From Thiobacillus denitrificans (GTDB lineage Bacteria > Pseudomonadota > Gammaproteobacteria > Burkholderiales > Thiobacillaceae): a stretch of 64,000 nt of DNA. The stretch lies in NCBI GenBank assembly GCA_002424845.1, contig DILD01000028.1, positions 17,220 to 81,219 of the forward strand, in the 5' to 3' direction. The notes beneath the pieces were generated by a model. That model was given only the letters and a program-made list of their open reading frames with translations. It did not search any database and had not been told where the DNA came from. Each line of letters begins with the position of its first letter. Positions within the stretch are counted from its first letter, which is position 1. A program made the translations under genes and the position numbers. Shown here piece after piece: positions 1-64,000 of this stretch.

Positions 1-258
1 GATTGATTCCGGTGCGCTGGCGTAGCCGAAACGATGCAGGGTTTCGTACAGCAGTATGCCGGCATAGTCGCCGGTGAATGGGCGACCGCTGCGGTTGGCG
101 CCATGCATGCCGGGGGCGAGGCCGACGATCAGCAGGCTCGGTGCCGGGTCGCCGAAAGCAGGCACCGGGCGTGCATGGTAGTCGGGATGGCGGATGCGCA
201 CCTCGTCCAGGAAAGTGGCGAGGCGCGGGCAGGCGCGGCAGTCAGGGTCGAAGTCCAT
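1..258 (-). CDS. Uracil-DNA glycosylase family 5 (UdgB-like), 5' part; runs off window start
   Basis: Manual translation MDFDPDCRACPRL...LLIVGLAPGMHGANRSGRPFTGD; CxxC plus family-5 GLAPG..GANR.GRPFTGD motif; not in ORF track because truncated. Confidence 0.9.
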   Translation of the reverse strand, partial: MDFDPDCRACPRLATFLDEVRIRHPDYHARPVPAFGDPAPSLLIVGLAPGMHGANRSGRPFTGDYAGILLYETLHRFGYASAPESI

Positions 259-317
259 TGCGAAACCAGTCAAAACATCCAGGAATCAGGGCGCTTATTG
301 TAGGGCGTGTGGGCTGT

Positions 318-1265
318 TCAGGCGTTGGGCGAATGGGGTGTGAAGATGCCGCGAACTAACGGCTGCGCTGTTGGTACTTCGGGCTGCAGGGTGATATGGC
401 GGATGCCGTGGCGCGTGTCCAGGGCCTGACGCGCGGCGGCGAGGATGCCCGGCCAGTCGGCGAGGTTACTGATTTCCAGGTGGGCCGACAGGGCGATGGT
501 GCCGGATGACAATGTCCATACGTGCAGGTCGTGCACCCTCAGCACGCCGTCAAGCTTTGCCAGGTCGTGGCCGACAGCATCGAGCCGGACATTGAGTGGT
601 ACGCCTTCCATCAGCACATGAATGACTTCGCGCAGCAGCCGCAGCGCCGACACCAGAATCAGCGCCGCCACGAGTAGCGACAGCAGCGGGTCGATCGGGG
701 TCCAGCCGGTGGTGACGATGACGATGCCGGCGGTGATCGCCGCCACCGAACCGAGCGCGTCGCCCAACACATGCAGCAGGGCGGCGCGTGTGTTAAGCGT
801 CTGCTCGCCGCGATGCAGGATCCAGGCGACCATGAGGTTGATGGCGAGGCCGATGACGGCAACGCTAATGACGGTGCCGCCGGCAATGTCGCGCGGGGCG
901 CCGATGCGCTCGATGGCTTCGCTCACGATGAAGCCGATCAGCACCAGCATCATGAGGCTGTTTAACAGTGCCGCCAGGACTTCGGCGCGCACCAGACCGT
1001 AGGAATGCAGCATGCTGGGCGGCCGTCGCGCCAGCCAGGCGGCAGCAGCGGCCAGACCCAATGCTGAACTGTCGGTGAGCATGTGGGCGGCGTCAGCCAG
1101 CAGTGCGAGCGAGCCTGACCACCAGCCGGCCACGGCCTCGACCGTGGCGAAGGACAGCGTCAACAGCAGGGCGACCAGCAGGGTGCCGTTTTGAGTTGTG
1201 TGATGGTGGGCGTGGTCTGCCCCGTGGCCGGACGCAGCGCTGTGATCGTGTTTATGCGCGGCCAC
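318..1265 (-). CDS. Cation diffusion facilitator (CzcD/ZitB-like Zn/Co/Cd exporter)
   Basis: His-rich N-terminus, SLALLADAAHMLTD, HVLGD, VHDLHVW; GTG start at 1265 chosen (ORF track extends to 1418). Confidence 0.9.
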   Translation of the reverse strand: MAAHKHDHSAASGHGADHAHHHTTQNGTLLVALLLTLSFATVEAVAGWWSGSLALLADAAHMLTDSSALGLAAAAAWLARRPPSMLHSYGLVRAEVLAALLNSLMMLVLIGFIVSEAIERIGAPRDIAGGTVISVAVIGLAINLMVAWILHRGEQTLNTRAALLHVLGDALGSVAAITAGIVIVTTGWTPIDPLLSLLVAALILVSALRLLREVIHVLMEGVPLNVRLDAVGHDLAKLDGVLRVHDLHVWTLSSGTIALSAHLEISNLADWPGILAAARQALDTRHGIRHITLQPEVPTAQPLVRGIFTPHSPNA

Positions 1266-2331
1266 AGTAATCGGTCGGGTCGGCCTGCAGGTTGAGGTCG
1301 GCGGAATCCTGTCCCAGCCCGGCGATATGGTGCAGCGCGTTGACATAGCGTGCTGATTCGCGCAACTGGAGCATCGTATGGGGGTGTGGATGCCCGTGCA
1401 TGCGGGCAAGCCGCGCACGGGCAGGGGCAGGCCAGTCGACTTTCAGGTTTGCCAGCACCTCGTCGGCCAGATCGGGTCGATTGCAGACCAACGCCATGTC
1501 GCATCCGGCGGTGAGCGCAGCGGCCACCCGTTGGACGATGCCACCTGCTATGGCGGCACCTTCCATGCACAGGTCATCGCTGAAAATCGTGCCGTCGAAT
1601 TCCAGCTGATGGCGCAGGAGCTTTTGCAGCCAGACTTTGGAAAAACCGGCTGGCTGCTGGTCGACTTGGGGGTAAATCACGTGTGCGGGCATGATCGCAG
1701 CAAGTCCCGCCTCAATCATCAGACGGAAAGGCATCAGGTCGGCAATGGCGATGCTTGCCAGTGTGCGGTCATCGACCGGGATGGCAACGTGCGAGTCTGC
1801 AACTACAAACCCGTGACCGGGGAAGTGCTTGCCACAGGCAGCCATGCCAGCGTCTTTCATGCCCAGCATCACGGCCTGTGCCAGCTGGAAAACGGCGTGG
1901 GGGTCGGCATGGAAGGAGCGGTCTCCGATGACTGATGAAGCGCCGTAATCCAGGTCGAGCACCGGCGCGAAGCTGAAATCGATACCGTGTGCACGCAGTT
2001 CGCTTGCCAGTACAAAGCCGGATTCGCGCGCGAGATGCTTGGCCTGTTGGGGGTGCGCGTTCCATATTTCACCAAAAATACGCATCGGTGGCAGGCGGGT
2101 AAAGCCATCCCGGAACCGCTGCACTCGTCCCCCCTCCTGGTCGACCCCGATCAGCAGGGGGGCGGATTTAAGGCCGTGAATTTCGTCAGCCAACGCAGCC
2201 AGCTGGGCCGGGTCGCGGTAATTGCGGGAAAACAGGATGACGCCGCCAACGAGTGGGTGGGAGAGGCGGCGGCGGTCATCGTCAGTCAATTCGGTGCCCG
2301 CCACATCGAGCATCAAGGGGCCAAGCGTCAT
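1252..2331 (-). CDS. nagZ: Beta-N-acetylhexosaminidase (GH3)
   Basis: DQEGGRVQR, KHFPGHG..DSH, SDDLxM motifs; start MTLGPLMLD. Confidence 0.95.
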   Translation of the reverse strand: MTLGPLMLDVAGTELTDDDRRRLSHPLVGGVILFSRNYRDPAQLAALADEIHGLKSAPLLIGVDQEGGRVQRFRDGFTRLPPMRIFGEIWNAHPQQAKHLARESGFVLASELRAHGIDFSFAPVLDLDYGASSVIGDRSFHADPHAVFQLAQAVMLGMKDAGMAACGKHFPGHGFVVADSHVAIPVDDRTLASIAIADLMPFRLMIEAGLAAIMPAHVIYPQVDQQPAGFSKVWLQKLLRHQLEFDGTIFSDDLCMEGAAIAGGIVQRVAAALTAGCDMALVCNRPDLADEVLANLKVDWPAPARARLARMHGHPHPHTMLQLRESARYVNALHHIAGLGQDSADLNLQADPTDYCGRA

Positions 2332-2741
2332 GATGGGGCTTCCGGCTTGATTGTTGGGGGACTGGATCGTTCCAGCACGACAAACGCCAGCACGAGGTCG
2401 CCCTCGTCCGACAGCGAAACATGATGCGCCGTGACGCCGCGTACCGCTAGCCAGGCATCCAGTTCTGGCGCGCATTGCAGGAAGGGTTTTCCCTGCTCGT
2501 CGCGTAGCACGGCAATATTGCCCAGCGTAACGGGAGGGCGCAGCCCGGTTCCTGCGGCTTTGGCAAAGGCTTCTTTGACAGCGAAGCATTTGGCCAGAAA
2601 GCGTGCCGGGTTGCGGCTGGCGTTATAGCCCGCGTGCTCGGCCGGGGCGAGGATGCGATCGACATAAGGCTTGCCAAAGCGCGCGAGGCCGTTGCGAATG
2701 CGCTCGGCGTCGAGCAGGTCAGTGCCGATACCGTGGATCAT
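2328..2741 (-). CDS. acpS: Holo-[acyl-carrier-protein] synthase
   Basis: MIHGIGTDL, FAVKEAFAKA, VSLSDE. Confidence 0.93.
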   Translation of the reverse strand: MIHGIGTDLLDAERIRNGLARFGKPYVDRILAPAEHAGYNASRNPARFLAKCFAVKEAFAKAAGTGLRPPVTLGNIAVLRDEQGKPFLQCAPELDAWLAVRGVTAHHVSLSDEGDLVLAFVVLERSSPPTIKPEAPS

Positions 2742-3595
2742 GGCGACACTTTCACAGGTAAGCCAGCCGCCCGGATTTTGGCGGCGAAAGTTTCGAGCCA
2801 ATCGGCGGGCAGCGCGCCCAGTCGGGGAGCCTGGGGCTGCATTGAAGGCCGCGCCAGGCCATACAGCAGTACTCCGCTTACCGGAATGTTCTGTAGCCGG
2901 ATGCGCTGCACTGCCTTCAGGTAAGCCGCCTGTTCTGCGTTGGATGGCGGATTGCCGTCCAGTGTGAACACACAGGTTTGCAACCAGGTCGGACATAGGT
3001 GAGCTGCCGTGTCCAAACGCTCGAACTGTTTTTCTGGCGAGATGCGAGTCTGGTTGATGATGTGCATGCCGCCGGCCGTTGCGCTGTCGAATTTGAACCA
3101 GATTTCGCCATTCAGGCGTGCCATCTTCCGGAGGCCGTCACGCACACGCGGACGATCAGCGAAGCTGCCGTTGGTGATCAGCACCAGCTTGATTTTCCCG
3201 TTCAGATCGAAGTCGGCCATCACCTGACCGATCAATTCGATGACCTGCGGAAATGCCTTGGCGCTGGTCGGTTCGCCGTTACCCGACAACGCAATATCAT
3301 TCAGTCGACGTGCACCTTCCGGAACGCGCCTTTGCATGAAATCGCCGTGGACGATATCGGCAAGCATCGTTCGGAGTTCGGCCTCAAGGTGTGCCAGATC
3401 AATTTCCGGGGCCGTCCCCCGCACCAGATCGGATACCTGGCAATATACGCACGCCCAGTTGCACGCGTTATTCGGGTTGAGGTTTATCCCCACTGATACG
3501 CCACCGGCGCGGCGAGACACGACGGGATAGACATACGTCATGTCTGCGCTATCGCGGTCGTGATCGATGGGGGTGAGCGGGCTGGTCCGAACCAT
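2738..3595 (-). CDS. Radical SAM protein of unknown function (COG0731/Tyw1-like)
   Basis: YVYPVVSRRAGGVSVGINL, CNWACVYC (CxxxCxxC), SGNGEPT, ITNGS. Confidence 0.85.
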   Translation of the reverse strand: MVRTSPLTPIDHDRDSADMTYVYPVVSRRAGGVSVGINLNPNNACNWACVYCQVSDLVRGTAPEIDLAHLEAELRTMLADIVHGDFMQRRVPEGARRLNDIALSGNGEPTSAKAFPQVIELIGQVMADFDLNGKIKLVLITNGSFADRPRVRDGLRKMARLNGEIWFKFDSATAGGMHIINQTRISPEKQFERLDTAAHLCPTWLQTCVFTLDGNPPSNAEQAAYLKAVQRIRLQNIPVSGVLLYGLARPSMQPQAPRLGALPADWLETFAAKIRAAGLPVKVSP

Positions 3596-3629
3596 CCGTG
3601 GATTTTCTCACCAAGTTGGGCCGGGCAAC

Positions 3630-3653
3630 AAAAAAACGCCCGGGTGGGCGTTT
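3630..3653 (-). terminator. Intrinsic terminator after tRNA-Ser
   Basis: AAACGCCC-4nt loop-GGGCGTTT hairpin with T7 tail on minus strand. Confidence 0.7.
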
Positions 3654-3664
3654 CGAATACTGAT

Positions 3665-3700
3665 TGGCGGGGCGGGGAGGTTCGCTCCCCGAGGCCGCCC
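3665..3700 (-). repeat. Degenerate copy of the tRNA-Ser 3' end
   Basis: GGGAGCGAACCTCCCCGCCCCGCCA vs tRNA GTGAGTTCGAATCTCACCGCCTCCGCCA, 89 bp downstream. Confidence 0.55.
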
Positions 3701-3753
3701 GATTCAGGTTTTAGCTCAACGGGTTGCGCCCGTATCGCTGAAACCAGATTATC

Positions 3754-3843
3754 TGGCGGAGGCGGTGAGATTCGAACTCACGGATGGCTTGCACCATCGC
3801 CGGTTTTCAAGACCGGTGCCTTAAACCGCTCGGCCACACCTCC
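3754..3843 (-). tRNA. tRNA-Ser(TGA)
   Basis: GGAGGTGTGGCCGAGCGGTTTAAGGC, anticodon arm CCGGT-CTTGAAA-ACCGG, long variable arm, GTTCGAATC, encoded CCA. Confidence 0.97.
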
Positions 3844-4042
3844 ACGGCGCGCATTGTAGCGGTTGCGGCCAGATTTGTGCGGCTGGGGGCGGGTCATCTG
3901 GTGGCAGGGGGGTAAGGGCAAGCCATTAAAGTGAGGCTCAGCCAGCTTGATCAGATTTCACGCTCATCGGGGCACTGGCGCAAATGGCGCTGTTCAGCGA
4001 ATATACACGGCATGCCGAACCAGACATCACGATCTGATTGAA

Positions 4043-5530
4043 ATGCTAACCCTGCTTACTCGTCGCCTGACGGGCGTTTCGGGCTCACCGTTTGTTTCAG
4101 TCAAAGCCACCGAAAAGTGGCTGAAGAGCCTGCCCTCGGAAACAGACTACGATGCCCATCATGCCCTGGTTGAAGGCTTGGAGCGCTTCAATGCCGAGAA
4201 TGAGGCGGCCACGCTCAAGCGGATGCAGTCTCTCATCCTGATTGAAGAAGCCGGACTGCCCCTGCAGAACCGCATCGTTAATCAATATGTGCGCAATCAG
4301 GCTTCATTTCGCCAGGCGCGCCAAACTCTGTGGCGTGAATCCCGAAGTTTCTGGTCATTGCTGGCAGATGCCTGGCTCGCAATGCTTAAACAGGCTTATC
4401 GCACTGCCGACAGCGCGGAACTCAGACCGCGTGCAGCAGAAATCGCCATACGGGCACTTCGTTATGCGGGGTTGGCCATGCGATGGGATTTTCATCAGGT
4501 CCGTAGCCCGTCAGGATCGGCCTGGCGGCGCGTTCACAAGATATACCGGTTGGTTGAGAACGATGGGTATTCTGTGAAGGAAGTGCCGGTCGATGGCCAC
4601 CTCAGCCACTGCGCTCGCGAATATTCATTGATTGTCATGATGGGGCTGGTGTCTCCACTGGGTTATCGCCCCGAGCAAATCGAATCCATTGCGCATCTTC
4701 TCGAGGGGTATTCATCTTTGCCTTTGCCGGCAGCCGTGCCGCGACGTTATACCCACACGCACGTGGTTGATCTTTCCCTGGCTGAAGGGGCGAGCGTGAT
4801 CGATTCAACGCTGGTGCAAGGCAGTCGCCTGCGTTATCTCGCCCTGCAGTCAATGGTCGATTATCTGAAGTCGCTTGATCAATCGACTGCAGACGCGGCA
4901 GCTGTCAGTCTCGGTCGACAGGTGGCCAGTCTGATCGAGCGGGGCGGCATCCGGCGTAATCGTCCCCGTACACAGTGCATTGGAAGTGCCTGGGTGACTG
5001 GGGGGGTGGATAACATTCTGGCTGTGCTGGCGCATCCGGATGCCTCCGATGACCGATTGTCACTTGAGCCATGGATGCTTCGCGACGAGAGCGTCGAGGG
5101 CATGGGGCTGATTCCACCCGAGTCCAAGCAGCTGCCATATGGCAGTTTATTGGCGGTCACGCTGAGTCCGGCAGAAGGTGTTTGGCAATTGCTGGCAGCG
5201 CGCTGGAACCGCAAGGAGAACGGTCAGAATCTGGTGGGCGCCGAGTGTTTGTCCCGTCATCCCAAACGGGTGGAAATCTATTCAGAAAACGAGTCGGGTG
5301 AGGCACAGAACAGGGTCTGGGCGGCATTTTTGCCGATGGCTCATGCAGAATACGGCACGAGCAACCTGCTTTTACCGAAAACGCATTATTGCCTGGGGGC
5401 CTCAGTGACGTTGCGCGATGGCGACGTGATTTATCGTCTGTGCCTGGGCGAGGTGTATGAGACCCACGAAAACTGGCTGCGTGTCGGGATGGATGTGGTC
5501 GAACGGAGGCTTCTGACGGCGCCCGTATGA
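4043..5530 (+). CDS. Hypothetical protein with atypical PilZ-like motifs (possible c-di-GMP receptor)
   Basis: Long ORF; helical N-part, then RRNRPR (RxxxR) and DESVEG (DxSxxG); ATG 4043 preferred to TTG 3947. Confidence 0.65.
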   Translation: MLTLLTRRLTGVSGSPFVSVKATEKWLKSLPSETDYDAHHALVEGLERFNAENEAATLKRMQSLILIEEAGLPLQNRIVNQYVRNQASFRQARQTLWRESRSFWSLLADAWLAMLKQAYRTADSAELRPRAAEIAIRALRYAGLAMRWDFHQVRSPSGSAWRRVHKIYRLVENDGYSVKEVPVDGHLSHCAREYSLIVMMGLVSPLGYRPEQIESIAHLLEGYSSLPLPAAVPRRYTHTHVVDLSLAEGASVIDSTLVQGSRLRYLALQSMVDYLKSLDQSTADAAAVSLGRQVASLIERGGIRRNRPRTQCIGSAWVTGGVDNILAVLAHPDASDDRLSLEPWMLRDESVEGMGLIPPESKQLPYGSLLAVTLSPAEGVWQLLAARWNRKENGQNLVGAECLSRHPKRVEIYSENESGEAQNRVWAAFLPMAHAEYGTSNLLLPKTHYCLGASVTLRDGDVIYRLCLGEVYETHENWLRVGMDVVERRLLTAPV

Positions 5531-5561
5531 AGCGCTCCCGTCAGATTGGCTAAACGGACAT

Positions 5562-6095
5562 TTAGCGGCTGCGAATGTCGCCGAAGTGAAAATCGAATGA
5601 ACCGGCTCGCCGGTCGCTGAAGTACTGTTTCAATGTGGCATGTACGGTGCGGAAGGCAATATCGTCCCAGGGAATCTCGGCTTCGGTGAACAGTTTTGCT
5701 TCAAGCGACTCGATGCCGGGCTGAAAGTCCAGGTCAAGCAGGCGGGCGCGGAACATGAAATACACCTGATTGATGTGCGGGAGGTTGAACAGCGTGTACA
5801 GGCCTCCGATCTCGATACGTGCCCCGGCTTCTTCCCAGGTTTCGCGGGCCGCACCTTCAAGCGTGGTTTCACCGTTTTCCATGAATCCGGCGGGCAGGGT
5901 CCACAGGCCGTACTTGGGCTCGATGGCGCGACGGCACAGCAGTACCTTGTCTTCCCACTCCGGAATGCAACCGACCACCATTTTGGGATTCTGGTAGTGG
6001 ATCGTGCCGCAGTCAGGGCAGATGTGGCGTGGCAAATGATCGCCATCAGGCACGCGTATTACCACGGTGCTGCCGCATTCGCTGCAAAAATTCAT
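5562..6095 (-). CDS. Nudix hydrolase with N-terminal zinc ribbon
   Basis: MNFCSECG...CPDCG, Nudix box GFMENGETTLEGAARETWEEAG. Confidence 0.92.
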   Translation of the reverse strand: MNFCSECGSTVVIRVPDGDHLPRHICPDCGTIHYQNPKMVVGCIPEWEDKVLLCRRAIEPKYGLWTLPAGFMENGETTLEGAARETWEEAGARIEIGGLYTLFNLPHINQVYFMFRARLLDLDFQPGIESLEAKLFTEAEIPWDDIAFRTVHATLKQYFSDRRAGSFDFHFGDIRSR

Positions 6096-6222
6096 GCTGC
6101 ATCCATTTCGATTCCCAGTGTGGGCACGGTAACAAAATCTCCCCACATCAAGCAAGGGCGGAACTGGAATGCGTGTGCGCGAGCGATTATCATTCGAAAT
6201 CCTCCCGTTGTTTTGATCGACC

Positions 6223-7266
6223 ATGCGTCCCTCCCATATAGAAATCATTCTCGACCGTGAATTTGAAAGCGCTGCCGATGGCCACCATACGCCGGTCATG
6301 CTGTGGGGGCCGCCGGGCGTAGGCAAGTCGCAGATCGTTGCCAAGATCGCGCAGCAACGCAGCGTGCCACTGATCGACATCCGTCTGTCGCAAATGGAGC
6401 CGACCGATCTGCGCGGCATCCCCTTTCGAAACGGCCAATTGGTCGAATGGTCGATTCCGTCTGTGCTGCCCGATGCCGAGCGCCACGGCCCGGCTGGCAT
6501 CCTGTTTCTGGATGAGATCACTTCGGCGCCGCCGAGCGTATCGGCCGCCGCTTATCAACTGATCCTGGATCGCCGGCTTGGCGAGTACAAAGTGCCTGAC
6601 GACTGGGTGATTTTTGCAGCGGGCAACCGCCAGGGCGACCGGGGGGTGACCTATGCGATGCCGGCACCGCTGGCCAATCGCTTTACCCACTATGAGGTTG
6701 AGGTCAATCTGGACGATTGGGTGGACTGGGCGAACAGCGAGGAGATCGATCCGCGCGTGATCGCTTTTCTGCGTTTTCGCCCCGATCTCTTGTTCAGCTT
6801 CGACCCCGCGCACACGCCGATTGCCTTCCCCAGTCCGCGTTCATGGGAATATGCCCATCGTGCGTTACAGAAATTCGACCAGACCGATCTGCTGGCCGAT
6901 GCGTTGGTGGCCTGCGTGGGCCAGTCGGCCGGGCTGGAGCTGAAAACCTTTGTCGACAACATGGCGCAGATGCCCGACATCGACGCCATCATCGCCGGCA
7001 AAGTAGCTGAGGTGCCGGAAGGGATCGATCTTCAGTATGGCGTGGCCGCTGCACTGGTGCGTAAAGCCATGCAGGCAGCCGATAATGGCGATCCAGCTAT
7101 GGTCTACAGCAACATCCTCAAATATGCACAGCGGTTTCCACAGCGTGAAATGGGTGTGATGCTGGTGTCCGATCTGCACCGTGCGGTGGGTCGCCCGCTG
7201 TTCGCCGTGCCAGCATTTGCCGAGTGGGCCAACAGCATTACCGATCTCGTTCTATACGAGCATTAA
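6223..7266 (+). CDS. AAA+ ATPase (MoxR-related/AAA_5)
   Basis: Walker A GPPGVGKS, Walker B LFLDE, AAGN, PLANRF, SPRSW. Confidence 0.9.
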   Translation: MRPSHIEIILDREFESAADGHHTPVMLWGPPGVGKSQIVAKIAQQRSVPLIDIRLSQMEPTDLRGIPFRNGQLVEWSIPSVLPDAERHGPAGILFLDEITSAPPSVSAAAYQLILDRRLGEYKVPDDWVIFAAGNRQGDRGVTYAMPAPLANRFTHYEVEVNLDDWVDWANSEEIDPRVIAFLRFRPDLLFSFDPAHTPIAFPSPRSWEYAHRALQKFDQTDLLADALVACVGQSAGLELKTFVDNMAQMPDIDAIIAGKVAEVPEGIDLQYGVAAALVRKAMQAADNGDPAMVYSNILKYAQRFPQREMGVMLVSDLHRAVGRPLFAVPAFAEWANSITDLVLYEH

Positions 7267-7273
7267 TCGATTT

Positions 7274-8530
7274 ATGGCCGACCAGCCTGACGCCGCACTG
7301 CAGCCGATTCTGACCAAACTCGCCGCAGCGCGTACCCGCCTCATCATGGAGCGCCCCTTTCTCGGCGCACTGGTGATGCACCTGCCGTTGAAGCCCGGCG
7401 GCGACTGGTGCACCACCACCGGCACCGACGCGCAGGCCTTCTATTTCAATCCAAAATTCGTCGAAAATCTCTCGCTGGCGCAGACGCAGTTCGTGCTGGC
7501 GCACGAAGCGATGCATTGCGCGATGGGGCATCCCCACCGCCGCAACCATCGGGTGAAACGACGCTGGGACGTGGCCTGTGATCACGCGGTCAACCTGATC
7601 CTGATCGAGGAAGGCCTGAAGCCCCCGTTGCATGGCATTCTTGCCGACCAGAACTTCATGACGCTGTCTGCCGAGGAAATCTACCCGCTGATTCCCGAGG
7701 ACACTCCGGAAGAGTCCTTCGACCAGCACCTGTTCGACAATGACAATGAATCGGGTGCCAGCCCCGACGAGAACGAGCGCCAGGACGATCCGGATGCCGG
7801 CGACTCGGGCGGCCAGGGCAAGGAAGGCCAGAGCCAGGCCGAGGAGCAGCAGGGCAGCGGCAGCCAGGCTTCGCAAAAGCCGAACGAACTGTCGCCCAGC
7901 GAGCGCGAGGAACTCGCCGAACAATGGAAGAACCGTCTTGCTGCCGCGGCGCAGGCCGCGCGCCAAGCCGGCAAGCTGTCGCAGTCGATGATGCGCTGGG
8001 TCGACAGCCTGCTGGCACCCAGCCTGCCGTGGCGTGCGTTGCTGGCGCGGTTCTTCGCAGTCAACCAGCGTGACGATTATTCGTGGCGCCGCCCGTCGCG
8101 GCGCGAAGGCGATGCGCTGCTGCCGCGCCTGTCGAGCGAGGGCATCGAGGTGGTGGCGGCAATCGATACCAGCGGCTCGATCAGCGACGACGAACTGCGC
8201 GAATTCGTCACCGAACTTGATGCATTGAAAGGCCAGGTGCGCGCCCGGGTCACCCTGCTGGCCTGCGACAACCACGTTGCCGAAGCAGCGCCATGGGAGT
8301 TCGAGCCGTGGGATGCCATGCAGCTGCCGGCCGAGATATCGGGCGGTGGCGGCACCGATTTCCGCCCGGTGTTCGACTGGGTCGAACATGAAAACCGCAG
8401 CCCCAATATGCTGGTGTATTTCACCGATGCCGAGGGCGACTTCCCCAAGGTGCCGCCGAATTATCCGGTGATCTGGCTGGTCAAGGGCAAGGGTGCGGTG
8501 CCTTGGGGCGAGCGGGTACAGCTAAATTGA
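7274..8530 (+). CDS. DUF2201-type protein: N-terminal HExxH metallopeptidase-like domain + C-terminal VWA-like domain
   Basis: HEAMH, acidic/Gln-Gly linker, MIDAS DTSGS, GGGTDF, YFTD. Confidence 0.88.
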   Translation: MADQPDAALQPILTKLAAARTRLIMERPFLGALVMHLPLKPGGDWCTTTGTDAQAFYFNPKFVENLSLAQTQFVLAHEAMHCAMGHPHRRNHRVKRRWDVACDHAVNLILIEEGLKPPLHGILADQNFMTLSAEEIYPLIPEDTPEESFDQHLFDNDNESGASPDENERQDDPDAGDSGGQGKEGQSQAEEQQGSGSQASQKPNELSPSEREELAEQWKNRLAAAAQAARQAGKLSQSMMRWVDSLLAPSLPWRALLARFFAVNQRDDYSWRRPSRREGDALLPRLSSEGIEVVAAIDTSGSISDDELREFVTELDALKGQVRARVTLLACDNHVAEAAPWEFEPWDAMQLPAEISGGGGTDFRPVFDWVEHENRSPNMLVYFTDAEGDFPKVPPNYPVIWLVKGKGAVPWGERVQLN

Positions 8531-8535
8531 GCACA

Positions 8536-9396
8536 ATGGATCAATTCAAATCGACGCCCACCCATCCCAGCAGGGTGCGTGGTTTCTTATTCGAGCAACT
8601 CGACATCCGCGGGGCCTGGGTGCAGCTGGGCGATGCCTGGGGGGCGATGACGGCGGGGCGCGATTATCCCGACCCGGCTGCCGAACTTCTGGGGCAGTTG
8701 GCCGTTGTTACCACATTGATTACCGCCAATCTCAAACAGCCGGGGCGGCTTACATTCCAGTTGCGGGGAGAAGGCGCCGTTTCATTGCTGGTGATGGATT
8801 GTGACGAGCAATTGCGATTGCGGGGCATGGTACGCACGGTTCCTGAACTTGCGGCGGGCAGCTTGCCGACTCTGCTTGGAGGGGGGGCGATGACCATGAC
8901 GCTTGATGTTGCGGGCATGCGCCAGCCCTACCAGAGCCATGTGCCGCTTCAGGGCGAGACCCTGGCCGCGGTTTTCGAACACTATCTGGAGCAGTCCGAG
9001 CAGACGCCGACCCGCTTGTGGCTGGTAGCCAACCACGAAACTGCGGCAGGGCTTTTCCTGCAGGCGCTCCCAGGCGCAAGCCTGCGCGATGCCGATGGCT
9101 GGAACCGATTACAAATCCTGGCCGATACCGTTCAGGCGGATGAATTGCTTGGACTTGGTGCGATCAAGTTGATAGAGCGATTGTTTCCTGAAGAGGATGT
9201 GCGTGTGTATGACCCACGTCCCGTGAATTATCACTGCCCGTACGATCCAGCCAAAATTCATGCCATGCTGCGTAGCGTCGGAAAAACCGAATGCGAGAGC
9301 ATCATTGCCGATCAGGGCGAAATTCGGGTGCATGACGAGATTTGCAATCATGAATATGTGCTGGATGGCGCTGCTGTTTCCGCCTTGTTTGCATAG
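8536..9396 (+). CDS. hslO: Hsp33 family redox chaperone (atypical Zn site)
   Basis: FLFEQLDIRGAWV, YLEQSEQTPT, AAGLFLQALP, RLFPEEDVR; C-terminal HCPY...DEICN. Confidence 0.88.
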   Translation: MDQFKSTPTHPSRVRGFLFEQLDIRGAWVQLGDAWGAMTAGRDYPDPAAELLGQLAVVTTLITANLKQPGRLTFQLRGEGAVSLLVMDCDEQLRLRGMVRTVPELAAGSLPTLLGGGAMTMTLDVAGMRQPYQSHVPLQGETLAAVFEHYLEQSEQTPTRLWLVANHETAAGLFLQALPGASLRDADGWNRLQILADTVQADELLGLGAIKLIERLFPEEDVRVYDPRPVNYHCPYDPAKIHAMLRSVGKTECESIIADQGEIRVHDEICNHEYVLDGAAVSALFA

Positions 9397-9558
9397 CGGA
9401 CTTGAAACATAGACCAGGCGGCTGTCTTTTATGGTTTTCGTTTTGATTTATAAAGAAAAATTTTTCAGTTTAATTGTTCGCTCCACATTTTGAAAGCGCT
9501 GGCGGGACAACAAGATACACGCGATTTGTTGTGATTTAGAGACACCCTGCGTCTGTAA

Positions 9559-9571
9559 AATCAATTTTTTA
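9559..9571 (+). promoter_or_regulatory. Possible IHF site in AT-rich upstream region of lipoprotein gene
   Basis: AATCAA-TTTT-TTA matches WATCAANNNNTTR. Confidence 0.3.
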
Positions 9572-9684
9572 GTGGATTGTGGTTTTCTTTTGCCGATTTG
9601 CTAGAATCCGCGCGTCGGCTGGATCTCAAAAGTCCCGGACCGATTTATGGTGTGGGTTTTTATTTTCGTATAAAGGGAAATCAA

Positions 9685-9954
9685 ATGAAATATTCCGTCC
9701 TCCTGGCTGCTCTGCTGGCTGTTTCCATGACCGCTTGCGGCCAAAAAGAAGAAGCTGCCGCGCCTGCTGGCGAAGCTGCTGTCCAAGCCGGCGAAGCTGC
9801 TGTCCAAGCTGGCGAAGCTGCTGTCCAAGCTGGCGAAGCTGCTGCTGATGCTGCTGACGCTGCTGCTCCCGCTGCTGACGCTGCCGCCGCCGCCGCTGGC
9901 GAAGCGGCAACTGCTGCTGGCGCCGCTGCTGACGCTGCTGCTCCTGCCCAGTAA
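9685..9954 (+). CDS. Small Ala-rich lipoprotein
   Basis: MKYSVLLAALLAVSMTA-C lipobox, SD AAGGGA, AGEAAVQ repeats, followed by strong terminator. Confidence 0.85.
   Translation: MKYSVLLAALLAVSMTACGQKEEAAAPAGEAAVQAGEAAVQAGEAAVQAGEAAADAADAAAPAADAAAAAAGEAATAAGAAADAAAPAQ
9766..9843 (+). repeat. 21-bp coding tandem repeat x3.7 (AGEAAVQ)
   Basis: GCTGGCGAAGCTGCTGTCCAA units at 9766, 9787 (one T>C), 9808, partial 9829. Confidence 0.95.
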
Positions 9955-9973
9955 TTCCAGGGTAAGGAACGAG

Positions 9974-10000
9974 AAAACCGGCCTTCGGGCCGGTTTTTTT
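9974..10000. terminator. Bidirectional intrinsic terminator
   Basis: AAAACCGGCC-TTCG-GGCCGGTTTTTTT between convergent genes. Confidence 0.9.
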
Positions 10001-10030
10001 CCGCCTGCGTTTTTTGCTGAGTGACGCCCG

Positions 10031-11200
10031 TTATTTACCCAAAAATCCATCCAGCCGGGCAATGGCCTCAATCAGCCGTGTGAGCGGCTGGGTGTAGGCG
10101 ATGCGCAGATAGCGTTGTGGCTGATGCTGGCCAAAATCAAGGCCAGGCGTCACGGCCACGCCGACTTGCTCCAGCAGGGCTTGCGCGAATTGGAAGCTGT
10201 CGCCGGTGTGCGCACTGCAATCGGCGTACACATAAAATGCCCCCTGTGGTTGCGTGGGTATGACGAAGCCGCGTTCGCGCAGCGCAGGCAGCAGATAATC
10301 GCGGCGGTCGCGCAGTTCGGCCTTGCGGATTTCGAGTTCAGCCAGTGTGGCGGGAGAGAACGCCGCCAGCGCCGCGTGCTGCGCCGGCGTGGGAGCCGCC
10401 AGAAACAGGTTTTGCGCCAGCCGCTCCAGATCGGCCATGGCCCAGTCCGGCGCGACGAGCCAGCCTAGTCGCCAGCCCGTCATCTGGAAGTATTTGGAAA
10501 AGCTGTTGATGACGAATACATCATTCCAGCGCGCGGCGCTGTGTTCGCTACCATCGTAGGTGAGTGCCAGATAGATCTCATCGACAATCAGGGCTACGCC
10601 GCGTGTGGCGCACCACGCATGGATGCGTGCCAGTTCATGTGCCTCGATCACGGTGCCGGTTGGATTGGAAGGGCTGGCGATCAGCACGGCGCGGGTGGCA
10701 GGGCTGGCGTAACGCTCGATCAACTCCAGCGTGAGTTGGAAGCCGCTGGCGGCGTTGACCGGCACGCTGACTGCGCGGGCCTCGCAGAAACGTACAAAAT
10801 GCCGGTTGCAGGGGTAACCGGGATCGGCCACCAAGACTTCATCATCAGGGCCGGCTAACAGGCCCAGTGCCAGCAGTAGCGCGCCCGATGCGCCGGGCGT
10901 GACAATGACGCGTCTGGGCTCGACCGTGGCTTGCCAGCGTGTTGTATAAAAAACGGCAATGGCTTCACGCAGGGCTGGCAGGCCAAGCGCGCTGGTGTAA
11001 TGCGTGTGGCCGGCACGCAACGCGGCAACGCCGGCCTCGACGATGGGCGCAGGTGAGGCGAAATCGGGTTCGCCGATTTCGAGATGGATGATGTCGCGTC
11101 CGGCAGCTTCCAGCGTCTGCGCACGCGCCAGGATATCCATCACATGGAACGGCGCGATGCCGGCCATTCGGGCTGCAGTGTATGGCTTAAGCGTGCGCAT
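10031..11200 (-). CDS. PLP-dependent aminotransferase class I/II
   Basis: IGEPDF, SPSNPTG, VDEIY, NSFSKYFQMTGWRLGW. Confidence 0.93.
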   Translation of the reverse strand: MRTLKPYTAARMAGIAPFHVMDILARAQTLEAAGRDIIHLEIGEPDFASPAPIVEAGVAALRAGHTHYTSALGLPALREAIAVFYTTRWQATVEPRRVIVTPGASGALLLALGLLAGPDDEVLVADPGYPCNRHFVRFCEARAVSVPVNAASGFQLTLELIERYASPATRAVLIASPSNPTGTVIEAHELARIHAWCATRGVALIVDEIYLALTYDGSEHSAARWNDVFVINSFSKYFQMTGWRLGWLVAPDWAMADLERLAQNLFLAAPTPAQHAALAAFSPATLAELEIRKAELRDRRDYLLPALRERGFVIPTQPQGAFYVYADCSAHTGDSFQFAQALLEQVGVAVTPGLDFGQHQPQRYLRIAYTQPLTRLIEAIARLDGFLGK

Positions 11201-11966
11201 GGGCTTTTAGTCGCCCCAACGGGTGCTGACGATAGAACCGCTGCAGCTGCCTGTAAACGGCGGGATACTCCATGTGGAGAATATGGGGTGTCTCGAAGAA
11301 CACTTCGGTCAGCACGGCAAAGAACTCCGCAGGGTTGGCGGTCGCGTAGGGGTCGATGGCTGTGTCCTCACCTGCATCGACACGTCTGCACAAGTTCTCA
11401 TAGGCTGAATTGAAGTCGTGTGCCCAACTGGCAGCATCCATGTCGCGATGAAGTGGCGGAAACCCGTTTGCGTCACCGTTCAGCATGTCGAGCTTGTGGG
11501 AAAACTCATGCAGCACGACGTTAAAGCCATCAGCCTTACCGCTTGCGACTACATCTGCAATCGACAGCACCAGGGGACCGCCATGCCATGACTCGCCTGT
11601 CAGGATATCGCGCGAGTGATGCACGACGCCGGCTTCGTCCATTTCCTCGTGCTGACGCAGAAACTCATCGGGATAGAGGATGATTTCGCTCCAGCCGTGG
11701 TAGCTGTCTTCGGAAAGATTGAGCGTCAACAGGCAGGCCTGCAGGGCAATGAGGTGCTGGATGGTTTCATTGACATCGGCACCACCGGCAGCAGAAAACG
11801 CTTTGTCATGGATCAGCAGACTCGCCTGTTCCCTGAGCCGTGCCTGTTCTTCGGGCGAGAGTCCTTGCAGGATGGGCAGATCGGCAACAGTTGTTGTAAA
11901 CGCGGCATGTGGGATGAGGTGTCGTTCGAGAATGCGTTTACGACGCCAGCGGTGGAACCAGTTCAT
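11187..11966 (-). CDS. MtfA-like zinc peptidase (M90)
   Basis: GESW, NVVLHEFSHKLD, DPYATANPAEFFAV. Confidence 0.88.
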   Translation of the reverse strand: MNWFHRWRRKRILERHLIPHAAFTTTVADLPILQGLSPEEQARLREQASLLIHDKAFSAAGGADVNETIQHLIALQACLLTLNLSEDSYHGWSEIILYPDEFLRQHEEMDEAGVVHHSRDILTGESWHGGPLVLSIADVVASGKADGFNVVLHEFSHKLDMLNGDANGFPPLHRDMDAASWAHDFNSAYENLCRRVDAGEDTAIDPYATANPAEFFAVLTEVFFETPHILHMEYPAVYRQLQRFYRQHPLGRLKAHAHA

Positions 11967-11973
11967 GTCGGAA

Positions 11974-13266
11974 TCATTCGTCGGTGTCGAGCAGACGCGT
12001 ACTGGTTAGCTCGGGATGTTCGAGCTCGACCCGCTCGATCTGCTGGAAGCGGCGGCTGATCTTGTCGCTGGATATGCGCACCTCGCCCACATCCTTGCTG
12101 GCCTGCTCGATGTGGCTGGCGAGTTTTTTCATGCGATCGTCGAAGCGCGCGAAATCCTTCGCCAGCTTGCCGAGTTCGTCCTTGATCACGTGCGCCATGC
12201 GTCGCGTTTCGGAATCGCGGATCACTGCGCGAGCGGTGTTCAGCACGGCCATTAGCGTGGTGGGCGAGGTGAGCCAGACGCGCTTCTTCTGCGCGTGCTC
12301 GACGAGATCCGGGTGGTAAGCGTGGATTTCCGCGAACACGGCTTCGGCTGGCAGGAACATCACTGCGCCGTCCGAGGTTTCGCCTGCGACGATGTATTTG
12401 GCGGCGATGTCATCGACGTGTTTTTTGACGTCGGCTTTGAACTGCCGCTTGGCCGCATCGCGCTCGGCCGCCGGCAGGCTGTCGTCGAACATGCGGCTGT
12501 AGTTTTCCAGCGGGAACTTGGAATCGACGCACACGGTGCCGGTCGGCTCAGGCAGGATCAGCACGCAGTCGGCGCGCGCGCCGCTTTTCAGGGTGTGCTG
12601 GAAGGCGTAGGCATCGGGCGGCAGGCTGTTCCGCACTAGGGCTTCCAGCTGAACCTCGCCGAATGCGCCGCGCGAGCGCTTGTCGCCCAATATCTCCTGC
12701 AGCGACACGACGTTGGACGCCAGTCCCTCGATCTTCTTCTGTGCCTCGTCGATCACCGCCAGCCGAGACATCACCGAGGTAAAGGTCTCGTTGGTTTTTT
12801 TGAAGCCTTCGTCGAGCCGCTCGGCGACCTTGCCGGAGATTTCGTTGAGCCGGCCATCGACTGTTTGCGACAGCTGCTGTACGCGCTCGTTGAAGTGGGT
12901 GGTCATGCCTTTCAGCGTGTCCTGTAGCAGGCTCTGCTCGGCGCGCCCCTGCTCGATCAGTTTTTCCAGCATGGCAGTCTGAAACTGGCCGAACTGGCCG
13001 GTGACGGTTTCGCGCGTTTCAGCCAGCCGTTCGGTCTGCGCGACCTGTAGAGCAGAGAGTTGGGCCTGCATACGGTCGGACTGCAGCGACAATCCTGCGT
13101 GCAAATCGGTCAGCACGGCACGGTGATGGGTTTCCATGTCCTGCACCAGCAGTGAGGGCAGCTTGGTTTGCTCCCGACGCAGCGCGCCGAGCCGTAGTAG
13201 CAGCAAGGCAACCAGAAGGATGAGGACGGCAAGGCCGGTGAGGAGGCCGATTTCGATGGAAGACAT
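11974..13266 (-). CDS. rmuC: DNA recombination protein RmuC
   Basis: N-terminal TM, coiled coil, RGAFGEVQL, VDSKFP, MFLPAEA, SPTTL. Confidence 0.92.
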   Translation of the reverse strand: MSSIEIGLLTGLAVLILLVALLLLRLGALRREQTKLPSLLVQDMETHHRAVLTDLHAGLSLQSDRMQAQLSALQVAQTERLAETRETVTGQFGQFQTAMLEKLIEQGRAEQSLLQDTLKGMTTHFNERVQQLSQTVDGRLNEISGKVAERLDEGFKKTNETFTSVMSRLAVIDEAQKKIEGLASNVVSLQEILGDKRSRGAFGEVQLEALVRNSLPPDAYAFQHTLKSGARADCVLILPEPTGTVCVDSKFPLENYSRMFDDSLPAAERDAAKRQFKADVKKHVDDIAAKYIVAGETSDGAVMFLPAEAVFAEIHAYHPDLVEHAQKKRVWLTSPTTLMAVLNTARAVIRDSETRRMAHVIKDELGKLAKDFARFDDRMKKLASHIEQASKDVGEVRISSDKISRRFQQIERVELEHPELTSTRLLDTDE

Positions 13267-13363
13267 GGGTGGATTATACGGCGGTGTCTAAAAAGCTTGG
13301 CGCAGCACAGGCTGCCGTTCGTAGGGGAATATCGTTATGCTTGCGACGAAAAAGGGGGATAAG

Positions 13364-14011
13364 GTGAGGCTGTTCATCTGGGCTGTTTTTCTCGCGGTAA
13401 CGGCGTTTATTGTCCAACATTACTGGCGCAAGCTGGCGTTGCAACACCGGCTGGACGCGATCCGTGCGTTTCCTTTCCCGCAATCAGTGAGAATGAAATT
13501 CCGTGATGTGCGCCCCGATCTGGATTCGGCGCAGGAGCAGCGGGTATTCGAGGGCTTGCGCGACTATTTCACTATGTGCGCGCAAGCGCAGGGACGCTTT
13601 GTTTCGATGCCGTCGCAGGTTGCGGACGATGCCTGGCATGCGTTTATCCTGCACACGCGCTACTACCAGGATTTCTGCAACAAGGCGTTCGGTCGTTTTC
13701 TACATCACACTCCCGCCGAGGCCATGAGTTCACAGACACAGGCGACCGAAGGTATCCGGCGCGCCTGGCGGCTGGCTTGTGCGCTGGAGAAAATCAACCC
13801 AAAGCAGCCGGAGCGGTTGCCGCGTTTATTTGCACTGGACGGTGCGCTGAATATCCTGAATGGCTTTCACTATGACACGCGATGCACGCCAGGGTCGGGA
13901 AGCTACTGTGCCAGCCATATCGGCTGTGGTTCGGGCTGTGGCGGTGGAAGTGTGTCGGGTAGTACGGATGGCAGTTGCGGGGGAGGCGGCTGCGGTGGGG
14001 GAGGCGATTAG
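13364..14011 (+). CDS. Glycine-rich-domain (GRDP-like) protein with N-terminal TM and Cys/Gly tail
   Basis: PSQVADDAWHAFILHTRYYQDFC...FLHHTP; tail GCGSGCGGG...SCGGGGCGGGGD; GTG 13364 after SD. Confidence 0.75.
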   Translation: MRLFIWAVFLAVTAFIVQHYWRKLALQHRLDAIRAFPFPQSVRMKFRDVRPDLDSAQEQRVFEGLRDYFTMCAQAQGRFVSMPSQVADDAWHAFILHTRYYQDFCNKAFGRFLHHTPAEAMSSQTQATEGIRRAWRLACALEKINPKQPERLPRLFALDGALNILNGFHYDTRCTPGSGSYCASHIGCGSGCGGGSVSGSTDGSCGGGGCGGGGD

Positions 14012-14060
14012 GCCGGTTTCCCGGAAACGTGTGGAAGGGTCTTCGGGGCGTCGTATACAT

Positions 14061-14085
14061 AAAAAACCCGGCTCACGCCGGGTTT
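14061..14085 (-). terminator. Intrinsic terminator of typA (possibly bidirectional)
   Basis: AAAAAACCCGGC-TCAC-GCCGGGTTT. Confidence 0.8.
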
Positions 14086-14098
14086 GAATGTTGCAGGC

Positions 14099-15931
<1,833 letters not shown>

Positions 15932-15960
15932 GATGGAGGCCGGATTGCGGGAAACCCAGC

Positions 15961-15969
15961 ATTATAACA
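15961..15969 (-). promoter_or_regulatory. Extended -10 promoter of typA
   Basis: TGTTATAAT on minus strand, 30 bp upstream of ATG. Confidence 0.45.
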
Positions 15970-15984
15970 GGGTTTTCTGACTAT

Positions 15985-17241
15985 TTATTGTGCAAGGGGG
16001 TGTGCCGCCAATCGGGTGTCGATACGCGCAATTATCTGCTGATAACGCGTGCCGCCGATGGGGCCGAAACGGCGGTCGAATTCGGTTTGGGGCATGAATT
16101 CGGGAAGATCGCGAAAATCCGGCAGCAAGTCGGCATCTCGTTTTGCTGCGGCCAGATTTGCCTGTACGCGTGCAGCGGCTTTGCCGGTGGCGAGTTTGCC
16201 GAGTTGTACCCCGGCACGGTTGGCGGCCAGATCGGTAAAACTGAACCCCGATCCCTTGCTGGCATCTTCCTCTTCCTTGAGCAAACCGATGGCGCTGGCT
16301 AGACGGCTGCCACCATTGACGGCGATCGCCGCGGAAATGATGAAATGTTCGGCAAAGTCGCGACGGCCGTGAAGCGATAGCAGTACGCGAGGTGCACGGC
16401 GGATTGACTGGCTGTCTTCGTCCAGTAGTTTCGACAGGCTGATGCCGGAAAGATAGGCGGCAAGGGCAGTGAGTGCCGCACGGTTTTCCTCCTGGGCATG
16501 GTCTCCAAGTTGCTGTGCGCGGGCGAACAGCGGCGCAACAACCTGCACCAGTGGCACAGTGCTGCCGTGGGGGTGGGGTTTCAGCAGGGCGTCCAGCTGT
16601 CTGGCGTAGGCCAGCATCCGCTCCTGATCTTCTGATGAGATCAGCAATTCGGCACTCTTGCGTTCCAGTTGGGTGAGCAACTCCGGGTGCCAACGGTAAT
16701 CCAGCGTCGCCTGATTCTCATCGAAATTGACTTGTGCAAAAGCATCGGCCAGCGTGGCATAGGTTTCATCGCGACGTAGCCAGCGATGAGCAAGGTGGGC
16801 CATGCCATCTGCAAGAACGCCCGGTAGCGGCATGCTGCCCAACTGTAGGCTGACGATGCGGATGCCGCCGGGAGCTTCGGCGACCTCGGCGGAAAGGTTG
16901 AGATGGCTGCCAAATGGGTTGGGTGGCATGGACAGGGTCGCGGTAAGCGTTGCTGTGCCGGGCGTGAGTTCTGCTGCGATGCCGCTGACCTGGTTCAATT
17001 CAACGGCGTAATTGAGCAGACGATTGAGTTCGAATTCGTCGAGCTGGATGCTGTGGATAACGTCAGGCGCCTGACGACGCGGGTCATGTTTCTGGAATAG
17101 CATTTTGACCCATGCCAGGTCGGTACGGCGGAATTCAGCGGGAGGTTCGATTGCCGGCGCATTGTCCAACATCAGCCACGGCAGCACGGTGAATGCAGCC
17201 AGCAACGAAACCAGAAGGCCCCAACCAATAAGCCGTTTCAT
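15985..17241 (-). CDS. Membrane-anchored hypothetical protein with YfiM/VanZ-like C-terminal motifs
   Basis: N-terminal TM; DFAEHFIISAA, GLLKEEED, GSGFSFTDLAANRAG. Confidence 0.7.
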   Translation of the reverse strand: MKRLIGWGLLVSLLAAFTVLPWLMLDNAPAIEPPAEFRRTDLAWVKMLFQKHDPRRQAPDVIHSIQLDEFELNRLLNYAVELNQVSGIAAELTPGTATLTATLSMPPNPFGSHLNLSAEVAEAPGGIRIVSLQLGSMPLPGVLADGMAHLAHRWLRRDETYATLADAFAQVNFDENQATLDYRWHPELLTQLERKSAELLISSEDQERMLAYARQLDALLKPHPHGSTVPLVQVVAPLFARAQQLGDHAQEENRAALTALAAYLSGISLSKLLDEDSQSIRRAPRVLLSLHGRRDFAEHFIISAAIAVNGGSRLASAIGLLKEEEDASKGSGFSFTDLAANRAGVQLGKLATGKAAARVQANLAAAKRDADLLPDFRDLPEFMPQTEFDRRFGPIGGTRYQQIIARIDTRLAAHPLAQ

Positions 17242-17242
17242 T

Positions 17243-17623
17243 TCATTCCGGCTGGTTGCGCATAAAATCGGCGGTCTTGAAAAACGCAGCGCTCAATTCC
17301 TGCTGCATCGCGGAATCCACCCCCATGTCCTGCATGGCACGGATCATGCAGCCCATCCATTGATCCCGTTCGCTTTCCCCGATGACAAACGGCATATGAC
17401 GGCGGCGCAGGAAAGGATGGCCAAAGCGGTCGACATATTCTTGCGGGCCGCCGGTCCAACCGGAAAGGAACCAGGCCAATTTGTTGCGCGATTCAGTCAG
17501 ATCGGCCGGATGCAGCTTGCGAATGCCGTAGTAATCGGGGTCTTCATCCATCAGGTCGTAAAAGCGGTCAACAAGCTTGCGGATTATTTCGCCGCCACCA
17601 AGGCGTTCATAGTGGGTTTGCAT
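17243..17623 (-). CDS. Group II truncated hemoglobin (trHbO)
   Basis: YERLGG, VDRFYDLM, GWTGGPQEY, GHPFLRRRHMPF, ERDQW. Confidence 0.92.
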   Translation of the reverse strand: MQTHYERLGGGEIIRKLVDRFYDLMDEDPDYYGIRKLHPADLTESRNKLAWFLSGWTGGPQEYVDRFGHPFLRRRHMPFVIGESERDQWMGCMIRAMQDMGVDSAMQQELSAAFFKTADFMRNQPE

Positions 17624-17625
17624 GA

Positions 17626-18822
17626 TCAGGCTTTCACGGGCTTTACGGTGGCTGATGCTGCCTTGGCCCGCCGCCTCGCCTCATCCGTGTCTGGACCGCT
17701 GGAAAGTGCCACTCCCATGCGGCGGCGAGGGAAGGCCTGTGGTTTTCCAAATAGCCGAAGATCAACACCGGGTATCCTCAAGGCATCTGCAACACCGTTA
17801 AAGGCAATTCCAGTGGCGTCCATTCCGCCATAGATTACGGCCGATGCCCCCGGCTCGCGCAAGCTGACATCGACAGGCAGGCCAAGGATGGCACGTGCGT
17901 GCAACTCGAATTCGTTTTGTCGTTGAGTGGCCATCGTTACCATTCCCGTGTCGTGGGGCCTCGGACTGACCTCGGAAAACCAAACCGTATCGCCTTTGAC
18001 AAACAGTTCCACGCCGAAAATTCCACGTCCGCCAAGATTGCCCGTGACGGCAGCTGCAATTTCCTGAGCGCGGGCCCGTGCCGCAACGGACATTGATTGC
18101 GGTTGCCAGGATTCGACGTAATCGCCTTTTACCTGCACATGGCCTATCGGCTCACAAAAGTGGGTTTCGATCATGTCGTTTGAGCCGATGGCGCGCACGG
18201 TTAGCAGCGTGATTTCATAATCAAAGTCGATTACCCCCTCGACGATTACACGCCCCTTGTTTATCCGCCCACCGCTAGCTGCATCATCCCACGCAGCCTG
18301 CAACTGGCTGGCATGGTCTATCCGTGACTGACCCTTGCCCGATGATGACATCACTGGTTTGACGATTACGGGATAACCCAGTTTGTTCGCCGCATCGGTC
18401 ATCTCGGACAAGCTGTCGGCAAACACATAGGGGGAGGTCGGCAGGCCAAGCGTTTCTGCTGCCAGCCTGCGGATGCCTTCGCGGTTCATGGTGAGATTGG
18501 CGGCACGCGCGGTCGGAATGACTTCCGCCAGGCCCGCCGCTTCGATTTCAAGCAGCACTTCGGTAGCGATGGCCTCGATTTCAGGCACCACCAACAGGGG
18601 CTTTTCTGTTTCGATCAGTGCGCGCAGAGCCGAACTGTCGCTCATGTCGGTTACATAGGCGCGGTGCGCCACCTGGTGCCCCGGGGCATTGGCATAGCGA
18701 TCCACGGCAATGACCTCCACCCCCAGCCGTTGCAGGGCGATGATGACTTCCTTGCCGAGTTCGCCCGCGCCCAGCAGCATGACACGGGTGGCGGACGGGG
18801 AGAGCGGGGTGCCGAGACGCAT
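17626..18822 (-). CDS. purT: Formate-dependent phosphoribosylglycinamide formyltransferase
   Basis: [39 protein letters not shown]. Confidence 0.97.
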
Positions 18823-18864
18823 GGCCGAATCCTGAACGATCGAAGAAGTAATTTTACAGTGGCT

Positions 18865-20447
18865 TTAGAGATGTTTTTCGATCGGTAGCGCCTGCAGGAT
18901 ACGCAGCAGGCTGCGCTGGATGAAGGTGGTTTCGGGTTCGTGTCGGATATGCGCTCGATCCCTTGATGGATGTCATGCCACTGCAAGCGGCTGTTCACTG
19001 GGGCTTCACCGGGCCTGATAACGAGCTGAGGCCGATAGCTGCGCTCGGGACGCATCGCATCCTCAGCCATTGCTGTCACTTGGCGCGCAAGTTCTGGTGA
19101 ATGAATGACCAGCCCCATTTCGGTATTGAGCAGGGTTGAGCGCGGGTCGAAATTGAAGCTGCCGATGAACACGCGGATATCGTCCAGAACAAAGGTCTTT
19201 GCGTGCAGGCTGGCCTGAGACGAGCCGCTGCCAAGGTCGCGCAGGCGCCCACCGATGGGTTCGGCAACTGGTTTGAGCTCATACAGGCTGATGCCGGATT
19301 CCAGTAGCGGAATCCGGTAATTCGCGTAACCAGCGTGCACCACGGGCACATCACTTGCCGCATAGGAGTTGGTCAGAATATCGATTTGCACGCCTTGATG
19401 GCGCCAATAGCGAAAATAAGCCATGCCGAATGCGCCGGGGACAAAATAGGGGGACACGATGAGCAACCGTTGTCTGGGGTCTACCCACAGTCCGGCCAGT
19501 TGACCCAGTAGTAGCCTGGATGGGGATTTGTCCGGATTGCGCACCTTTTCCGGAGGGTCAGCAATGAGGTCGGCGTGCGCGATATGCCAGGGAATCTGTC
19601 CTGACAGCAGTTTTGGGATCGGGTCTGCCATCTCCAATGCCCGGCCGTATTCGCTGTCGAGTTGCTGTTTGCGGTGTTGTACGAGGAAGGCGGTTGCGCG
19701 GCTTAGGCGCGCGGCGCTGGCCGTGACCGGGAGCGCAGAGGCGGGTACTGCGGATTCGTTGTTCCAGTATTGGTCGAACGAACTCGAAAAATCGCCAACG
19801 ATCGCGCCGGCTGCGATAACGTCGAGATCGAGGAAAGTGAGATCGTGGTGGGCGTCGAAATATTCGTCTCCGATGTTGCGGCCACCGGTGATTCCGACCT
19901 GATTGTCTGCGATGAAGGCCTTGTTGTGCATCCGGCGGTTGAGGCGAACCTTGTCACGCAGTGCTTGCCATCCCTTGACCAGCAGATTGGTACTGCGGGT
20001 GTGGAAGGGGTTAAACAAGCGTACTTCAATATTGGGGTGGGCATTTAACGTGACCAGGCGTAATTCTTTATTGGCGGTGTCGATATCGTCGATCAACAGG
20101 CGCACGCGAACGCCGCGTTCAGCAGCCGTAAGCAGCGCTTCAGCAACCAGCTTGCCTGTGGTGTCGTTGTGAAACAGGTAATACTGCACGTCTAGCGTGC
20201 GGGTGGCTCGCTGAGCCAGTGACAATCTGGCAGCGAGGGCGGCATGACCGCCGTGGAGCAGGTGAAAGCCGGATTTGCCTGATGGGATGCCCGTCGCGCG
20301 TTGCGCTTTGAGCGGCGTTTCGGCCTGGTTTGAGAGAGCGTATGAGCGGGGGCGTTCGGTATCGAGCCTGAGCGTGGATGCGCAGCCTGAAATTGCCAGA
20401 AGCCCTGTTAAAGCAAGGGCCGCGGCCAGGTTAGACGATATTCCCAT
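18865..20447 (-). pseudogene. Phospholipase D family lipoprotein (ClsC/YmdC-like) with apparent 1-bp deletion near 18940
   Basis: Lipobox ISGC, two HKD motifs (HNKAFIAD, HAKTFVLD); family-type C-terminus EPETTFIQRSLLRILQALPIEKHL* lies in a shifted frame ending at 18865; as assembled the ORF runs to 18651. Confidence 0.75.
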
Positions 20448-20991
20448 CGAGACGTCGCCAGGCGAAATGAGGCCCGGGATCCGTTTTCCGGCCTGGCGCG
20501 ATATCGCTGTGGCCGACCACGGCCTGGATCGGGTAGGCCTGTTTCAACAGGTTGATCAGCGTGTTCAGGGTTGTGTATTGTGAGTCGTTGAAAGGCAGGT
20601 CGTCGGCTCCCTCAAGTTCGATGCCAATGGAAAAATCATTGCAGCGATCGCGTTCCTGCCAACTCGATATACCTGCGTGCCATGCGCGCAACGTGCATGG
20701 CACGAACTGGATCAGGGTACCGTCGCGACGAATGAAGAAATGTGACGAAACCTTGAGGCCGCGAATACGCTGGTAATACGGGTGTGCATCCCAATCGAGC
20801 CGGTTGGTGAACAGGTCGATCACCGCATCACCCTCGAATACGCCTGGCGGCAGCGAAATGTTGTGGATGACGATGAGTTCGGGCGGCATGTCTTCCGGAC
20901 GGGCATCGCAATTGGGCGATGGCACCTGCTGGGCGGCGGACAGCCAGCCAGGGGCATCGAAGACGTCGGGGCGGGGCGCTGAAATCGACAT
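20431..20991 (-). CDS. ampD: 1,6-anhydro-N-acetylmuramyl-L-alanine amidase
   Basis: SPNCDARP, IHNISLPPG, RAWHAG, NDFSIGIELEG, GHSDIAPGRKTDPG. Confidence 0.96.
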   Translation of the reverse strand: MSISAPRPDVFDAPGWLSAAQQVPSPNCDARPEDMPPELIVIHNISLPPGVFEGDAVIDLFTNRLDWDAHPYYQRIRGLKVSSHFFIRRDGTLIQFVPCTLRAWHAGISSWQERDRCNDFSIGIELEGADDLPFNDSQYTTLNTLINLLKQAYPIQAVVGHSDIAPGRKTDPGPHFAWRRLDGNIV

Positions 20992-21082
20992 GAGGCAAGC
21001 TTACTCGACCTGCCTGAACTCTGGAAACATTGACCTTCAGGCCTTAGACTGCCGGCTTTTATTGATTTCACCGCTTTTCATC

Positions 21083-21640
21083 ATGACGCCACTGGATGCG
21101 CAACAACTGCTGGACAATGCTGAGTGTGTTGCTTCTGCAGATACGGTGCAGGCGGCGATCAGCCGACTGGCGGGGGAAATTACCGATGCGCTGGCACAGG
21201 ATTTCCCGTTGGTCCTTGCTGTAATGGGCGGCGCAGTCGTGTTTGCAGGGCAGCTTCTTACCCGGCTGAATTTTCCGCTGGAGTTCGATTATCTGCATGT
21301 GACGCGTTATCGTGGGGAGACACGCGGCGGTGAAATGGAGTGGCGTGTGCTTCCGGGACAAAATGTCGTGGGCCGTAACGTGCTGGTTCTGGACGACATT
21401 CTGGACCAGGGGGAGACGCTTGCAGCGATCCGCGACAAGCTTATGAACATGGGCGCAGCACGGGTATGGTCGGCGGTGCTGACCGACAAGGCGAATGGCC
21501 ATGCCAAACCCATCCATGCCGATTTTTCCGGTCTCAGCGTGCCAGACCGTTTCGTTTTTGGCTGCGGGATGGATGCATATGGGCTGTGGCGAAATTTGCC
21601 GGCAATTTATGCGCTGAAACCGGAAGTCACATCAAAATAG
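21083..21640 (+). CDS. hpt: Hypoxanthine-guanine phosphoribosyltransferase
   Basis: VMGGAVVF, TRYRG, VLVLDDILDQGETL, FVFGCGMD. Confidence 0.9.
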   Translation: MTPLDAQQLLDNAECVASADTVQAAISRLAGEITDALAQDFPLVLAVMGGAVVFAGQLLTRLNFPLEFDYLHVTRYRGETRGGEMEWRVLPGQNVVGRNVLVLDDILDQGETLAAIRDKLMNMGAARVWSAVLTDKANGHAKPIHADFSGLSVPDRFVFGCGMDAYGLWRNLPAIYALKPEVTSK

Positions 21641-21647
21641 GGAACAT

Positions 21648-22415
21648 ATGAGTATGCTGGGAATTATTGGAGGTACCGGGCTGACTCAGCTCGCCAATCT
21701 GGAAATTACTCATCGTCAGGTCGCGCGCACCCCTTATGGCGAACCTTCCGGCGCACTGGTTTTTGGACGTCTTTGTGGGCAAGAAGTCATTTTTCTCGCT
21801 CGTCATGGCAATGGCCACAACATTCCGCCGCATGAGGTGAACTACCGTGCCAACCTGTGGGCCCTGAAAGATCAGGGCGTTGACCGTGTCGTGTCGGTGG
21901 CCACTGTCGGAGGCATTCATCCTGGCTTGATTCCGGGCACCCTGGTCATCCCCGATCAAATCATCGACTACACACATAGCCGGGCCACCACTTTCTTTTC
22001 CAGTGGTGACAAACCCGTGACGCACCTGGATTTCACTTTTCCCTATTGCGCAGCCATGCGTGCCGCCCTGCTGCATGCGGCAGGGCGGGCCGGTATCAGT
22101 CTGCGCGACGGCGGGGTTTACGGAGCGGTTCAGGGTCCTCGCCTGGAGACGGCCGCAGAAATCAATCGTATGGAGCGCGATGGCGCCGACATGGTGGGCA
22201 TGACCAGCATGCCGGAAGCTTATCTGGCACGCGAAATTGAAATTTGTTACGCGGCGGTGGGCGCGGTGGTGAACTACGCGGCCGGACGCGGCCTGTCGGC
22301 CGATGGGATCCAGATGGAAGAAATTCAGCTGGTTCTGGGTGAGACCATGTTGCAGGTTCGGCATTTGCTCGAGCAATTGGTAACAGGCGATGCCGCCGAA
22401 CATCGCGGCACCTGA
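21648..22415 (+). CDS. S-methyl-5'-thioinosine/thioadenosine phosphorylase
   Basis: GIIGGTG, TPYG, ARHG..H.IPPH.VNYRAN, GPRLET.AE, VGMT; VVNYAAG (Asn) suggests a 6-oxopurine (MTI) substrate. Confidence 0.9.
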   Translation: MSMLGIIGGTGLTQLANLEITHRQVARTPYGEPSGALVFGRLCGQEVIFLARHGNGHNIPPHEVNYRANLWALKDQGVDRVVSVATVGGIHPGLIPGTLVIPDQIIDYTHSRATTFFSSGDKPVTHLDFTFPYCAAMRAALLHAAGRAGISLRDGGVYGAVQGPRLETAAEINRMERDGADMVGMTSMPEAYLAREIEICYAAVGAVVNYAAGRGLSADGIQMEEIQLVLGETMLQVRHLLEQLVTGDAAEHRGT

Positions 22416-22424
22416 ACTCCCGCA

Positions 22425-23147
22425 GTGAAACTTTACCGTGCATTGCAATCGCAGGGGTTTGGCTCACGCAAGGGGTGCATGGCGCGCGTGCGTGCTGGTG
22501 AGGTTGTGGTCAATGGAGTGCTCTGTGACAACCCGGAAGAAGACGTCGATCCATCCGACCTGGAATTGACTCTCGATGGCGTGGCATGGGTTTATCGCGA
22601 GAAAGCCTATGTGTTGATGCACAAACCAGCAGGTTACGAATGCTCACATCATCCCAGCCACCATCCCAGCGTGTTTTCCCTGCTGCCGCCGCCGCTGTTG
22701 CAGCGCGACGTGCAGTGCGTGGGGCGGCTCGATCAGGACACCACCGGCTTGCTGCTGTTTTCCGACGATGGCCAGTTCATCCATCGCATGATTTCGCCGA
22801 AAAAAGGCGTGGCCAAAGTGTATCGGGCGGTTTGCGCCGATCCGATGACGGACGCCATGCTGGACGCGCTGCGTGGTGGTGTTCAGCTGAACGACGAGCC
22901 TGCGCCGGTTGCCGCGCTGGCCTGTGAACAACTGGATGATCACACTTTGCGTTTGACCCTGGCTGAGGGCAAGTATCACCAGGTCAAGCGCATGATTGGT
23001 GCAACAGGAAATCGAGTAGAGCGCCTCCACCGCGAAATGATAGGCGGTTTTTCCTTGCCTGAAGACCTGATGCCGGGGAACTGGCGCTGGCTGGGGCCTG
23101 ATGACCTGATGTATCTGGAGCAGGCATGGCCATCCGCGATGTCCTGA
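22425..23147 (+). CDS. rsuA: Pseudouridine synthase RsuA family
   Basis: S4 domain, [29 protein letters not shown]. Confidence 0.88.
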
Positions 23148-23659
23148 GAATGGGTGATCCGCGCTTGTTGGAGCCGGCGCGCCCGGTGGCGGATTTTGCT
23201 TCTCCCGAGTTGACGCAACTGATTGTCGATATGCATGACACCATGCGCGCCCTGAACGGGGCGGGGCTGGCTGCACCGCAAATCGGTGTCGGCCTGCAGG
23301 TGGTGATATTCGAGGTCAACGCCAATCCGCGTTATCCGGATGCTGAGAGCGTTCCGTTCACCGTGCTCATTAACCCGGTGCTGACTTCACTGTCCGATAC
23401 CCTGGAAGAGGGCTGGGAGGGGTGTTTATCTGTACCTGGCATGCGAGGACTGGTGCCGCGCCATACAAACTTGCGCTATCAGGGTCTGGATGCGGCGGGC
23501 CGTGAAATTGATCGTAGCGTGAGTGGTTTCCATGCGCGAGTCGTGCAGCACGAAGTCGATCACCTGCGCGGTGTCCTGTATCCCATGCGGATTCGAGACC
23601 TGCGTTATTTCGGTTTTACCGAAACGCTATTCCCGGGACAAAACCTGCAGGACGATTGA
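23126..23659 (+). CDS. def: Peptide deformylase
   Basis: [21 protein letters not shown]. Confidence 0.96.
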
Positions 23660-23674
23660 TGTCAACGCGTGTGG

Positions 23675-26227
23675 CTAGCTCAGCGCTTCGCGTATTTCGT
23701 CTTCCAATGCCTGTATGCCTTCGGGCGTTTGCATGGCATTCCCTTCAATCATAAAAGTGTCTTCGACCCGTTCTCCCAGGGTGTCGATTTTGGCCGCATA
23801 AACATACCTGTCATGCCGCATCAGGATTTCGGCTATCGCAAACAGCAGGCCGGCACGGTCAGCGCAGGTAATTGACAGAACGTGGCCGTGGCCTTGTGTA
23901 TCAGGCTCCAGTCGGACTGTCGTAGGGTAGGGATGATGGCGCTGGTGGCGCGACAGGCGGCCGCGCGGCGCGTCCTGCATCGGGCGGGCCGGGTCGAGGT
24001 CACGTGCCAGCTCATGTTCCACGAAGCTCAGAAAATCGCGGTAATGAATGCCGCGATGGGCCAAGTCCATGACCTGATAGCTGTCGAGTGCGTACCCGTG
24101 CCGGGTGGTATGGATCTTGGCTTCGAGAATGGTGTACTGGATGCGGGCGAAGAATCCGCAGATACGGGCGAAGATGTCGGGCCGGTCAGGCGTGTAGACC
24201 AGAACCTGGATGCCATCGCCGGCCGGTGACAGGCGCGCACGCACAATCGCGTCCTGGCTGTTTGTGCGATGCCAGAGCATGCGCGCCTGCCAGGCCATGT
24301 CACGGGCATCGAAACGAATGAAGTAGCGGGTGTCAAGGTGCTGCCATAGCGCATCGGCCGCATCGGCAGGCAGGCCGTAAAGGGCAAGGTTGACACGCGC
24401 TTCGCTTTGTTTCGCGGCAATGTCGGCCAGCAAGTTGTCACCGCTCGTCAGCCGGGCATGGGTTGCATGGTAAAGGTCTTCCAGCAGCTTGCCTTTCCAG
24501 GCGTTCCAGACCTTGGGGCTGGTGCCCCGGATGTCGGCTACGGTCAGCAGGTACAGTGCCGCGAGGCGACGCGGGTCACCGGCTCGGGCAGCAAAGGAGG
24601 CGACCACATCAGGGTCGCTGATGTCTTCCTTTTGCGCCGTGCGGGACATCGCCAGGTGCATTCCGACCAGCCAGGCGACCAGGGCACTGTCCGTCTTGTC
24701 GAGTCCGTGTTGGTGGCAGAAGCGTTTCGCGTCCGCCATGCCCAGTTCGGAATGGTCTCCGCCGCGCCCCTTGGCGATATCGTGAAACAGTGCAGCCAGA
24801 TAGAGTAATTCGGGCTTGTCGAATGCGGCGATCAGGCGGCTGGCGAGCGGGAATTCGTGGGCGAAGGCTGGCACGGTGAAGCGCCGCATGTTGCGCAGCA
24901 CAGTGAGGATGTGCTCGTCCACCGTGTAGACATGGAACAGGTCGTGCTGCATTTGTCCGATGATTCGACCGAAAGCCGGAATGTACCGCCCGATCAGGCC
25001 GTAGCGGTGCATGGCGCGCATCGCCCGGGTTATGCCGGCCGGTTGGCGGAGCAGGGTCATGAACAGCGAGCGGTGTTCGGGTTTGGCCCGGAATGTTGCG
25101 TCGATGCGTGTGCAGCCGCGCCATAGCGCTCTCAACGTGGCCGGTTCGAATCCGGCAAGCTCCGGATGCTGGGCGTAGACAATAAAAGCACGCAACAGGG
25201 CATCAGGTTTGTGCTCGAACAGTTCGGGTTCCCGGGCCTCAAGCAGGCTGGCGCGTACCTGAAAATCCGCATCGATCGGTTGGGGGGGCGCGTTGACGGG
25301 AAACAGGCGTACCCGTAACGACTGGATCAGGATATCGTTGGCGCGCTGAATCAGTTTGGCTGCACGGTAATAACCCTGCATGAGACGCTCGCCCGGGCGC
25401 TTGTGCGCAGTCGCTGTCAGTCCCAGGCGCTCGGCGAGTTCGGTCTGGTAGTCGAAGGCGAGGCGATCTTCGCGTCGTCGGGCCAGCAAATGCAACTGAA
25501 TCCGGAGTGTGGCCAGCGAGCGTTCCGCGCGTGCAATACGGCGCGCTTCGGCCATGGTCAGCAGGCCGAAGCGGGCAAGGCCTCTCCAGCCGTCCGTGAT
25601 GCCGCAAGCCTGAGCCAGCCAGTGGATGGTATGCAGATCGCGCAGGCCGCCGGGACTGTCTTTCAGGTTGGGTTCCAGCTTGTAGGCACTATCGTCGAAA
25701 CGCGCATGACGCGCTTGCTGCTCGGCAAGCTTGCCGTCGAAAAAATGCTGGGCATCGAAGCGTGCGTGAAAACCCTGTCTGAACTCGTCGAATAATTTTC
25801 CGGCGCCCCACACGAAGCGCGCTTCCAGCAGGTTGGTTTCCACCGTAATGTCGGCGTTGGCCTCGGTAATGCAGGCTTCAATGGTGCGCACGCTGTGACC
25901 GATTTCCAGGCCGATATCCCAGCAGGCTTGCACCCATTTTTCCAGTATGGCCTGCTGTTCGGGGGTGGGATCGTGCGGCAGTAGCAGCAATACATCAACA
26001 TCCGAGCCGGGGAACAGTTCGCCGCGCCCGTATCCGCCAGCGGCAGCAAGGCAAAAGGTGGCTGGCAAGTTGAGCCGGGTTGAAATCTCGCCCAGCAGGC
26101 CATCAACCAGCGCGGCGTGGCGCGTCAGGTAGCGGGCGGCAGAGGGTTTTGCAAGATAGGCGGCGGCCAGCGCCGCACGGTTTGATTTAAGCCGCTCGCG
26201 AAGATCGGCGAACGGCGGGTTGCTCAC
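23675..26227 (-). CDS. glnD: [Protein-PII] uridylyltransferase
   Basis: GGYGRGEL..SDVD, EPNLKDSPGGLRD, HVYTVDEH, HDIAKGRGGDHS, ACT domains. Confidence 0.97.
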   Translation of the reverse strand: MSNPPFADLRERLKSNRAALAAAYLAKPSAARYLTRHAALVDGLLGEISTRLNLPATFCLAAAGGYGRGELFPGSDVDVLLLLPHDPTPEQQAILEKWVQACWDIGLEIGHSVRTIEACITEANADITVETNLLEARFVWGAGKLFDEFRQGFHARFDAQHFFDGKLAEQQARHARFDDSAYKLEPNLKDSPGGLRDLHTIHWLAQACGITDGWRGLARFGLLTMAEARRIARAERSLATLRIQLHLLARRREDRLAFDYQTELAERLGLTATAHKRPGERLMQGYYRAAKLIQRANDILIQSLRVRLFPVNAPPQPIDADFQVRASLLEAREPELFEHKPDALLRAFIVYAQHPELAGFEPATLRALWRGCTRIDATFRAKPEHRSLFMTLLRQPAGITRAMRAMHRYGLIGRYIPAFGRIIGQMQHDLFHVYTVDEHILTVLRNMRRFTVPAFAHEFPLASRLIAAFDKPELLYLAALFHDIAKGRGGDHSELGMADAKRFCHQHGLDKTDSALVAWLVGMHLAMSRTAQKEDISDPDVVASFAARAGDPRRLAALYLLTVADIRGTSPKVWNAWKGKLLEDLYHATHARLTSGDNLLADIAAKQSEARVNLALYGLPADAADALWQHLDTRYFIRFDARDMAWQARMLWHRTNSQDAIVRARLSPAGDGIQVLVYTPDRPDIFARICGFFARIQYTILEAKIHTTRHGYALDSYQVMDLAHRGIHYRDFLSFVEHELARDLDPARPMQDAPRGRLSRHQRHHPYPTTVRLEPDTQGHGHVLSITCADRAGLLFAIAEILMRHDRYVYAAKIDTLGERVEDTFMIEGNAMQTPEGIQALEDEIREALS

Positions 26228-27033
26228 GCGGCGTGGCGGATGCGATCGGGGACGGCCGGCGTGCCGGTCGAAACCGTGAGCACTTCGTAGCCGTTTTCAG
26301 TAACCAGCACCGTGTGTTCCCACTGTGCGGACAGGCTACGGTCCTTGGTGACGATGGTCCAACCGTCCGCCATCTGGCGGATGTCACGGCGGCCGGCGTT
26401 GATCATCGGCTCAATGGTGAACGTCATGCCCGGCTCCAGCACCAGACCGGTGCCCGCCTTGCCGTAATGCAAAACCTGTGGGTCTTCGTGAAAATTGAGG
26501 CCAATACCATGCCCGCAAAATTCACGCACCACGCTGTAGCCGTGGTTTTCGGCAAAACGCTGAATGGCGTGGCCAATGTCGCCCAGGCGGGCGCCCGGTT
26601 TGACATGGTCGATGCCGACCCACATTGCTTCGTAGGTCACCTGCATCAGGCGCTTGGCCTGGATCGAAGCCTCGCCTACCGAGAACATGCGGCTCGTGTC
26701 GCCGTGCCAGCCGTCCTTGATGACCGTGATGTCGAGGTTCACGATGTCGCCATTTTTCAGGACTTTGTCGCCAGGCACCCCGTGACAAACCTGGTTGTTG
26801 ACCGAGGTGCAGATCGATTTGGGGTACGGCGTGTGACCGCCCGGCGCGTAGTTCAACGGAGCTGGAATGGTGGCTTGCACGTTCACCATGTAGTCGTGGC
26901 ACAGACGATCGAGCTCGCCGGTGGTCACCCCGGGCTTGACGAAGGGAGTGATGTAGTCGAGCACTTCCGATGCAAGGCGTCCTGCAACGCGCATGCCCTC
27001 GATATCGGCGCCGGTTTTGATGGTGACAGTCAT
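26224..27033 (-). CDS. map: Methionine aminopeptidase type I
   Basis: SVN..VCHG, DITVIKDGWHGDTS, GHGIG..FHE, FTIEPM, SAQWEHT. Confidence 0.97.
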   Translation of the reverse strand: MTVTIKTGADIEGMRVAGRLASEVLDYITPFVKPGVTTGELDRLCHDYMVNVQATIPAPLNYAPGGHTPYPKSICTSVNNQVCHGVPGDKVLKNGDIVNLDITVIKDGWHGDTSRMFSVGEASIQAKRLMQVTYEAMWVGIDHVKPGARLGDIGHAIQRFAENHGYSVVREFCGHGIGLNFHEDPQVLHYGKAGTGLVLEPGMTFTIEPMINAGRRDIRQMADGWTIVTKDRSLSAQWEHTVLVTENGYEVLTVSTGTPAVPDRIRHAA

Positions 27034-27155
27034 GTAAAGCTGAGTTTGGGCATAAAGCGGCATTCTAGCGCGCCCGCCCGATGCCGCTAAACCCTTGTTG
27101 AAATGTGGCTAAACGGGCGGCATCTGCTGCGCCAGCCTGCGGCGGTGGCGTCGCC

Positions 27156-27184
27156 TTGAAATTAATGTCTTAAGGAATTAGAAT
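27156..27184 (+). promoter_or_regulatory. Sigma70 promoter of rpsB operon
   Basis: TTGAAA-17 bp-TAGAAT followed by GC-rich discriminator. Confidence 0.7.
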
Positions 27185-27215
27185 TGCGGGCTGTCCGAAA
27201 TGGTTCGGGCAAATT

Positions 27216-27292
27216 CGCACACCTGTCATTAAAGGGTGGCAGCGCGTTAAAAACATGTGGCGCGCTGCTGCTGACGGGTGGAGGCTTAACCC
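27216..27292 (+). ncRNA. rpsB leader (t44-like, S2 autoregulatory RNA)
   Basis: CGCACAC...GGGTG...GTGGAGGCTTAACCC elements in rpsB 5' UTR. Confidence 0.65.
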
Positions 27293-27306
27293 TTTAGGAG
27301 ATTTAC

Positions 27307-28053
27307 ATGTCTATTACCATGCGTCAAATGCTGGAGGCCGGTGTCCATTTCGGTCACCAGACCCGCTTCTGGAACCCCAAGATGGCCCCGTTCATTTTCG
27401 GTCATCGCAACAAGATTCATATCGTCAACCTGGAAAAGTCGCTGCCCCTGTTCCAGGAGGCGCAGAAATTCGTTCGCCAGCTCGCTTCCAACAAGGGTAA
27501 CGTGCTGTTCGTCGGCACCAAGCGTGCTGCACGCGAGATCGTGCGCGAGGAAGCCGAGCGCGCCGGCATGCCTTACGTCGACAACCGCTGGCTGGGCGGC
27601 ATGCTGACCAACTTCAAGACGGTCAAGCAGTCGATCAAGCGGCTCAACGATCTGGAGGTTCAGCTGGCCGAGGCGGGTCGTCTGTCGAAGAAGGAAACCC
27701 TGACCGTGCAGCGCGAAGTCGACAAGCTGAACCGCAGCTTGGGTGGCATTCGCGAAATGGGTGGCCTGCCTGATGCGCTGTTCATTATCGACGTCGGCTA
27801 CCAGAAGGGCGCCGTGGTCGAGGCCAAGAAGCTGGGCATCCCGGTGATCGGCGTGGTCGACACCAACAACAGTCCGGAAGGCGTGGACTACATCATCCCC
27901 GGCAACGATGACTCGGCACGTGCGATTCGCCTGTATGCCCGCGGCATGGCCGATGCGGCACTGGAAGGCCGTGCCCAGGTCATCAGCGAACTCGTCGGGG
28001 GCGAGGAGTTTGTTGAGGTCGAAGAGGAAGAGGCTGCGCCTGCTGCCGAGTAA
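27307..28053 (+). CDS. rpsB: 30S ribosomal protein S2
   Basis: [34 protein letters not shown]. Confidence 0.99.
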
Positions 28054-28105
28054 GCGCGACGCAAGCAATATCGCCGGGACCGGGTCCCGGCGAGCGGATT
28101 TCGAG

Positions 28106-28127
28106 GAGGGGCGTCTGCCCCTCTTTC
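28106..28127 (+). terminator. Weak terminator/attenuator hairpin between rpsB and tsf
   Basis: GAGGGGC-GTCT-GCCCCTC-TTT; preceded by palindrome TCGCCGGGACC/GGTCCCGGCGA at 28071-28093. Confidence 0.45.
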
Positions 28128-28158
28128 TGTATTGAAGAAACTGGATAGGAGTTACGAA

Positions 28159-29031
28159 ATGGCAGAAATCACTGCAGGCATGGTCAAGGAGCTGCGCGAG
28201 AAAACCGATGCGCCGATGATGGATTGCAAGAAGGCGCTTTCGGAAGCGGGCGGCGACATGCAGAAGGCGGAAGAAATCCTGCGCGTTCGCTTCGGCAACA
28301 AGGCCGCCAAGAGCGCCGGCCGCGTGGCGGCCGAAGGCGTGGTCACCATCGCCATCAGCAAGGATGGCAAGTCGGCTGCGATGGTTGAAGTCAACTGCGA
28401 AACCGACTTTGTCGCGAAGAACGACGATTTCCTGGCGCTGTCCAACGCGCTGGCCGAAATGGTGCTGAACCAGAAGCCGGCCGATGTCGCCGCGCTGTCC
28501 GCGTTGCCCTACAGCGGCACGACGGTGGAAGCCTTCCGTACCGAACTGGTCGGCAAGATCGGCGAGAACATGTCGGTGCGTCGCTTTGTGCGCCTGGACG
28601 GCCAGGGCAAGTTCGCCAACTACATCCATAGCGGCAAGATCGGCGTGCTGGTCGATGTGACTGGCGACGAAGCGCTGGCACGCGACATCGCCATGCACAT
28701 TGCCGCCTCCAAGCCGAAGTCGCTGGATGCGTCCGGCGTGGCACCGGAGCTCATTGACACGGAACGCCGTGTCGCGATCGAAAAGGCCAAGGAAGCCGGC
28801 AAACCGGAAGCCATGCTGGAAAAGATCGCCGAAGGCACGGTGCAGAAATTCCTCAAGGAGGTCACCCTGCTGTCGCAGCCCTTCGTCAAGGATGACAAGC
28901 AGACCGTCGAGCAGGTGCTGAAATCGAAGAGCTCGCAGTGCCACGGTTTCATGATGTACGTGGTGGGCGAGGGCATCGAGAAGAAAGTGACCGACTTCGC
29001 CGCCGAAGTGGCTGCAGCTTCCCAGGTCTGA
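28159..29031 (+). CDS. tsf: Elongation factor Ts
   Basis: [26 protein letters not shown]. Confidence 0.99.
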
Positions 29032-29037
29032 TCCGGG

Positions 29038-29751
29038 ATGGCGCCGGTTCGACGCATCCTGCTGAAGCTCTCCGGCGAAGCCCTGATGGGGCCGGATGGC
29101 TTCGGCTATCACGCTGAAACCATGGCCGGCTTCGTTGGCCAGATTCGCGAGGTGGTGGCGCTGGACGTGCAGGTCGGCGTCGTGGTCGGCGGCGGCAACC
29201 TGTTTCGCGGCGCCACCGGCGCGCTGTCCGGGATGAATCGCGCCAGCGCCGACTCGATGGGCATGCTGGCCACCGTGATGAATGCGCTGGCGCTGAAGGA
29301 TGCGCTGCAGCAGGCGGGCGTCGATGCACGTGTGCAGACCGCGGTCCACATTGCCCATATCGGCGAGGATTTCGAGCGCGACGCGGCGGTACGGCATCTG
29401 GAAGCGGGGCGGGTGGTGATTTTTGGCGGAGGGACGGGCAATCCCTTCTTTACCACCGACACCGCAGCGGCCCTGCGTGCAGCGGAAATCGGTGCCGACC
29501 TGCTGCTGAAGGCGACCAAGGTCGATGGCGTCTACACCGCTGACCCGAAGCGGGATGCGAGTGCGCAGCGCTACGAGACGCTGAGTTTCGACGAGGCGAT
29601 CGCCAAGAACCTTGGCGTGCTCGACACCGCCGCCTTCGCCCTGTGCCGCGAACAGAAATTGTCCCTGGTTGTGTTCAACGTTTTCAAGCCCGGTGCGCTG
29701 AAGCGCGTGGTAATGGGCGAGGACGAAGGCACGCGTGTAAGCAACCATTGA
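29038..29751 (+). CDS. pyrH: UMP kinase
   Basis: [26 protein letters not shown]. Confidence 0.98.
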
Positions 29752-29760
29752 GGAGCTGAA

Positions 29761-30330
29761 ATGGCTGAAACCACCATCACCGACATCAAGCAGTCTGCCG
29801 AGCAGAAAATGGGCAAGACGCTGGAAGCATTGAAAAACGATCTGGCCAAGGTGCGCACCGGGCGCGCCCACACTGGCATCCTCGACCATGTCACGGTCGA
29901 TTACTACGGCAGCCCCACCGCGGTGCCCCAAGTGGCCAGCGTGTCGCTGGCCGACAGCCGTACGCTGAGCGTGCAGCCATACGAAAAAAGCATGGTCGCC
30001 AAGATCGAAAAAGCGATCCGCGATTCCGAACTCGGACTCAATCCGGCCTCGCATGGCGACATCATTCGCGTGCCGATGCCGGCGCTAACCGAAGAACGCC
30101 GCCGTGATCTCATCAAGGTGGTGCGCAACGAGGCAGAAGGCGCCCGTGTCGCCGTGCGCAACATTCGTCGAGACGCCAACGGCACGCTTAAGGATATGGT
30201 CAAGGCCAAGACAGCAACCGAGGATGAAGAGCGTCGCACCCAGGAGTTTGTGCAGAAACTGACCGACAAATTCATCGGCGAAATCGACAAGATGCTGGCT
30301 GAGAAAGAGAAAGACCTGCTCGCAGTCTGA
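29761..30330 (+). CDS. frr: Ribosome recycling factor
   Basis: [24 protein letters not shown]. Confidence 0.98.
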
Positions 30331-30354
30331 GCGAGTCCGGCGAGTCCACCCAGC

Positions 30355-31098
30355 GTGCCCACCCGCAAGAAACACGTGAATTTGGCAACCGATGTGCCGC
30401 AGCACATCGCCATTATCATGGATGGTAATGGCCGCTGGGCGAAGCGCCGGCTGATGCCGCGCGTGGCAGGGCATCGGAAAGGCGTCGAAGCGCTACGCGA
30501 GGTGATCCGCTGTTGTGCCGAGCGTGGTGTGTCACATCTGACCGTATTTGCATTTAGCTCGGAGAACTGGCGGCGTCCGCAGGAGGAAGTCACGCTGCTG
30601 ATGGAACTGTTCCTGCGCGCGTTGGAGAATGAGGTTGCCAAGCTACACGAAAATGGCATCCGCTTCCGCGTCATCGGCGATTTGTCGGGCTTTTCCGAGC
30701 GCATCCAGGCCCTGATCCGCGATGCCGAAGCGCTCACGCGCAGCAATACCCGCCTCACCTTCACTGTGGCCGCCAATTACGGCGGGCGCTGGGATATCGT
30801 TCAGGCCGTGAGGAAGCTGATGGCTGCGGGCTTGACACCGGAAGACATGAACGAGGCCGTTTTGGCGCAGCAGCTCAGCATGGCCGAAGCACCCGAGCCG
30901 GATTTGTTTATTCGCACGGGCGGTGAGCAGCGGGTCAGTAATTTCCTCTTGTGGCAGCTTGCCTACACTGAGTTGTATTTCACGGATACGCTGTGGCCCG
31001 ATTTCGACGCGGCAGCGTTTGATGAGGCGATTGCGTCCTACCGTACCCGTGAACGTCGCTTCGGGCGAACCAGCGAACAGGTGCGACCCGCGTCGTGA
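30355..31098 (+). CDS. uppS: Undecaprenyl diphosphate synthase
   Basis: [37 protein letters not shown]. Confidence 0.97.
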
Positions 31099-31916
31099 CT
31101 GCTGCATTCATAACGCCCCTTGTCAGCAGGGTGCTTACAACCCTTGCTTTGCTGGCAGTGTTCATTCCGGCCGTATTATGGGCGCCGGCATGGCTGTGGG
31201 CGATCCTGATGGCGGGGGTGATCGGTGTATCCGCTTTCGAATGGGGACGACTGAGCAGCTTTCCTGTTCTTTCTTCGCGTATTTACGCGGTGTTGCTGGC
31301 GCTTGTTGCGTTGGGCTTGCCGTATGGGCTGGGTGAGGATTGGCCCTATATCCAGACAGGTCTGGTCGTGCTGGCCATTGCATTCTGGCTGCTCGTCGCA
31401 CCACTTTGGCTGCTTGGCCAGTGGCATGCCAGGCAAGTGTTTGTGCGTGCTGCGGTAGGCGTTGTGGTGCTCCTGCCGACCGGGGCTGCTTTGCTGTATC
31501 TGCATGCCCGTGGCCCCGGCGTGCTGCTGGCTGTGATGGCGGTTGTCTGGATCGCCGATACCGCAGCTTATTTTTCAGGACGCCACTTCGGACGCCACAG
31601 GCTCGCACCCGACATCAGTCCTGGAAAGACCTGGGAAGGCGTGGCGGGCGCTTTCGCGGCGCTCTCCCTGTATGCCGGCGTATTGAGCTTCTGGACTGAG
31701 ATTCCGTTAATGGGCTTGTTACTGGTGCTGTTCGGGCTGCTCTATCTGTCAGTGCTGGGTGATCTGTTCGAATCCTGGATCAAGCGGGTGTCTGGCATGA
31801 AGGACAGCGGTAACATGTTGCCCGGCCATGGCGGGGTGCTCGACCGTATCGATGCCCTGACCTCCACCCTGCCGATTGCCACCGGTATGCTGATGTGGCT
31901 GGAACGTTCCGTATGA
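31095..31916 (+). CDS. cdsA: Phosphatidate cytidylyltransferase
   Basis: [32 protein letters not shown]. Confidence 0.96.
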
Positions 31917-33112
31917 AACCAGGCGGTATGAAACTACGCATTCTTACCATTCTCGGCGCCACTGGCACCATCGGCGTAAACACGCTTGATGTGGTGGCGC
32001 GCCATCCGGATCGCTTTAAGGTCTTTGCCTTGACGGGCGCCACCCAGGTGGAGCGCATGGTCGAGCAGTGCCGCACCCATCGGCCGCGTTTTGCCGTGAT
32101 GAGCGAGCCAGCGGCAGCGGCCGCACTGCGCGCGCGGATTGCCGAAGAGAAGCTCGCGGTGACGGTGCTCGAAGGTGCCGCAGCCCTGACCGAGGTGGCC
32201 ACCGCCCCCGAGGTGGACACCCTGATGGCAGCAATCGTCGGCGCTGCCGGCTTGCCTGCCACGCTGGCGGCAGCGCAGGCCGGCAAGCGCATCCTGCTCG
32301 CCAATAAGGAAACGCTGGTGGTCTCCGGACAGCTGTTCATGGATGCCATTGCTGCCAGCGGTGCCGAACTGCTGCCGATCGATTCCGAGCACAATGCCAT
32401 CTTTCAGGCCTTGCCACGCGACTTCAATGGTGATTTTCAGCAGGCCGGCGTGAGTTCGTTGTGGCTCACCGCATCCGGCGGACCATTCCGCACCTTCTCG
32501 GCTGAAGCTATCGCTGTTGCCACGCCGGCGCAGGCAGTGGCGCATCCCAACTGGGTGATGGGAAAAAAGATTTCCGTCGACTCGGCGAGTCTGATGAACA
32601 AGGGACTCGAAGTGATCGAGGCGCGCTGGTTGTTCAACGCGCGTCCGGATCAGATCAAGGTGGTCGTGCACCCGCAGAGCATCGTCCACTCGATGGTCGA
32701 ATATGCGGATGGATCGGTGATCGCGCAGATGGGTACACCCGATATGCGCACGCCGATCGCGTATGCGTTGGGCTTCCCCGAGCGTATCGATGCAGGCGTT
32801 CCGGCGTTGGAGCTGTTGGGCAGGCAGCTTACCTTCGAGGCTCCCGACACCGAACGCTTCCCTTGCCTGCAACTGGCATTCAACGCACTTGCCGCCGGCG
32901 GTAATGCCGCAGCAGTGCTGAATGCCGCCAATGAAATCGCAGTGGCCCGCTTTCTCGATGGCGCGGTCCCGTTTGGCGCCATTGCCGCCAGCATTGCCCA
33001 TACTTTGGACAAACTGGCTGGCGGCGCGGCCGATACGCTTGAGGATCTGCTCGAATCCGATCGCCAGGCACGCCGTGTGGCTGATGCCTACCTTGGGGGC
33101 TTGCTTGCATGA
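31913..33112 (+). CDS. dxr: 1-deoxy-D-xylulose-5-phosphate reductoisomerase
   Basis: LGATGTIG, LANKE, PIDSEH, TASGGPF, HPNW.MG.KI; start 31913 or 31928. Confidence 0.97.
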   Translation: MKPGGMKLRILTILGATGTIGVNTLDVVARHPDRFKVFALTGATQVERMVEQCRTHRPRFAVMSEPAAAAALRARIAEEKLAVTVLEGAAALTEVATAPEVDTLMAAIVGAAGLPATLAAAQAGKRILLANKETLVVSGQLFMDAIAASGAELLPIDSEHNAIFQALPRDFNGDFQQAGVSSLWLTASGGPFRTFSAEAIAVATPAQAVAHPNWVMGKKISVDSASLMNKGLEVIEARWLFNARPDQIKVVVHPQSIVHSMVEYADGSVIAQMGTPDMRTPIAYALGFPERIDAGVPALELLGRQLTFEAPDTERFPCLQLAFNALAAGGNAAAVLNAANEIAVARFLDGAVPFGAIAASIAHTLDKLAGGAADTLEDLLESDRQARRVADAYLGGLLA

Positions 33113-34461
33113 GCGTACTGCACACCATTCTGTGGTTCCTGATCGCTATAGGCATTCTGGTCGTGGTGCACGAATTTGGCCATTACCTCGCCGCACGGCT
33201 GGCCGGCGTCAAGGTGCTGCGCTTCTCGGTCGGCTTCGGCAAGCCGCTGGTGAGCCGCCGCCTCGGCCGCGACCAGACTGAATGGACGCTGTCCGCACTG
33301 CCGTTCGGCGGCTACGTCAAAATGCTGGACGAGCGGGAGGGCGACGTTCCGGGGGCGGAGGCCCACCGAAGCTTTAATCGGGCGACGGTGTGGAGGCGTA
33401 TCGGCATCGTCGCTGCAGGTCCAGCCGCAAATTTTCTGCTGGCTATCGTTTTTTACTGGGCGCTGTTCCTGCACGGGGTGCCTGCGTTGAAACCGATCAT
33501 CGGCGACCCTCCCGGCGGCACGCCCGCCGCACATGCCGGTCTTGTGGGGGGTGACGAGATTCGCCGTGTAAATGGAGACGATATCGCATCGTTCCAGGAT
33601 TTACGCTTGAGCCTGCTGCGAGCCGGGGTCGCAGGCGGGCCGCTGAGGCTTGAATTGACCGATGGACGCATCATTCAGCTCGATGCCCAACCAGTAGAGA
33701 CGGAGAACCTGGAACGGGATATGCTGAGGCCGCTTGGCATCTTGCGTTATGACCCGGTGATTCAGCCGGTTATCGGCCAGGTGCTGGCCGATGGCGCTGC
33801 TGAGCGCGCAGGCTTCTTGTCCGGCGACCGTCTGCTCTCCGCAAACGGCCAAACCGTAACCAGTTGGCAGGACTGGGTGAAACTGATCCGCCAGCATCCG
33901 GCCAAGCCGCTGCGCATCGAGTACGAGCGGTTGGGGCAGCGAGGTGCGTTGGTCGTTGTGCCCGATGCGGTAGACGAAGCCGGTCAGCGCATCGGCAGAA
34001 TCGGCGCAGGCCCGCAGGTCGATGAATCGCTTATGGCCGCGCTGATGGTGGACGTGCGCTATGGTCCGTTGGAAGCCATCTGGCAGGGAACCGTCAAGAC
34101 CTGGGACATGAGTGTGTTCACACTTGAAATGATGGGCCGCATGGTGGTGGGCCAGGTGTCATGGAAAAACCTGTCGGGCCCGTTGACCATTGCCGATTAC
34201 GCAGGTCAGAGCGCGACGCTCGGGTGGATCAGCTTTGTGGGGTTCCTGGCTCTGGTGAGCGTGAGTCTGGGGGTGCTTAACCTGCTCCCCATCCCGCTAT
34301 TGGACGGGGGACACCTCATGTATTATGTTGCCGAGGTTTTGACTGGTCGCGCAGTATCCGAGCGCACCATGGAGATCGGCAGCCGGATCGGAATGTTTTT
34401 CCTGTTGTTGCTGATGTCATTTGCCCTGTTCAACGATTTGCAACGCCTGATTGGCCGGTGA
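33109..34461 (+). CDS. rseP: RIP metalloprotease RseP
   Basis: HEFGH, PFGGYVKM, PDZ domains, NLLPIPLLDGG. Confidence 0.96.
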   Translation: MSVLHTILWFLIAIGILVVVHEFGHYLAARLAGVKVLRFSVGFGKPLVSRRLGRDQTEWTLSALPFGGYVKMLDEREGDVPGAEAHRSFNRATVWRRIGIVAAGPAANFLLAIVFYWALFLHGVPALKPIIGDPPGGTPAAHAGLVGGDEIRRVNGDDIASFQDLRLSLLRAGVAGGPLRLELTDGRIIQLDAQPVETENLERDMLRPLGILRYDPVIQPVIGQVLADGAAERAGFLSGDRLLSANGQTVTSWQDWVKLIRQHPAKPLRIEYERLGQRGALVVVPDAVDEAGQRIGRIGAGPQVDESLMAALMVDVRYGPLEAIWQGTVKTWDMSVFTLEMMGRMVVGQVSWKNLSGPLTIADYAGQSATLGWISFVGFLALVSVSLGVLNLLPIPLLDGGHLMYYVAEVLTGRAVSERTMEIGSRIGMFFLLLLMSFALFNDLQRLIGR

Positions 34462-34469
34462 AAATAACT

Positions 34470-36767
34470 ATGACCCTGAACCGTTTGACGCTTGCGCTTG
34501 CTGCTGTGTTCGCCGCGCAAACTGCTTTTGCCGAAGAACCTTTTGTCGTCAAGGATATCCGGGTTGAAGGCATCCAACGTACCGAGGCGGGCACGGTGTT
34601 CAGCTACCTTCCTGTCAAGGTTGGCGATGTGATGACCGACGAGAAAACCGCGGCTGCCATCAAGGCCTTGTACGCGACCGGTTTTTTCAAGGATGTTCGG
34701 CTCGAGGCGCGTGACGGCGTGGTGATTGTTACCGTTGAGGAGCGGCCCTCCATTGCCAGGATCACCCTGACCGGCATCAAGGAATTCTCCGAGGACGATC
34801 TGAAGAATGGCCTCAAGCAGACCGGGGTGGCGGAAGGACGCGTGCTTGATCGCGCCATGCTCGAGAAGGCGGAGCAGGAACTGCAACGACAATATTTCAA
34901 CCGCGGCAAGTATGCGGTGGAGATCAAGTCGACATTAACGCCTCTGGAGCGTAATCGGGTTGCCGTGCAGTTTGATGTGGTGGAAGGCGATAGCGCGAGA
35001 ATCCAGCAGATCAACATTGTCGGCAACAAGGCGTTTCAGGAAAAAGAGTTGCTGAAGCAGTTTACGTCGAGCACGTCGGGCTGGCTGACCTGGTATACCA
35101 AGAACGATCAGTATTCCAAGGCACGTCTTGGCGGCGATATCGAGGCCCTGCGCTCGTTCTACCTCAATCGCGGTTACCTTGAGTTCAACGTCGAGTCCAC
35201 CCAGGTGTCGATTTCACCTGACAAGCAGGGCATCTACATCACTGTCAACGTGACTGAAGGACCTCAGTACAAAGTATCGGACGTCAAACTGGCAGGGCAG
35301 ATGCTGGTGCCGGAAGCCGAGCTACAGAAGCTCATCACCGTCAAACCGGGCGAGATTTTTGTGCGTGATCGTCTGACCGAGACTACCAAGCGAATCGGTG
35401 ACCGCCTTGGGAACGACGGCTATGCCTTTGCCAACGTCAATGCAGTCCCTGAACTGGACAAGCAGAATGGTCAGGTTGCCTTCACGTTGTTTGTCGACCC
35501 CGGTCGGCGAGTCTATGTGAACCGTGTCAACGTGGCAGGAAACACCAAGACGCGCGATGAAGTGATACGTCGGGAAATCCGGCAAATGGAAGGTGCGTAT
35601 TACGACGCTGAAAAGATCAACCGTTCGCGAGACCGGCTTAATCGATTGGGTTTTTTCGGGGAAGTGAATATCGAAACGCCTAGCGTGGCAGGCACCACCG
35701 ATCAGGTCGACGTCAATGTGAGCGTGTCCGAGAAATCGACCGGCAGTGTGATGCTGGGTGCGGGCTTTTCATCGTCTGAAGGACTGGTGCTATCGGGCTC
35801 GGTCTCGCAGGGCAACGTATTTGGAACCGGTAATCGCCTGTCGGCACAGATCAACTCGGGTAGTGTCAACACCGTCTATTCGCTGTCATACACCAATCCG
35901 TATTACACCATTGATGGTATTAGCCTGGGTTACGACATCTACCGGCGCGACGTTGACGCGAGTGAGCTCGATAATGTCGAGGATTACGAGACCTCGACAT
36001 ATGGTGCGGGGTTGCGATTTGGCCTGCCGGTTAATGAGCGTGACTTCATTACATTGGGTTTGAGCTACGAGCAGACCTCGCTTACCACGACGGCGACCAG
36101 CGGGCCGCAGTTCAATTTTGTCGACATCTTTGGTAATGATAACGATACCCTGCGCCTTGACACGGCGTGGGCACGCGACACCCGCAATAGTGCCCTGTTC
36201 CCGACGAAGGGTTTGCTTCAGCGGGTGTCGGCAGAAATAGGGACCCCGGCCGGTAGCCTGCAATACTACAAACTATCCCTGCAACACCAGCAGTACTTCT
36301 CCCTTAGCAAGACTTTCACGCTTATGCTGAACGGCGAAGTGGGAATCGGCGAAGGGCTATCAGGCAAACCGCTCCCCTTCTTCAAGAATTTTTATGCAGG
36401 CGGCACGAGTTCGGTACGTGGCTTTGAGAACGGAACCCTTGGCCCCAAGGATGCATTCGGTGACGCTCTCGGGGGTGATAAGCGTGTACTTGCCAATGCG
36501 GAACTCTTTTTCCCGCTACCGGGACTCAAGGATGAGCAGTCGCTGAGAATGTCGGCTTTTATCGATGCCGGTGCTTCATTCGGTCCTTATGATGTCAATG
36601 GGCAGTACAAGGAATTTGCCTTTGACGACTTGCGTTATTCAGCCGGGTTGGCGGTGCTCTGGGTTTCACCGATGGGGCCGCTCAAGTTCAGCCTGGCACA
36701 GCCGCTGGTCAGCAAAACAGGCGACAAGAAAGAGGTATTCCAGTTCACCATGGGCAATGTGTTCTAA
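34470..36767 (+). CDS. bamA: Outer membrane protein assembly factor BamA
   Basis: Signal peptide, POTRA repeats, GGTSSVRGF, C-terminal Phe. Confidence 0.97.
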   Translation: MTLNRLTLALAAVFAAQTAFAEEPFVVKDIRVEGIQRTEAGTVFSYLPVKVGDVMTDEKTAAAIKALYATGFFKDVRLEARDGVVIVTVEERPSIARITLTGIKEFSEDDLKNGLKQTGVAEGRVLDRAMLEKAEQELQRQYFNRGKYAVEIKSTLTPLERNRVAVQFDVVEGDSARIQQINIVGNKAFQEKELLKQFTSSTSGWLTWYTKNDQYSKARLGGDIEALRSFYLNRGYLEFNVESTQVSISPDKQGIYITVNVTEGPQYKVSDVKLAGQMLVPEAELQKLITVKPGEIFVRDRLTETTKRIGDRLGNDGYAFANVNAVPELDKQNGQVAFTLFVDPGRRVYVNRVNVAGNTKTRDEVIRREIRQMEGAYYDAEKINRSRDRLNRLGFFGEVNIETPSVAGTTDQVDVNVSVSEKSTGSVMLGAGFSSSEGLVLSGSVSQGNVFGTGNRLSAQINSGSVNTVYSLSYTNPYYTIDGISLGYDIYRRDVDASELDNVEDYETSTYGAGLRFGLPVNERDFITLGLSYEQTSLTTTATSGPQFNFVDIFGNDNDTLRLDTAWARDTRNSALFPTKGLLQRVSAEIGTPAGSLQYYKLSLQHQQYFSLSKTFTLMLNGEVGIGEGLSGKPLPFFKNFYAGGTSSVRGFENGTLGPKDAFGDALGGDKRVLANAELFFPLPGLKDEQSLRMSAFIDAGASFGPYDVNGQYKEFAFDDLRYSAGLAVLWVSPMGPLKFSLAQPLVSKTGDKKEVFQFTMGNVF

Positions 36768-36795
36768 GCTAGGCCGTTTCCGGAGTAAGTTGAAG

Positions 36796-37299
36796 ATGAT
36801 CACGATCAAGCAGTTTGCAGTTTCCCTGGTTTTGGCGACCGCATGTGCGGCTGTGCCGGCCTTGGCCAATACTAAAATCGGTTTTGTGAATACTGAGCGT
36901 CTGCTGCGCGAAGCCCCGCTTTCCGTTTCGGCCCAGAAGAAGCTGGAGCGTGAATTTGCAGCGCGCGAGCAGGAACTGCAGAAGCTCGCCAAACAGGCGC
37001 GTGACTTGCAGGCCCAGCTCGACAAAGACGGCGTTACCATGTCGGAAAACGATCGCAAGGCGAAGGAGCGCGATTTAGGGAGTCTCAATCGCGACCTGCA
37101 GCGCCAGGGCCGGGAGTTCCGTGAAGACCTTAACCTGCGGCGTAACGAAGAGTTGGGCCAGATACAGGAGCGCGCGCGCAAGGCAATTCAGGATATCGCC
37201 AAAGCTGAGAAGTTTGATCTGATCGTCGAGCAGGCAGTCTACGTCGATCCCAAAAGCGACATCACCGAGCGGGTGATGAAGGTGCTGGGCACAAGATAA
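36796..37299 (+). CDS. skp: Periplasmic chaperone Skp/OmpH
   Basis: Signal peptide, KIGFVN, coiled coil, DITERV; position between bamA and lpxD. Confidence 0.93.
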   Translation: MITIKQFAVSLVLATACAAVPALANTKIGFVNTERLLREAPLSVSAQKKLEREFAAREQELQKLAKQARDLQAQLDKDGVTMSENDRKAKERDLGSLNRDLQRQGREFREDLNLRRNEELGQIQERARKAIQDIAKAEKFDLIVEQAVYVDPKSDITERVMKVLGTR

Positions 37300-37343
37300 A
37301 ACTGTTGCGAAGAAAATCTGACCGTGGAACACAACCGTAGCCG

Positions 37344-38375
37344 ATGGCAGTAACCCTGGAAGCCTTGGTTGCCCGCTTTGGCGGGGAACTCGTGGGTGAT
37401 GGCACACGAGTGGTGACTCAGGTTGCGCCGCTGGATCGCGCCACTTCCAGTGAGATCGGATTCGTCTCACAGCGCAAGTATCTTGCGCAGCTCGCCGATA
37501 CGCATGCGGGCGCGGTCATCCTCCCGAGCGATGCGCGTGATGCCACCCGGCTACCGCGTATTCTGACACCCAATCCCTATCTGTATTTTGCGCGTGTTTC
37601 CGCCTTGCTCAATCCGGCGCCGCGACCTGCGGCAGGCATTCATGCAACTGCTGACGTCGCTCCGGACGCCGAGGTTGCTCCTGACGCCAGCATTGCTGCA
37701 GGCGCGGTGATCGGCAGCGGCGCGGTGATCGGGGCACGCACCGTGATCGGCCCCAACTGCGTCGTGGGCGACCATGCTCGCATAGGCGCGGACTGCCTGT
37801 TGTACGCCCATGTCACTGTTTATCACCGCTGTGAAGTGGGTAACCGTGCCATCCTTCATTCAGGATGTGTCATCGGTGCCGATGGCTTCGGTTTTGCACC
37901 GAACGAGGGGCGCTGGGAAAAGATTCCGCAGATCGGGCGGGTGCTGATCGGCGATGATGTTGAAGTCGGTGCCTGCACCACCATAGACCGCGGTGCCCTG
38001 GAAGATACGGTGGTCGAGGAGGGGGTCAAGCTCGACAATCTGGTTCAGGTTGCGCACAACGTGGTGATCGGTGCGCATACGGTCATTGCAGGCTGCACCG
38101 GGATCGCGGGCAGTGCAAAAATCGGTCGCAATTGCATGATCGGCGGCGCAGCCATGATCTTCGGTCATATCGAAATCGCCGACGGCACCCGCATTTCGAC
38201 CAATACGCTGATCACCAAATCGCTGCCGAAAGCAGGAACTTACACTTCGGCGCCGCCGTTTTCCGAGCACGAGGTCTGGCAGAAAAACGCCGTCCACATG
38301 CGCAACCTCGACAAACTGGTGAACCGCGTCAAGCAGCTTGAAAAACGACTTAACGAACTGGAAAGTAAATCATGA
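37344..38375 (+). CDS. lpxD: UDP-3-O-(3-hydroxymyristoyl)glucosamine N-acyltransferase
   Basis: Hexapeptide repeats, [24 protein letters not shown]. Confidence 0.97.
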
Positions 38376-38818
38376 GCGTGATGGAAATCGAGCAGGTCAT
38401 GCAGTACCTGCCACACCGCTACCCCTTTCTGCTGATCGACAAGGTCACCGAGCTCGAACTCGGCAAGACCATTACCGCGATCAAGAACGTCACCATTAAC
38501 GAGCCCTTCTTTCCGGGCCATTTCCCTGGCGCGCCGGTGATGCCCGGGGTGCTGATTCTCGAAGCGATGGCGCAGGCGGCAGCGATCCTGTCCTTCAAGA
38601 CCAAGAATATCGCGCCGGAAGATATTGGTATCGTTTACTTCGCTGGCATCGACGGCGCCCGTTTCAAGAAACCGGTCAAGCCAGGCGACCAGCTGGTTCT
38701 TAAAGTCGGTATCGTGCGTGAAATGCGCGGCATCTGGAAATACACCGGACGCGCAGAAGTTGACGGTGTGCTGGTGGCTGAAGCCGAGTTGATGGCCACG
38801 CTGCGCGATAAACCCTGA
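38372..38818 (+). CDS. fabZ: 3-hydroxyacyl-ACP dehydratase
   Basis: [25 protein letters not shown]. Confidence 0.98.
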
Positions 38819-38819
38819 C

Positions 38820-39596
38820 ATGGCAACGATTCACCCTACTGCGTTGGTCGCCGCAGGCGCGCGTCTCGCCGACGACGTTGAAATCGGTCCTTACACGGTT
38901 ATCGGAGACCACGTCGAAATCGGCTCTGGTACGACAGTCGGCGCGCATGCAGTGATTACCGGCCACACAAAAATTGGTGCGCACAACACAATTTTCCATT
39001 TTGTCTCGCTCGGCGAGGCGCCCCAAGACAAGAAATATGCGGGTGAGCCGACCCGGCTCGAAATCGGCGACCACAACGTCATCCGCGAGTTCTGCACGTT
39101 CAATACCGGCACCGTGCAGGACCGTGGTGTCACCACCATCGGCAGCCACAACTGGATTATGGCCTACGTCCACATCGCACACGACTGCGTGGTGGGCGAC
39201 CACACCATATTCGCCAACAACGCCTCATTGGCGGGGCATTCGGAAGTGGGCGACTGGGCGATTCTCGGTGGCTTTACTGGTGTTCACCAGTTCTGCAAGA
39301 TCGGCGCTCACGTCATGACCGGGATATCCAGCGTGGTGTTCAAGGACATCCCGCCCTTTGTCATGGCAGCGGGCCAGCCTGCGGCGCCGCACGGACTCAA
39401 TAATGAGGGTCTTAAACGTCGTGGATTCTCTGCCGAGTCGCTGGCAGCCCTGAAGCGTGCATACAAGACACTTTACCGGGAAGGAAATACGCTGGCCGAG
39501 GCTCAGGCCAGACTCGCGCCCGAGGCGGAAAAAAATGCCGAAGTACGGCAGTTGCTCGATTTCCTCGCACGCGCCGAGCGCGGCATCATCCGGTGA
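38820..39596 (+). CDS. lpxA: UDP-N-acetylglucosamine O-acyltransferase
   Basis: IHPTA, PQDKKY, HIAHDC, VHQFC. Confidence 0.98.
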   Translation: MATIHPTALVAAGARLADDVEIGPYTVIGDHVEIGSGTTVGAHAVITGHTKIGAHNTIFHFVSLGEAPQDKKYAGEPTRLEIGDHNVIREFCTFNTGTVQDRGVTTIGSHNWIMAYVHIAHDCVVGDHTIFANNASLAGHSEVGDWAILGGFTGVHQFCKIGAHVMTGISSVVFKDIPPFVMAAGQPAAPHGLNNEGLKRRGFSAESLAALKRAYKTLYREGNTLAEAQARLAPEAEKNAEVRQLLDFLARAERGIIR

Positions 39597-40717
39597 TTGA
39601 TCTGGGTCTGGTCGCCGGCGAAGCGTCCGGCGATCTCCTTGGTGCGCACTTCGTCGCCGCACTGAAACAAACCCACCCTCATTTGCGCACAGCCGGAATT
39701 GCCGGTCCGCGCATGGTCGAGGCCGGCGTCGAGGCGATTTATCCAAGCGACAAACTGGCGGTCAACGGTTATGTCGAGGTGTTGCGGCATTTGCCTGAAC
39801 TTTTGTGGATACGCGCCCGCATAACGAGCCATTTTTTGCGCGAGCGCCCCCGTGCATTCGTTGGCATCGACGCGCCCGATTTCAATTTCACGCTGGAAGC
39901 GAAGCTGAAGCACGCAGGGGTTCCTACCGTGCATTTTGTCAGCCCTTCGATTTGGGCATGGCGGCCCGAGCGCATCCATCGCATCAAGCAGGCGGTGTCG
40001 CACATGCTGGTGGTGTTTCCTTTCGAAGAGCAGATTTATCGCGACGCAGGCATTCCGGTCAGCTATGTCGGCCACCCGCTGGCCGACGTGATTCCGCTGG
40101 AACCCGATACCGCAGCGGCACGCACTGAATTGGGCTTGGGGCCCGGTCCGGTGATCGCATTGTTGCCAGGGAGCCGGCTGAGCGAAGTAACGCGGCATGC
40201 GCGCCTGATGCTTGAGGCCGCCGTGCGCATTCGACAGCAGCATGCAGGCGCGCAGTTCGTGCTGCCCGCTGCAAGCGAGGCGGCCGCGTGCTTGATTCGC
40301 CAGGCGGCACAGGGTCTGGATTTGCCACTGCGCATTCTGGCGGGGCAGTCACATTCCGCCTTGGCAGCGTGCGATGTCGCCCTGGTGGCCTCGGGCACCG
40401 CTACGCTTGAAGCGGCGCTGTTCAAGAAGCCCATGGTGATCACTTACCGTGTGCCTGCACTGACAGCATATTTGATGCGCAAGAAAGCGCTGCAACCCTG
40501 GATCGGACTACCGAACATCCTGGCCCGTGACTTTGTGGTGCCGGAGCGGGTGCAGGAAGCCGCTACGCCCGAGAATCTGGCAAGCGATGCGCTGGCCTGG
40601 CTGGACGATGCGCCGCGCCGGGGAGCTGTCATCGAGACCTTTCACGCCATGCATGAGCGTCTGAGACAAAATGCCAGCGTGCGCATTGCCGAGGCACTCG
40701 AGCCTTATTTGGTATGA
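39593..40717 (+). CDS. lpxB: Lipid-A-disaccharide synthase
   Basis: [35 protein letters not shown]. Confidence 0.97.
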
Positions 40718-41334
40718 GCATGGCATCGCGCCAGACCATTATTTTGCACGTTGGCCCGCTCGGGCTGTGCGGTGTCGATGAAGCCGGTCGTGGTCCGCTG
40801 GCTGGGCCGGTGACGGCAGCGGCCGTCATGCTCGATCCCGGGCGCCCGATTGGCGGCCTGCGTGATTCAAAAAAGCTTTCTGCCGCAGCACGGGAACGCC
40901 TGGCCGAAGCAATTCGCGAACAGGCCGTCGCCTGGTGCGTGGCTGAGGCCAGCGTCGCCGAGATCGACCAGTTGAACATCCTGCACGCCACGATGCTGGC
41001 GATGCAGCGTGCCGTCGCGGGGCTTGGCCGTAAGCCGGACGAAGTCTGGGTCGATGGCAACCGTTGTCCAAACTGGGCATGGCGTTCTCAGGCGGTCGTC
41101 AAGGGTGACGATAAGGTGGCTGCAATCGCGGCGGCTTCGATTCTTGCCAAGACCGCGCGCGACCAGTTCATGCGCCAGCTTCACAATGACTATCCGGCTT
41201 ATGGCTTCGCGCAGCACATGGGGTATGGCACCGCTGCGCATTTGGCTGCATTGAAGACGCATGGCGCCTGCCCCCAGCATCGCAGAAGTTTTGCTCCGGT
41301 TAAACTGGTCCTTGATCAAGCTGTTTTGTTCTGA
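40714..41334 (+). CDS. rnhB: Ribonuclease HII
   Basis: [36 protein letters not shown]. Confidence 0.97.
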
Positions 41335-41345
41335 AAGAAAACGCC

Positions 41346-41798
41346 ATGACACTGTCTCTGTTCTTGCACGTTTTGGGTGTTGTTGTCTGGGTTGGCGGCA
41401 TGTTTTTCGCCTACATGGCACTACGTCCGGTGGCTGCAAGCGTGCTGGAACCACCGCAGCGGCTGGCCCTGTGGGCCGGCGTATTTGCCCGGTTCTTCCC
41501 TTGGGTCTGGGCATCGGTGCTGCTGATCCTGCTGAGCGGCCTGCATATGCTGATGGTGTTCGGCGGCATGGCCGCGCCCCATTACGCCATGACCATGCTG
41601 GTGCTGGGTGTGGCGATGATGCTTATATTCGCGCACGTTTTCTTCGCACCGTATAAAAAACTCAGGCACGCGGTCGGTGAGCAGGACTGGAAAGCCGGTG
41701 GCGCAGCCCTTGCCCAGATCCGAAAGCTGATTGGCATCAATCTTTCCATTGGTCTGATCACGATCGCAGTGGTTTTCCTCGGTCGAGCGTTCACCTGA
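41346..41798 (+). CDS. CopD-like four-TM membrane protein
   Basis: LHVLGVVVWVGGMFF motif, four hydrophobic segments. Confidence 0.75.
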   Translation: MTLSLFLHVLGVVVWVGGMFFAYMALRPVAASVLEPPQRLALWAGVFARFFPWVWASVLLILLSGLHMLMVFGGMAAPHYAMTMLVLGVAMMLIFAHVFFAPYKKLRHAVGEQDWKAGGAALAQIRKLIGINLSIGLITIAVVFLGRAFT

Positions 41799-42155
41799 TC
41801 AGGGCTCGTCCTGCTGCGGTGCCGCCAGCAACTGGCGCACAGCCTGACGGATGGCCTCCTGCCGTGCCTCGCACTGCAGTTCCGCATGGAAGCGGCCGTC
41901 GCGATACAGATACACCGTCGGCAGATGGAAAATGCCGAAATAGCGTGCCACCCCGGTGGCTTCGCCGACATCGACTTCGAACAGGCTGTTGGCCAGCCCG
42001 GACAAGGCATCGGGAAGCAGGTGTTTCCATGCCCTGCATGAACCGCAATGCGGCGCGCCGAACAGCACCACAGCGACGCCGGCCGTGGCGGCGAGGCGGG
42101 CGTGAAACGCACCCTCGGCCAAGGGTGAGAAAACGGGTAGGGCGACGGGCTCCAC
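41799..42155 (-). CDS. Thioredoxin-fold protein
   Basis: FGAPHCGSC (CxxC), FEVD, FHLPT; GTG start inferred. Confidence 0.78.
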   Translation of the reverse strand: MEPVALPVFSPLAEGAFHARLAATAGVAVVLFGAPHCGSCRAWKHLLPDALSGLANSLFEVDVGEATGVARYFGIFHLPTVYLYRDGRFHAELQCEARQEAIRQAVRQLLAAPQQDEP

Positions 42156-42192
42156 GCTGCTAGAATCGCCATTTTTCCGCCGGCGGACTTTC

Positions 42193-43194
42193 ATGATCTT
42201 TCTCGAGCTTCTGGGTTTTCTGCTGGTCATCCTCGTGGCGGCGGAAATCTTTGTCAATGCGCTCGAACACCTGGGCGAGAGGCTAAAAATATCGGAAGGG
42301 GTGACCGGTTCGCTGTTCGCAGCGGTGGGTACCGCCATGCCGGAAACGCTTGTCCCCCTGCTGGCAATTTTTGCCACTACAGGCAATGCGGCAACCAATG
42401 AAGAAATCGGCGTCGGCGCGATTCTCGGTGCACCGCTGATGCTGTCGACCTTGTCATTGTGCCTGATGAGTGTGGCGGTGCTGAAACGGCGCGGCCTTCA
42501 GGGTCACTTGAGTCCAGAAAGAACGGGCCTCAAGCGTGACCTGGATTTCTTTCTGATGGCCTTCCTTCTTGCATTTGTCGCCATGTTTATTCCACATGGC
42601 GAAGGATGGGTGCGTGGCGCGCTTGCCTTTGCCATGGTCCTGATCTATTTCGTGTACGTGATGATGACCCTGCGTGCTTCGGCCAAACTGGTCGAGGATG
42701 GCCATGCCACCGAGGCCAGTTCGCCCATGCTGCTGACCCGTCTGGGACTGCCGCAGAATTTGTTATTTATCATGGTGCAGCTGGCGCTGGGATTGGCCTT
42801 GCTGGTCGCCGGTGCCAAGGGCTTCATCCACGGCGTGGAAGAAGCCGCGCCCATCATTGGCATCTCCGCGCTGCTGCTTTCGCTGCTGATCATCCCGATT
42901 GCGACCGAGCTGCCGGAAAAGGTGAATTCGATCCTGTGGATCCGCAAGCGCAAGGATACGCTGGCGTTCGGCAATATCACCGGCGCCATGGTGTTCCAAG
43001 GCACGTTGCTGCCCGCCATCGGTATCTCACTGACGCCGTGGGTGCCCCAGAAGGAGGTGCTGCTGGGTGTGCTGATCACACTGGCCGCGGCGTTCTGGTT
43101 GCGCTGGGCCGCGTTGAGTGGCGGGCTTCGCGTGTGGCACCTGTTCGTCAACGGGGCACTTTACGTGACCTATCTGACCGCTGTTCTGCTCTGA
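42193..43194 (+). CDS. Sodium:calcium antiporter (CaCA family)
   Basis: Alpha repeats GTAMPE and ATELPE, GNITG; ~10 TM. Confidence 0.9.
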   Translation: MIFLELLGFLLVILVAAEIFVNALEHLGERLKISEGVTGSLFAAVGTAMPETLVPLLAIFATTGNAATNEEIGVGAILGAPLMLSTLSLCLMSVAVLKRRGLQGHLSPERTGLKRDLDFFLMAFLLAFVAMFIPHGEGWVRGALAFAMVLIYFVYVMMTLRASAKLVEDGHATEASSPMLLTRLGLPQNLLFIMVQLALGLALLVAGAKGFIHGVEEAAPIIGISALLLSLLIIPIATELPEKVNSILWIRKRKDTLAFGNITGAMVFQGTLLPAIGISLTPWVPQKEVLLGVLITLAAAFWLRWAALSGGLRVWHLFVNGALYVTYLTAVLL

Positions 43195-43204
43195 ACGATT
43201 CTCC

Positions 43205-44374
43205 TTAGCGGGGCGGCTCGCGGCGGAACGGGCCTTCCATCTCGTCCATGTAGTGGACGATGGCGTCGGTCTCGCGTTCCAGGAAGCGGTCGACCGCCTC
43301 GCGGAATTCGGGGTTTTCCAGCCAGTGCCAGGAATGCGTGGCGGTGGGGACCAGCCCGCGCGCGAGCTTGTGCTCGCCCTGGGCGCCGCCCTCGAACACC
43401 TGTAGCCCATTGACGATGGCGTATTCGATGCCCTGCTGGTAGCAGGTCTCGAAGTGCAGGCCGGGCACGTATTCCAGCGTGCCCCAGTGGCGGCCGTACA
43501 GCCGCTGGCTGTCCTTGATGCAGAACGAGCAGGCGATGGGTTCGCCGTCCTTGTCGGCCACGATGAGCAGCAGCTTGTCCGGCATCGTCTCGCGCAGGGC
43601 CGCAAAAAAGGCGCGGTTGAGATGCGGATCGCTGCGGTGGCGGGCGTAGGTGTCGGCGTAGCAGCGGTAGAAATGGTCCCAGTCGGCGTTGGTGCTGTCA
43701 CGCCCTTCGACCCAGCGAAAACTCACCCCCAGCTTGTCCAGCTTCTTCCTTTCCTGACGGATCTTCTTGCGCTTGTCGTGCATCATCGCGGCGAGGAAGT
43801 CGTCGAAGCTGGCGTAGCCCGCATTATTCCAGTGGAACTGGAAGCCGTTGCGGTGTAGCAGTGGGGCCGCATTGAGCGTGGCATGGTCCGGCTCGCTGGG
43901 AAACAGGATGTGGAACGAGGAGCAGTTCAGGTCGCGGGTAAGCTTCAACGCGGCCTGGATCAGCGCGGCGCGGTCGGCGTCGTTTTTCGCCAGCAGACGC
44001 GGGCCAGGCACCGGCGAGAAGGGCGCGCAGCAGACCAGTTTGGGGTAGTAGTTGAGGCCGTGGCGGCGGTAGGCGTCGGCCCAGGCCCAGTCGAATACGA
44101 ACTCGCCCCAGGAATGATGCTTGATGTAGAGCGGCATCGCGGCTTCGAGCTGGCCGCCGCGAAACAGCGCCAGGTGCACCGGCTCCCAGCCGATGGGGGC
44201 GCCGACGCAATCGGTGGCTTCCAGCGCGTGCAGGAAGGCGTGTTGCACGAAGGGCGAATCGCCGGCCAGGGTGTTCCAGGCATCCGCCGGCAACTCCGCA
44301 ATTTTTGTCACGACGCGGACGACTGTTTCTGCGGCTTCAGCTTCCGTCGCGGGGGGCTTTGCTTCAAAATGCAC
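43205..44374 (-). CDS. GNAT/FemAB-like N-acyltransferase (COG3146-like)
   Basis: HSWGEFVFDWAWA, YYPKL, LYGRHWG, HFETCYQQGI, EGGAQGEHKLARG; start uncertain (44311-44401). Confidence 0.88.
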   Translation of the reverse strand: MHFEAKPPATEAEAAETVVRVVTKIAELPADAWNTLAGDSPFVQHAFLHALEATDCVGAPIGWEPVHLALFRGGQLEAAMPLYIKHHSWGEFVFDWAWADAYRRHGLNYYPKLVCCAPFSPVPGPRLLAKNDADRAALIQAALKLTRDLNCSSFHILFPSEPDHATLNAAPLLHRNGFQFHWNNAGYASFDDFLAAMMHDKRKKIRQERKKLDKLGVSFRWVEGRDSTNADWDHFYRCYADTYARHRSDPHLNRAFFAALRETMPDKLLLIVADKDGEPIACSFCIKDSQRLYGRHWGTLEYVPGLHFETCYQQGIEYAIVNGLQVFEGGAQGEHKLARGLVPTATHSWHWLENPEFREAVDRFLERETDAIVHYMDEMEGPFRREPPR

Positions 44375-44400
44375 GTTTTGGCGCTTCCATCGAAAAAACA

Positions 44401-45561
44401 ATGAACCTGCATGAATATCAGGCCAAACAAATCCTGCGCTCGGGCAACATTAACACGCCGCTCGGCATCGCCGCATCGAGCGCCGATGCCGCAGTAGAAG
44501 CCGCCCGCGAACTCGGCGGCGACGCCTGGGTGGTGAAGGCGCAGATCCACGCCGGCGGGCGTGGCAAGGTGGGCGGCGTCAAGGTGGTGAAAAGTCTGGA
44601 CGACGTGCGCGCGATGGCCGAAACCCTGCTCGGCAAGTCGCTGGTGACCATCCAGAACGCCCCCGACGGCCAGCCGGTGAACCAGGTGCTGGTCGAGGAA
44701 ACCCTGCCGATCTCCCGTGAGCTGTATCTGTCGCTGCTGGTTGATCGCGAAACCGAACGCGTCGCCATCGTCGCCTCCGCCGCCGGCGGCATGGACATCG
44801 AGGAAGTGGCTCATGCCACCCCGGAAAAGGTGCTGACCGAGACCTGCGACCCCTTGCTGGGCGTGCAGGATTTCCAGTGCCGCGCCCTGGCTTTCGCGCT
44901 GGCGTTGACCGGTGAGGCCTACAAGGATTTCTGCCATCTGTTGCCGCAGCTGTATCGCGTGTTCATCGCCAACGATTTGAGCCTGCTCGAGATCAACCCG
45001 CTGGTAGTGACCGCCGACAACCGCGTGCTGCCGCTCGACTGCAAGATGAGCATCGACGACAACGCGCTGTATCGCCGCAAGGCCCTGGCAGAGTTGCGCG
45101 ACGACAGCCAGATCGACGCCAAGGAGGCCGCAGCCAATGCGGCCAACGTGAACTACGTCGCGCTCACCGGCAACATCGGCTGCATGGTCAACGGCGCTGG
45201 TCTGGCGATGGCGACGATGGACCTTATCCAGTTCGAAGGCGGCACGCCCGCCAACTTCCTTGACGTCGGCGGCGGCGCCACGCCCGAAACCGTGGCGCAG
45301 GGCTTCAAGATCATCCTGCTCGATCCCAACGTTAAAGCCGTGCTGATCAACATCTTCGGCGGCATTGTGCGCTGCGACGTCATCGCCGAGGGCATCATCC
45401 AGGCGGTTAAGGAAGTTGGCGTCAAGGTGCCGGTGATCGTGCGGCTGGAAGGCACCAATGCCGAGCTGGGCCGCAAGCAGCTGGCTGAATCCGGGCTGGC
45501 GATCCTTGCGGCGGAAAGCCTGACGCACGCAGCCAAACTCGCCGTGGAGAAGGCAGCATGA
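44401..45561 (+). CDS. sucC: Succinyl-CoA synthetase beta subunit
   Basis: [39 protein letters not shown]. Confidence 0.98.
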
Positions 45562-46451
45562 GCATCCTCGTCAACAAGAACACCCGGGTCATCTGTCAGG
45601 GCTTCACCGGCAAGCAGGGCAGCTTTCATTCCGAACAGGCGATCGCCTACGGCACGCAGATGGTCGGCGGCGTCACCCCCGGCAAGGGCGGGCAGACGCA
45701 TCTCGATCTGCCCGTGTTCAACACCGTGCGCGACGCGGTGCGCCAGACTGGCGCGCAGGCGACCATGATCTACGTGCCGGCCGCGTTTGCTGCCGACTCG
45801 ATCCTGGAAGCGGCCGACGCCGGCATCGAGGTCATCGTCTGCATCACCGAAGGCATTCCGGTGCTGGATATGCTTCAAGTTAAAACAGCGCTCAACGTCA
45901 AGGCCGCGCTGCGCGCCAACGGCGCCAAGCTGATCGGCCCCAACTGCCCCGGCATCATCACCTCGGGCGAATGCAAGATCGGCATCATGCCCGGCGTCAT
46001 TCACCAGAAAGGCAAGGTCGGCATCGTCTCGCGTTCCGGCACGCTGACCTACGAGGCGGTGCACCAGACCACGCAGTTGGGGCTGGGCCAGTCGACCTGC
46101 GTCGGCATCGGCGGCGACCCGATCAAGGGGCTGGATTTCATCGATTGCCTGGCAATGTTCGAGGCCGACCCGCAGACCGAAGCGGTGATTCTGGTCGGCG
46201 AAATCGGCGGCAGCCGCGAGGAAGAGGCTGCCGAGTACATCCACTCCAACATGAAGAAACCGGTCGCCGCCTACATCGCCGGGCGCACCGCGCCCAAGGG
46301 AAAGCGCATGGGCCATGCCGGCGCGATCATCGCCGGCGGCGCTGGCACGGCGGACGCCAAGATCCACGCGCTCGAGGTTGCCGGTGTTGTCGTCGCGCAA
46401 AGCCCGGCCGGGCTGGGCGAAGCGGTGCAGCAGGCGCTGGCCGCACGTTAA
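45558..46451 (+). CDS. sucD: Succinyl-CoA synthetase alpha subunit
   Basis: [26 protein letters not shown]. Confidence 0.98.
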
Positions 46452-46460
46452 GCCCACCCG

Positions 46461-48068
46461 ATGAAACTCGGCATCGCCCAGATCAACCTCACCGTCGGCG
46501 ACATCGCCGGTAACACGGCCAGGCTGCTGGCCGCGGCGAACGATGCGCACGCCGCCGGCGCGGCGCTGCTGCTTACGCCCGAAATGTCGATCTGCGGCTA
46601 CCCGGCCGAGGATTTGGTACTGCGGATCGATTTTGCCGAGGCATGCGCAACTGCGCTCGAGAAACTGGCCGCAGATGCGCCGCCCGAACTGGCGCTGATT
46701 GTCGGTTATCCCGAGCGCAGCGACGACAGGCTGTTCAATGCCGTGGCGCTCTTGCGCGGCGGCCGCATCGAGATGGTGTACCGCAAGCACCACTTGCCGA
46801 ACCATTCCGTATTCGATGAGCAGCGCGTGTTCGACCGGGGCGATACACCCCGTGTGTTCGCCTGCGGCGGCTTGAAGTTCGGCCTTAATGTTTGCGGTGA
46901 CATCTGGGAGCCGGGGCCGGCGACATGGGCGATGGAAGCGGGTGCAGACTGGTTGCTGGTAGCCAATGCCTCGCCCTTCCATCTCAACAAGGAGCGCGAA
47001 CGTGTTGCCGTTGCACGCTTGCGTCAGATCGAGGCGGGTTTGCCGATTGTTTACGCGAACCTGGTTGGTGGCCAGGATGAACTGGTGTTCGATGGCGCGT
47101 CGTTCGCACTTAATGTCGACGGTGAGGTGGTCGTGCAGTGTCCGGCCTGGCAGGAAGGCCTTTTCTATTTGGATATTCTCGATGGCGCCTGTAGCGGGCC
47201 GCGCCAGTCGCTGCCGCATGAGGAGGCCGCTGTTTATGATGCGCTAGTCCTGGCCGTGCGTGATTACGTCATCAAGAACGGTTTCAAAGGGGTTCACCTG
47301 GGCCTTTCGGGAGGCATCGATTCGGCGCTGACGCTGGCGATTGCCGCCGACGCCATCGGCCCCGACAAGGTGCACGCGGTGATGATGCCATCGGACTACA
47401 CTGCATCCATCAGCATCGAGGATTCGAGAGACATGGTGCAGAGACTCGGTGTGCGCTACTCAGAGATCGCCATTCGACCGATTTACGATGCCTTTGTCAG
47501 TCAGCTGGCAGATGAGTTTTCCGGTATGGCCCCGGACACGACCGAAGAAAATCTGCAAGCGCGTACGCGAGGCACGCTATTGATGGCGCTGTCCAATAAG
47601 TTGGCTACGCTGGTGCTGACTACCGGTAACAAGAGTGAAATGGCAACTGGTTACGCTACGTTATATGGCGACATGGCGGGCGGTTTTGCCGTACTGAAGG
47701 ATGTGCCGAAAACATTGGTTTATCGCTTGGCCAATTACCGCAATCGCTTGTCCGTGGTCATTCCTCAACGCATCATTGACCGTCCGCCATCGGCTGAGTT
47801 GCGCCCTGATCAGACCGACCAGGACAGCTTGCCTCCCTATGAAGTGCTCGATGCCATTATTGCCGCTTATGTTGAGCGTGATCTGCCCGCCTGGGATATT
47901 GTTGCGCAGGGGTATGACGCAGCGACCGTACGTCGCGTGATTCGCATGATCGACCTTGCCGAATACAAACGTCGCCAGGCTCCGCCCGGGCCACGCATTA
48001 CTCCGCGTAATTTTGGTAAAGACCGCCGCTATCCGATTACCTCGAAGTACCGCCCCGACCTCGCTTAG
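46461..48068 (+). CDS. nadE: Glutamine-dependent NAD+ synthetase
   Basis: Nitrilase domain (PE, K, C triad), GLSGGIDS, ENLQAR, TTGNKSE, PPSAEL. Confidence 0.96.
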   Translation: MKLGIAQINLTVGDIAGNTARLLAAANDAHAAGAALLLTPEMSICGYPAEDLVLRIDFAEACATALEKLAADAPPELALIVGYPERSDDRLFNAVALLRGGRIEMVYRKHHLPNHSVFDEQRVFDRGDTPRVFACGGLKFGLNVCGDIWEPGPATWAMEAGADWLLVANASPFHLNKERERVAVARLRQIEAGLPIVYANLVGGQDELVFDGASFALNVDGEVVVQCPAWQEGLFYLDILDGACSGPRQSLPHEEAAVYDALVLAVRDYVIKNGFKGVHLGLSGGIDSALTLAIAADAIGPDKVHAVMMPSDYTASISIEDSRDMVQRLGVRYSEIAIRPIYDAFVSQLADEFSGMAPDTTEENLQARTRGTLLMALSNKLATLVLTTGNKSEMATGYATLYGDMAGGFAVLKDVPKTLVYRLANYRNRLSVVIPQRIIDRPPSAELRPDQTDQDSLPPYEVLDAIIAAYVERDLPAWDIVAQGYDAATVRRVIRMIDLAEYKRRQAPPGPRITPRNFGKDRRYPITSKYRPDLA

Positions 48069-48089
48069 CTAAACTGAACGACATGATGC

Positions 48090-48217
48090 AGGATTACGCT
48101 AAGCGAGTTCTCCCTCTGATGGAACGACTAGCCATTCGACTAAGCCCGCAAGCGGGCAAGTCGCTGGTTATCCCCAATCCTCGCCCGCTTGCGGGCGAGG
48201 GAGTCAACGTAATGCCT
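48090..48217 (+). repeat. REP/RPE-like palindromic repeat carrying a nested 54-bp element
   Basis: CCCTCT[insert]CCCCAAT-CCTCGCCCGC-TT-GCGGGCGAGG; flanking IR AGGATTACG/CGTAATGCCT. Confidence 0.75.
48118..48171 (+). mobile_element. 54-bp hairpin mini-element, copy 1 (intergenic)
   Basis: GATGGAACGACTAGCCATTCGACTAAGCCCGCAAGCGGGCAAGTCGCTGGTTAT; 50/54 identical to 54722-54775; mobility is inferred. Confidence 0.7.
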
Positions 48218-48246
48218 TTATGCCCGCAGGGGTACAACCCGATTAA

Positions 48247-48597
<351 letters not shown>

Positions 48598-48621
48598 GTC
48601 GGGCTTACCCACAACGGGGGC

Positions 48622-49449
48622 TTACCAGAACCGATACCAGGCCTTGCCTTCGGTGTTGACCCCCTTGGCATACGGGCTGTTGGGAAAGTTGAGATTCAGC
48701 ACACGTTGCGCATCGTCGCGCAGGTCGGCAAGTTTCAGCTTGTCATATGCCACGACCATGATGGCCAGCGCTTCTTCCAGCGCCGGGGCTTCAGGATAGG
48801 TTTTCAATACTTCCTTGGCGCGGTTGGCGGCTGCCACCCAAGCTTCACGCTTGAGATAATACTTGGCCACGTGCACTTCGTTTCCAGCCAACGCATTGAC
48901 CAGAAACTTCATGCGGGCGGTTGAATCGGCTGCATATTTGCTGTCGGGAAAACGGGTAACCAGTTCCTTGAAAGCGAGGAAGGCCTCCCGCGCAGCTCTC
49001 GGGTCGCGCTCCCCCATGTCCTGTCTCGACAACTGTCCAAGCAGGCCAAGATCATCGTTGAAATTTGCCAGGCCCTTCAGATAATAGGCGTAATCGACGT
49101 TAGAGTGATTTGGGTGTAGCTTGATAAAGCGGTCGCATGCGGCAACTGCGGAAATCGGTTCGTTATCCTTGTAGTAGGCGTAGGCGACTTCCAGTTGCGC
49201 CTGCTGTGCGTAGCGGCCGAACGGGTAGCGCGATTCAAGCGTTTCAAATAGCTTGACGGCACGCTCGTAGTTGCCATTGTTGAGGTTGTCCTTGGCTTCG
49301 GTATACAGCTTTTGGGCCGACCAGCCCGCAGTTTCATCCTGGACCTCGGGCAGGAGGCCGCAACCGCCCAGCATGAGTGTGGTTGCAAGGAGCAGGCCGC
49401 CCAACACCCGATGGAATGTATTGAAACCAAATGATGCTTGCTTGAACAT
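48622..49449 (-). CDS. bamD: Outer membrane protein assembly factor BamD
   Basis: Lipobox LGGC, TPR repeats, YPFGRYA, HPNHSNVDYAYY. Confidence 0.95.
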   Translation of the reverse strand: MFKQASFGFNTFHRVLGGLLLATTLMLGGCGLLPEVQDETAGWSAQKLYTEAKDNLNNGNYERAVKLFETLESRYPFGRYAQQAQLEVAYAYYKDNEPISAVAACDRFIKLHPNHSNVDYAYYLKGLANFNDDLGLLGQLSRQDMGERDPRAAREAFLAFKELVTRFPDSKYAADSTARMKFLVNALAGNEVHVAKYYLKREAWVAAANRAKEVLKTYPEAPALEEALAIMVVAYDKLKLADLRDDAQRVLNLNFPNSPYAKGVNTEGKAWYRFW

Positions 49450-50431
49450 GGAAAAAGACACAGAAGATTTATCGGTTGATTATAAGGTAAATACGGAAGG
49501 CGACATCCGCCGACTTGTGATACCTGATGAGCAGGGGGGGCAGCGCCTCGATCAGGCACTTTCGGCCATGCTGCCCGAATTCTCGCGTAATCGCATCCAG
49601 AACTGGATCCGGGCACGCAAGATTTCGGTCGATGAGGCATTTGGCACGACCAAAATGAAGGTCATGGGCGGGGAGTCGGTGCGAGTTGAAATCGAGCCCG
49701 ACCCAAACGCCACGCCCGATGCACCGGAGGCCATCCCTCTGGATGTGGTGTACGAGGACGCGGCCCTGATGGTAATCAATAAGCCCGTCGGGCTGGTGGT
49801 GCACCCCGGAAACGGCAACCGCCACGGTACGCTGCTGAACGCGCTGCTTTACTGGGTGCCGCAAGTGGCGGAATTGCCGCGTGCCGGCATTGTCCACCGG
49901 CTGGACAAGGACACGTCCGGTCTGATGGTGGTCGCCAAAACGCTGGAGGCGCACACCGATCTGGTGCGCCAGCTTCAGGCCCGCACGGTCAAGCGTGAAT
50001 ATCTCGCCCTGGTGTATGGTGAAATCGATCGCTCAGGCACGGTCAATGCGCCTCTGGCTCGCGATCTATACAATCGTACCAAGCGCACCGTACATGCCAT
50101 GGGAAAGGAAGCGGTTACGCATTACGAACGGGTTCAACGCTTCCCGGGGATGACGCTATTGCGCTGCAAACTGGAAACAGGGAGAACACACCAGATTCGG
50201 GTTCACATGCAGCACATCGGTCACCCGCTGGTGGGGGAACAAATCTATGGTGTCAGCCGCCGCAGCGGGCGCAACAGGTATCCTTTCCCGCGTCAGGCGC
50301 TTCACGCCGAACGTTTGGGACTGATTCATCCTGTCACCCGGGAGTTCATGCAGTGGGAATGCCCTTTGCCTGCCGATTTCGCTTCGCTTCTCAACGCTTT
50401 GCGCGCAGATGCCACCTGGGCGGCTAATTGA
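49448..50431 (+). CDS. rluD: 23S rRNA pseudouridine(1911/1915/1917) synthase
   Basis: RLDQAL, NKPVGLVVHPG, GIVHRLDKDTSG, TGRTHQIRVH, RQALHA. Confidence 0.95.
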   Translation: MEKDTEDLSVDYKVNTEGDIRRLVIPDEQGGQRLDQALSAMLPEFSRNRIQNWIRARKISVDEAFGTTKMKVMGGESVRVEIEPDPNATPDAPEAIPLDVVYEDAALMVINKPVGLVVHPGNGNRHGTLLNALLYWVPQVAELPRAGIVHRLDKDTSGLMVVAKTLEAHTDLVRQLQARTVKREYLALVYGEIDRSGTVNAPLARDLYNRTKRTVHAMGKEAVTHYERVQRFPGMTLLRCKLETGRTHQIRVHMQHIGHPLVGEQIYGVSRRSGRNRYPFPRQALHAERLGLIHPVTREFMQWECPLPADFASLLNALRADATWAAN

Positions 50432-51159
50432 TGATCGAGCCTGACTGGCCTGCGCCTGCGCGAGTCAAAAGCTTGATGACCACTCGCGTAGGCGGGGTGA
50501 GCGGCGCACCGTGGGATAGCCTCAATCTTGGCGATCACGTCGGCGATGATCCGGCCCATGTTGCAGTCAATCGCGCACGCCTGCGTCGGCTGCTTCCCGC
50601 CGAGCCGGGCTGGCTCAAGCAGGTGCATGGTATCCGTGTGGTCGAACTGGGAGGCAATACCCCTGAGGCAGACGCCTCGTTTACCCGTCAAACGGCACAG
50701 GTATGTGCGGTGTTGACTGCCGATTGTCTGCCTGTGCTGCTTTGCGATCGTGGCGGCGGCATTGTTGCCGCCGCGCACGCTGGTTGGCGAGGGCTGGCCG
50801 ATGGGGTGCTGGAGGCGACCGTTTCAGCCATGCAGGTACCGCCGCGCGACATCCTTGTCTGGATGGGGGGCGCCATCGGACCTCAGGCATTTGAAGTGGG
50901 GGAGGAGGTGAAGCAGACATTCATGGACCGGCATCCCGAAACTGTAGCGGCATTTACTCCGCATCCGGCCTCCATTCCAGGGAAGTGGTTTGCTGATATC
51001 TATCAACTTGCGCGCATTCGCTTAATGCACATCGGCGTGCGGGACATATACGGCGGCGGACGTTGCACCTTCAGTGACCCGGTAAACTTCTACTCTTATC
51101 GCCGCGACGGCGTGACAGGGCGTATGGCGTCGCTGATCTGGCTCGATCAAGCGCTTTGA
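50431..51159 (+). CDS. pgeF: Peptidoglycan editing factor PgeF/YfiH
   Basis: LNLGDHVGD, QVHG, TADCLPV, HAGWRG, YSYRRD..TGR. Confidence 0.94.
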   Translation: MIEPDWPAPARVKSLMTTRVGGVSGAPWDSLNLGDHVGDDPAHVAVNRARLRRLLPAEPGWLKQVHGIRVVELGGNTPEADASFTRQTAQVCAVLTADCLPVLLCDRGGGIVAAAHAGWRGLADGVLEATVSAMQVPPRDILVWMGGAIGPQAFEVGEEVKQTFMDRHPETVAAFTPHPASIPGKWFADIYQLARIRLMHIGVRDIYGGGRCTFSDPVNFYSYRRDGVTGRMASLIWLDQAL

Positions 51160-51229
51160 GGCCGCCTGAGAACGCGATTCCCTCCGCTGGTGAGGAGGCA
51201 AACCAGCGAAGGGGGAGCGTTCCTGCCTG

Positions 51230-51532
51230 TTACTTGATCAGAAATTCGTTCTTCGAACGGCCCTTGGCCATGGCATCGGCCAGCCATCTTGGTGCGCGGC
51301 CACGGCCCGACCAGGTCTCGCCCGTAGCCGAGTTGCGGTATTTGGCCGCGACCGGGGCACGGGACTTGGCCCTTTTCGCGCCTCCCTTCAGATCGGCCAC
51401 CGTAATCCCGAATTCCTTCATCCTGGCCTGAATCTCCGCTACGACTGCGGCAATTTCTCCGCGCCGTGCGGCCTCGGCCTGCTGAAGCAAAGCCTCTGCC
51501 TGAGCTTTCAGTTCTTTGTAAGTTGCCATCAT
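51230..51532 (-). CDS. hns: H-NS family nucleoid protein
   Basis: N-terminal coiled coil, KYR...TWSGRGRAP.W. Confidence 0.9.
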   Translation of the reverse strand: MMATYKELKAQAEALLQQAEAARRGEIAAVVAEIQARMKEFGITVADLKGGAKRAKSRAPVAAKYRNSATGETWSGRGRAPRWLADAMAKGRSKNEFLIK

Positions 51533-51576
51533 TATTCCTTTCGTTAATTAAACAGGATCCGTTTGAATATTGATTT

Positions 51577-51617
51577 GACCGGAATTTCAAGCGCGCAATC
51601 CATTTGAAATTCCGGTC
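51577..51617. repeat. Perfect 14-bp inverted repeat upstream of hns
   Basis: GACCGGAATTTCAA-13nt-TTGAAATTCCGGTC. Confidence 0.9.
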
Positions 51618-52165
51618 GAGTCATGGCACTGGCTGCCACATCTCTCGCTAGACGTTTCATTATATGAATAAACAAAAAATTTTTAATGGGTGTTTTGTAA
51701 ATTTATTCCCCTTCCACGAAACCCGATCGTTCATCCTTTGCACAAGATGCTACATGGCCGGGCCGGGTGAATATTAAAGCAGGGATAGGTATTGAGTCAG
51801 TTTTGATCGTTTATTCACGGCTGCCTGCGGGGTTGTGGCAGTTCACTAGATAGTGGCCCATAAAACAGGTGGCTTTGGGTTTTTAAAATCGGGGAGTCGG
51901 TTTTCTGCTGTGATGAGGCGTGAACGCTGGGTTAAACCGGTCGGTTATGCGTCGAGCAGTCGACTTTTATTGCAATATTCAAGGAAATGCTGTGCCTTCC
52001 GTTGGGCCATAAGTCGGCACCTGAGCGTGCGATGAGGTCGTGACACGGTCTTTCTCATTAAGGCCTGTGTCGGATGAAATGCCTGATGGGATCACCAGGC
52101 AGCAGGGACCCAATCGGGTTGGGGTTTGATAAAATCACCGGTTTTTTGCGCCAGGAACACGAACC

Positions 52166-52570
52166 ATGTCGGATCACTACGACGATTTGCAGCAGAGCTA
52201 CGGGCGCTGCCTGCGGGAGAAGAACTTCATCGAGCGTTTCTATGAAATCTTTCTGTCCAGCCACCCGGACATCGCTCCGATGTTTGCAGAAACCGATTTC
52301 CAGAAGCAGCGTATGGCCCTGCGTCGGGGTATCAGCGCAGCGATCTCGCATGCGGCCGGCAGTTCGCTTGCCCGCCGTACGATCGACCAGATGGCCGACG
52401 CGCACTCGCGCACGGGCCACGCGCCGGTGCCTCCCCAGCTTTACCCCTATTGGCTGAACAGCCTGCTGCAGGCTGTCAGCGAAACCGATCCCGCAGCGAA
52501 TCCGCAGTTGATCGAGCGCTGGCGTCAGGGCATGACGGTTGTAACTGACACCTTCATCAAACATCACTGA
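52166..52570 (+). CDS. Single-domain globin
   Basis: FIERFYEIFL, MF..TDF..Q, proximal His in AHSR, YPYW. Confidence 0.82.
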   Translation: MSDHYDDLQQSYGRCLREKNFIERFYEIFLSSHPDIAPMFAETDFQKQRMALRRGISAAISHAAGSSLARRTIDQMADAHSRTGHAPVPPQLYPYWLNSLLQAVSETDPAANPQLIERWRQGMTVVTDTFIKHH

Positions 52571-53436
52571 GCGGCGCCACCAAAGTCTTCCCTGACGCGC
52601 AGGTAGCGTGGAAAGCGCGGCAGCCCGTTTTTCGTCAGGTGTTGATAACGATAGGTGATGCGGGTCCCAATGGGGGGCGGTTGACGGCGTATCGCATCGG
52701 AGAGCCCGCTGCCGAGCCCGAAGCGTTTGCCGTCTGGCATTTCCATCTGCAATGCTCCGGTCATGCCCTGATATTTGCCTTTTCCCGGCGTGTGGCCGAC
52801 CACGACCGCTTCAGCATCCTGCCAGGGTTTCAGCTTCAGCAGCACATCGCTGCGTCCAGTCAGGTAGGGGGCGTCGGCACGGTGCAGCATCAGGCCTTCG
52901 CCACCTGCGCGGATCACGGCATCGAGTTGCTTTGTCAACGCGGCATGACTGGTCACGCGCGTCTGTCCCACCGCCTGGAGCCAGGGCACTTTGGCTTCGG
53001 CAGCGATTGCGCGCATCTGCCGGACGCGCGCGCTGAAGTCGCCAGCTGCACCGGGTAATTCGAAAATCAGATAGCGCACCTGTCGCCAGTCGGCATCTAC
53101 GGGTTCGATTTTTCGTACCGTCCCCGACAGTGCGTCGAAACGGTCACGGCCAATCCACAATTCGCCATCCAGCGGAACTGCCGGGAAATTTCTTGTGAAC
53201 CAGACCGGCGCCGGAACGATCCCCCCGCCGCGGAAGCGCAGGGTGTCCCCGTCCCATTGCGCACGTACGCCGTCGAGTTTCTCGCTTACCCAGTACTGGG
53301 TAACATCGATGTCAGCGGCATACGTCTCCGCCAAAAGCATCGCCGGAGCAGGCGGGCTGTCGGCCCATGCCGGCGGCGAAGCCAGCGCCAGCAGCACCAG
53401 CCAGAGTGCGGAGAGTGGCGGTGCTAGTCCAGCCAC
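52564..53436 (-). CDS. Minimal ATP-dependent DNA ligase with N-terminal signal peptide (Lig E-like)
   Basis: SEKLDGVR, LDGEL, GEGLML, LLKLKP, GSG, PRFP; signal LWLVLLALASPPAWA. Confidence 0.9.
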   Translation of the reverse strand: MAGLAPPLSALWLVLLALASPPAWADSPPAPAMLLAETYAADIDVTQYWVSEKLDGVRAQWDGDTLRFRGGGIVPAPVWFTRNFPAVPLDGELWIGRDRFDALSGTVRKIEPVDADWRQVRYLIFELPGAAGDFSARVRQMRAIAAEAKVPWLQAVGQTRVTSHAALTKQLDAVIRAGGEGLMLHRADAPYLTGRSDVLLKLKPWQDAEAVVVGHTPGKGKYQGMTGALQMEMPDGKRFGLGSGLSDAIRRQPPPIGTRITYRYQHLTKNGLPRFPRYLRVREDFGGAAQ

Positions 53437-53906
53437 TTGTGCAGGAACTGCGCGTGACCCATGGCAGGGTCGAGCTGATAGGCCATGAAACCCAACCGCT
53501 GGTACAAGGCACGCGCGGACGTATTGCCGTCCAGTACCTCCAGCGTCAGTTTGCAGGCGTCGCGTTCGCGGGCGATCGCCTCGACCTCGGCAAACAGCAG
53601 TGCCGCGATGCCCCGGCCGCGGTGGCTGGAGGCGACCACTACGTCATGCACGTTGACAAGCGGACGGCAGGTAAACGTGGAAAAGCCCTCGATGGCGTTA
53701 ATCAGTCCGACCGGCGTGTCGCCGTCGAACGCCAGTACGCTGAAAATGAAGGGACGCGCGGCAAGCGCATCGAGCAGATTGACGCGCGCATAGTCGGACA
53801 GCGGTTCGCCGCCGCCCGCCGGATCGCGCATGTAATGATCCATCAGATCGATCAGTGCGGCGGCATGTGCCGGATCGCCGTAATGGGCGCGGACGATTTC
53901 GATCAT
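53424..53906 (-). CDS. GNAT N-acetyltransferase
   Basis: NVHDVVV, HRGRGIA, LEVLDGN..ARALYQRLGF. Confidence 0.9.
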   Translation of the reverse strand: MIEIVRAHYGDPAHAAALIDLMDHYMRDPAGGGEPLSDYARVNLLDALAARPFIFSVLAFDGDTPVGLINAIEGFSTFTCRPLVNVHDVVVASSHRGRGIAALLFAEVEAIARERDACKLTLEVLDGNTSARALYQRLGFMAYQLDPAMGHAQFLHKWLD

Positions 53907-54880
53907 TCGATGCGCATCGACAGGTCCACCGCGCGAATATGCTTGGTGAGGCTGCCGATGGAAATGCGATCGACGCCGGTTTCGGCCACCGCGCGCACCG
54001 TTTCCAGCGTGATGTTGCCGGAGGCTTCGAGCAGGGCGCGGCCATGGGTGACTTGCACCGCGTGGCGCAGGTCGGCGAGACTGAAGTTGTCGAGCAAGAT
54101 GAGCGGTGCGCCGGCGCTCAGGGCCTGTTCGAGTTCGTCGATATTTTCCACCTCGATCTGCACGCTGACTTTGTCCTCTGCCAGCCGGAACGCCGCTTCC
54201 AGCACCTCCGCGATGCCGCCTGCCGCCGCGATGTGGTTTTCCTTGATCAGGATGCCGTCGTACAGGCCCACGCGTTGATTCTGCCCGCCGCCCACCCGCA
54301 CCGCGTATTTCTCGGCGATGCGCAGGCCGGGCAGGGTTTTTCGGGTATCCAGAATCGCCGCATGGGTGCCGCGCACGGCCTCGACATAGGGCCGGGTGGC
54401 GGTGGCCACCGCCGACAGGGTTTGCAGGAAATTCAGCGCCGGGCGTTCGGCGGTCAGCAGCGCGCGCGCATTGCCGTGGATGTCGGCCAGCACGTCGCCG
54501 GCCGCCACGGTGTCGCCCTCGTTGACCCGCCACTCGATGGCGCAACCGAGGTCGAGCGCCTTGAAACAGGCGTCGAACCAGGGCCGGCCGGCGATCACCG
54601 CGGTTTCGCGGGTGATGACGCGGGCGCGGGCGGTTTGCATCTGGGGGATGAGCCGGGCGGTGAGGTCATTAATCGCCTTGGGCGCGCGCAACGCATCGTT
54701 CGCCCCCTCCCCCTTGAGGGGGTAACCAGCGACTTGTCCGCTTGCGGGCTTAGTCGAATGACTAGTAGTTCCATCAGAGGGCTGGGGAGAGGGTGAAGCC
54801 CCTTCGCGCGGCCCTATCAGGTCTTCTTCCAGTGCGCGCGCGACGTCGGATAAAACCTGATCTACATTCAATTCAGACAT
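53903..54880 (-). CDS. nadC: Quinolinate phosphoribosyltransferase with ~47-aa repeat-derived insertion
   Basis: ER.ALNF, DTRKT.PGLR, LIKENH, EVE, LLDN, EASG, IS.G.LT; insertion between EEDL and DLTA. Confidence 0.96.
   Translation of the reverse strand: MSELNVDQVLSDVARALEEDLIGPREGASPSPQPSDGTTSHSTKPASGQVAGYPLKGEGANDALRAPKAINDLTARLIPQMQTARARVITRETAVIAGRPWFDACFKALDLGCAIEWRVNEGDTVAAGDVLADIHGNARALLTAERPALNFLQTLSAVATATRPYVEAVRGTHAAILDTRKTLPGLRIAEKYAVRVGGGQNQRVGLYDGILIKENHIAAAGGIAEVLEAAFRLAEDKVSVQIEVENIDELEQALSAGAPLILLDNFSLADLRHAVQVTHGRALLEASGNITLETVRAVAETGVDRISIGSLTKHIRAVDLSMRIE
54668..54817 (-). repeat. In-frame REP/RPE-like palindrome insertion in nadC
   Basis: CCCTCTCCCCAGCCCTCT[insert]CCCCTCAAGGGGGAGGG encoding PSPQPS...PLKGEG. 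Confidence 0.85.
54722..54775 (-). mobile_element. 54-bp hairpin mini-element, copy 2 (coding, DGTTSHSTKPASGQVAGY)
   Basis: GATGGAACTACTAGTCATTCGACTAAGCCCGCAAGCGGACAAGTCGCTGGTTAC on minus strand; mobility is inferred. Confidence 0.7.
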
Positions 54881-54885
54881 GGCGG

Positions 54886-54913
54886 CTTGAAATCGCCTGA
54901 GTAGGCATCATTT
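54886..54913 (+). promoter_or_regulatory. Putative sigma32 promoter of clpB
   Basis: CTTGAA-14 bp-CATCATTT resembles CTTGAA-N13-17-CCCCATnT. Confidence 0.5.
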
Positions 54914-54950
54914 GGATGACATCGAATATACCTTAAGCACGAGGCCATTT

Positions 54951-57527
<2,577 letters not shown>

Positions 57528-57556
57528 GCTGGCCAGTCTGATCGAAATGGCAAGGT

Positions 57557-57587
57557 AAAAGAGGGTGGTTTTCCGCCCCCTTTTTTT
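57557..57587. terminator. Intrinsic terminator after clpB (possibly bidirectional)
   Basis: AAAAGAGGGTGG-TTTT-CCGCCCCCTTTTTTT. Confidence 0.75.
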
Positions 57588-57941
57588 GTGGGTATTGGGT
57601 TGGGATTAAGGGTTGGTCGCGACCTGTTTCGAGCTGCGTATTTGTTCGGCCTTTGTTCTGGCTGACCGCTGGCGGCTCAGGGGATAGCAGTCAGTGCACA
57701 GCCGCGCTCATTATGGAGCTCTTGGCAAGATGTCTTCGGCGCCCCTTCGATTTGAGTGGTCGCCAGCTTGGGATACCCGGGTCAAGGAACAGGCATCAGG
57801 CCAGCCACCTCGACTGCCTCAAACTGGCCGGTTTCAGCCTCTAGAAGATCGGCTTCTTGATAAGGCCCAGTTTGTTTTTCACGTGTTTTTGCTCGATTCC
57901 AGGGTACCCCCTAGAATGGATTGACGATTTAACTCACTGGA

Positions 57942-59681
57942 TTGGCCTTGTTTACTCGTTTTTCCAATGCTTTGCTGCTGCTGGTTTCGCTGTGCGCGAT
58001 GCCGGCGCACGCGTTGACGGTGGAGGTGGATGCGCCGGATGAGATCAAGGCGCTGCTGACGCAGCATCTGGAAGCGGCGCGCGCGGCGCGGCTGGGCGAG
58101 GTACTGGATGAGGCAGAACTGGCGAGGTTGCGTAGCGTAAGCGCTGGAACCGCACGCGAACTGTTGGAGACGGAAGGCTACTTTTCACCCCGGATCGACA
58201 GCTCTCTGGCTCAGACCGGTGAAAACTGGTTATTGCGTTACACCGTGACCCCGGGCCCTCGCACGCTGGTTCGCTCGGTGAAGATCGAGTTCGTTGGGGC
58301 CATCGTCGATGCGGATGAGGCGCGCTTGCGCATGCGCGCGGAGCGCGGCTTTACGCTCCTGCCGGAAATGCCATTTCGTCAGGCAGACTGGAGTGCAGCC
58401 AAGGTGGCGCTGCTTCGACCGCTGCTGACTACCCGTTACCCGGCGGCGCGGCTGGCAGCGAGCGAAGCGCGCATCGACCCCGAGGCGAGAGCGGCTGATT
58501 TAATGCTGGCGGTGGACAGTGGACCGGCATTTTTTTATGGCGACCTGCTTATCAGCGGCAGTCAACGTTATCCCGAATCGATCATTCGTAATTTGAGTCC
58601 GCTCAAGCCCGGTCAACCCTATCGCCAGCAGGATTTGCTGGACTATCAGTCGGCACTGGATACGAGTGACTATTTCGTGCAGGCCACGGTACGCATCGAT
58701 CCTGATTCTGCGCTGGCTGAAGCCGTGCCAATCCAGATTGATGTGGTGGAGCGGCCGGAAAAAATGTTCAGCGTGGGTGCAGGTATCAGCACCGAAACCG
58801 GTGCGCGGATGCAGGCGTCGTGGTTGCATCGCGATATGTTTGATCGCGGCATGCGTTTCAAGCTTGATGCAAGGCTGGAATCCACGCGGCAGACCGGGGC
58901 AGCGGAACTGGCCTGGCCGCGGACTACCCGTGGCTATGAAAACAGCTTGGGCCTGCTGTTGAAACAGGAAGATATTGAAGGGCAGGAGACGCGTTCAACG
59001 GTACTGGTTGGCAAGCGCACGCGTACGCGAGGCCAGATCGATGCCACGCAGTCTTTGCAATACCAGACCGAGGAACAGGATATCGGTGATGTGGTGAGCG
59101 AGCGTAATCGGGCGCTGACCGCCAACTATGCGTGGACGCAACGCACGGTGGGGCGTGCGTTCTATCCGCGGCGCGGTCATGTGCTCACCCTGCAGGGGGG
59201 CGGGGCGTTGGAATCCGTGCTGTCGGACACCACGTTTGCGCGGCTGTATGGCCGTCACACGCAGTATTTTCCGGCTGGCGAGAATGGCAGGCTGATTCTG
59301 CGCGGCGAACTCGGCAGCGTGCTGGCCGATACGCGCGACGGCATTCCCACCGACTTTCTGTTCCGCGCCGGCGGCGACAACTCGGTGCGCGGCTACGCTT
59401 ATCAAAGCCTTGGGCGTTCGCTGACGGGGGGGGTGGAGTCCGTGCGCTACCTTGCCACAGGGAGTGTCGAGTACAACCATTTTTTTGGCGGCAACTGGGG
59501 TGTGGCCGTGTTTGTCGATGCAGGCGACGCAGCCGACCGCCCGGACAAGCTGTCCCCGGTGTTCGGTTACGGCGTCGGCGCGCGTTATCGCTCGCCGGTG
59601 GGGCCGATCAATTTCGACCTGGCGTATGGCGAAGCCACCGATGAATTCCGCCTGCACTTTTCGCTCGGGGTGTCGTTTTGA
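57942..59681 (+). CDS. tamA: Translocation and assembly module TamA
   Basis: Signal peptide, POTRAs, AGGDNSVRGY, SPVGPI.FDLA, C-terminal Phe. Confidence 0.92.
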   Translation: MALFTRFSNALLLLVSLCAMPAHALTVEVDAPDEIKALLTQHLEAARAARLGEVLDEAELARLRSVSAGTARELLETEGYFSPRIDSSLAQTGENWLLRYTVTPGPRTLVRSVKIEFVGAIVDADEARLRMRAERGFTLLPEMPFRQADWSAAKVALLRPLLTTRYPAARLAASEARIDPEARAADLMLAVDSGPAFFYGDLLISGSQRYPESIIRNLSPLKPGQPYRQQDLLDYQSALDTSDYFVQATVRIDPDSALAEAVPIQIDVVERPEKMFSVGAGISTETGARMQASWLHRDMFDRGMRFKLDARLESTRQTGAAELAWPRTTRGYENSLGLLLKQEDIEGQETRSTVLVGKRTRTRGQIDATQSLQYQTEEQDIGDVVSERNRALTANYAWTQRTVGRAFYPRRGHVLTLQGGGALESVLSDTTFARLYGRHTQYFPAGENGRLILRGELGSVLADTRDGIPTDFLFRAGGDNSVRGYAYQSLGRSLTGGVESVRYLATGSVEYNHFFGGNWGVAVFVDAGDAADRPDKLSPVFGYGVGARYRSPVGPINFDLAYGEATDEFRLHFSLGVSF

Positions 59682-62600
59682 AGCGCCTTGCCTGGGGCAT
59701 GGCGTCGCTATTGGCCAGTGCGGTCGTATTGATTCTGGCCGTGTTGTGGCTGACCACTACGGCCACGGGATTTTCGTGGCTGGTGAAACAGGCCGCGCCG
59801 TTGAGCGACGGCCGCCTGGTGTTCGAAGGCGTGGAAGGTCATTTGGGCGCGCCGCTCCGCATCCGGAAACTGACCATCAGGACGGATACGCAGCGCATCA
59901 CCCTGCAACGGGTGCAACTGGACTGGCAACCCCGATTGCTGTGGCATCGGCTGATTGAGGTCGACTTGCTGGCGGCGCAACAGGTGCGGGTGGAGGTGCT
60001 TGGAAAAGCCCCCGCTCCGCTGGCCTATCCCGCCACCTTGCGCGGGGCGTTGGACATCCGCGTGGCCGCGTGGGATGTGGCGCAACTCGACGTGGTCGAT
60101 CAGGGCCGGACGCTGAGCTTCCATGCGCTGCATGGCAAGGTGGACGGCAGGGGCGACCGCTTTGACTTCATTGTTGCGGCAGGGACGCCGTGGGCAGACG
60201 TGGATGGACGGTTCGGCATCCGGAAGGACGCACCGTTCAAATTGCAGGGCCAGTTCAATGCGACCCGTGACACGCCCGCGCAAGCTGTGCTTGCCCTGAC
60301 AGGCGAACTGGCGGCGATCGATTTCAAGCTGGATGGACAGGCTGAAGGCATGAATGTCATGGCCAATGGGCAGGTGGCGCCGTTTGCTCGCGTGCGTTTT
60401 TCGAGGCTGCTGGTGGCCGGGGAGGGGATCGACCCGCGCCGGTTCGTGGCGGGCGCGCCGAGCGCCGACCTGGCGTTTTCCGGCGTGTTCGAAGGCCGGC
60501 CGGGCGAGCGCCTGCTCGGCACCTTCAGCCTGTCCAACCGGCTGGCCGGGCGCTTCGACCAGCAGCGTCTGCCGCTCGCCAATCTCACCGCTGCGGTGTT
60601 CGGCGACTTTACGCGCGCCGACTTCAGCGCGCTGGCGATCGATCTTGGCGCGGCCGGTCAGTTTAGCGGGGACGGCCAGTGGCGCGATAACCGATTTACG
60701 CTGAATCTGGAAAGTTCGCGCCTGAATCTGGCCGGGCTGCACCGCGACCTGAATACCACGCGCATCCGGACGACGCTTCAACTGGCGGGCGATGCGGCTC
60801 GCCAGACGCTCAACGGCGAAGTAAACGAAGTCTGGGGGCAGGGACGCTTCACGCTCAGTCATGCCGATGCAACACTGCGGCTGGAAGCAGCGAATTTTGA
60901 GGGACAGGCGGGACGCTTGAGTGCGAGCGGCGCCTTGCGGCTGGATGCAAGCCGTGCGTTTTCCGCCGAGTTCGATGCTGTGCAGATCAATCCGGCGCGC
61001 TTCGGCAAGTTTCCACGTGGGCGGCTGAATGCGCGAGGCCAGGCAAGCGGCGTGCTGCTGCCCGACTTGCGGTTGCATGCGCAGTTCACCTTGCCGCCAG
61101 GCGAGCTCAATGGCCGTCCGGTCACCGGGCAGGGTTTGGTGCGCTATGAAAATCACCATCTCGCCGAGGCCGACGTCAATGTGAATCTTGCTGGTAATCA
61201 GGCGGTGGTGAAGGGAGCCTTCGGTCGAGCAGGGGATCGCCTTGACTGGGTCATCGATGCGCCCGCGCTGGCGCGCCTCAACCTCGGTCTGGGGGGAAGC
61301 TTGAGCAGTCGCGGTAGCGTGATCGGCGATTCCAAACAGCCCCAGGTCGAGGCGCTGATCGATGCCAGCAACCTGCGCTTGCCGGGCGGTATTGCGGTCG
61401 ACATGCTGAATCTGAAACTCGATCTGCAGGCTACAGCCAACGGTGTTTTTAATGGCCGACTCGATGCTGGTGGTGTGCAAGTGGCGGGGCAACGGCTGAG
61501 CGCCCTTCACGCCATTTTGCAGGGGCGCCGCAATGCCCATACGCTGACGCTCGATGCACGCCTGCCTGATTGGCAGACGACTGCGAGCCTGGCAGGCGAA
61601 CTGGATGACTCGTTCACGTGGCGTGGCCAGCTGAAGCAGGCCGACGTGCAGGGACGCTGGCCGATGCAGTTGATGGCGCCGGCCACCCTGTTGCTGTCGC
61701 GTGATCAGCAGCAGGTGAGCCAGCTGGCGCTTATGCTGGCGGATGGCCAACTGACGATCGAGCAGTTCAATCGCCAGGGTACGCAGATGGCCAGTCGCGG
61801 CACGCTCGCGAATCTGCCGCTGGCGCCGTTCCTGGCGCTGCTGAAAACCGCGCCACCCTTCACCACGGATATCAGGGCCGGAGGCGACTGGAATTTGCGT
61901 GTCGGCGACACTCTCGACGGCCAGGTCCGGCTGCGCCGTCAGTCAGGCGATATCCGCATGAACGAACCGGCACAGAGCCTCGGGCTGACGATGCTTGTGC
62001 TCGATCTCAAGGCCGAGGCCAGCCGTGTCACCGCGCATCTTGATGCAGCCAGCCGTGACGCCGGCCAGCTTCGTGCGGACGGGAGTGCCACGCTGGAACG
62101 TGCCGGGGCCTGGTTCGTCCTGCCGCGTACTGCACCGCTGGCATGGACAGCGCAGCTCGACGTGCCCGACCTGCGTCTGGTCAAACTTTTGCTGCCGGTC
62201 GGCACTCGGCTGGATGCTCGCCTGGCCGCTCAACTCTCGGGCGGCGGCAGCCTGGCTGCGCCACGCATCAATGGGCAGATTGAATCCAGCCAGATCCGGT
62301 TTTCCATGCCGGAAGAAGGCGTGACGATTACCGACGGCATGCTCAGACTCATTCTGACCGATGACCGTGTGCGTGTGCAGGAAGGCGAACTGAAGGGCAG
62401 CAGTGGGCGGGTCGTGGTGAGCGGGGAGGCCCAGTTGAACAATCCGCAGGCCGGTCTTGCGCTGAATTTTGAAAAGTTTGCTGTCAGCAATCGCAGCGAT
62501 CGCCGGATAATCGTATCCGGCACCGCACATCTCAACATTGATCCCGGGCGACTGGAGCTCACGGGCGAACTCACCGCTGACCGTGCCAGGCTGGAAATGC

Positions 62601-63394
62601 AGGAAGCCAGTCGGCCGACGCTGTCATCCGATGTCGTCGTGACGGGCCGGCCAGCGCGCGAAAAATCCGCTGTCCAGCGCATCCCGCTGCAACTCGACCT
62701 CAAACTGAATCTTGGAGAGGACTTTCTGTTCAAGGGCGGCGGGCTCGATGCACGGCTGGGGGGCCAGCTTCGCGTGTTCACGGTAAATGAGGCATTGCGT
62801 GGCGAAGGTCGCATCCGGGTAGTTGAAGGGCGTTATTCGGCCTATGGGCAGTCACTCGCGATTGAGCGTGGCGTGCTGACCTTCGTGGGCCCGATCGACG
62901 ATGCGGGGATTGATGTCCTGGCCGTGCGTAAAATGCCCACGGTCAAGGCTGGCGTGCTCGTCAGGGGCACGGTGCAGCGTCCGAGGGTGACGCTTTACTC
63001 CGATCCGGCCTTGCCCGATACAGAGAAGCTCTCCTGGCTGGTGCTGGGCCATGGACTGGACAAGGGCGGGCAGCAGGAATTTGCCTTGCTGCAGATTGCG
63101 GCCGGCGCGCTACTGGGCCAGGCGGAATCGGTGGGTTTTCAGGCACAGCTTGCCAACGCGCTGAGCATCGACACTTTTGAAGTTCGTGCGGGTGAAGGCG
63201 AAGACCTCTCTACAAGCGTGGTCAGTATCGGCAAGCGCTTGTCTTCGCGCACCATACTGAGTTACGAACAGAGTCTCGACGGGCTGAGCCAGGTGGTCAA
63301 GGTGCTGTACCAGCTGACGCCGAGTGTGCGGCTGGAAGCGCAAGCGGGCCAGCAAAGCAGTTTCGATGCGTTCTACACGCGGGAATACGACTGA
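59678..63394 (+). CDS. tamB: Translocation and assembly module TamB
   Basis: N-terminal anchor, long beta-rich body, DUF490-type C-terminus (Y.AYGQ.L, LSWLVLG); follows tamA. Confidence 0.92.
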   Translation: MKRLAWGMASLLASAVVLILAVLWLTTTATGFSWLVKQAAPLSDGRLVFEGVEGHLGAPLRIRKLTIRTDTQRITLQRVQLDWQPRLLWHRLIEVDLLAAQQVRVEVLGKAPAPLAYPATLRGALDIRVAAWDVAQLDVVDQGRTLSFHALHGKVDGRGDRFDFIVAAGTPWADVDGRFGIRKDAPFKLQGQFNATRDTPAQAVLALTGELAAIDFKLDGQAEGMNVMANGQVAPFARVRFSRLLVAGEGIDPRRFVAGAPSADLAFSGVFEGRPGERLLGTFSLSNRLAGRFDQQRLPLANLTAAVFGDFTRADFSALAIDLGAAGQFSGDGQWRDNRFTLNLESSRLNLAGLHRDLNTTRIRTTLQLAGDAARQTLNGEVNEVWGQGRFTLSHADATLRLEAANFEGQAGRLSASGALRLDASRAFSAEFDAVQINPARFGKFPRGRLNARGQASGVLLPDLRLHAQFTLPPGELNGRPVTGQGLVRYENHHLAEADVNVNLAGNQAVVKGAFGRAGDRLDWVIDAPALARLNLGLGGSLSSRGSVIGDSKQPQVEALIDASNLRLPGGIAVDMLNLKLDLQATANGVFNGRLDAGGVQVAGQRLSALHAILQGRRNAHTLTLDARLPDWQTTASLAGELDDSFTWRGQLKQADVQGRWPMQLMAPATLLLSRDQQQVSQLALMLADGQLTIEQFNRQGTQMASRGTLANLPLAPFLALLKTAPPFTTDIRAGGDWNLRVGDTLDGQVRLRRQSGDIRMNEPAQSLGLTMLVLDLKAEASRVTAHLDAASRDAGQLRADGSATLERAGAWFVLPRTAPLAWTAQLDVPDLRLVKLLLPVGTRLDARLAAQLSGGGSLAAPRINGQIESSQIRFSMPEEGVTITDGMLRLILTDDRVRVQEGELKGSSGRVVVSGEAQLNNPQAGLALNFEKFAVSNRSDRRIIVSGTAHLNIDPGRLELTGELTADRARLEMQEASRPTLSSDVVVTGRPAREKSAVQRIPLQLDLKLNLGEDFLFKGGGLDARLGGQLRVFTVNEALRGEGRIRVVEGRYSAYGQSLAIERGVLTFVGPIDDAGIDVLAVRKMPTVKAGVLVRGTVQRPRVTLYSDPALPDTEKLSWLVLGHGLDKGGQQEFALLQIAAGALLGQAESVGFQAQLANALSIDTFEVRAGEGEDLSTSVVSIGKRLSSRTILSYEQSLDGLSQVVKVLYQLTPSVRLEAQAGQQSSFDAFYTREYD

Positions 63395-63497
63395 AGCAAT
63401 CAAAACCAGATGGTAGAATCGGGCGTATGTTCGACGTCCGCACCACCGCCATGACTTCCTTGCGCCGAATGCCGGTCCCGGCCGGAGGCTGCCGTTG

Positions 63498-64000
63498 ATG
63501 CGCATCCTGCTTTCCAACGATGACGGGTATTTTGCCCCCGGCCTTGCGGCACTGGCGCAAGCGCTGACGTCGCTGGCAGACGTTACCGTGGTTGCTCCTG
63601 AGCGCGACCGGAGCGGCGCCTCGAATTCACTGACGCTTGATCGCCCGCTGATGCTGCGTCAGGCGCCTGGCGGTTTTTATTACGTCAACGGTACGCCGAC
63701 CGATTGCGTGCATCTCGCCGTCACAGGCATGCTCGATCACATGCCCGACATGGTGATATCCGGCATCAATCACGGCGCCAATATGGGTGACGATACGATC
63801 TATTCCGGCACGGTCGCCGCCGCCACCGAAGGCTATCTGCTGGGCATCCCCTCGATTGCCGTTTCGCTCGCCAGTCACAATGCCGTGCATTTTGGTACGG
63901 CCGCGCGGGTGGTGGCCGAACTGGTGCAGCGCATCCAGCTGCACCCCCCCACCGAACCGATGCTGCTCAATGTCAATGTGCCGGATCGTGCGTGGAACGA
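63498..64000 (+). CDS. surE: 5'/3'-nucleotidase SurE, 5' part; runs off window end
   Basis: Manual translation [52 protein letters not shown]. Confidence 0.96.

Follow-up and report, generated by a model that had tools for sequence, protein, structure and literature searches.

The window, that is, the whole 64,000-nt stretch of DNA analysed here, belongs to a metagenome-assembled genome of Thiobacillus denitrificans (G000; other G-numbers denote the compared genomes) that is 75% complete and divided into 97 contigs. Its minus strand carries an intact nadC gene interrupted in frame by a composite repeat, which consists of an element A and, nested in it, an element B; a second composite of the two lies in the spacer between nadE and glnB on the plus strand.

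53903-54880, minus strand: nadC (quinolinate phosphoribosyltransferase), 325 aa, intact; assigned from the open reading frame, Pfam, PDB 3gnn and orthologues
54668-54817, minus strand: in-frame composite repeat insert of 150 nt, residues 22-71, between the N-terminal helix and QRPTase_N
54777-54817, minus strand: part of element A that is upstream in the coding sense; outer arm and C-rich hairpin half, encoding IGPREGASPSPQPS
54723-54776, minus strand: element B, a 54-nt hairpin nested in A, encoding DGTTSHSTKPASGQVAGY
54668-54722, minus strand: part of element A that is downstream in the coding sense; G-rich hairpin half and TTAAY-ending arm, encoding PLKGEGANDALRAPKAIN
48106-48246, plus strand: composite A+B repeat in the nadE-glnB spacer, with its B copy at 48117-48170, in the sense orientation of the transcript

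The gene product is identified as NadC by both QRPTase domains, QRPTase_N (PF02749) at residues 73-156 (Pfam, 5e-21) and QRPTase_C (PF01729) at residues 158-323 (4e-56), and by a close solved structure, that of Burkholderia NadC (PDB 3gnn, E 6e-94), the closest to the window protein; outside the loop, its identity to 48 Thiobacillus orthologues is 77-90%. A sequence-only reading of this locus had described a 50-residue, repeat-derived loop in a NadC whose frame and enzyme motifs are intact, and both descriptions hold: the loop occupies residues 22-71 of a 325-aa open reading frame that retains the two QRPTase domains, and the repeat at 54718-54781 (64 nt) was found again in the nadE-glnB spacer, where positions 48112-48175 are 94% complementary to it.

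A Pfam scan of residues 22-71 yields no family match. In nadC extracted from 50 Thiobacillus genomes, G000 included, the insert point reads EDV-GSG-DLT in 41; Burkholderia NadC (3gnn) reads AEDVGSGDQT where the window has EDL, 50 residues and DLT, and the pattern ED-x-G-x-G-D-L-T occurs in nearly all of the 64 other betaproteobacterial NadC sequences that were readable from 80 fetched loci. It follows that the 50 residues were inserted in place of a three-residue GSG. The pairwise dN/dS of G000 nadC against its near relatives is 0.15-0.21, compared with 0.17 between insert-free genes, and nadC with the insert remains under ordinary purifying selection. On the opposite strand, a 313-codon open reading frame (53855-54796, plus strand) runs antisense to nadC and reads the repeat in the third open frame. 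Its 42-residue translation across the repeat is matched at 100% by a 187-residue protein of the searched collection that has no recorded source and is therefore taken to be the window's own; the frame looks like a shadow ORF rather than a gene.

In the nadC insert, the 54-nt hairpin B divides a 96-nt palindromic element, A. Excision of B in silico leaves 96 nt that can be aligned, with no break where B had been, to intact A copies of other genes (the G000 nadC copy of A agrees with the LeuS copy of G024 at 92% over 78 nt), and nadC of G065 contains A at the same site and no B. Moreover, the point at which B interrupts A varies from copy to copy, and some copies of B have no flanking A at all. 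One end of A, TTAAY, is constant across all copies examined, and the other is ill-defined; a check of 20 junctions for an extended target motif found enrichment limited to a G (18/20) and then an A (16/20) after TTAAY. Outside the window, the IleS gene of G000 (contig C16, ~469-569) has A in frame and lacks B, and its orthologue in G024 has A+B at that site, as well as a second A+B about 50 codons downstream; the pair is a presence/absence difference of B inside an orthologous A.

A six-frame peptide search recovers 121 copies of B in 27 of the 61 Thiobacillus genomes, and 64 of these copies are read in the same peptide frame within open frames of 250 aa or more; among 251 genomes of the order, B is present in 12, from at least seven families. 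The sequence-only reading had proposed that the peptide be sought in other host proteins, and such hosts proved numerous: in a collection of 5.8 billion proteins, the insert peptide occurs in at least 237. Of 120 proteins that were fetched, 117 local matches contain the B core (STKPA or KPASGQ), most of them reading DGTTSHSTKPASGQVAGY or a close variant. The hosts comprise LeuS, MetG, NadE, UbiB, MurC, MurE, MiaA, TsaE and RlmN, in addition to Mfd, GcvP, GlcD, NifN, MutL, HemD, CusA, MoeA and others, and the named sources of host proteins include Gallionella, Sideroxydans lithotrophicus, Sulfuricella and Ferriphaselus. In MetG, GlcD-like proteins and TsaE from many metagenomic sources, the repeats stand at the same positions as one another, so that recurrent or inherited use of a single site is not peculiar to nadC.

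This spread is strongly confined to one reading frame. The element has three stop-free frames, but the other two give 0 and 1 database matches, respectively, and the single off-frame match is 100% identical to the window translation and has no recorded source. Because an element that is spliced out could sit in any frame, the bias is indirect evidence of translation. The lengths of A and B are both multiples of three, and one of their frames lacks stops and encodes a hydrophilic peptide with much Pro, Ser, Gly and Thr, so that a ribosome would read through them. It is against this background that one has to weigh the suggestion that the insert is missing from the mature product, as a result of removal at the RNA or protein level, of nadC being a pseudogene, or of a mis-assembly. 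An assembly that is 75% complete and broken into 97 contigs lends it some weight, but nine independent assemblies have inserts at the site, and the rest of nadC is under normal purifying selection. Removal, for its part, would not explain why over half of the copies occupy long ORFs in a single stop-free frame, and no dedicated RNA or protein family is recognised: a search against Rfam (E up to 5) with four copy-holding loci of G000, including nadC, returned chance-level matches only, and the insert has no counterpart in Pfam. We consider absence of the loop from the product very improbable; the loop is presumably translated and harmless.

An alignment of the nadC copy of B with 70 further copies from Thiobacillus genomes indicates what the family conserves. 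Across the 71 copies, 96.7% of the stem cells are paired, with compensatory changes at pair 16-51, which swaps between CG and GC in 23 copies, and at pair 18-49, which swaps between AU and GC in 10. Pair 15-52 is G.U in 28 of 68 copies, a pairing that can be formed on the sense strand only; such folding could be a sign that the intermediate is RNA or single-strand DNA. In the peptide, the invariant stretch STKPASGQVA corresponds to the stem, and the variants SH...G and KH...A correspond to the two sides of one compensatory stem change. Since the conserved part of the peptide is stem-encoded and accompanied by compensatory changes, constraint acts on the nucleic-acid hairpin and not on the peptide.

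Within this family, the nadC copy has an impaired stem, as had been noticed from the letters of the two copies: its 54-nt core folds at -11.2 kcal/mol (z -0.13), against -21.1 kcal/mol (z -3.3) for the spacer copy, and it is the only one of 68 copies in which pair 29-40 is unpaired. The arms of A also pair in the fold of the 150-nt insert, with a z-score of only -1.4. The start of B, CUGAUG(A/G), was considered as a hammerhead-like motif and rejected, as it has neither a GAAA box nor an Rfam match. Elsewhere in G000, a B-like hairpin (G000:C56:16923-16964) lies upstream of a DAHP-synthase-like ORF and is conserved in three species (also G010 and G004:C8); its 5' tail is missing, its loop is different and a T-run comes after it. 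A terminator is one possibility for it, kinship with the progenitor of B another.

The loss of stem pairing in nadC bears on a proposal made from the sequence alone, namely that the peptide is conserved while the DNA structure decays, a possible exaptation in which the loop would have gained a role in NadC (regulation, assembly or localisation) and be kept by purifying selection as a useless hairpin deteriorates. Its starting point is sound: every difference between the nadC and spacer copies is synonymous, and all four fall at third positions of nadC codons (54767, ACT/ACG; 54761, AGT/AGC; 54737, GGA/GGG; 54722, TAC/TAT). Yet just two of them can be assigned to the nadC lineage. Position 54722 is outside B (54723-54776), in an arm of A; there the two copies differ because they landed in different places, not because a base was substituted. 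At 54767 any of the four bases may occur in the family, and nadC has the most frequent one (T, 29/70). The changes unique to nadC, found in none of the 70 other copies, are C to T at position 16 of B and G to A at position 40, both of which lie in the stem.

That these two changes are synonymous and stem-weakening, in the one copy that has lost pair 29-40, is in line with exaptation, albeit with n=2; selection that preserves the peptide, or that disfavours an mRNA hairpin, would also yield this combination. The chance of both being synonymous is 0.07, or 0.11 if only transitions are considered. As for the chance of (1/3)^4 originally attached to the four differences, the counts stand but the figure overstates the signal, because codon position 3 carries 41% of the diversity of B in long-ORF copies and 48% in the other copies, and is thus rich in diversity even where B is non-coding. 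Genic copies show no synonymous excess at the level of the family: the ratio of synonymous to non-synonymous changes from the consensus is 34:139 in 39 long-ORF copies and 37:142 in the 31 others (Fisher p=0.89), so that protein-level purifying selection beyond that of non-coding copies, as would mark an exapted insert, is not seen in this comparison.

The A part of the nadC inserts, compared between carriers, has a dN/dS of 0.38-0.91 against 0.15-0.25 for the remaining gene, which amounts to 2-4 times the gene's ratio, although this value is confounded by the dS of the A part, which is below that of the gene, as expected of younger or structure-constrained DNA. The dN/dS across orthologous inserts, to which the exaptation proposal had been tied, speaks against conservation of the peptide in exceeding that of the gene, and in staying below 1 it leaves room for some peptide constraint; that nadC itself is still under purifying selection is in keeping with exaptation. 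Inserts that range from 19 to 74 residues among carriers and are absent from 41 of 50 species count against a role in the enzyme, and so does the predicted structure. An AlphaFold2 model (49 sequences) has a helix at residues 6-22 before the loop, pLDDT values below 50 and no secondary structure at residues 28-66, and a confident fold from ~72 (mean pLDDT after the insert, 81.7); modelling, which had been suggested as a way to locate the loop, hence puts it between helix 6-22 and the folded domains and predicts it to be disordered. Loop length at the insert site also varies naturally among solved NadCs. With two nadC-specific changes, a family test at p=0.89 and this range of dN/dS in A, exaptation of the NadC loop is not supported, and we regard it as improbable.

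The insert is not confined to G000. Family inserts occupy exactly this position, always in one and the same orientation, in 9 of the 50 Thiobacillus nadC genes. When the nadC tree is inferred from the gene minus its loop, eight carriers require seven changes, with the starred branches forcing seven, and all carriers but two pair with an insert-free gene; monophyly of the carriers costs 320 log-likelihood units and is rejected (AU p=1.4e-4). The sequences flanking the insert, 45 nt upstream and 60 nt downstream, track the gene tree and not carrier status, and give no sign of a short recombination patch having carried the insert, a candidate route that was considered and set aside. In the case of G051, the flanks differ from those of a non-carrier sister by 0 and 2 bases, and the genome contains 21 matches to the nadC element where its closest relatives on the nadC tree, G067 and G013, contain none, a contrast that suggests that element A invaded or multiplied in this one species recently. 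Moreover, the G000 nadC element is 88-92% identical to the LeuS and NadE copies of other species and 75-87% identical to other nadC inserts apart from that of G018 (91%), the only nadC insert to which it is not more distant than to those copies, and the stems of the carriers differ from one another by paired changes.

An account in which a single ancient insertion shared by the nine species was followed by repeated precise loss or by short-patch recombination, and in which there is no hot spot, has the junctions on its side. The downstream junction, TTAAY followed by GAC CTN, is common to all nine carriers, and in eight of the nine Leu replaces Val before the insert and GSG is absent, a pattern that very short conversion tracts could explain. 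Four carriers also have in common an outer arm encoding x-GPR-D/E; the GPRE-encoding arm was examined as a nadC-specific feature and rejected as such, for a similar arm is present in LeuS copies, and the argument for common origin drawn from it was therefore dropped. Against a single origin stand the seven or more changes on the nadC tree together with the rejected monophyly, the agreement of both flanks with the gene tree, the near-identity of the G051 flanks to those of a non-carrier along with its 21 copies against none in two sisters, the greater proximity of the G000 element to LeuS/NadE copies than to most nadC inserts, and the paired stem differences between carriers; we judge it unlikely. 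As far as sequence comparison can tell, the nadC inserts in Thiobacillus appear to derive from several independent insertions, certainly more than one, and their recurrence may reflect either targeting or the mere scarcity of permissive sites in NadC.

Three nadC genes deserve separate mention. An uncultured member of the Nitrosomonadales has, at the same EDL...DLT site, an unlike insert of ~22 residues that is Pro-rich and then consists of Arg/Glu repeats; nadC of G057 has a 62-residue insert and an in-frame TAG downstream of it; and nadC of G023 (G023:C1:425481-426033) shows two overlapping match pieces and two TGA codons. The G057 and G023 genes may be pseudogenes or assembly errors.

Likened by description, the known system that A and B most closely resemble is that of the Rickettsia palindromic elements (RPEs). 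In the accounts given in PMC10969869 and PMC3184786, RPEs (Ogata et al. 2000) are palindromic sequences of ~105-150 nt whose mobilisation mechanism is unknown, and the 44 copies of R. conorii lie to nearly half in ORFs, in frame and with a conserved peptide. This analogy, already drawn in the sequence-only reading, fits the repeat described here, which is a multi-copy family, forms a hairpin (as seen from the paired B stem and the fold of the spacer copy), and is read in frame in unrelated housekeeping genes as one conserved peptide. Measured against those descriptions, the two systems share short palindromes (about 100-150 nt), many unrelated housekeeping genes as hosts, insertion that is always in frame, and a conserved peptide judged to be one that the host fold would accommodate, as well as the proportion of copies in ORFs, about half in each (64/121 for B and nearly half of 44 in R. 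conorii). They differ in their hosts, which are free-living sulfur- or iron-oxidising Betaproteobacteria (Thiobacillus, Gallionellaceae, Sulfuricella) for A/B and obligate intracellular Alphaproteobacteria for RPEs; in the two-tier organisation of A/B, where a 54-nt element lands inside the arms of a larger repeat; and in that A/B recur at a single codon position of a single gene, in at least seven lineages. We know of no report of RPEs making recurrent use of one codon position.

REP sequences and REPINs are, like A/B, G+C-rich, multi-copy and lineage-specific hairpins. By definition REPs lie outside genes, and they measure 20-40 nt, whereas more than half of the B copies are intragenic. A further likeness is that of mobile DNA that targets another repeat, as B does in A: insertion sequences use Pseudomonas REPs as landing sites (PMC3184786). 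The transposase associated with such elements was tried as a mobiliser of A/B and rejected, since the Y1 (RAYT) transposase (PF01797), although present in 44 of 61 genomes, shows no correlation with B counts across them; G055, a complete genome whose B copies include some in open frames of 791 and 954 aa, and G066 contain B and no Y1 match, and G010 contains six Y1 matches and no B. By this one test of co-occurrence, A/B are not a REP/RAYT system.

Intragenic MITEs, such as ERIC, the QMITE of Coxiella and the pneumococcal BOX, RUP and SPRITE elements, are similar to A/B in being non-autonomous, small and fused in frame to host ORFs. They differ in that the terminal inverted repeats of A/B are imperfect at best and in that A/B are strongly restricted to one reading frame; to our knowledge, a single-frame restriction is not a general trait of MITEs. 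At four sites that could be compared in filled and empty form (MoeA, an aminotransferase, NadE and IleS) there is no target-site duplication, and a few host codons have been replaced instead of duplicated; A/B are thus not a classical MITE. A GACCT repeat flanking the nadC insert, which had been considered as a target duplication, was rejected because the empty site, EDVGSGDLT, does not fit it.

Taken with the evidence on translation, hairpin constraint and structure, the reading that we prefer, and to which we assign a probability of about 0.8, is that the NadC loop is selfish DNA tolerated by the enzyme. A non-autonomous palindromic A of ~96 nt would have landed in the short surface loop that follows the N-terminal helix of NadC, and the 54-nt hairpin B would later have landed in a G/C-rich arm of A. 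The enzyme would thereby have gained a disordered 50-residue loop and kept its fold, and the similarity of the peptide between copies would reflect the hairpin constraint of the family and recent copying rather than selection on the NadC protein. The nadC copy of B may by now be free of the hairpin constraint, with decay of its stem begun. The results favour, to the extent that sequence and model can speak to it, a loop that is tolerated, translated and disordered.

Whether A and B form an undescribed kind of coding-adapted selfish DNA, distinguished by genic spread in one frame, folding on the sense strand and an independent nadC hot spot in at least seven lineages, is a more tentative matter, to which we would give slightly less than even odds. 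No description of the A/B family was found in the literature on the peptide, on repeats of Thiobacillus and Gallionellaceae or on betaproteobacterial in-frame palindromes, a survey that covered mostly non-subscription journals.

Until now, in-frame palindromic repeats have mostly been regarded as an oddity of Rickettsia and a handful of pathogens; free-living chemolithotrophs show the same behaviour at large scale and with a strict frame bias. The interest of the locus rests on this repeat family and on the recurrent nadC site, not on a new function of NadC. Recurrence in the nadC loop amounts to a natural experiment on which protein sites tolerate 20-75 extra residues, and on whether the insertions are directed to certain sites or are merely those that survive selection. 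For annotation and for inference from sequence, it advises caution: neither conservation of a peptide nor differences that are exclusively synonymous equate to selection at the protein level until the constraints of the repeat family have been removed. Apart from the composite repeats, positions 9751-9942 of the window contain a tandem repeat, probably coding, in which a 21-nt unit rich in GCT and CTG recurs in ten overlapping copies.
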